In this document: in pieces, positions 1 through 32,000 of the stretch
Layout of the letters: each line of letters begins with the position of its first letter
Numbering within the stretch: the stretch's first letter is position 1
Source: Wolbachia endosymbiont of Drosophila innubila
GTDB lineage: Bacteria; Pseudomonadota; Alphaproteobacteria; Rickettsiales; Anaplasmataceae
Reading direction: 5' to 3'
NCBI RefSeq assembly: GCF_021378375.1
Contig: NZ_CP076228.1
Coordinates: forward strand, 90,001 to 122,000
Length of the DNA: 32,000 nucleotides
The notes under the pieces: model-generated
Databases searched by the model: none
What the model saw: the letters and a program-made list of their open reading frames with translations, nothing else
Told to the model about the DNA's origin: nothing
Translations under genes and position numbers: made by a program

Positions 1-193
1 CTGCATTATTGATTTCTTCTCGTGCATCTTGAATGCCATACACCTTATCATTAGCCACCCTATTGAGATATTTTAGCACCTCATCTAGCGATCCGTGTGT
101 TCTTAGTATACTAAAAAACTTTATTGGTCCTATGGTTCTAGCCAGGCTTAACCATACTTCTAATTCTTTGTTGTTCAATTTATTTATCTTCAT
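1..193 (-). CDS. dprA: DNA-processing protein DprA/Smf, N-terminal part (gene runs off the left edge)
   Basis: Absent from the ORF track because the window holds no stop codon. Manual minus-strand translation from the ATG at 193-191 gives MKINKLNNKELEVWLSLARTIGPIKFFSILRTHGSLDEVLKYLNRVANDKVYGIQDAREEINNA. The 'E...WL.L.R..G.GP..F..L....GS' pattern is typical of DprA N-termini. Confidence 0.5.
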   Translation of the reverse strand, partial: MKINKLNNKELEVWLSLARTIGPIKFFSILRTHGSLDEVLKYLNRVANDKVYGIQDAREEINNA

Positions 194-254
194 AAAAAGC
201 TTGAATTTCTTATCAATTTAGTGTACCCAAGATAATGCAAATATACAGTGTTTT

Positions 255-629
255 ATGACGCATTTTGTTACAGATAAATGCATAAAATGTAAATATACAG
301 ACTGCGTGGAAGTATGTCCCGTTGACTGCTTCTATGAAGGCAAAAACATGCTCGTGATTAACCCAGATGAATGTATTGATTGCGGAGTGTGCATACCTGA
401 GTGTCCAGTAGATGCAATTGTAACTGATGATTCCATAAAAGATATTTTAGAACTAGATGAAGAGTTGCTGAGCAGCGAACAAAAAACTTTCAAGTTATTT
501 TACGATATAAATGTAGAATACTCACAAAAGTGGCCAAATATTACAGCTAAAAAACAACCCCTCTATACTGCAGAAGAGTATAAGGAAAAAAAGGATAAAA
601 CAGCTTATTTTGATGAAAATTTAGAATAA
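255..629 (+). CDS. fdxA: Ferredoxin, FdxA type with two Fe-S cluster motifs
   Basis: 124 aa ORF carrying [14 protein letters not shown] and [12 protein letters not shown] cysteine motifs, matching the 7Fe/2x[4Fe-4S] ferredoxin FdxA family. Confidence 0.9.
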
Positions 630-822
630 TGCTACTGAAGGAAAAGAAACTTTTTGTATTTCAGGGTTGTTGTTTTTGGTTGCTGAAAATAGTTGCGTTA
701 TCTAAGTTGTTATGCTGATAAATTAGTATCGATTAATTTAAGGATTAAGGAAAAAGGCTTATTGACTTTTGAAATATTTGATTATAAAACTAGCTGTTAG
801 CATTAAATCTTGGGGGTAAGTT

Positions 823-1071
823 ATGAGTATAAATAAAAGAGAAACCATTAAAAAGATTGAAGGGTTACTTTTTCAAGCGAACGGTAATCTTGAAAAAGCA
901 TGTGATCTATTATCAACAGTAGAGTTAACCGAAGATGATATTAAAATATTGCTGGAAGAGATGATAAAAGAGTATCATAGCTTGTTTGAAAAGATTTCTT
1001 GGAGTTGTGGAATTACTGCAGGCAGTGCACAAGATGCCAACGCAAGCAGCTTCAACGAAGTTTTTAGCTAG
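823..1071 (+). CDS. Hypothetical small helical protein (orphan)
   Basis: 82 aa ORF with a G-rich Shine-Dalgarno-like tgggggtaag 3 nt upstream of the ATG. No family recognised. Co-oriented with fdxA and ddl. Confidence 0.5.
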   Translation: MSINKRETIKKIEGLLFQANGNLEKACDLLSTVELTEDDIKILLEEMIKEYHSLFEKISWSCGITAGSAQDANASSFNEVFS

Positions 1072-1088
1072 GTTCAAAAGAGTTAGCA

Positions 1089-1607
1089 TTGGCAATGACG
1101 TCAGATCTCAGAAAGTCTTATGATCAAGAATTATTTAAGAAATATAAAAAAGAAGAAATGTCTTATCCTGAAGGAGAAGGAGTACAATTTATTAGAGAAT
1201 TGAGAGTTCTAAGTAGAATACTTACTATATCTTTAATAAGGAAACTTGATGAAGTTTACAAGTTTACTCCAGAAGAAATTGAGCGTTTGAAGGAATATAT
1301 GTTAGTTAGCAACTATGATATAAGCAAAAGTCTTTCTGATATAGACAAATATATGCATGCACTATCTGCCTTAATTAGAAACTCTTCACTTGATACAAAA
1401 AAGATATTTGAGCTAAATAATCGAATGATAATACACACTACAGCCTTAATTGATTTAGTAACTAGTGGAGTAGTGAAAAAAGAAGAAGCAAAAGAACAAT
1501 CTGCTGAGGATTTAGAAAAGCTTATCTGTGAACAGTATAAAGGTGCAGCAAACACGCCACTACCGTTGCAGAGCACGCTATTTGAAGTGGATAAAAAAAG
1601 TGCTTGA
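1089..1607 (+). CDS. Hypothetical helical protein (orphan)
   Basis: 172 aa ORF starting 17 nt after the previous ORF. The track start is TTG, and the ATG at 1095 is an alternative. The protein is K/E-rich and predicted helical, with no recognised motif. Confidence 0.5.
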   Translation: MAMTSDLRKSYDQELFKKYKKEEMSYPEGEGVQFIRELRVLSRILTISLIRKLDEVYKFTPEEIERLKEYMLVSNYDISKSLSDIDKYMHALSALIRNSSLDTKKIFELNNRMIIHTTALIDLVTSGVVKKEEAKEQSAEDLEKLICEQYKGAANTPLPLQSTLFEVDKKSA

Positions 1608-1686
1608 AGAAAGTTTATAGTTAGCCAAAGTAGGTATTTAATAAGCTTAATGTAACCATTATGTATGCTATATAGCAAAACATAGA

Positions 1687-2640
1687 ATGCTTATGATTCC
1701 AACTATAGCAATTTTAAGTGGTGGATTTTCTTGTGAGAGAGAAATATCGCTTATGAGCGGAAAAGCAGTGAAGAAGGCGCTCGATAGCCTTTCATATAAT
1801 GCAATAGAAATAGATGTTGACAGCAATATTGCTGAAAAGCTTAAAAAAATTAATCCGGGCCTTGCTTTTATCGCTCTGCATGGACCTTATGGTGAAGATG
1901 GCTGCATTCAAGGTTTATTGGAAATCTTAGGTATAAAATATACACACTCAGGAGTTATGGCTTCTGCCGTTGCTATAAATAAAGTGATGTCAAAGCATAT
2001 ATTTCGATCCCTTAATATCGACACTCCAAAAGGTTATGTAATTAGCCGAGAAGATGTACTAAAAAATAATATTAAAATCGATTATCCGTACGTCTTAAAA
2101 CCAATTAATGAAGGTTCAAGTATTGGAGTGTACATAATTTTCTCGCACGAGGATTACTTAGAACTGAAAAATAATAGTTCTACTATAATGGAAAAGATGA
2201 TCGTAGAAGAATACATACCGGGCATAGAGTTACATACTGCTGTATTGCTGGATGAAGCAATTGGCACTATAGAAGTACGACCAAAAAATAAATTCTATGA
2301 TTATGAAGCAAAGTATACAGATGGATTTGCAGAACATATATTTCCTGCTAAAATTCCTGACAATATATATAAAATGACCTTGGAACACGCACTGAAAATA
2401 CATCAATTTTTAGGATGCAAAACTATTTCCCGCTCAGATTTCCGTTATAATCCCAAAAATAACACTTTAAAAATGCTTGAGATTAATACACATCCTGGCT
2501 TTACTGAGTTATCGTTAGTGCCAGAAATTGCAAAATTGGCAAAAGGAATCAATTTTAATGAATTAGTTAAAATTATTATTGAAGATAGTTTGCAGCACAA
2601 AAATATTAGGGATTTAAGTCATGTTGAGCAGTATTACTAG
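1687..2640 (+). CDS. ddl: D-alanine--D-alanine ligase
   Basis: 317 aa with an ATP-grasp Ddl pattern: ALHGPYGEDGCIQGLLE, YPYVLKPINEGSSIGV and LEINTHPGFT. Confidence 0.92.
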   Translation: MLMIPTIAILSGGFSCEREISLMSGKAVKKALDSLSYNAIEIDVDSNIAEKLKKINPGLAFIALHGPYGEDGCIQGLLEILGIKYTHSGVMASAVAINKVMSKHIFRSLNIDTPKGYVISREDVLKNNIKIDYPYVLKPINEGSSIGVYIIFSHEDYLELKNNSSTIMEKMIVEEYIPGIELHTAVLLDEAIGTIEVRPKNKFYDYEAKYTDGFAEHIFPAKIPDNIYKMTLEHALKIHQFLGCKTISRSDFRYNPKNNTLKMLEINTHPGFTELSLVPEIAKLAKGINFNELVKIIIEDSLQHKNIRDLSHVEQYY

Positions 2641-3379
2641 AAGCCAAAGGAGTTTTTTGCGTAAGTGTGCCTTGGTTGTTATCACAGCACTTTTTCTTAC
2701 GCTAATACTTTACAGCTCACTTGATAAAATAATAAATCGATTTAATTACTACTTTACTTGGTACAATGACTGCCTATCTAGTTTATTACTCAGTAGTGGA
2801 TTTTCAATCGACGAAGTAGTCGTGAGCGGCAATAAATTTACAAACAAAAAGGATATTCTAAGTTTGACAGATAGAACGCAACCTATCCTGTATATATCAC
2901 TTTCAAAACTTGCCGGTAACATACAATCCGTAAGCAGATGGATAAAACACGTAAGAGTTCACAGAATTTTGCCCAATACTCTACACATTAATATAGATGA
3001 GCATAAACCGTTTGCTCTCTGGAAAGATAATAACAAAACCTCGGTAATTGATTTTGAAGGTAAAGTGATCGTAGATGACTATCTAGTAGATGATCTTGTT
3101 GTAATTACAGGACAAAACTCATTATCAAACCTAGAATTTGTTAAAGATGTGTTAGAGAGTAAAACTCAATTAAGTGACCACATTTCTTCTTTTGCTTATA
3201 TAGGGAATAGAAGATGGAATATCATACTTGATAACGATTCCACAGTAAAACTGCCTGAAGATAACCCTTATAGTGCATGGGACTATTTAAACCACTTACA
3301 CAATACAACTGATTTTACTTTCAGCGATTGGAGTATTATTGATATGCGTATTACTGATAAAATCTTTGTGAAGAGGTGA
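2621..3379 (+). CDS. ftsQ: Cell division protein FtsQ (POTRA domain)
   Basis: 252 aa with an N-terminal TM helix followed by a POTRA-like region (VVVSGNKFTNKKDIL...W...V.V.R..PNTL.I...E.KP.A.W). It overlaps the ddl stop by 20 nt, the classical ddl-ftsQ order. Confidence 0.85.
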   Translation: MLSSITRSQRSFLRKCALVVITALFLTLILYSSLDKIINRFNYYFTWYNDCLSSLLLSSGFSIDEVVVSGNKFTNKKDILSLTDRTQPILYISLSKLAGNIQSVSRWIKHVRVHRILPNTLHINIDEHKPFALWKDNNKTSVIDFEGKVIVDDYLVDDLVVITGQNSLSNLEFVKDVLESKTQLSDHISSFAYIGNRRWNIILDNDSTVKLPEDNPYSAWDYLNHLHNTTDFTFSDWSIIDMRITDKIFVKR

Positions 3380-3387
3380 TCTGCTGT

Positions 3388-3665
3388 AATCCAAGTAGCC
3401 CCTTTTCCTGTCATCCCAGTGCCCAGACACTGGAATCCCGCCGCGAACCGTCATACCGCGATTCATTCGCGGTATCTCTTAACATAGATCCCTTATTTAA
3501 CCGCCATACCTTAACATAGATCCCGCTAACACGTAGCGGGATGACGAGGTTATCGTCATGTCACCGCGAACCGTCATACCGTCACGAACCGTCATACCGC
3601 GATTCATTCGCGGTATCTCAGCCGCTAACAAGAGATCCCGCTAACACGTAGCGGGATGACGGTTG
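3388..3665. repeat. Cluster of modular palindromic (hairpin) repeats, including a roughly 123-bp tandem duplication
   Basis: Hairpin modules present: H1 gtcatcccagtgcccagacactgg (3410-3438). H2 cataccgcgattcattcgcggtatctc (about 3452-3478 and 3593-3620). H3 agatcccgctaacacgtagcgggatgacg (about 3517-3546 and 3634-3662). The block starting ccgcgaaccgtcatacc recurs at 3441 and 3564. Confidence 0.85.
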
Positions 3666-3670
3666 TCGTT

Positions 3671-3965
3671 TAGCTATAAATATTTAAGAAATTTACCAAA
3701 CGAAAAAAAAGGCAAAAGAAACCCCGTGGTTGGCTAATTACTTACATTATACTTTCAAGTATGGCGTTTTTTTATTCTAAACGCTTAATAACCGCGATTT
3801 AGCTGCTTTTTAATGCAACTAACCTTTAGTCATAAATGTTTAAGAAACTTACTAAACAGAAAAAAAGGCAAAAGAAACCCTAGGGTAGCTAGTTATTCAC
3901 TATCCATTTTTTAAGTTGGCGTTTTTTTATGTTTTAAATGCTTTATAAGCGCATTTTAGCTTATA
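3671..3965. repeat. Two tandem copies of a roughly 158-bp noncoding unit
   Basis: Copy A starts at 3671 (tagctataaatatttaagaaatttaccaaacgaaaaaaaaggcaaaagaaacccc...ggcgtttttttat...). Copy B starts at 3829 (tagtcataaatgtttaagaaacttactaaacagaaaaaaaggcaaaagaaaccct...ggcgtttttttat...). By eye the two are roughly three-quarters identical. Confidence 0.75.
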
Positions 3966-4212
3966 TTAGGTAAAAACCTAGAAATTTTATAAAGACATAA
4001 GGTACACATAGTGCAAAAAATTAAACATGAGACGCCAGATACGTGAGTTTTTTTGTCATTTAATCTGTACAGAGAAGATAAATAAATAGCTTCAGTTTCA
4101 TGATAAGGGGGCTGGCGAGGTTTGTCAAGGAATTTTTATGCAAGAGATCTATTGAAATGCCCCTGTAAAATTATACTATTAATTAGTACACTATAAATTT
4201 AAAATTATAGAT

Positions 4213-5319
4213 ATGTTAAGCAAATTGGTAATTTTGCTATTAGTTTTTATACTTCCTTTTTCTTCATACTCATACCAGTTTAGAACCAAAGCAAAGCAAG
4301 CAGTAGTCTTAGATTTAGCTTCAGACTCATTCATTTTTGACCATAATTCTGATGAAAAAATGGCCCCATCTTCAATGAGCAAGCTAATGACTTTATATAT
4401 AGCCTTCGATTATCTAAAAGCTGGAATAATACACATGGAGGATAAATTTCGAGTAAGTAGAAAAGCGTGGGAAAGGAGAGGCTCTTCTATGTTTTTGAAA
4501 GAAGGTCAATCCGTTACGGTGAGGGAATTACTTGAAGGAATTACAATAGTCTCAGGCAATGATGCCTGCATAACACTAGCCGAGGGCATTGCAGGATCAG
4601 AAGAGAATTTTGTGGCTGAAATGAATGAAGTTGCACAAAATTTGAATCTGAATGACAGTCATTTTGTCAACTCAAGCGGGTGGCCAGATGAAGATCATTT
4701 TATGAACGCAAAAGACTTGGTAATGCTGGCAAAAAGGATTTTCACCGATTTTCCTGAATATTATGATTTATTTTCCGAACAATATTTGACATATAATGAA
4801 ATTGTACAAAAGAATAAAAATCTTCTACTTTTTCACGATATTGGGGTTGATGGCTTAAAAACCGGTTATACAAATGCTGGTGGTTACGGCATTGTAGCAT
4901 CTGCAAAACGAAATGATAGGAGAATTTTTGCTGTCGTAAATGGTTTAAACACTGAGAAAGAGCGAATAGAAGAAGCAAAAAGATTGATACAATACTCCTT
5001 AAATCATTTTAACACTAAGAAAATATTCGTTAAAGACAGCGTAGTTGAGGAAGTAAATGTTCTCTATGGAAAAGATAGAAAAGTGCCTATTACAGTTGCA
5101 AACGATGTTACCATAACTTACAACCGCAAATTGCATGACCAAATTAAGGTGCGTATTGAATATAAAGATATGATACCTGCACCCATTAAAAAAGGTCAAG
5201 AAGTGGGCAAAGTTTTTGTAGAAATACCAGGTATTGAGCAACAAACTACACCACTTTATGCAGCAAATGACGTGCAGGAATTGAATTTCGTAGAAAAGTT
5301 TTTTAGGATGTTGTTTTAA
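4213..5319 (+). CDS. dacA: Serine-type D-Ala-D-Ala carboxypeptidase (PBP5/6, DacA family)
   Basis: 368 aa with an N-terminal signal peptide. It carries the SxxK motif (SMSK), the SxN motif (SGN) and the KTG motif (LKTGYT) in the canonical order. Confidence 0.9.
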   Translation: MLSKLVILLLVFILPFSSYSYQFRTKAKQAVVLDLASDSFIFDHNSDEKMAPSSMSKLMTLYIAFDYLKAGIIHMEDKFRVSRKAWERRGSSMFLKEGQSVTVRELLEGITIVSGNDACITLAEGIAGSEENFVAEMNEVAQNLNLNDSHFVNSSGWPDEDHFMNAKDLVMLAKRIFTDFPEYYDLFSEQYLTYNEIVQKNKNLLLFHDIGVDGLKTGYTNAGGYGIVASAKRNDRRIFAVVNGLNTEKERIEEAKRLIQYSLNHFNTKKIFVKDSVVEEVNVLYGKDRKVPITVANDVTITYNRKLHDQIKVRIEYKDMIPAPIKKGQEVGKVFVEIPGIEQQTTPLYAANDVQELNFVEKFFRMLF

Positions 5320-5418
5320 GTTTGATATTAAAGCAATTCCGAAAGAGAGATCTATTGCACTTTAGTGTAGTTTTAACTAACAATTTCTGTTACAATACAA
5401 GATTGAAATGTTACGAAA

Positions 5419-5733
5419 ATGTGCTGGTTGTATTTGTTGCTGTCTAGTATCCTAGAGATACTGTGGGCTGTAACGCTAAAGTTTAGTAACAGTTTTACTA
5501 AAGTTGTGCCTTCGATTGCAACATTGGTAATTATGATCATTAGCATTTACTTTTTATCTCTTGCAGCATGCTTTCTACCTATTAGGGTATGCTATGCAGT
5601 TTCCTCTGGAATATGCACAATTGGAATAACTATAATTGGTGCAACCACTTTCACAGAGAATATTAATTTATCTCAAGTTTTATGTATCGTTTTAATTGTA
5701 ATAGGAAGCATAGGGCTAAAGCTCTCTATTTAA
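5419..5733 (+). CDS. Small multidrug resistance (SMR) family protein, divergent SugE/Gdx-like paralogue
   Basis: 104 aa with 4 predicted TM helices. The membrane Glu is conserved in TM1 (SSILEILW) and the C-terminal GLKL is present. YAVSSGIC replaces the YA.WTG.GA motif found in the neighbouring paralogue. Confidence 0.8.
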   Translation: MCWLYLLLSSILEILWAVTLKFSNSFTKVVPSIATLVIMIISIYFLSLAACFLPIRVCYAVSSGICTIGITIIGATTFTENINLSQVLCIVLIVIGSIGLKLSI

Positions 5734-5749
5734 ACCTAAAAATTTATGC

Positions 5750-6094
5750 ATGAATTGGATATATTTACTCTTATCGTCACTAATTGAAGTGTTCTGGGTC
5801 ATAACACTTAAGCATAGTTATGGATTTACTCATCTCGTACCATCAATAATTAGCATACTCTCCATGGCTCTTAGTACATATTTACTTTCGCTCGCTACAC
5901 GTTCTATACCTATCGGAGTATGCTATGCAATTTGGACTGGAGTGGGCGCTATAGGAGCTTCGATACTTGGAGTTTACCTATTTGATGAACCAGTTAATTT
6001 ATTCGAAGTAATATGCTTTATTTTAGTTACATTCGGGATTATAGGATTAAAATTGTTTGATACTGCAAAACAAACTGTTGATAAAATGGAATAA
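5750..6094 (+). CDS. sugE: SMR family protein, SugE/Gdx subfamily
   Basis: 114 aa reading MNWIYLLLSSLIEVFW...LKHSYGF...YAIWTGVGAIGA...GLKL, which closely follows the SugE pattern. It starts 16 nt after the previous SMR gene. Confidence 0.85.
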   Translation: MNWIYLLLSSLIEVFWVITLKHSYGFTHLVPSIISILSMALSTYLLSLATRSIPIGVCYAIWTGVGAIGASILGVYLFDEPVNLFEVICFILVTFGIIGLKLFDTAKQTVDKME

Positions 6095-6190
6095 AAGATC
6101 CCACTGGGATGAAAGAAGCAGATACTCCATATTGTCATGCAAATTGGAATCCAGACTTTTTTCTATATAGCATGGTGAAGACGGGAAACC

Positions 6191-7680
6191 GTAACCGTTC
6201 ACACAATGGCGTCAACTTAAGGAAAAATATCAGCGATAGTGTATAAAATTTCTCTCCAAATTTTTTATCATTAAATTATCCAAAGAGTGCAAGGGACAGC
6301 ACTTTTGTTTCTATTTTATTGCAACAAAAAAGTTTAAAATGTGTCTTTTTTAGGTGAGGCATGCAAAAAGGAAAAGATCTTATCTTACAAATTAAAAATG
6401 CAATATACTCGAAAACTTTTCAGAAAATCCATTGTGTTGAGTTTTACACGAACAAGAAAACTTCCTTTTTCGACAGTATTTTCTATGATTTTAAAGTTAG
6501 TTAAAAAAAGTTTGGGAATAGAATGTGAACTTATGGAGCCATTGACATGTACCCTCAAAGCAAGCTTTTTCTAAAGCAAGGTATAAGATTTGCCATACAG
6601 GCTTTTTCAAGAATTTAAGCATCCAAACAGCCTATCAGGATGAACCTGAGTTGGAGAGGCTATAGACTTATTGCAGCAGATGGTTCTGGTATGAGATTAC
6701 CCAGCTCTGGGGAAATTGTATCCGAGTTTGAACCAAATGGAACAACAGGCACCATTGGCAATTTGTTTGTTGATTTGTGTACTTCATTGATTTGCAGTGC
6801 TCGTCTTGCAGCTTGGAATATAGGTGAACAAACGTTGGCGGCAGAGCAATTACCCGAAGTTATCACTCAAATGCGTTTATTAAATCAAGAGAAATTATTA
6901 TTTATCTATGATCGTCTTCAGTAAAATTCATTCAGCAGCATTATAATTTGAAGTAGATTTTATTTTTCGCTTGCAAAAAGAAATTATAGTAAGCTATGGG
7001 AACGCTGGCGAATTAGATTTTGATTTTATATTAGAAAATGAAAAGCTAAAAATAAAATGAAAGGACAGAAAGTAAGAGTTATAGTGCTGACATTAGCCAA
7101 CTGAGAAACAGAGTTTTTGACCGAGACTTTGGAGCAAAGCTTATGTGTTAAGGTGGCACATAGAGGAGTGCTATAAACGACTCAAAGTAGGAGCAGAGTT
7201 AGAGAATTTTTCTGGAGAGGCTGTATTACAAGAATTTTGGGCAAACTTGGTCATGTGCAATATATTATCGCTTCATATGTGTGATGCACAAGGGCCTTGG
7301 AACCCAGATCAAATTACTGATACCAATTCCCACTGCACAATAAACGGATAGATAACAATGGAAAAAAAAGCCATACTATTGCCTTTCTTTCTCACTCCAC
7401 AATTAAATAACTCTACAATATCGCTTATTTGATTCACTAATAATGAGAATTGGTATGAGTATCGTTTAAATTTTTCAGTTTTATTTGGTGTAATGAGGCA
7501 GAAACTCTATCAGGTACTTATTGCGCCAAAAAACTTTCAAGCCCTTTTTAAGTATACGCGCTAAAGTTAAAATCCGACCGGGACAGCCGCAATAAAGTAG
7601 ATAAGCCTAAACGCCATCATGTCTTTAGGAGAGTTTGCTAATGAAAGTTCTTAAGTTGACGCCATTGGCTGAACGGATAC
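6191..7680 (+). mobile_element. Degenerate IS4-family-like insertion sequence
   Basis: Imperfect ~31-bp terminal inverted repeats: gtaaccgttcacacaatggcgtcaacttaag (6191-6221) against cttaagttgacgccattggctgaacggatac (7650-7680). They enclose broken transposase frames. Confidence 0.7.
6341..7640 (+). pseudogene. DDE transposase (IS4-family-like), broken by multiple stops and frameshifts
   Basis: Fragments 6341-6574 (FTRTRKLPFSTVFSMILKLVKKSL), 6640-6924 (YRLIAADGS...) and 7145-7351 (RWHIEECYKRLK...) lie in different frames. RW.IEE.YK.LK is the C-terminal DDE 'E' signature region. Confidence 0.7.
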
Positions 7681-7782
7681 GATTTATTTCAGTGCATGAG
7701 CTGGTCCTTTTCGGGTTTTAGCGCTGTGTACATAACTGCACGAACGTCTAGTTTAGGGGTAAGAAAAATTAGGGCCCGCAAA

Positions 7783-10700
7783 TTAATCCAAACACATAAG
7801 TGTAGTGTTACCACCAAATGCTGTAGTGTTAACACTTACAACTTTTTCTGTAGAAAAACGCTGTAAATAATGAGGACCACCAGCTTTTGGCCCAGTGCCA
7901 GATAGTCCTCTACCACCAAATGGTTGTATCCCAACTGCTGCACCTATCTGGTTACGGTTGATGTAGACATTTCCAACTGATATTTTTTTACTTATAGTGT
8001 CAATTTGACTTTGTATACGACTCTGCAAAGAAAACGTAAGCCCATATCCAGTACTATTTATATCACTTATAACTTCATTTAATTGTGACTTGTTAAAACG
8101 TATGATATGTAAAATAGGACCAAATACTTCTTGCTTTAATTGCGAAATTTTTTGTATCTCATAAATATATGGAGGAAAGAAATAACCATTATGAGAATTT
8201 GTATCCATGGGTACTTTAAATAACAGATTTGAATCTTCGTCCTCTGACATTTTTTGCGTATGTTGAGTTAGCATATCGATAGATGCTTTGTCAATTATTG
8301 GACCAATATCAGTACTAAGTTGTATTGGGTCACCAATCTTGAGTTCTTGCGCTGCACCGCATATCATTTTTATCTGCTTCTCTGCTATGTCCTCTTGAAT
8401 AAACAGCACTCTAAGTGCAGAACAGCGTTGACCACTGCTACGAAACGCAGAAAGCAAAGCATCCATAGCCACTTGCTCTAAAAGAGCAGAGCTATCAACT
8501 ATCATAGCATTGAGCCCTCCTGTTTCAGCAATAAGTGGCACAATAGGACCATCCCTATTTGCAAGCATTTTATTGATTATTTGAGCAGTTTGTGTTGAGC
8601 CAGTAAAAGCTACTCCGGCAATTCTATTGTCTGGAACTAATATTTTGCCTAAATATCCACCATCCCCAGGAATGAGGTGTAACACATTCTTTGGTATCCC
8701 AGCTTCATGTAGTATCTTAACAGCTTCGTAGGCAATAATCGGCGTTTGCTCTGCCGGTTTTGCCAGCACTGCATTACCTGCTGCAAGTGCAGCTGAGACC
8801 TGCCCAATGAAGATAGCGAGCGGAAAATTCCACGGTGATATGCATAAGAAAACTCCTCTGCCTTCAAAAAAGATGAAGTTATCTTCACCTGTTGGGCCCG
8901 GCAATTTTTTCCAGTCGCTCAGTTCATTTTTTGCTATCATTGCATAATAACGCAGAAAGTCGATTGCCTCTCTTACTTCTGCTATTGCATCGGATAAAAT
9001 TTTTCCTGCTTCCACAATCAGAATGTAAATTAACTCTTTCATCCTTTCCTCAAGCAAATCTGCAGCTTTTTCAAGGCATTTAGCGCGCTCTTCTGCTGAA
9101 ACATTCTGCCACTTAGCAAAAGCACTGTGTGCTATTTCAAGAGCGTTTAAAGCTTGATCGCTTGTTGCACTTGACACTTCTCCAATTACATTTTCCAAAT
9201 GTGCAGGATTCACTACTTCGATAAATTCAGCATTATCAAATAGTGCTTTTCCATCAATTATTGGTCCAATTTGCCACTTTTTTTCACTAAAACCCTTTAT
9301 ATCATCTGCAAATTGTGAGACTATCACAGAATCACTAATATCCATCCCCAAGGAATTTTTTCTTTCTGGTCCCAAAATATCTTGTGGTAATGGAATGCCT
9401 GGATGAGGTTCATAATTAAAATTTATAGCTTTTTCCAGTGGATCTGAAATTAACTCATCGATTTTAACGTTAGGATCACTTATTTGATTAACAAACGAAC
9501 TATTAGCTCCATTTTCAAGAAGGCGTCTTATAAGATAAGGCAACAAGTCACTATGTTCCCCAACGGGTGCGTAGACACGACAGCTAACATTTGTTGCAAG
9601 CTCTGACATTGCATAATCATATAAGTCTTTTGCCATTCCATGTAAGCGTTGAAATTCAAATCCAGGGTGGTTTTTATCAGCAAGTTCCATGATAGAAGCA
9701 AAAGTATAGACGTTATGAGTTCCAAAGCATGGGTAAAAGCTGTTTGGTTTACTCAAAAGTTTCTGTGCGCACACGAAGTAAGATACGTCAGTATAGCTTT
9801 TTCTTGTAAATACTGAGTAATCATTTAATCCCAATTCTTGCGTACGCTTGATTTCTGAATCCCAATATGCACCTTTTACAAGCCTCACCATAATTTTGTG
9901 CTTTGATCGGATAGCAACATCTTCAACAAAGTCAAGAACAGATAAAGCGCGCTTTTGATATGCTTGCACAGCCAAGCCAAGCCCTTCCCACTCAGAAAGT
10001 GATTCATCAAGCCGTAATTGTTCAAACAAGATTAAGGACATTTCAAGCCTTTCTGTTTCTTCTGCATCTATGCATAATGAAATGTTGTATTTTTTTGCTT
10101 CATGACAAAGCTCTAGCAGTTTAGCTCTCAACTCTTCAGCTATATTATCGAATTGACCAAATTCATAACGTGGATGTAACGCAGACAATTTGATTGAAAC
10201 TCCATGCGATTTAAAACAATCATTTATTTCAGTGGATTCACCTATAGCTTTTATTGAGTGCATGTATGAATTAAAATACTCTTCTGCATCTTCAGCTGTG
10301 TGAGCAGTTTCGCCAAGCATATCAAAAGAGTATAAAAACTTACTATTGTCATCTAGTTTTGCATACCTTAAAGCTTCTTCTATGGTTTCTCCAACAACAA
10401 AATGATTACCAAGCATAGACATTGCTTGTTTTACTGCTTTGCGAATGATCGGTTCTCCTAAATTCTTAAGTAACTTAGAAATTGCGTAATAGAACTTCGA
10501 ATCGCCTTCATTATCTCTCAATATACTGCTACCTATCATCAAGCTCCATGTGGAAGCATTGACAAACAACGAAGAAGAGTGCCCTAAATATTTATTCCAT
10601 TCCTGATTGGCAATTTTATCTTTGATTATTTCGTCTATTGTATAATCATCTGGTATTCTAAGTAGTGATTCAGCAAGGCACATCAATGCTATTCCTTCAT

Positions 10701-10923
10701 CATTGGAAAGCGAGTATTGCTGCATAAAGGAATCTACAATACTTAATTTATTGTGTTTGATTTTTTCAATAACTTGTTTTGCAATATTATAAATTCTATT
10801 TTTTGAATCAGCCGAAAGCTCTGCTTTTTCTACAAGATAACGTATATAACTCTTTTCATCAGTACGATAAAATCCTTGTAAACGTTTTCTGAGTTCATTA
10901 GGTTCTTGTATAGAGCTTATCAT
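7783..10923 (-). CDS. putA: Bifunctional proline dehydrogenase / L-glutamate gamma-semialdehyde dehydrogenase PutA
   Basis: 1046 aa with an N-terminal PRODH barrel region (SIKLSALHPRYE, VRLVKGAYWD). The C-terminal half is an aldehyde dehydrogenase (FTGST, ETGGLNAMIVD, GQRCSALR). Confidence 0.95.
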   Translation of the reverse strand: MISSIQEPNELRKRLQGFYRTDEKSYIRYLVEKAELSADSKNRIYNIAKQVIEKIKHNKLSIVDSFMQQYSLSNDEGIALMCLAESLLRIPDDYTIDEIIKDKIANQEWNKYLGHSSSLFVNASTWSLMIGSSILRDNEGDSKFYYAISKLLKNLGEPIIRKAVKQAMSMLGNHFVVGETIEEALRYAKLDDNSKFLYSFDMLGETAHTAEDAEEYFNSYMHSIKAIGESTEINDCFKSHGVSIKLSALHPRYEFGQFDNIAEELRAKLLELCHEAKKYNISLCIDAEETERLEMSLILFEQLRLDESLSEWEGLGLAVQAYQKRALSVLDFVEDVAIRSKHKIMVRLVKGAYWDSEIKRTQELGLNDYSVFTRKSYTDVSYFVCAQKLLSKPNSFYPCFGTHNVYTFASIMELADKNHPGFEFQRLHGMAKDLYDYAMSELATNVSCRVYAPVGEHSDLLPYLIRRLLENGANSSFVNQISDPNVKIDELISDPLEKAINFNYEPHPGIPLPQDILGPERKNSLGMDISDSVIVSQFADDIKGFSEKKWQIGPIIDGKALFDNAEFIEVVNPAHLENVIGEVSSATSDQALNALEIAHSAFAKWQNVSAEERAKCLEKAADLLEERMKELIYILIVEAGKILSDAIAEVREAIDFLRYYAMIAKNELSDWKKLPGPTGEDNFIFFEGRGVFLCISPWNFPLAIFIGQVSAALAAGNAVLAKPAEQTPIIAYEAVKILHEAGIPKNVLHLIPGDGGYLGKILVPDNRIAGVAFTGSTQTAQIINKMLANRDGPIVPLIAETGGLNAMIVDSSALLEQVAMDALLSAFRSSGQRCSALRVLFIQEDIAEKQIKMICGAAQELKIGDPIQLSTDIGPIIDKASIDMLTQHTQKMSEDEDSNLLFKVPMDTNSHNGYFFPPYIYEIQKISQLKQEVFGPILHIIRFNKSQLNEVISDINSTGYGLTFSLQSRIQSQIDTISKKISVGNVYINRNQIGAAVGIQPFGGRGLSGTGPKAGGPHYLQRFSTEKVVSVNTTAFGGNTTLMCLD

Positions 10924-11057
10924 ATATAATTATCTCCAAAAAATACTCCGACACCATATGTATGGTGAAATTATATCATAACTTTGCGCAGAGCAAATTG
11001 CTATTTACAAAGGGATCAGGGCTGGCTAAAAGAAGTCCATGCAATAACTTCACTAAA

Positions 11058-13643
11058 TCAAAAAGATTGTGCAAGTATGTAGCTCAACACTCCACCACAC
11101 ATCAAGTATTTAGTCTCAGTTGCGGTTTGTACACAGCATTTGAGTTGAATTGATTGTTCAGAATTATCCTTTCCTTTGATGATACATTCTAGATTTCCAC
11201 CTGGCACTATTTCACCTTTTATGCTTATTACCTTACTACCATCAAATATCTTTCTGGTTATTCCATTTTGGAATATAAGTGGAAGAACACCCATACCAAC
11301 TAAGTTGGACCTATGTATACGCTCAAAGCTTTCTGCAATTACAACTTTAATCCCCAACAATAAAGTACCCTTTGCTGCCCAATCCCTACTTGAACCTGTG
11401 CCATACTCCTTTCCTGCCACAATGATGAGAGCTTCCTTGTAGCGCATCGCCGCATCAAAAATTGGCATAGTTTCTTGAGAAGGAATATATTTTGTATATC
11501 CACCTTCGGTGCTAACCATTTCATTTTTTATTCTAATGTTAGCAAAAGTCCCACGCATCATTACATTGTGATTACCACGGCGAGACCCGTATGAATTGAA
11601 ATCCCGTGGTTCAATTCCAAGCCCTTTTAAATATAGACCGGCAGGACTACTCGAGGCAATATTTCCCGCAGGGGAAATATGATCAGTAGTTATGCTATCG
11701 CCAAACATTGCTAATATTTGTGCATCCTTTATATCGATTTTATTATTTTTAGGTGATAAGTTATCAAAATAAGGCGGATTTTGTATGTAAGTACTGTTTG
11801 CATCCCAATTATAGATTTCACTTTTTTCACACTTTATCTTCCGCCAATGTTCATCACCAGAAAAAACATCCTTATACTTTTGTATAAACATCTCACGTGT
11901 TACCACACTTTTAACACAATCTTCGATTTCATTGTTTGTTGGCCATATATCTTTGAGATAGACATCATTTCCATTCTTATCTTTGCATATTGAATCTTTT
12001 GTCAGATCAATTTGCACAGTACCAGCAAGTGCATATGCAACAACAAGTGGCGGAGATGCCAAGTAATTAGCTTTGACTAACGGATGAATTCTTCCTTCAA
12101 AGTTACGATTGCCAGATAAAACTGCAGCAACGGTTAAGTTTTTGTTTTTAATGCCATCTTCTATATCTTTATTAAGTGGACCAGAATTCCCAATGCAAGT
12201 TGTGCAACCATATCCAACTAGATTAAAACCCAAAGCATTTAGATCTACCTGCAATCCAGACTTTTCTAAATATTCTGTTACAACTTGTGACCCTGGAGCA
12301 AGAGAAGTTTTAACCCAAGGCTTTGATTTTAATCCAAGTTTAATTGCATTACGAGCTACAAGACCTGCAGCAATCATCACACTTGGATTTGAAGTATTAG
12401 TGCAGCTTGTTATTGCTGCAATAACTACACTTCCATCTTGGAGTTTATCGCTTTCCTTTGACTCATTAACTGAAAATGATTTAGAAAAAGACTCTGCCAC
12501 TTGTGAAAGAAAAACCTTATCTTGTGGTCTTTTAGGACCAGCCATTACTGGCTTCACGCTCGATAAATCAAGTTCTAGTGCGTCAAAAAATGCTAACTCA
12601 TTATTGCCACGCCACAATCCTTGCTCTTTCGCATAAGCCTCAACTAACTTAATCAGCTTTTCTGGTCGCCCTGTTAAATGTAAATAATCGAGTGTTTTCT
12701 GATCAATTGGAAAAAACCCACAAGTTGCACCATACTCTGGGGCCATGTTTGCTATAGTGGCTCTATCTGCCAAAGATAAATAATCTAAACCATCACCATA
12801 AAATTCTACAAACTTACCAACAACGCCTTTTGTTCTTAGGATATTGGTAACCGTCAGCACTAAATCAGTCGCAGTTACTCCTTCCGGCAGTCTGCCAATT
12901 AATTTAAATCCAACTACTTCTGGAATCACCATACTAATTGGTTGACCAAGCATCACAGACTCAGCTTCTATGCCTCCAACACCCCAACCAAGAACTGATA
13001 ACCCGTTAACCATTGTAGTATGGCTGTCAGTACCAACTAAAGTATCAGGATATATGACTCCATCATTATTACACACAACTTGCGCTAAATATTCAAGGTT
13101 CACTTGGTGGCAAATCCCTGTGCCAGGCGGCACTACTCTAAAATTTGTGAAGGACGATTCTCCCCACTTTAAAAATTGATATCTCTCCAAATTTCTTTTT
13201 ACTTCTAACTCAACATTCTTACTGAATGCGGAAACACTTCCATAACTATCTACTTGAACAGAATGGTCAATCACAAGATCAACCGGTACAGACGGATTTA
13301 TATTGCTTGGGTTTCCTCCATTTTTCTTAACATAGTCCCGCATTGAAGCTAGATCAACAACAGCAGGAACCCCTGTAAAATCTTGCATCAACACCCTTGC
13401 TGGTTTATAGCTAATTTCGTGATTAGTGTGTTTATTAACGCAGTCTGCTAGTACTCTTATGTCATCTAGCTTTACGTTTACTCCATCTTCATTGCGCAAT
13501 AAACTTTCAAGCAGAACCTTAAGTGAGCAAGGCAATTTAGTCACATCTATTCCTAAAAATTCACTAGCACTACTTAGGCTAAAATAGTTGTATGACTTCC
13601 CGTCAATGTTTAAAGTCGTTTTTGCATTTAAAGAATTGTTCAT
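11058..13643 (-). CDS. acnA: Aconitate hydratase AcnA
   Basis: 861 aa with aconitase motifs: VLMQDFTGVPAVVDLA, GTDSHTTMVNG, ITSCTNTSNP, GCTTCIGNSG, and YGTGSSRDWAAKG in the swivel domain. Confidence 0.95.
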   Translation of the reverse strand: MNNSLNAKTTLNIDGKSYNYFSLSSASEFLGIDVTKLPCSLKVLLESLLRNEDGVNVKLDDIRVLADCVNKHTNHEISYKPARVLMQDFTGVPAVVDLASMRDYVKKNGGNPSNINPSVPVDLVIDHSVQVDSYGSVSAFSKNVELEVKRNLERYQFLKWGESSFTNFRVVPPGTGICHQVNLEYLAQVVCNNDGVIYPDTLVGTDSHTTMVNGLSVLGWGVGGIEAESVMLGQPISMVIPEVVGFKLIGRLPEGVTATDLVLTVTNILRTKGVVGKFVEFYGDGLDYLSLADRATIANMAPEYGATCGFFPIDQKTLDYLHLTGRPEKLIKLVEAYAKEQGLWRGNNELAFFDALELDLSSVKPVMAGPKRPQDKVFLSQVAESFSKSFSVNESKESDKLQDGSVVIAAITSCTNTSNPSVMIAAGLVARNAIKLGLKSKPWVKTSLAPGSQVVTEYLEKSGLQVDLNALGFNLVGYGCTTCIGNSGPLNKDIEDGIKNKNLTVAAVLSGNRNFEGRIHPLVKANYLASPPLVVAYALAGTVQIDLTKDSICKDKNGNDVYLKDIWPTNNEIEDCVKSVVTREMFIQKYKDVFSGDEHWRKIKCEKSEIYNWDANSTYIQNPPYFDNLSPKNNKIDIKDAQILAMFGDSITTDHISPAGNIASSSPAGLYLKGLGIEPRDFNSYGSRRGNHNVMMRGTFANIRIKNEMVSTEGGYTKYIPSQETMPIFDAAMRYKEALIIVAGKEYGTGSSRDWAAKGTLLLGIKVVIAESFERIHRSNLVGMGVLPLIFQNGITRKIFDGSKVISIKGEIVPGGNLECIIKGKDNSEQSIQLKCCVQTATETKYLMCGGVLSYILAQSF

Positions 13644-13657
13644 CCTATCACACTATA

Positions 13658-14161
13658 TTAGTTAAAATTGGAATTACTACCGTTACTTTTTTGTTGTTGA
13701 CCTTGCTGCTCATACATAGTTTCAAAATCTATAGGATCTAGCATCAGTGGGGGAAATCCACCACTACTTGTAACTCTTGCAATTATTTCTCTTGCAAAAG
13801 GGAAAAGAAAAGTAGGTCCGCCAATAAACAAAGCTTGTCTTACCTCTTCCTCACTCAACTCTTTTAAATTTTCTATTGAAAAAATGCCACAATATTTCGT
13901 CTCACAAATGAAAGCTACACCATCTTTTATGCCTTCATCTTTTACCGTTGCTTTGACTTCTATATGCAAAGTAATTTCATGAAAAGATTTTTCTTCATTC
14001 ACTTCTTCTTTGTTTTTCGTCCCTTCTAATTTTGCTGAATTGATATTAACCATTACATTAATATCTGGAGCTTTACTAGAAGAAAGGAATGGCGAATTCG
14101 GATTCTCAAATGATAGATCTTTAACATATTGACCGTGAATTCTCATTTTTTGTTGTGGCAT
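13658..14161 (-). CDS. secB: Protein-export chaperone SecB
   Basis: 167 aa. The N-terminal I.GQYVKDLSFENPN, the later LFPFAREIIA and an acidic/Q-rich tail are typical of SecB. Confidence 0.9.
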   Translation of the reverse strand: MPQQKMRIHGQYVKDLSFENPNSPFLSSSKAPDINVMVNINSAKLEGTKNKEEVNEEKSFHEITLHIEVKATVKDEGIKDGVAFICETKYCGIFSIENLKELSEEEVRQALFIGGPTFLFPFAREIIARVTSSGGFPPLMLDPIDFETMYEQQGQQQKSNGSNSNFN

Positions 14162-14325
14162 TTCTTACGTCTCCTTTAATTAAGTTGAGATATTTAATAC
14201 TTTCTTATATAATATATTCATTTACAAACGAATAGCAAACCTGATTATAAGTTGATATGAAAAACATATTTTCATTAATAATTAATAATGTTCGGATACT
14301 TTATATGCCAAGGAGTTGAGTTACT

Positions 14326-14976
14326 ATGATAGAGCTTGTAATATATGCTTTATTAGCGGCGTTCATTTTTTCACGTTTGTATAATTCTTTAGGAAGGTCA
14401 GCCAACCTCAACCTAAAAAAGCTAACTAATGTATTGGATGTAAGCCGAAGTAGAGAAGATGTAGTAGAAAACATTGAGGGTTACATTGATAGCAATGATG
14501 AAAATTCAATAAAAGTTACTTATAAACAAATATTAAAAAAAAACAAAGATTTTTCTATTTCCCACTTTATAGAAGGTTCAAGCATAGCTTTTGAATTAAT
14601 AATAAAATGTTTCAATCAAGGAAATTTGTCTCAGTTAAAACCACTTCTCGATAAAGACTTATATGATAATTTTGCAGAGAAGATTAAACATCGTAAAGAG
14701 GTGCACGAGTCTATAATTGTTTCTATCGTTTCACAAAAGATTTTAGAAATAAAGCTAGTAAAAAACGCAGTGTTTATTGCAGTATATTTCCTTTCAGAGC
14801 AAATTAACTTCGTTAAGAACAATGAAGGAGATATAATATCAGGTAGTACATCCACTATTAATAAAGTTGAGGATGTATGGCAATTCAAAAAAAATGTTAA
14901 TTCATCAGACCCAAGCTGGTTGCTTGTTTCTATTCACTATAAAAAGACAAGTAACGATAAGACAAATGATAAGTAA
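14326..14976 (+). CDS. Tim44-like domain membrane protein
   Basis: 216 aa with an N-terminal TM helix (ELVIYALLAAFIFSRLYNSLG) followed by a Tim44-like C-terminal domain pattern. It is divergent from secB, a neighbourhood conserved in alphaproteobacteria. Confidence 0.7.
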   Translation: MIELVIYALLAAFIFSRLYNSLGRSANLNLKKLTNVLDVSRSREDVVENIEGYIDSNDENSIKVTYKQILKKNKDFSISHFIEGSSIAFELIIKCFNQGNLSQLKPLLDKDLYDNFAEKIKHRKEVHESIIVSIVSQKILEIKLVKNAVFIAVYFLSEQINFVKNNEGDIISGSTSTINKVEDVWQFKKNVNSSDPSWLLVSIHYKKTSNDKTNDK

Positions 14977-14993
14977 GATGAGTTTTATTTGAA

Positions 14994-15689
14994 ATGGAAA
15001 GCAAGCTACGCGAAATAGTACTTGACACTGAAACGACAGGTCTTGACACTGAATCTGGTCATCGAATTATTGAAATAGGGTGTGTGGAATTAATTAACCG
15101 CATTCCAACAGGTAAAGTATTCCATCGGTACCTTAACCCAGAAAGAGATATACCTTATCACTCGTTTAAGATTCACGGTATTAGTGAAGAATTTTTAGAA
15201 GATAAACCATTATTTTCAGATGTTGCACTTGAATTTCTTGACTTTATATCTAATGATATTTTGGTAATTCACAACGCTGAATTCGATGTTAAGTTCCTTA
15301 ACATGGAGTTAAGCAAGCTGAATGCTAGGTTAATTTCCTCAGACAGAGTGCTAGATACATTACCTCTTGCGAGGAAAAAATTCGCAGGATCACCTGCTTC
15401 TTTGAATGCATTATGTAAGCGTTTTGATATATCGCTAGAGAATAGAGAATTGCACGGAGCACTAGTTGATGCTCAATTGCTTGCAAAGGTATATGTTGAA
15501 CTTACAGGAGGGTTACAAACCTTTCTGTTTGATAATGAATGCAATCAGGACAGTAACTCCACATTCGTTCAGCATAAAGTACGTAATCTAACTCCCAGAG
15601 AACATTTACCAAATAGTGAAGAAATTGATGAACATAAGAAACTGTTAGACAAAATTAACAATACACTTTGGAATAAATATATTGAATAG
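14994..15689 (+). CDS. dnaQ: DNA polymerase III subunit epsilon (3'-5' proofreading exonuclease)
   Basis: 231 aa with Exo I (VLDTETTG), Exo II (LVIHNAEFDVKFL) and Exo III (HGALVDAQLLAKVY) motifs. Confidence 0.92.
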   Translation: MESKLREIVLDTETTGLDTESGHRIIEIGCVELINRIPTGKVFHRYLNPERDIPYHSFKIHGISEEFLEDKPLFSDVALEFLDFISNDILVIHNAEFDVKFLNMELSKLNARLISSDRVLDTLPLARKKFAGSPASLNALCKRFDISLENRELHGALVDAQLLAKVYVELTGGLQTFLFDNECNQDSNSTFVQHKVRNLTPREHLPNSEEIDEHKKLLDKINNTLWNKYIE

Positions 15690-15733
15690 GTTAACCAATA
15701 AAGATACAATTCAATTTTACTGAGAGCATTCTA

Positions 15734-16342
15734 ATGGTAAGGTTTATAAGATTATTATCTAATGTGCTAGCAGCATTAGCAGTTGTTTTTTTAGGTTATT
15801 GTTATTTCACTAAAAAAGGCATATTTGCCCCAGCAGCGATTCACAACGCAGAAGTTAAGATAGGCGGAGGTTTTTCTTTAATTAATCAGGACGGACAGAT
15901 CTTGCGCAGTAGTGATTTTAAAGATAAATACATGATGATTTTCTTTGGGTTTTCCTCATGCAAAAGAATTTGCCCTATGAACCTTGGAATAATTTCAGAA
16001 ACACTTGCAAAGTTAGATGAGAAAACTAACAACAAGCTACAAACATTCTTCATCACAGTCGATCCTGAGCGCGATAGCACGGAAAGACTTAAAGAATTTC
16101 AGCAGCAATTTGACCACAGAATACAAATGTTAACTGGTGAAAGAGAAAAAATAGACGAAGTAATTGCAAAGTATAAAGTATATGCTAGCAAAGTTGGTGG
16201 AGAAGAAGAAATCAACCATTCTTCAATAATGTACCTTATTGGCCCTGGAGGAAAATATGTTACACACTTTGCAGCTGATTTAAATTCAGACGAAAGTCAA
16301 TCTGATAAGATTTTGGCTGAGATAAGAAAATACGTAAACTGA
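15734..16342 (+). CDS. SCO1/SenC family copper chaperone (thioredoxin fold)
   Basis: 202 aa with an N-terminal TM helix, a CxxxC motif (FGFSSCKRICP), FITVDPERD, and a conserved His near the C-terminus (INHSS). Confidence 0.85.
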   Translation: MVRFIRLLSNVLAALAVVFLGYCYFTKKGIFAPAAIHNAEVKIGGGFSLINQDGQILRSSDFKDKYMMIFFGFSSCKRICPMNLGIISETLAKLDEKTNNKLQTFFITVDPERDSTERLKEFQQQFDHRIQMLTGEREKIDEVIAKYKVYASKVGGEEEINHSSIMYLIGPGGKYVTHFAADLNSDESQSDKILAEIRKYVN

Positions 16343-16409
16343 ATTATAGATTTTTCTGTTAATTAGTCGAGCATGCAACTGCATGAGCATTATGATTTGA
16401 GAGCAATCT

Positions 16410-17050
16410 CCATGGGAAGACACACACAACTGTACGAACGTTGTAGTTTGGGAGCAATTCCCACCAGTGGGGTGTCATCCCAGTGCCCAGACACTGGGAT
16501 CCAGCTTCTATGCAACTTAATTAAAAACGTTTGTTTTAGCGTAAGACAACTACCTTTAGCTCATCAGCTCAGTTATAAGCAAAATTTCTGGATTCCAGTG
16601 GGCTTTGTTGCATCGCTACTTATGAAAGGCTAACTATAGTTAGGATTATAAGTAACTTATTGAAAATCTTGTTTTTTTGCAATCAATCTGATCAAATTTA
16701 AGAATAGTAATTTATTATTTACATTAATAAATTTAATTCTATTGAAAATAGCTAAAGCATTGAAATTCTTGAATTTTAGCCGGATTAGTGAGTGGTAGTG
16801 AAATTTCTTTTACTCAAATTTAGGTATTCACTGACCGTTCTTGTTATAAATACCAGAATAATAAGCTACTGATATTCTCCATCTTTTTTATCTTTAATCC
16901 ATCATAGCTAGCGATGCAACAAAGCCATTCCAGTGTCAAGCACTGGAATGACATCATCTGTTGTGCAATTTACCTTCAAAAATGAATGTTCGTACAGTTA
17001 TGGAAGACACATTGGAATGACACTATTTGCTGTCTTCAAAAATAAACATT
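16410..17050. repeat. Nested inverted-repeat and hairpin-repeat cluster upstream of gyrB
   Basis: H1 hairpin at 16472-16502 and H4 hairpin ccattccagtgtcaagcactggaatgac at about 16926-16953. Outer inverted repeat: aactgtacgaacgtt (16428-16442) against aatgttcgtacagtt (16985-16999). Inner perfect 16-bp inverted repeat: gctttgttgcatcgct (16602-16617) against agcgatgcaacaaagc (16910-16925). Confidence 0.8.
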
Positions 17051-17099
17051 CGTAAAGTTGTGCTTTTAATATGGGTTATCAGTTTAAAAATGTTGCTAA

Positions 17100-19538
<2,439 letters not shown>

Positions 19539-19544
19539 ACTTTT

Positions 19545-19895
19545 AGCAAAATGTACGAACGTTACGGGTTTAAGCAAAGACTGTGTCATTCAAGTAGCTG
19601 ACACTGGTTCCTTTATAACGGTGTCATTCCAGTGCTTGACACTGGAATCCAGGTTGCTCACAAGCAAACTAGCATAGAAAGTGGTTACAACGTTTTCGAT
19701 GAGATTGCAGAAAGGCTGGATTCCAGTGTCAAGCACTGGAATGAAAGCAGTCCTACGTCATGCCGCGATTCATTCGCGGTATCTCTAGATCCCGCTAACA
19801 AGCAGCGGGATGACGGTTGTCAGGGTGTCATCCCACTACCTTCTCCTGTCATCCCAGTGCCTCCCTCCCCTGTCATCCAAGTAGCTTGACACTTG
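19545..19895. repeat. Hairpin-repeat cluster downstream of gyrB
   Basis: A 26-bp perfect inverted pair of H4 hairpins (19625-19650 and 19718-19743). H2-like catgccgcgattcattcgcggtatctc and H3-like agatcccgctaacaagcagcgggatgacgg follow at about 19760-19815. Three roughly 23-bp tandem 'c(c)tgtcatccca' units sit at about 19816-19880. Confidence 0.85.
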
Positions 19896-20069
19896 TATCT
19901 TTATGATGTGAGGCATTAGAGCTAAAATACCTCACAGGGAGGGTGAAGCTGATGCAACGCTAATGCCATTAAGGCCGAATCCCAGATTTTGCTTCCCTCC
20001 CATAGAGTTATAGCTCTTCTCATAATAATCCCAATAAGGTAAGAATGGATTTATGGTAGAGGGGTTTGT

Positions 20070-20180
20070 ATGCCAGCAGCGTATAGTTACGACTTAAGGA
20101 AAAAAGCAATGGAAGCAATGGAAGCAATGGAAGCAATGGAAGCATTGGATGAAGGAGAAAGTAGAGCAACTGTTGCCAAG
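20070..20180 (+). pseudogene. N-terminal fragment of an IS630-family-like transposase, truncated by the IS3 insertion
   Basis: Manual translation gives MPAAYSYDLRKKAMEAMEAMEAMEALDEGESRATVAK, then the TGA supplied by the IS3 terminal repeat. 'MP.AYS.DLR.K.....' is a typical IS630-family N-terminus. The rest of the gene is absent. Confidence 0.45.
20106..20150. repeat. 9-bp microsatellite: (gcaatggaa) x4 plus one degenerate unit
   Basis: Perfect units at 20106, 20115, 20124 and 20133, then gcattggat. They encode (AME)n within the IS630-like fragment. Confidence 0.95.
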
Positions 20181-21373
20181 TGACCTTACCCAGAAAAAGT
20201 GGAGAGAAAGAAAAGAGTTTTTTTGGGTAAAATAAAATTTTGGAGGATTAGAAATGGTAAGAGAATATACAGCAGAATTCAAATTGGAAGCTGTTAAACT
20301 GGCAAATGAACAAAGAAAGGTAGGTCAACCAGTTGCAAAAGTAGCAAGAGATCTAGGAATAAGGGATAGTGTATTAGGAAAATGGATAAAGAAACACAAC
20401 GAAAAAAAGTCGGCGGCAAATGCATTTCCAGATGTAGCACCTTATGACAAAGAGAGGTTTGATTTACAAAGCAAGAGTAACAAGGGAAAGAGACATTAAA
20501 AAAAAAGCCCTGGCCAGTCAAAAAGAGTAAAATATTTTTTTATATAGTAACTGCTATAAAGTACAGGAATTATGTAGGATTTTCTGCTAGTGGCTACTAT
20601 AAGTGGACCACAAGAAAAATAAGCAGTAGAGAATCAGCAAATAAAGAGCTACTCGCAGCTATTCAAAAAATATATCAAGTTTCTAAATGTAGATATGGAG
20701 CTCCTAAAATTCATGCTGAATTGAAGGCTTTGGGTAAAAGTTGCAATTTGAAAACGGTGCAAAGTATTATGCAGAAAAATGACATCAGGGCTATACTGAG
20801 AAGAAAGTTTAAAATTAAAAAACAACAAACAGATAATAGAGCTGTAGCTCCCAATATACTAGATCAAAACTTTATTGTTGATCAACCAAATAAAGTATGG
20901 GATTACTTACATCAAAACCAAGGAGGGATGGCTATATTTGGCAGCAATAATTCTCACGTATGGTAGTTAATGAGTAGTGCAATAAATAAACAATTGGTTA
21001 TGAACTCTTTATTAATGGCCATTAATAGGCGTAAACCTGTTAAAATCTACTGCTGCACAGTGACCAAGGTTCACAATATACTGCGCAAGGGTATCAATAT
21101 CTCTTAGCTGTAAAGAATATAGATGAGTAATAAAGGCTGTTGTTACGACAATTCTGTTGCAGAAAGCTTCTTTAGCTCATTGAAAAGAGAAATACTTATT
21201 GATACTTCACAACACTCTGCTCAACAAACTAGAACTGCAATATTTGAATACATAGAAATTTTTTATAACAAACAACGTCACTATTAACTATTGCATTCCA
21301 GAACAATTTGATGCATCATTCTTTTTGTAAAAAACATTCCACACTTTCTCTCCACTTTTTCTGGGTAAGGTCA
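20181..21373 (+). mobile_element. IS3-family insertion sequence (1193 bp) with perfect 30-bp terminal inverted repeats
   Basis: IRL tgaccttacccagaaaaagtggagagaaag (20181-20210) is the exact reverse complement of 21344-21373. The ends are TG...CA. Internal orfA/orfB-like frames are present. Confidence 0.88.
20254..21330 (+). pseudogene. IS3-family transposase OrfA/OrfB, multiply frameshifted
   Basis: The OrfA HTH part is intact (MVREYTAEFKLEAVKLANEQ...VARDLGIRDSVLGKWIKK). An A9 run sits at 20498-20506, the usual IS3 slippery region. OrfB motifs are scattered over all three frames: ELCRIF|SASGYYKW, KVW|DITYIKTKEGWLYLAAII, LLHSDQGSQYTAQGYQ, MSNKGCCYDNSVAESFF and YNKQR|..INYCIPEQF. Confidence 0.85.
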
Positions 21374-21410
21374 GTCAAACCTCCATTTTTTTTATATCAA
21401 TTTATTACTT

Positions 21411-22898
21411 TTTTTTCGGTTTGACACACTTTTTTGAACCATACGCGTCAAGTTAAGAGATTGTAAGTAAATTCAGGGAAGTTAAGGTAGATACTCTAGT
21501 TTTTCTGTACTTGTCTTTTAATGAAAATCGAGACCAAGTTATGGTAAGCTTTTTAAGAAAAACTTTCAAACTATTAACTTTATTCTTTAGTGCTAAAAAT
21601 AACTCTATAACCCGCCTTTTTAGCTCAATAAATGCCTTTGTTAAGCTAAGTTCTGTATTCTTTTTCACTTCTGTGCAACCAACTATGCCGTGAAATATAA
21701 GAATTGCGCACAATTTAGCATATAGTTCACATAATACTCTGCATGGCTTTCCTTTTAGCTTATCAAGTCTGATATGGCTTTTATACAATTTAAATAATAA
21801 CTCAATTTGCCACCTTACTCTGTAAATCGTTAATACTTGCTCAGCACTAATTTTATTTTCTGGAACATTAGTTATAAATATTGACCAGTTCAACAATTTT
21901 TGATTTCTTTTAGAGGATGTATATCCCTGCGATCTTGCTAATCTATTAGCTTTCCTTCTTCTGGCCATAGACTGTTCTTCAGTTAGTTTCTGACATATAA
22001 TTCTTACTCTAATTTTTGCTTCTTTTCCTAACAATACCTCGTTTTCTAAAAAATAACTTATCCTCTAAACATTCTAATAACTCCATTTTTGATTTGTTTC
22101 TACATCATATATGTTGGTATCGGTTTATAACGACTTATGAAATAAGCTCCTATTTCATTGATTTGTTTAAAAGAACTTGGCACAAAATAACCGAGATCAG
22201 ATATTAGCAAATCATTGCTTAATATATTACTTAAATGTTTCCTATATCCCTGGTCTGATCTTACTCCCTCCGTTAAATTAAGTTGGTCTATTATCTGATT
22301 CATGTAGTCGAAAACTAATTGTAACTTTATTCCAGATTTAGTATTGCTTTCATAGCCACTGTAGCTAGTACCATAACCTTTATACATCTCTTCCATACTG
22401 TTAGGTAGAGTAATATAGCTACTGTCCAATAATTTAACACTATTAAATTGCTGTAAGATTTTGCAATCAACTTGCAAGATATTTTTGAAGAGAAGCACAG
22501 ATTCATTATACATCCTTTTCATAAATTCCACTGCTTCTTCAGTAAATCTAAAATCCAAACCTTGTTTTGTTATATCTATCGAGTCCTCGTTTAGTAATTG
22601 ACACATTGTTTCTACGCTACAATTATCAACCCCTATATTACCCAAGACCATGGCTTTTACGAACGATGAACCTTTTAGCTTTCTCTTTCTTTTTATAAAC
22701 CTTGTTGTAATTGAGATTTTGTCTGCTTTTTCATTAAAAAATTCTTTGAGCTTTTTTGATAAGCTAGTTATTTTATTCATTGGTTCTCTCACTAAAAGTA
22801 TTTCTGGGAGAACTTATACCTTATTATTCTATCTCTTTCATACCTTTATTTCCTTAACTTGACGCGTATGCTTTTTTGAACATTCCCAACGAAAAAAG
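21411..22898 (-). mobile_element. IS4-family-like insertion sequence (about 1.5 kb)
   Basis: Terminal inverted repeats have an 18-bp perfect core: catacgcgtcaagttaag (21440-21457) against cttaacttgacgcgtatg (22853-22870). Imperfect extensions reach about 21411 and 22898. Confidence 0.8.
21453..22792 (-). pseudogene. IS4-family DDE transposase split into two frames (230 aa + 193 aa)
   Basis: The upstream ORF 22100-22792 carries the LLDSSYITLP and ISDLGYF Asp regions. The downstream ORF 21453-22034 carries YRVRWQIELLFKLYK, the DDE Glu region. The two lie in different frames, separated by stops. Confidence 0.8.
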
Positions 22899-22958
22899 AA
22901 AAACAAGGTTTAATTTTCTTTTTTATTTGCGATTTATCTATTAATTAACCGTGAAAGG

Positions 22959-24254
22959 TTACGTGTAATGCTTCTTCACATAATTATCAATAATTGCCTT
23001 AAATTCTTCAGAGACATTATCACCTTGTAAAGTTTTGAAATATTTGCCGTTTTTGTAGACTGCTGAAACAGGTTTTTCTCCATATCCAGGTAAGCTGATT
23101 CCCAAATTTGCGTGTTTGCTTTCTCCAGGACCATTTACTATGCATCCCATAACAGCAATGTTCATATGCTCTACACCTGGATTTTTTTTCTTCCACATCG
23201 GCATATGAGTTTTTATATAGCCATTCACCTCTTCAGTTAATATACGAAAACGATCGCTACTCGTGCGCCCACAACCAGGACATGAATTAACCTGAGGGTT
23301 AAAGTGTCGCAAGCCTATAGACTGCAATATTTCCTGACACACCACCACTTCATTAGTACGCGATTCACCAGGACGTTGAGTCAAAGAAGCCCGTATTGTA
23401 TCTCCAATGCCATTTTGCAATAAATAAGTAAGCCCTGCTGCGGTATTTACCACACCTTTATTGCCCATACCAGCCTCAGTTAAACCCAAATGCAGCGCAT
23501 AATTGGAAGATTTTGCAAGTGCCATATAAACTAAAATTAAATCTTGTACTTTGCTAACTTTACATGAAATGATTATTTTGTTTGAATTTAGACCAATTTC
23601 TTCAGCTTTTTTTGCACTATCAAGAGCAGACATTACAAGTGCTTTGCGCAGTATAACATCAGAAGGCCTTGAATTACTAAGCGAAGAGTTTTCATCCATC
23701 AATTTTTGCAAAAGGTATTTATCAAGACTACCCCAATTTACCCCAATTCTAACCGGAAGATCGTGCATTATTGCATACTCTATCACCCTTTCAAACTTCT
23801 CATCACGTTTGTCGCCAAAGCCTATATTGCCTGGATTGATTCTAATTTTACCCAGCATTTTGATGTTGTCTGGATAATCTTGAACTAATTTATCTAGCTC
23901 ATATTGACCGCAGCCTACCAATATTTTACCGTCAAAACCTTCTTTATTTATCTCTTCTACTATATAAGGTATTGCTCTTGCTACCTCCTCTGAGTTCAAG
24001 GCAATTCGCACCAATTCTGAACCTGTACGCGCTAGTTCTGTTATCTCTTTTGCATAATGTTTTGCGCTACTTTTTATATTATCAGCATCTATATGCACGC
24101 CAAGCGCCATAGATTGTACAACTACAGGATTATTTCCGCCTATCTTTACTTTTCCAACTTCTACAACATGAGTTTTGTGCCTGGAAATCTGCGATAATTC
24201 ATATGTATTATCATTCAATATCAGGTCTTTATCTAGCATATTATTAATGGCCAA
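22959..24254 (-). CDS. ispG: 4-hydroxy-3-methylbut-2-en-1-yl diphosphate synthase (MEP pathway)
   Basis: 431 aa reading VQSMA..., [23 protein letters not shown] and [10 protein letters not shown], which is the IspG/GcpE pattern. Confidence 0.95.
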
Positions 24255-24264
24255 TATTGTGATA

Positions 24265-24885
24265 CTATTTTACTGTGTCAGCTACACTGCCAAATGAACT
24301 TGAACCATTCAAACTATAAGCATCTACGTTATCCAAATTAGCAATAGAATCATGTGAGCACGTTCTTCTTGATGGAGTTTCTTTTATAGTGACATTTATA
24401 GGAGAAACTTTCTTTTCTCGTGTTGAAGTAACTTTCTTCTCTTCTTGTTGTTCACTTTCATGCTGCTTATTTTCATACTGGAAAACTGACTCTTGATCTA
24501 TAAATACAGCACCCCTTAAACGTGCGATATTAATACCATGCTGATTTATCATAGTGCTCTCTTCATCGTCGACTATGCAAGCTTCCATGTCATTTGGCTC
24601 ATTATCAAGACTAGCAATTTTTTTCTCTTTTAATTTTTTGATTAGATCTTCTTTATTTATAGCTCGATCTTGTAATTTTTTTTTCTTGAGCAATTCCCTA
24701 CGCTTCTCATACAGTTTATATGACTCAGCAAAATCCTCATCTGTATGAAAGTTTGCACCACCAGGGTTACCAGGAGGTATGTATCTCTTACTGAGCTTAG
24801 ATTTAGCTTCAGCACTATGCACAGTAAAAAAGCTAGAAACCAAAAACATTAATATAAATAAAATTTTAGAAAAAACCCTAAGCAT
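24265..24885 (-). CDS. Hypothetical secreted K/E-rich protein
   Basis: 206 aa with an N-terminal signal-peptide-like segment ([27 protein letters not shown]|K). The remainder is charged and low-complexity. Its stop lies 10 nt upstream of the ispG start. Confidence 0.6.
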
Positions 24886-25034
24886 ATGGTGCTATAGTAA
24901 ATATCGTGTTTTAAAAGATAGCAATTAACAAACTTTAAGTAAACCAGAATCTTTACTAACTTTACAATACAAATATTTTTCTAAAAAGTGATATGTTTGC
25001 TATCAAAAAAACCTACGCAGACTAAGAGAAGAGT

Positions 25035-25064
25035 AAGGTGTTACAAGTTGCGTAACACCTTTTC
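25035..25064 (-). terminator. Candidate stem-loop terminator after the repeat-protein gene
   Basis: A 9-bp perfect stem, aggtgttac (25036-25044) paired with gtaacacct (25052-60), has a 7-nt loop and flanking A/T runs. It starts about 20 nt downstream of the stop at 25083. Confidence 0.45.
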
Positions 25065-25082
25065 AAGAAAAGTGTTATGCAG

Positions 25083-25628
25083 CTATATGTTTGCAACTTT
25101 TAAGTTATTCTGTAGTTTTTCAGTACCATCGGTAGTATCTACATTATTAAGTTTTGCGTCTGGCGTATCTTTAGATAAGTCGTTTTTTTTCTCTTTATCA
25201 AGCTTAACTCCCTGATAGATACAGAATGCAACAAAACTAGTTATTGCTATTGCGGCAACAGCACTGACTATGATACAAATTGCCATTATTTTTTGTTGAT
25301 CTGCTACTGCCTCTGCAAGTGTTTCCACTTTTTCTTGCAGGCCGTTTAAGTGCTCTTGCATAGCTTGAAACTGCTTAGTACCAATCTTGTCTTCTAATGC
25401 ACTAAAAACTTTTTCAAACTGCTCAACATCTATCTTTTGAGCTTCTTGCCATTCTTTTAATGCACTAAATACCTCTTCAAACTGTTTAGCATCTATCTTT
25501 TGAGCTTCTTGCCATTCTTTTAATGCACCAAAAACTTTTTCAAACTGCTCAGCATCAATTTGTTGACTTTCCTGCAATGCTGTTATATCTGACTCATCAA
25601 AGCCAAGTACCCATTTAGTTATAACCAT
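25083..25628 (-). CDS. Hypothetical single-pass membrane protein with 21-aa tandem repeats
   Basis: 181 aa. The N-terminal ~113 aa contains 2.5-3 copies of (Q)KIDAxQFExVFxALKEWQEA. One TM helix (IMAICIIVSAVAAIAITSFVAFCIY) is followed by a 43-aa polar tail. Confidence 0.65.
   Translation of the reverse strand: MVITKWVLGFDESDITALQESQQIDAEQFEKVFGALKEWQEAQKIDAKQFEEVFSALKEWQEAQKIDVEQFEKVFSALEDKIGTKQFQAMQEHLNGLQEKVETLAEAVADQQKIMAICIIVSAVAAIAITSFVAFCIYQGVKLDKEKKNDLSKDTPDAKLNNVDTTDGTEKLQNNLKVANI
25390..25575. repeat. 63-bp coding tandem repeat
   Basis: Full units at 25428-25490 and 25491-25553 show 6 mismatches in 63 nt, with the first 34 nt identical. Diverged partial units flank them on both sides. 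Confidence 0.9.
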
Positions 25629-25783
25629 TTTTAACCCCCTAGTTAATTAATATATTATAATTTTACATTCCAAATGTTTAAATTATTATTAAATCAATTG
25701 TCATTATGTATTGATCTTTTAATAATTTCGTTTGACTTGCTTTTTGAAAGTGCGAAAACTTAAATTAAGGTATTACAAGATTG

Positions 25784-27898
25784 TTATTCAACCAATATCT
25801 CTCTTTTCCCTGAGTAATTTGGAGCGCTGACAATACCTTCCTTTTCCATTCTTTCAACGATGTTTGCTGCTCTGTTATAGCCTATTCTAAGCTGCCTTTG
25901 AATGTAACTGGTTGAAACTTTTTGATCTCTTTGAATGATGGCTACTGCTTGGTTATAGAGGTCATTTTCTTCATCCTCCGTTTCATCGTGTGACTCTGTA
26001 GAAGAATTTTCATCTTCTTTAGTGATTTCCTCCATGTAGTTTGGCTCACCTTGCATTTTCAGATGATCAACTATATCTTGCACCTCATTATCACTTACAA
26101 ATGGGCCGTGAACTCGAATGATCTTACCACCAGAGGCCATATAGAGCATGTCACCCATGCCGAGCAATTGTTCAGCCCCTTGTTCGCCAAGTATTGTACG
26201 GCTATCTATCTTAGAAGTAACAGCAAAACTGATTCTCGTTGGAAAGTTCGCCTTTATCACACCTGTGATCACATCCACAGATGGGCGTTGTGTTGCCATT
26301 ATGATGTGTATTCCTGCAGCACGAGCCATCTGAGCTAAGCGTTGAATAGAGCACTCTATTTCTTTGCCGGCAACAAGCATCAAATCTGCCATTTCATCCA
26401 CGATCACTACAATATACGGAAATGTTTCCATCTTGATTGGTATTTTTTCAAACAGAGGTTTGCCTGTTGTTGAGTTAAAGCCAATCTGCACAACGCGCTC
26501 CAATTCTATTCCACTATTCATCGCTTCTGTGATTCTTTGGTTATAGTTTATTACATTGCGCACATTTAAATAGGACATCATGCGATAGCGATTTTCCATT
26601 TCTTTCACTATCCACTTAAGAGCGACTACAGCCTTTTTTGGCTCTGTTACCACTGGCGTTATTAGATGCGGTATTGCATCATATATTGAAAGCTCAAGCA
26701 TTTTTGGGTCGATCATTATCATCTTACATTCATCAGGACTTAATCGATAAACGAGTGAAAGAATCATAGTGTTAATCGCAACTGATTTACCAGACCCTGT
26801 GGTTCCAGCAACGAGCAAGTGGGGCATTTTAGTTAGATCTGCAATAACTGGTTTTCCACTTATTTCTTTGCCAAGCGCAATTGGGAGATTTAAGTTTGCA
26901 TTTTGGTATTCTGGGGATTCAAGCAAATCACGCAGCATTACAATTTCCCGTTCCTTGTTCGGCAACTCTATTCCCATAGCATTTTGCCCACGAATTATTG
27001 AAATACGTGCAGAGAGTGCACTCATCGAACGTGCAATGTCATCTGCAAGGCCAATTACTCTTGCAGATTTCGTGCCAGCTTGTGGTTCAAGTTTGTACAA
27101 AGTCACAACCGGCCCATAGCATACACTGATAATTTTTCCTTGCACGCCAAAATCACTCAGGACTTGTTCCAGCAGAGATAAATTTTTATTGCTCTCCATT
27201 TCATTTAGCTGTTTTCTCTGCAAAGACTCTTCTGCTTTAGAAAGTAAATGGATACTTGGAAACTTAAACTCACTTAAAACCTCCTCGGTAGCTTTTTTCT
27301 GTCTTTCTTTTGGTTGTTGTTTAGTAGTGATTTTAGTTCTATGTTTTTCTTCTACTACTAATGGTGCAATTGAATACTCAGTAGTTTTATGTGATCTGAA
27401 GAATGGAACATTTACAAATAAGCAAGCTATTTTTTTACATAAGAAGAATAGAGAGTAAATTGTTCTCTTCCAACCAACAGATCCTACAAGACCTATTGAT
27501 GTTACTATCACAAATATATAAAACGGGCAGTTATTAATTAGTGCATTCCCTATTATTCCACTGTGTCTGTACCTTGCAGTGATGCCTAGCGAAAGTTGTG
27601 GTAGTATAGCACATATCCCTAAATTGATTAATATTAAATAGAGAATTTTTAGCAGCCTTTTTGATGGCCTGAAGATCAACAAGTAAACTATGGTTGTAGC
27701 TATTGTAACACTAGTTAATCCAAGAAATTGAACCAATATATCAGCTAAATATGAACTTACTATTCCACCTAAATTTGTCACTTCCTCATTTGTAGCTGTG
27801 TTTAAGGAAGGATCTTTATAGTTATAGCTAAAAACTGATATATATATATATATTAAAAGGGATAGATATATTGCTGATTTTAGATATTTTTTTAACAT
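25784..27898 (-). CDS. ftsK: DNA translocase FtsK
   Basis: 704 aa with N-terminal TM helices, a motor domain with Walker A (GTTGSGKS) and Walker B (VVIVDEMADL), and a C-terminal gamma winged-helix domain (YNQAVAIIQRDQKVSTSYIQRQLRIGYNRAANIVERME). Confidence 0.95.
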   Translation of the reverse strand: MLKKYLKSAIYLSLLIYIYISVFSYNYKDPSLNTATNEEVTNLGGIVSSYLADILVQFLGLTSVTIATTIVYLLIFRPSKRLLKILYLILINLGICAILPQLSLGITARYRHSGIIGNALINNCPFYIFVIVTSIGLVGSVGWKRTIYSLFFLCKKIACLFVNVPFFRSHKTTEYSIAPLVVEEKHRTKITTKQQPKERQKKATEEVLSEFKFPSIHLLSKAEESLQRKQLNEMESNKNLSLLEQVLSDFGVQGKIISVCYGPVVTLYKLEPQAGTKSARVIGLADDIARSMSALSARISIIRGQNAMGIELPNKEREIVMLRDLLESPEYQNANLNLPIALGKEISGKPVIADLTKMPHLLVAGTTGSGKSVAINTMILSLVYRLSPDECKMIMIDPKMLELSIYDAIPHLITPVVTEPKKAVVALKWIVKEMENRYRMMSYLNVRNVINYNQRITEAMNSGIELERVVQIGFNSTTGKPLFEKIPIKMETFPYIVVIVDEMADLMLVAGKEIECSIQRLAQMARAAGIHIIMATQRPSVDVITGVIKANFPTRISFAVTSKIDSRTILGEQGAEQLLGMGDMLYMASGGKIIRVHGPFVSDNEVQDIVDHLKMQGEPNYMEEITKEDENSSTESHDETEDEENDLYNQAVAIIQRDQKVSTSYIQRQLRIGYNRAANIVERMEKEGIVSAPNYSGKREILVE

Positions 27899-28177
27899 CT
27901 ACCTAAAGTAGTAAGCTACTGTATATTTTACAAAGTGAATTGTTATTAGCAATATCATTATAGATAAATCTAATCCGTTGAACGGTGGTATATATCTTCT
28001 AATAATCTTTAGTGGTGGATATGTCAATTGGTTCAAGATGTGCATTATGCTACTGACAGTTTCATTATATATGTTCACCATATTAAGTTTAACCAGCCAG
28101 TTTAGGACAACCCAACATATTAGAATGAAGCTATAAAGATCAAGTAACGTATTGAGTAGATATATGATTGGATGCAT
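27899..28177 (-). CDS. yggT: YggT family membrane protein
   Basis: 92 aa with two TM segments and a YggT-like pattern (LLDLYSFILICWVVLNWL...PPL...IPPFNGLDLS). Its stop codon abuts the ftsK start with no gap. Confidence 0.75.
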   Translation of the reverse strand: MHPIIYLLNTLLDLYSFILICWVVLNWLVKLNMVNIYNETVSSIMHILNQLTYPPLKIIRRYIPPFNGLDLSIMILLITIHFVKYTVAYYFR

Positions 28178-28348
28178 ACATATCTATTACACGAAAGTTA
28201 TATAAAAGACAAGTATTTAGCCTTTTCAAACTCAAAATGTTGTTTTTGCTGAACCAAAAAAAACTTCATTTTTTGAGCTGCGCAAAGCCACCTAAAGTAG
28301 AGAATGGACAAGGAAGGAGGGGTGTATAATATATATTAATGTTGATAT

Positions 28349-28610
28349 TTATTTCTTATAAATATCATCTCTATGTCCTATCTCTATGATCTAATTGATT
28401 TACTCTGTAAATTACACGATAGTCACCAACTCTTAGCCTTCTACATCCTTTTAAGTTATGATGTAGTGGTTCACCAAAATTTATTGGGTCAACTGTAAGA
28501 CGTTCTTTTATAGCTTTTTGAACTCTTAGCCTTATTATCTTTGGAAGGTTTGGTAAATCTTTTTCAACAACACTCTTTAGAGACTTAACCTTGTAACGCT
28601 CTAATCCCAC
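28349..28610 (-). pseudogene. RelE/ParE-family toxin, cassette 1, C-terminal frameshift
   Basis: Track ORF 28371-28610 (GTG start) reads ...LPKIIRLRVQKAIKERLTVDPINFGEPLHHNLKGCRRLRVGDYRVIYRVNQLDHRDRT*. The family-typical tail IIEIGHRDDIYKK* is open in another frame (28349-28390). Confidence 0.65.
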
Positions 28611-28822
28611 TTAATATCTTCAAAATCAACTGTTTCTGCACCTTCAACATCACGCTCATCAGAAATTTTAGATACTAAAAAATCCTCCATTTCAAGCTCA
28701 ACTGCTTCTCTAAATAGTTTTCCTGCTAATTCTTGAACGGGCTGTTTAGTAAATTCAGATAATTCAGCAAGATGCTTTAAAGTTCCTTCGCTAAGAGCTA
28801 TGTTAATGCCTGAATTTGCCAT
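28601..28822 (-). CDS. Antitoxin, cassette 1 (ribbon-helix-helix-like, RelB/ParD-type)
   Basis: 73 aa from the ATG at 28822 (the track starts 4 codons earlier at TTG): MANSGINIALSEGTLKHLAELSEFTKQPVQELAGKLFREAVE... with an acidic C-terminus. It overlaps the toxin start by 10 nt. Confidence 0.8.
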   Translation of the reverse strand: MANSGINIALSEGTLKHLAELSEFTKQPVQELAGKLFREAVELEMEDFLVSKISDERDVEGAETVDFEDIKWD

Positions 28823-28846
28823 ATGTTTTACCAAAGTCCACTAATA

Positions 28847-28875
28847 ATTATACAACATTTTTTTTAATTTTTCAA
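28847..28875 (-). promoter_or_regulatory. Sigma70-type promoter of cassette 1
   Basis: On the minus strand: TTGAAA (28875-28870), a 17-nt spacer, then TATAAT (28852-28847), lying 24 nt upstream of the antitoxin ATG. Confidence 0.6.
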
Positions 28876-28905
28876 TAAAGAAAGGAGTGGTGTATAAAAA
28901 TATAT

Positions 28906-29216
28906 TTAATGTTTCAGTAGGTCCAATATTGCCTGCTTGTAAATATTGTCCCTGTGTCCTATTAAAACAATAATTACTATACGTTTTACAGTATTTACAC
29001 GGTAGACAATACGATAATCATCAGCAACTTTATTCTTCTATGTTCCTTTAATCTCTTGCGTAGCAACACACCGTTACCAATAGGATCAGTCTCAAGATAC
29101 TCTTTTATTGCATCTTTAATACTTGGCTTTACATCTTCCGGCAAGGAAGGCAAATTTCTTTTAAGAACATGCTTTAGATATTTAATGGTGTATTGCTTAT
29201 TTCCAGATGTCTTCAC
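28906..29216 (-). pseudogene. RelE/ParE-family toxin, cassette 2, internal frameshift
   Basis: Track ORF 28995-29216 (GTG start) ends ...KEHRRIKLLMIIVLSTV*. One nt back, the frame reads VADDYRIVYRVNTVKRIVIIVLIGHRDNIYKQAILDLLKH* down to 28906. The break is at aga-ata-aag/ttg (about 29025-29033). The total span of 311 nt is one short of a multiple of 3. Confidence 0.75.
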
Positions 29217-29418
29217 TATCCTCTACTTCTTCTGCATCATCAGAATTTAACTCCCTAATAATTTTGGAAAATGCAATATCTTCCGCTTCAAGTTCGATTG
29301 CTTCCTTGACTAGCTTTTCTGTTAATTTTTGAACAGACTGCTTGGTGGCTCTAGCTAGTTCAACAAGATGCTGCGAAGTTTCTGGGTTGAAAGCTACACT
29401 AACTTTTGAATTTACCAT
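29197..29418 (-). CDS. Antitoxin, cassette 2 (RHH-like)
   Basis: 73 aa from the ATG at 29418: MVNSKVSVAFNPETSQHLVELARATKQSVQKLTEKLVKEAIE... It overlaps the toxin GTG start by 20 nt. Confidence 0.8.
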   Translation of the reverse strand: MVNSKVSVAFNPETSQHLVELARATKQSVQKLTEKLVKEAIELEAEDIAFSKIIRELNSDDAEEVEDSEDIWK

Positions 29419-29447
29419 CAGTTTTACCAAAGTCTACTACTATAGCT

Positions 29448-29476
29448 ATTTTACAACATTTTTTTTAATTTTTCAA
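29448..29476 (-). promoter_or_regulatory. Sigma70-type promoter of cassette 2
   Basis: On the minus strand: TTGAAA (29476-29471), a 17-nt spacer, then TAAAAT (29453-29448). Confidence 0.55.
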
Positions 29477-29516
29477 TAAAGGAAGGAGGGCTGTATAAAA
29501 ATATATTTAATGTTTA

Positions 29517-29789
29517 TCAAGTAGCCTTCTCATAAATGGTGTCTCTATGTCCTGCTGTAGCAACAAATACCTTATGTTTTGCAATATTTACAGTATAAAT
29601 AATTCGATAATCACTAACCCTTATTCTTCTATACCCTTTTAGCCTGCCACGTAATGGTTTACCAAATTTAATTGGATCAGTTGTAAGCCGCTCGTTTATC
29701 GCTTTTGTAATCCTTGATCTTATTGTTTTTGGAAGATTTAGAAAATCTCTTTCAGTAAAGTTTTTTGAGTAGACAATATCGTATTTCAG
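29517..29789 (-). CDS. RelE/ParE-family toxin, cassette 3: full-length frame but no canonical start codon
   Basis: Absent from the ORF track. Manual translation gives LKYDIVYSKNFTERDFLNLPKTIRSRITKAINERLTTDPIKFGKPLRGRLKGYRRIRVSDYRIIYTVNIAKHKVFVATAGHRDTIYEKAT*. The frame is open from 29828 with no ATG, GTG or TTG. A CTG at 29789-29787 is preceded by GGGAGAGGA, with 6 nt between. Confidence 0.55.
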   Translation of the reverse strand: MKYDIVYSKNFTERDFLNLPKTIRSRITKAINERLTTDPIKFGKPLRGRLKGYRRIRVSDYRIIYTVNIAKHKVFVATAGHRDTIYEKAT

Positions 29790-29790
29790 T

Positions 29791-30009
29791 TTATGTCCTC
29801 TCCCTTTCAGATAGTACTGTATTCCAGTCTACATCCTCACATTCCTTAATAGTTTTATATAACGCAATATCTTCTACTTCGCACTCGATTCCTTCGATGA
29901 CTAACCTTTTTGCTAGTTCTTGAACGGATTCCTTGGTGATTTCAGCTAACTTAGTAAGGTTATGTGAAATTTTTGGGTCAAAAGTTATACTAATTCCTGA
30001 ATCTGTCAT
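29791..30009 (-). CDS. Antitoxin, cassette 3 (RHH-like)
   Basis: 72 aa from the ATG at 30009: MTDSGISITFDPKISHNLTKLAEITKESVQELAKRLVIEGIE... Its C-terminal tail (NTVLSERERT) differs from cassettes 1 and 2. Confidence 0.8.
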   Translation of the reverse strand: MTDSGISITFDPKISHNLTKLAEITKESVQELAKRLVIEGIECEVEDIALYKTIKECEDVDWNTVLSERERT

Positions 30010-30033
30010 ATGTTTTACCAAAGTCTACTAATA

Positions 30034-30062
30034 ATTATACAACATTTTTCTGAATTTTTCAA
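30034..30062 (-). promoter_or_regulatory. Sigma70-type promoter of cassette 3
   Basis: On the minus strand: TTGAAA (30062-30057), a 17-nt spacer, then TATAAT (30039-30034). Confidence 0.6.
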
Positions 30063-30209
30063 TAAAGGAAGTTGATGATATGTAAGAAAAATTTTGCCAC
30101 CTGCGTTAATAAATAATTAAAGATTTAGCATATTTATCTACCCTCTATTCTATTACTTAAGTTAGACCACTTTTTTCTATTAATATTTTTTATTTATAAA
30201 GATGAGCAG

Positions 30210-30647
30210 TTACTCATCACGCAGTTGATCTATGGATATAATACTACCGTTTGATAGTTTTTCAGTACATTTTTCACTTTTGTATTCTTTATCAGAGTCG
30301 ATACTGATTTTGTCAAATATTAAAACATCTCCTGAAATTTTATCACGAAACTCACTAATAGCAAAAAACGGTATAGTAATTCGCTCTTGTTTTCCTTGAA
30401 AACTCAAACTGACGCTAAATTTATCCTCAGAAACTTTTAAATCATAGAATTGATGCTGTAATATAATAAGCATTTGAGTAGGGTATGACTTTTTCAAACG
30501 ATCTGGCATGGTCACACCATTAAAATATGTGAAAAATAATATTTCTAAGTGAGGGATAAAACCATTACCTGATATAACATCTAAAGTCTTTTTGATAACT
30601 TGAAACTTAGCAGAATTAAGCAGTTTTTTGTAATCTGTTTGCTCCAT
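30210..30647 (-). CDS. sspB: ClpXP adaptor SspB (alphaproteobacterial type, stringent starvation protein B family)
   Basis: 145 aa. HLEILFFTYFNGVTMPDRLKKSYPTQMLIILQHQFYDLKVSEDKFSVSLSFQGKQERITIPFFAISEF follows the SspB-alpha core pattern (H..I.F.T...GV..P..L...YP..M.I.LQHQ..DL.V....F.V.L.F.G....L.IP..A...F). Confidence 0.75.
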   Translation of the reverse strand: MEQTDYKKLLNSAKFQVIKKTLDVISGNGFIPHLEILFFTYFNGVTMPDRLKKSYPTQMLIILQHQFYDLKVSEDKFSVSLSFQGKQERITIPFFAISEFRDKISGDVLIFDKISIDSDKEYKSEKCTEKLSNGSIISIDQLRDE

Positions 30648-30671
30648 ATAACTTTCACATACGTAAATTTT

Positions 30672-30958
30672 GGGGAACTTCTGTTACCCGGCGTTCCCTG
30701 AACCGTGCTTATAGCAATGAAGTTATAGTGCTTAAATTAAGCAGCTATTGCGTCGACATTGTCTTCAGCAGCAAAATTATCGTTTGCATTTAAATTATGA
30801 ACTCTTAGCGGTGGTGTCTAACCGAGCAAAGCTACCATCTTTACTATGCATGTCGATTCTTATTCGTCCCCATATAAATTAAAAAACATGGTGGAGACGC
30901 CGAGTACTGCCCTCGAGTCCAATACACCTATTACAAGGTAATTTTATTGCTATAGTAC
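30672..30958 (-). ncRNA. ssrA: Two-piece (circularly permuted) tmRNA
   Basis: The acceptor piece ends ...tcgagggcagtactcggCGTCTCCACCA (CCA 3' end at 30889). After a 17-nt spacer, the coding piece begins GGGGACG (30871-30865), which pairs with CGTCTCC and includes the G3:U wobble. The tag reading frame 30787-30737 is gca aac gat aat ttt gct gct gaa gac aat gtc gac gca ata gct gct taa, giving ANDNFAAEDNVDAIAA*. A closing helix pairs tatagcaat with attgctata (30946-30954 and 30710-30718). There is a 3' hairpin at 30673-30698. Confidence 0.88.
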
Positions 30959-30975
30959 ACAAAATGTACATAGCT

Positions 30976-31004
30976 ATTATATAGCAACATTAAATAAATG
31001 TCAA
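30976..31004 (-). promoter_or_regulatory. Consensus sigma70 promoter of ssrA
   Basis: On the minus strand: TTGACA (31004-30999), a 17-nt spacer, then TATAAT (30981-30976). Both hexamers match the consensus exactly, about 20 nt upstream of the tmRNA precursor. Confidence 0.65.
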
Positions 31005-31072
31005 GATATTATGACCTTAAGTTGATTTATTGCTAAAACAAAATTAATATTTCCAGTAAAAAATTCTGTGCT

Positions 31073-31116
31073 CTTAACCTGACACATATGGCTTTTTGAA
31101 TACTCCCAATGAAAAT
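31073..31116. repeat. Solo copy of the IS4-like terminal repeat
   Basis: cttaacctgacacatatggctttttgaatactcccaatgaaaat aligns with the right end of the IS4-like element (22853-22896, cttaacttgacgcgtatgcttttttgaacattcccaacgaaaaa) at roughly 80% identity and in the same orientation. No transposase or partner end lies nearby. Confidence 0.55.
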
Positions 31117-31132
31117 ATTTATAAATAAATAT

Positions 31133-31723
31133 TTACTCTTCTTTTTTATTGTTTTTAGGTTTTTCTTGATCAACCATTTCTCCACCGATCTCTTTTATTT
31201 TTAGTATCAACGACTCTGGTACATACATGTCAATTACTTCTTCTGCTGTCACAAATAAAGCCTGATAAGAGTGTGAATTTATTATCCAATTAGGCAATAT
31301 GTCTTCTGCTTCTATTTTATACTCTCCCTCTTTTTTGTCATATACTGTGTAGCAATATAAGTGCACAGCAAAAAATAATACATAAGAGAGCAATATTCCT
31401 TTAAGCACTCCGAGAAAGATTCCAGTAACTCTATCGATAAACCCCAACCTTATGGGTGATAATATGTACATTAGCCAGTTATTTATTATCATGAATATAA
31501 GATTAAGTATAATAAATACAGAGATTGTAGAAAGTATGTTTAGTGTAACTTTAGAATCAAAATATTTACTATAATTTGGAGCGAAAAAATCATAGTGATT
31601 AGCTGTCAGAAAGACCGATAAAAATAGAAACATTAGTGCGCATAGCTCTTTTATAAAGCCTCTAGTTACCGAGATTATTACGCATAGAACAACAATGAAG
31701 GTAATTAGGCTATCGAAAAGCAT
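31133..31723 (-). CDS. cvpA: CvpA family membrane protein (colicin V production protein homologue)
   Basis: 196 aa with four TM segments. The N-terminus MLFDSLITFIVVLCVIISVTRGFIKEL and the later DRVTGIFLGVLKG are typical of CvpA. Confidence 0.8.
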   Translation of the reverse strand: MLFDSLITFIVVLCVIISVTRGFIKELCALMFLFLSVFLTANHYDFFAPNYSKYFDSKVTLNILSTISVFIILNLIFMIINNWLMYILSPIRLGFIDRVTGIFLGVLKGILLSYVLFFAVHLYCYTVYDKKEGEYKIEAEDILPNWIINSHSYQALFVTAEEVIDMYVPESLILKIKEIGGEMVDQEKPKNNKKEE

Positions 31724-31780
31724 GTTTTATATCTATATGGTTTTCAAGATATAATAGTTGTAAATAACAAGGTTGTAAAA

Positions 31781-32000
31781 TTAATTGTATTTATGCTGCA
31801 TCAATTGATCTAAATACCTAGCGATCATGTCAATTTCTAAATTCAAATAATCATTTACTTTGTTGTACTGAAAAGTTGTATTTTCCCATGTATAGGGAGT
31901 GATATTTACTGTAAATTCCTGATTAATAACTGAATTCACTGTGAGGGAAACCCCATCTAGTGTAACGGAGCTTTTTTTTGCAACAAATTTAATTAATTCT
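31781..32000 (-). CDS. ribE: Riboflavin synthase alpha chain, C-terminal part (gene runs off the right edge)
   Basis: Manual minus-strand translation gives ELIKFVAKKSSVTLDGVSLTVNSVINQEFTVNITPYTWENTTFQYNKVNDYLNLEIDMIARYLDQLMQHKYN*. The patterns S..LDGVSLTV....F.V...P.T...T and NLE.D are lumazine-binding repeat signatures. Confidence 0.7.
   Translation of the reverse strand, partial: ELIKFVAKKSSVTLDGVSLTVNSVINQEFTVNITPYTWENTTFQYNKVNDYLNLEIDMIARYLDQLMQHKYN

Follow-up and report, generated by a model that had tools for sequence, protein, structure and literature searches.

The sspB-yggT site of this supergroup-A-like Wolbachia is a hot spot at which type II toxin-antitoxin cassettes of the RelB/RelE type form a chromosomal array that varies between strains. 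In the window, which is the whole 32,000-nt stretch of DNA analysed, the array lies on the minus strand and consists of three head-to-tail RelB(RHH-like)/RelE cassettes in units of ~ 590 bp, flanked by sspB and by yggT/ftsK (Table 1). Taken as a whole, the evidence makes it probable that cassette 3 is kept and that cassettes 1 and 2 are undergoing a near-neutral, toxin-first loss.

Table 1. Features of the cassette array and of its flanks, in window coordinates.
Feature	Position	Strand	Basis
Promoter-like site, cassette 3, TTGAAA-17-TATAAT	30034..30062	-	sigma-70-like match
Antitoxin 3, 72 aa, intact	29791..30009	-	ORF
Toxin 3, 90 codons, intact RelE-family ORF	29517..29789	-	ParE_toxin and RelE_StbE matches
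Promoter-like site, cassette 2, TTGAAA-17-TAAAAT	29448..29476	-	sigma-70-like match
Antitoxin 2, 73 aa, intact	29197..29418	-	ORF
Toxin 2, GTG start, frameshifted; native 73 aa, repaired 103 aa	28906..29216	-	frame comparison
Promoter-like site, cassette 1, TTGAAA-17-TATAAT	28847..28875	-	sigma-70-like match
Antitoxin 1, 73 aa, intact	28601..28822	-	ORF
Toxin 1 pseudogene, GTG start, 14-nt deletion; native 79 aa	28349..28610	-	frame and allele comparison
Unit-end motif, minus-strand TTATACACCCCTCCTTCCTT	28310..28329	-	repeat family; also closes cassettes 2 and 3
sspB, upstream flank of the array	30210..30647	-	Pfam SspB on the identical L001 gene
yggT, downstream flank of the array	27899..28177	-	
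ftsK, next after yggT	25784..27898		

Organisation of the array

A repeat search gave start-to-start spacings of 596 and 591 nt for the direct-repeat units, and ~ 600 columns were alignable among the three units using MAFFT. The array escaped Tandem Repeats Finder, since the units are only 63-72% identical. In each cassette a small antitoxin gene precedes a co-oriented toxin gene behind one promoter-like site, which is the layout of a type II toxin-antitoxin operon; the two genes share 10 nt in cassette 1 and 20 nt in cassette 2, and a 1-nt gap separates them in cassette 3. The three best sigma-70-like matches of the region are exactly the promoter-like sites of the three cassettes. The three tandem cassettes with their own promoters and 72-73 aa antitoxins, as described in a previous sequence-only reading, were thus recovered by the repeat search, the alignment, the promoter scan and the ORFs. 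The proteins of the three cassettes are 36-55% identical to one another, and the cassettes are old paralogues.

Family membership of the toxins and antitoxins

On PF05016 (ParE_toxin, cut-off 23), toxin 3 scored 32.0 bits (E-value 1.9e-7), repaired toxin 2 30.2 bits and repaired toxin 1 38.5 bits. On TIGR02385 (RelE_StbE, cut-off 27.9), toxin 3 scored 36.7 bits (E-value 4.5e-9) and repaired toxin 1 36.8 bits, repaired toxin 2 falling just under the cut-off with 26.9 bits. The RelE/ParE-type identity first proposed for the toxins is borne out by these above-cut-off Pfam and NCBIfam matches. Furthermore, against solved structures the toxin-family profile matched Rv2866 (3g5o) with an E-value of 2.9e-14, RelE (9g12) with 4.6e-13 and E. 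coli RelE (4v7k, 4fxe) with 3e-5 to 1e-4. From these profile comparisons the toxins are assigned to the RelE family (RelE/StbE subfamily), paired with small upstream antitoxins.

In an alignment of 27 family members (A2), R85 and Y89 show no variation and K54, R57, R58, R60 and H84 hardly any; toxin 3 carries all of these residues. By analogy with E. coli RelE, the conserved C-terminal Arg and Tyr would have a catalytic role. R85 and Y89 are missing from the predicted native products of both toxin 1 and toxin 2, in agreement with the claim that both have lost the conserved C-terminal Arg/Tyr.

For the antitoxins, no match above threshold to curated RHH or RelB models was found in Pfam and NCBIfam, and antitoxin 1 gave no match to these models whatever. 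The best sub-threshold matches were to DUF6290 (E-value 0.008, 16.8 bits for a cut-off of 27), to Antitox_RHH (E-value 0.022) and to the NCBIfam RelB model (E-value 0.009, 16.3 bits for a cut-off of 50). Among 30 antitoxin homologues all matches were weak, to DUF6290 in seven, to RHH_1 in four and to RHH_5 in three, and the antitoxin profile had no significant match in the PDB. An AlphaFold2 model of the monomer (pLDDT 70.9) displays an extended segment at residues 1-11 followed by helices at 12-25 and 29-56. The top Foldseek matches of this model are almost all RHH proteins, including the CopA_SO antitoxin (6iya; rmsd 1.2 A over 40 columns), MatP, AtaR, Arc, PutA, TacA and CopG, none with an E-value < 0.1. 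The RHH label given to the antitoxins at first reaches no curated-model threshold, and the top Foldseek matches, mostly RHH proteins, do not go below an E-value of 0.1.

Lesions in toxins 1 and 2

The frame of toxin 1 is lost between 28386 and 28385, at the junction of a 14-nt deletion, and the conserved tail IIEIGHRDDIYKK (IGHRDDIYKK) lies out of frame, open in another frame down to 28349. The deletion is common to the window and to L002 and L003, which are independent Logan read-set assemblies, and is absent from wKgib (L001) and L029, both carrying an intact 91-aa allele. Toxin 1 is a real pseudogene adjoining an intact antitoxin, and its loss of frame before the conserved tail, already seen in the window, is confirmed by these alleles.

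Independent lesions of toxin 1 are found elsewhere, as +1T in wUni, -1G in L034 and +1T in L042, and L027 and L038-41 have an element inserted into the gene; antitoxin 1 is intact beside every one of these broken alleles. Related strains thus show at least four further independent knock-outs of toxin 1. Of the five independent lesions, three came from a targeted retrieval of truncated homologues, which biases their frequency upward; among loci fetched for other reasons, a toxin 1 lesion is present in three of five lineages. Given these repeated independent knock-outs next to an always intact antitoxin, toxin-first erosion is real for cassette 1.

In toxin 2 the AAA run 29031-29029 is where the frame is lost, and an adjacent frame stays open through the entire C-terminal half, down to 28906. 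This run is A3 in the window only and AAAA in every other assembly, a 1-nt deletion relative to L001-3, L034 and L038-41. Indeed, L002, a 4,556-bp contig from the same strain, is identical to the window bar this one base. The comparison points to a frameshift that arose very recently or else to an error of the assembly; the lesion ascribed to toxin 2 stands as a loss of frame in the window but not as a fixed one.

The one-base homopolymer difference (A3 vs A4), together with the A4 seen in both independent assemblies of the deletion-bearing lineage, is what one would expect if the lesions came from errors of sequencing or assembly, with the three toxins intact in the organism. However, the same two assemblies reproduce the 14-nt deletion of toxin 1, and only three indels occur over the 7.4 kb shared with wKgib, none of them in housekeeping genes. 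Moreover, no interruption is seen in the window's long ORFs (PutA 1046 aa, aconitase 861 aa, GyrB 809 aa, FtsK 704 aa), so that the assembly is not error-ridden, and we consider a general artefact very unlikely.

Recoding could also be envisaged, with all three toxins still made and a truncated toxin 1 that is partly active. A -1 slip of tRNA-Lys on A_AAG (ATA AAG, 29034-29029) would restore the ...RRIKVADDYR... of toxin 2 exactly, but the site is the ancestral A4 run minus one base and not a conserved slippery motif, and the native toxin 1 product lacks V77, H84, R85 and Y89, all invariant or nearly so in the 27 family members. Such a rescue would be extremely improbable.

The 14-nt deletion might also have been left behind on excision of the element found within toxin 1 in sister strains, but this origin was judged less parsimonious. 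This element is absent from the window, which shares SNPs with wKgib, and wKgib carries neither insertion nor deletion in toxin 1.

Toxin 3 and its CTG start

Toxin 3 is uninterrupted and displays no ATG, GTG or TTG after an in-frame TAG at 29831-29829. A CTG at 29789-29787 is positioned one nt past the antitoxin stop (TAA at 29793-29791) and six nt downstream of a GAGGA. The same CTG, with no canonical start, is found at the toxin 3 start codon in 11 of the 11 orthologues examined, among them wCle (L023; GenBank: Wolbachia of Cimex lectularius), in which the cassette is at a different chromosomal site. The omega of toxin 3 is 0.15-0.25, corresponding to purifying selection, and its recent changes are three synonymous and no nonsynonymous ones. 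These comparisons indicate that toxin 3 is whole and under selective constraint and that its CTG start is ancestral, not a lesion. The statement of the sequence-only reading that every toxin has a different lesion does not hold for this undamaged toxin, and a pseudogene formed by loss of an ancestral start is ruled out by the CTG of all 11 orthologues and by the purifying selection.

Cassette 3 would be a working module that selection maintains. Translation of its toxin most likely starts weakly at the conserved CTG near GAGGA, and weak initiation of this kind would hold the amount of toxin far under that of the antitoxin. A fusion of antitoxin 3 to toxin 3 by +1 frameshifting was also considered and dropped, no evidence supporting it. 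The 11 CTG-start orthologues come from several divergent Wolbachia lineages.

Variation of the site among strains

The sspB-yggT site is empty in many Wolbachia. One cassette is found in L007, L008, L024, L029 and L049, two in L027 and wUni, both without cassette 2, and three in wKgib and L038-40, while four or more are carried by L042 on a contig without sspB and yggT. A genome scan with SspB, used for site occupancy only, gave 19 loci, among which the species cluster of the window was not represented. In a metagenome scan the 27-sequence toxin alignment proved too diverse, and a narrower alignment gave seven loci, too few for an unbiased census.

Whether each lesion is fixed or strain-specific had been left to a comparison of orthologous loci, and the outcome differs with the toxin: the toxin 1 deletion is shared by L002 and L003, the toxin 2 change is found in the window only and the toxin 3 start is fixed. 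In the sister strains, the insertion point of the element interrupting toxin 1 falls within the 14 nt deleted from toxin 1 here.

Selection on the antitoxins and order of erosion

The antitoxin ORFs are whole beside the broken toxins, as was first observed, and for toxin 1 related strains have independently come to show this asymmetry too. Across the 13 related loci scored (about nine lineages), antitoxin 1 is always intact; zero disruptions in 13 loci is also the expected outcome of selection for retention. In the close clade, pairwise dN/dS was uninformative (dS = 0) and counts of segregating sites were used instead. Recent nonsynonymous:synonymous changes are 3:0 in antitoxin 1, 5:0 in antitoxin 2, 4:1 in toxin 1 and 8:3 in toxin 2, and 1:4 in the whole of cassette 3. 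The 8:0 of antitoxins 1 and 2 taken together has a P of about 6e-4 under a long-term omega of ~ 0.17, and Fisher's exact test gives p = 0.007 for antitoxins 1+2 vs cassette 3 and p = 0.013 for cassettes 1+2 vs cassette 3, from counts that are small (8:0, 1:4) and from segregating sites counted without a tree. In other supergroups, the orthologues of antitoxin 3 are 83-92% identical with an omega of 0.1-0.3. The 8:0 changes fit drift and carry no sign of preservation; the proposal that the antitoxins of cassettes 1 and 2 are kept finds no support in these eight nonsynonymous substitutions out of eight.

In the explanation that we favour, cassettes 1 and 2 would evolve close to neutrally and be lost toxin-first. 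A mutation inactivating the toxin would be tolerated or even favoured and one inactivating the antitoxin would be lethal while the toxin works, so that the first hit would always fall on the toxin, and the antitoxins would be undecayed because little time has elapsed since toxin loss. Whole antitoxins would then need no newly acquired role.

Alternatively, antitoxins and promoters could be actively retained after toxin loss, as anti-addiction or cross-neutralising factors against a plasmid, phage WO or neighbouring RelE, or as repurposed RHH regulators. An antitoxin 1 intact beside five independently broken toxin 1 alleles is consistent with retention, and the same RelBE family, found on pWCP-like contigs and on pWALBA1/2, is an addiction module of Wolbachia plasmids (PMC9560607). 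Furthermore, a promoter/5'UTR block of ~ 65 nt, with the cassette 3 promoter-like site inside it, is conserved family-wide, and promoter identity among the three cassettes, whose 5'UTRs are nearly identical as well, is 87-96% compared to ~ 60-70% in the coding parts, which makes cross-regulation conceivable. This near-identity of the promoters needs selection or gene conversion, pure drift being no explanation. No Rfam match was obtained in 27800-30400 at E-values up to 1; hence the conserved inter-unit block contains no known RNA element.

Besides the substitution counts, the age of the lesions speaks against retention. Indeed, they are very young, the strains differing by at most 1% and sister strains having intact toxins, so that intactness of the antitoxins carries little information. 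Moreover, the deletion of whole cassettes elsewhere (cassette 2 in L027 and wUni, and the many empty sites) argues that the antitoxins are dispensable. We therefore regard active retention as unlikely and prefer a near-neutral, toxin-first loss of cassettes 1 and 2.

Relation to known systems

As in RelBE modules (E. coli RelBE; M. tuberculosis RelFG, Rv2865/Rv2866), the antitoxin lies upstream of a toxin of ~ 90 aa that it overlaps or abuts, the toxin profile matches Rv2866, E. coli RelE (4v7j, 4fxe) and archaeal RelE, and the Wolbachia toxins retain the basic residues as well as the C-terminal R...Y. Unlike in these modules, the antitoxins here are below every curated RelB/RHH threshold, toxin 3 has no canonical start and three cassettes are arrayed behind near-identical promoters.

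According to PMC9560607 and PMC9894559, and to Fallon 2020 (cited through PMC8741817 and PMC9560607), Wolbachia RelB/E modules are known from plasmids pWCP and pWALBA1/2, phage WO and chromosomal islands, with many chromosomal copies, transfers between plasmid, phage and chromosome and heavy pseudogenisation already reported. The present locus is an otherwise ordinary decaying toxin-antitoxin locus, of a family already catalogued in Wolbachia. In contrast to plasmid and phage RelB/E, the array is chromosomal, outside prophage and at the fixed sspB-yggT site; a site-specific array, a subfamily-wide CTG start and repeated toxin knock-outs are not described in PMC8741817, PMC9560607 and PMC9894559.

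Toxin 1 and antitoxin 1 share ~ 74% and ~ 70% identity, respectively, with the toxin and the antitoxin of pWCP (pair P0036/P0076), and the pWALBA1 toxin is 59% identical. A further reading, doubtful when its two parts are taken jointly, is that the conserved CTG abutting the antitoxin stop may be a built-in attenuator fixing a very low toxin:antitoxin translation ratio, and that loss of toxin 1 may have been favoured, antitoxin 1 being kept as immunity against a plasmid RelBE such as that of pWCP. The same family occurs on Wolbachia plasmids, and the locus might serve to test for a possible protection by chromosomal antitoxins against plasmid addiction.

Among free-living bacteria, for instance in a population survey of Klebsiella pneumoniae, antitoxins persist beside missing or disrupted toxins, for which a degrading locus, anti-addiction and a new regulatory role were offered as explanations (PMC7192599). 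Unlike for those orphan antitoxins, decay here is datable to within-strain divergence, and the polymorphism favours drift over retention. The locus represents a small, datable case of toxin-first erosion of an addiction module in an obligate endosymbiont.

Since a canonical start is lacking, genes of the toxin 3 type are annotated inconsistently in public genomes (101, 97, 90, 86 or 56 aa) or missed. Because of such mis-calls, surveys of Wolbachia RelE are expected to under-count toxins and to over-count "orphan" antitoxins. The start given by PGAP to the toxin 3-type gene differs by genome, being ATA, CTG, CTG or ATT.

Layout of the array

The window has a G+C content of 34.6% (whole 32 kb) and its proteins match almost exclusively Wolbachia. 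On the minus strand the order of genes is tmRNA, sspB, three antitoxin-toxin cassettes (numbered 3, 2 and 1 from sspB), yggT and ftsK. A repeat search found a direct repeat in three copies at spacings of 596 and 591 nt, and the three units can be aligned across ~600 columns, which bears out the three tandem ~590-bp units proposed in the sequence-only reading. Every unit holds a sigma-70-like site, an antitoxin ORF, a RelE-type frame and a common end motif (repeat family D6). The promoter claimed for each unit was also found, as sequence, with two copies of TTGAAA-17-TATAAT and a single TTGAAA-17-TAAAAT; they rank as the top three matches in a region whose total of sigma-70-like matches is not above that of shuffles. 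All three antitoxin ORFs are indeed intact, with an ATG start and 72-73 aa.

Features of the array and of the rest of the window, with nonsynonymous:synonymous differences within the close clade
Feature	Position	Strand	Differences	Remark
tmRNA gene	30669-31008	-		two-piece alphaproteobacterial; RF01849, 233.7 bits
sspB	30210-30647	-		directly downstream of tmRNA
Antitoxin 3	29791-30009	-	1:1	
Toxin 3	29517-29789	-	0:3	
Antitoxin 2	29197-29418	-	5:0	
Toxin 2	28906-29216	-	8:3	
Antitoxin 1	28601-28822	-	3:0	
Toxin 1	28349-28610	-	4:1	
-10 hexamer to TAGTAGACTTTGG	28847-28860, 29448-29470, 30034-30047	-		
yggT	27899-28177	-		after the three cassettes
ftsK	25784-27898	-		after yggT
ATG-TAG pair	29834-29829	-		toxin 3 frame
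ORF, 193 aa	21453-22034	-		
ORF, 230 aa	22100-22792	-		
WsnRNA46 match	19603-19763	+		RF02625, 74.8 bits (gathering score 65.3)

The three cassettes are paralogues of old standing, with 36-49% identity among the antitoxins and 44-55% among the toxins; identity in the promoter and 5'UTR block, by contrast, reaches 87-96%, compared to roughly 60-70% in the coding parts. This block of ~65 nt lies upstream of every family member fetched, including a copy at another chromosomal site of wCle (Wolbachia of Cimex lectularius). The sequence between the -10 hexamer and the conserved TAGTAGACTTTGG varies among cassettes: the palindrome ATAATTAT is found there in cassettes 1 and 3, and in cassette 2 a 5-nt insertion creates ATAGCTAT. 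Operator specificity may be located in this variable segment.

The array follows sspB, which encodes the adaptor for ssrA-tagged proteins. Non-stop mRNAs from RelE-type cleavage are rescued by tmRNA; the juxtaposition of tmRNA, sspB and the RelE array may well be due to chance.

Family assignment

The proposed RelE/ParE nature of the toxins held up. Toxin 3 and, with their reading frames restored, toxins 1 and 2 all exceed the cut-off of Pfam ParE_toxin (PF05016); NCBIfam RelE_StbE (TIGR02385) is passed by toxin 3 and repaired toxin 1, with repaired toxin 2 just below. When a profile built from an alignment of 27 family members was searched against solved structures, it matched Rv2866 (3g5o, E 2.9e-14), RelE (9g12, 4.6e-13) and also E. 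coli RelE. The alignment shows no variation at R85 and Y89, which belong to the C-terminal GHRxxIY motif. The RHH class of the antitoxins was less firmly recovered. Every match to the DUF6290, Antitox_RHH, RelB, RHH_1 and RHH_5 models is sub-threshold and the antitoxin profile gave nothing significant in the PDB. An AlphaFold2 model (pLDDT 70.9) predicts an extended N-terminus followed by two helices, and its Foldseek neighbours are RHH proteins nearly throughout, none of them significant. RHH identity is hence likely, short of proof.

Published work reports a wide spread of RelB/E modules over the chromosomes, WO prophages and plasmids of Wolbachia, with transfers between these replicons and heavy pseudogenisation (PMC9560607; PMC9894559; Fallon 2020, as related in PMC8741817 and PMC9560607). 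The window cassettes are of one family with the pWCP-type pair and the pWALBA1/2 modules. Small contigs (2.8-8.3 kb; L043-L048) of Culex-associated samples bear a cassette closely related to cassette 1 (antitoxin ~70%, toxin ~74% identical), adjoining a DnaB_C gene and a transposase of the IS110 type; the Wolbachia plasmid pWCP is described with this arrangement (PMC9560607). What the present locus adds to this background is modest: one subfamily has a conserved CTG start, toxin 1 was knocked out repeatedly and independently, and the site varies in a cassette-like manner.

Toxin lesions among strains

Toxin 1 does lose its frame before the conserved tail. In wKgib (L001, GCA_016031645.1; strain name from PMC7691483), 99.6% identical to the window across 7.4 kb, it is intact, with 91 aa and the C-terminal end ...NQLDHIVTITEIGHRDDIYKK. 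The window lacks 14 nt of it (ATAGTAACTATCAC; junction between 28386 and 28385), a deletion also present in two independent Logan assemblies, L002 (SRR10988568) and L003 (SRR10988559); the lesion is real. The resulting 79-aa product is missing V77, R85 and Y89, which are invariant, as well as H84, which is nearly so. Among the loci compared, toxin 1 was inactivated in at least five independent events: the 14-nt deletion in the window lineage, +1 T in wUni (L037), -1 G in L034, +1 T in L042, and an insertion after codon 77 in L027 and L038-41, either a ~100-bp inverted-end element or full IS630-family copies. Antitoxin 1 is intact at all of these loci. This frequency is inflated because three of the five lesions came from deliberate fetching of truncated homologues; in lineages fetched for other reasons toxin 1 is damaged in 3 of 5, and toxin 1-type homologues in the protein database are for the most part full length. 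The loci compared for toxin 1 show an intact toxin 3 in 10/10 and an intact toxin 2 in 7/8.

In these sister strains the inserted sequence (L039 3232-3332; L038 3294-4153; L040 3502-5582; L027 from 1074) has its insertion point inside the 14 nt deleted from the window. The full copies carry HTH_Tnp_IS630 and DDE_3; the element was sought in the window and is absent.

The toxin 2 frameshift is present in the window but in no other assembly compared: positions 29031-29029 read AAA, compared to AAAA in L001, L002, L003, L034 and L038-41, and this single base is the only difference in 4,556 bp from L002. Since all compared assemblies have AAAA and L002 is otherwise identical, the change is a private mutation of very recent date or else an error. 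The window is otherwise clean (only three indels from wKgib in 7.4 kb, long ORFs uninterrupted), so neither option is favoured.

For toxin 3, no ATG, GTG or TTG follows the in-frame TAG (29831-29829), as had been noticed, but this is not a lesion. The codon aligned to the M of 'MKYDIV' is CTG (29789-29787) in 11 of the 11 orthologues examined (window, wKgib, L027, wUni, L038, L039, L040, wCle (L023), L024, L025 and L049), one nt past the antitoxin stop and six nt past a conserved GAGGA. Omega is 0.15-0.25 across the strains compared, and within the close clade all three differences are synonymous. Toxin 3 is thus, as judged from its conservation, a gene under selection with a non-canonical start and not a decayed one; with the toxin 2 change private to the window and perhaps an error, the claim that every toxin has a different lesion fails.

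PGAP places the toxin 3 start, depending on the genome, at ATA (101 aa), an upstream CTG (97 or 102 aa), the conserved CTG (90-96 aa) or ATT (86 aa). L049 comes from the Wolbachia of a spider, Oedothorax gibbosus; its toxin 3 (2406-2671) lacks seven codons in frame (RSRITKA) but again has the CTG start, and the public annotation is a 56-aa fragment alone. A minimal ATG-TAG start-stop lies 39 nt upstream of the CTG, within the 3' part of antitoxin 3.

Selection and site occupancy

Over long distances antitoxins and toxins both look constrained, with omega at 0.1-0.3 for antitoxin 3 and, against L042, 0.16-0.18 for antitoxin 1 and 0.16 for toxin 1 (L042 copy repaired). Within the close clade, where the small numbers of differences were counted without a tree, all eight changes in antitoxins 1 and 2 are nonsynonymous, which fits neutrality (P = 0.16), is very unlikely under omega 0.17 (P about 6e-4) and differs from cassette 3 (Fisher p = 0.007). 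The idea that these two antitoxins are being kept finds no support in the counts; both would be neutral, and the contrast suggests drift of cassettes 1 and 2 as wholes and maintenance of cassette 3.

Many Wolbachia (L006, L010, L011, L013, L019 and L020) have an empty sspB-yggT spacer of ~145 nt. It holds one cassette in L007, L008, L024, L029 and L049; L027 and wUni have two there, of types 3 and 1, and the window, wKgib and L038-40 have three. The L042 contig, from another strain, has at least four, with neither sspB nor yggT on it. The junction in L027 is of the kind expected if the inter-unit repeats, 94% identical, had recombined. In filarial-nematode strains (L012 6436-6662, L015 6436-6666) the spacer has no cassette and a scar resembling the unit 3' end plus the right flank, which suggests an old cassette deletion.

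In the best explanation, a variable array is losing two of its three RelBE cassettes by ordinary erosion, toxins first, and the remaining cassette would be functional. Toxin 3 would be translated from its conserved weak CTG, with CTG initiation and coupling presumed. An antitoxin could not be lost before its toxin, which would force the order of loss; intact antitoxins beside dead toxins need no new function because the antitoxin cannot go first. The asymmetric decay of the sequence-only reading thus stands for cassette 1 and, unless the toxin 2 frameshift is an error, for cassette 2, but not for cassette 3, and a new antitoxin role is unneeded. For orphan antitoxins of Klebsiella, anti-addiction and repurposing have been hypothesised (PMC7192599). 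That the loss of toxin 1 is adaptive, antitoxin 1 giving anti-plasmid immunity and the CTG controlling dose, appears improbable as a joint reading beside toxin-first erosion.

Elsewhere in the window, a match to Wolbachia sRNA 46 lies just downstream of gyrB, and a pair of neighbouring ORFs (193 and 230 aa) in different frames look by eye like the halves of a split transposase.
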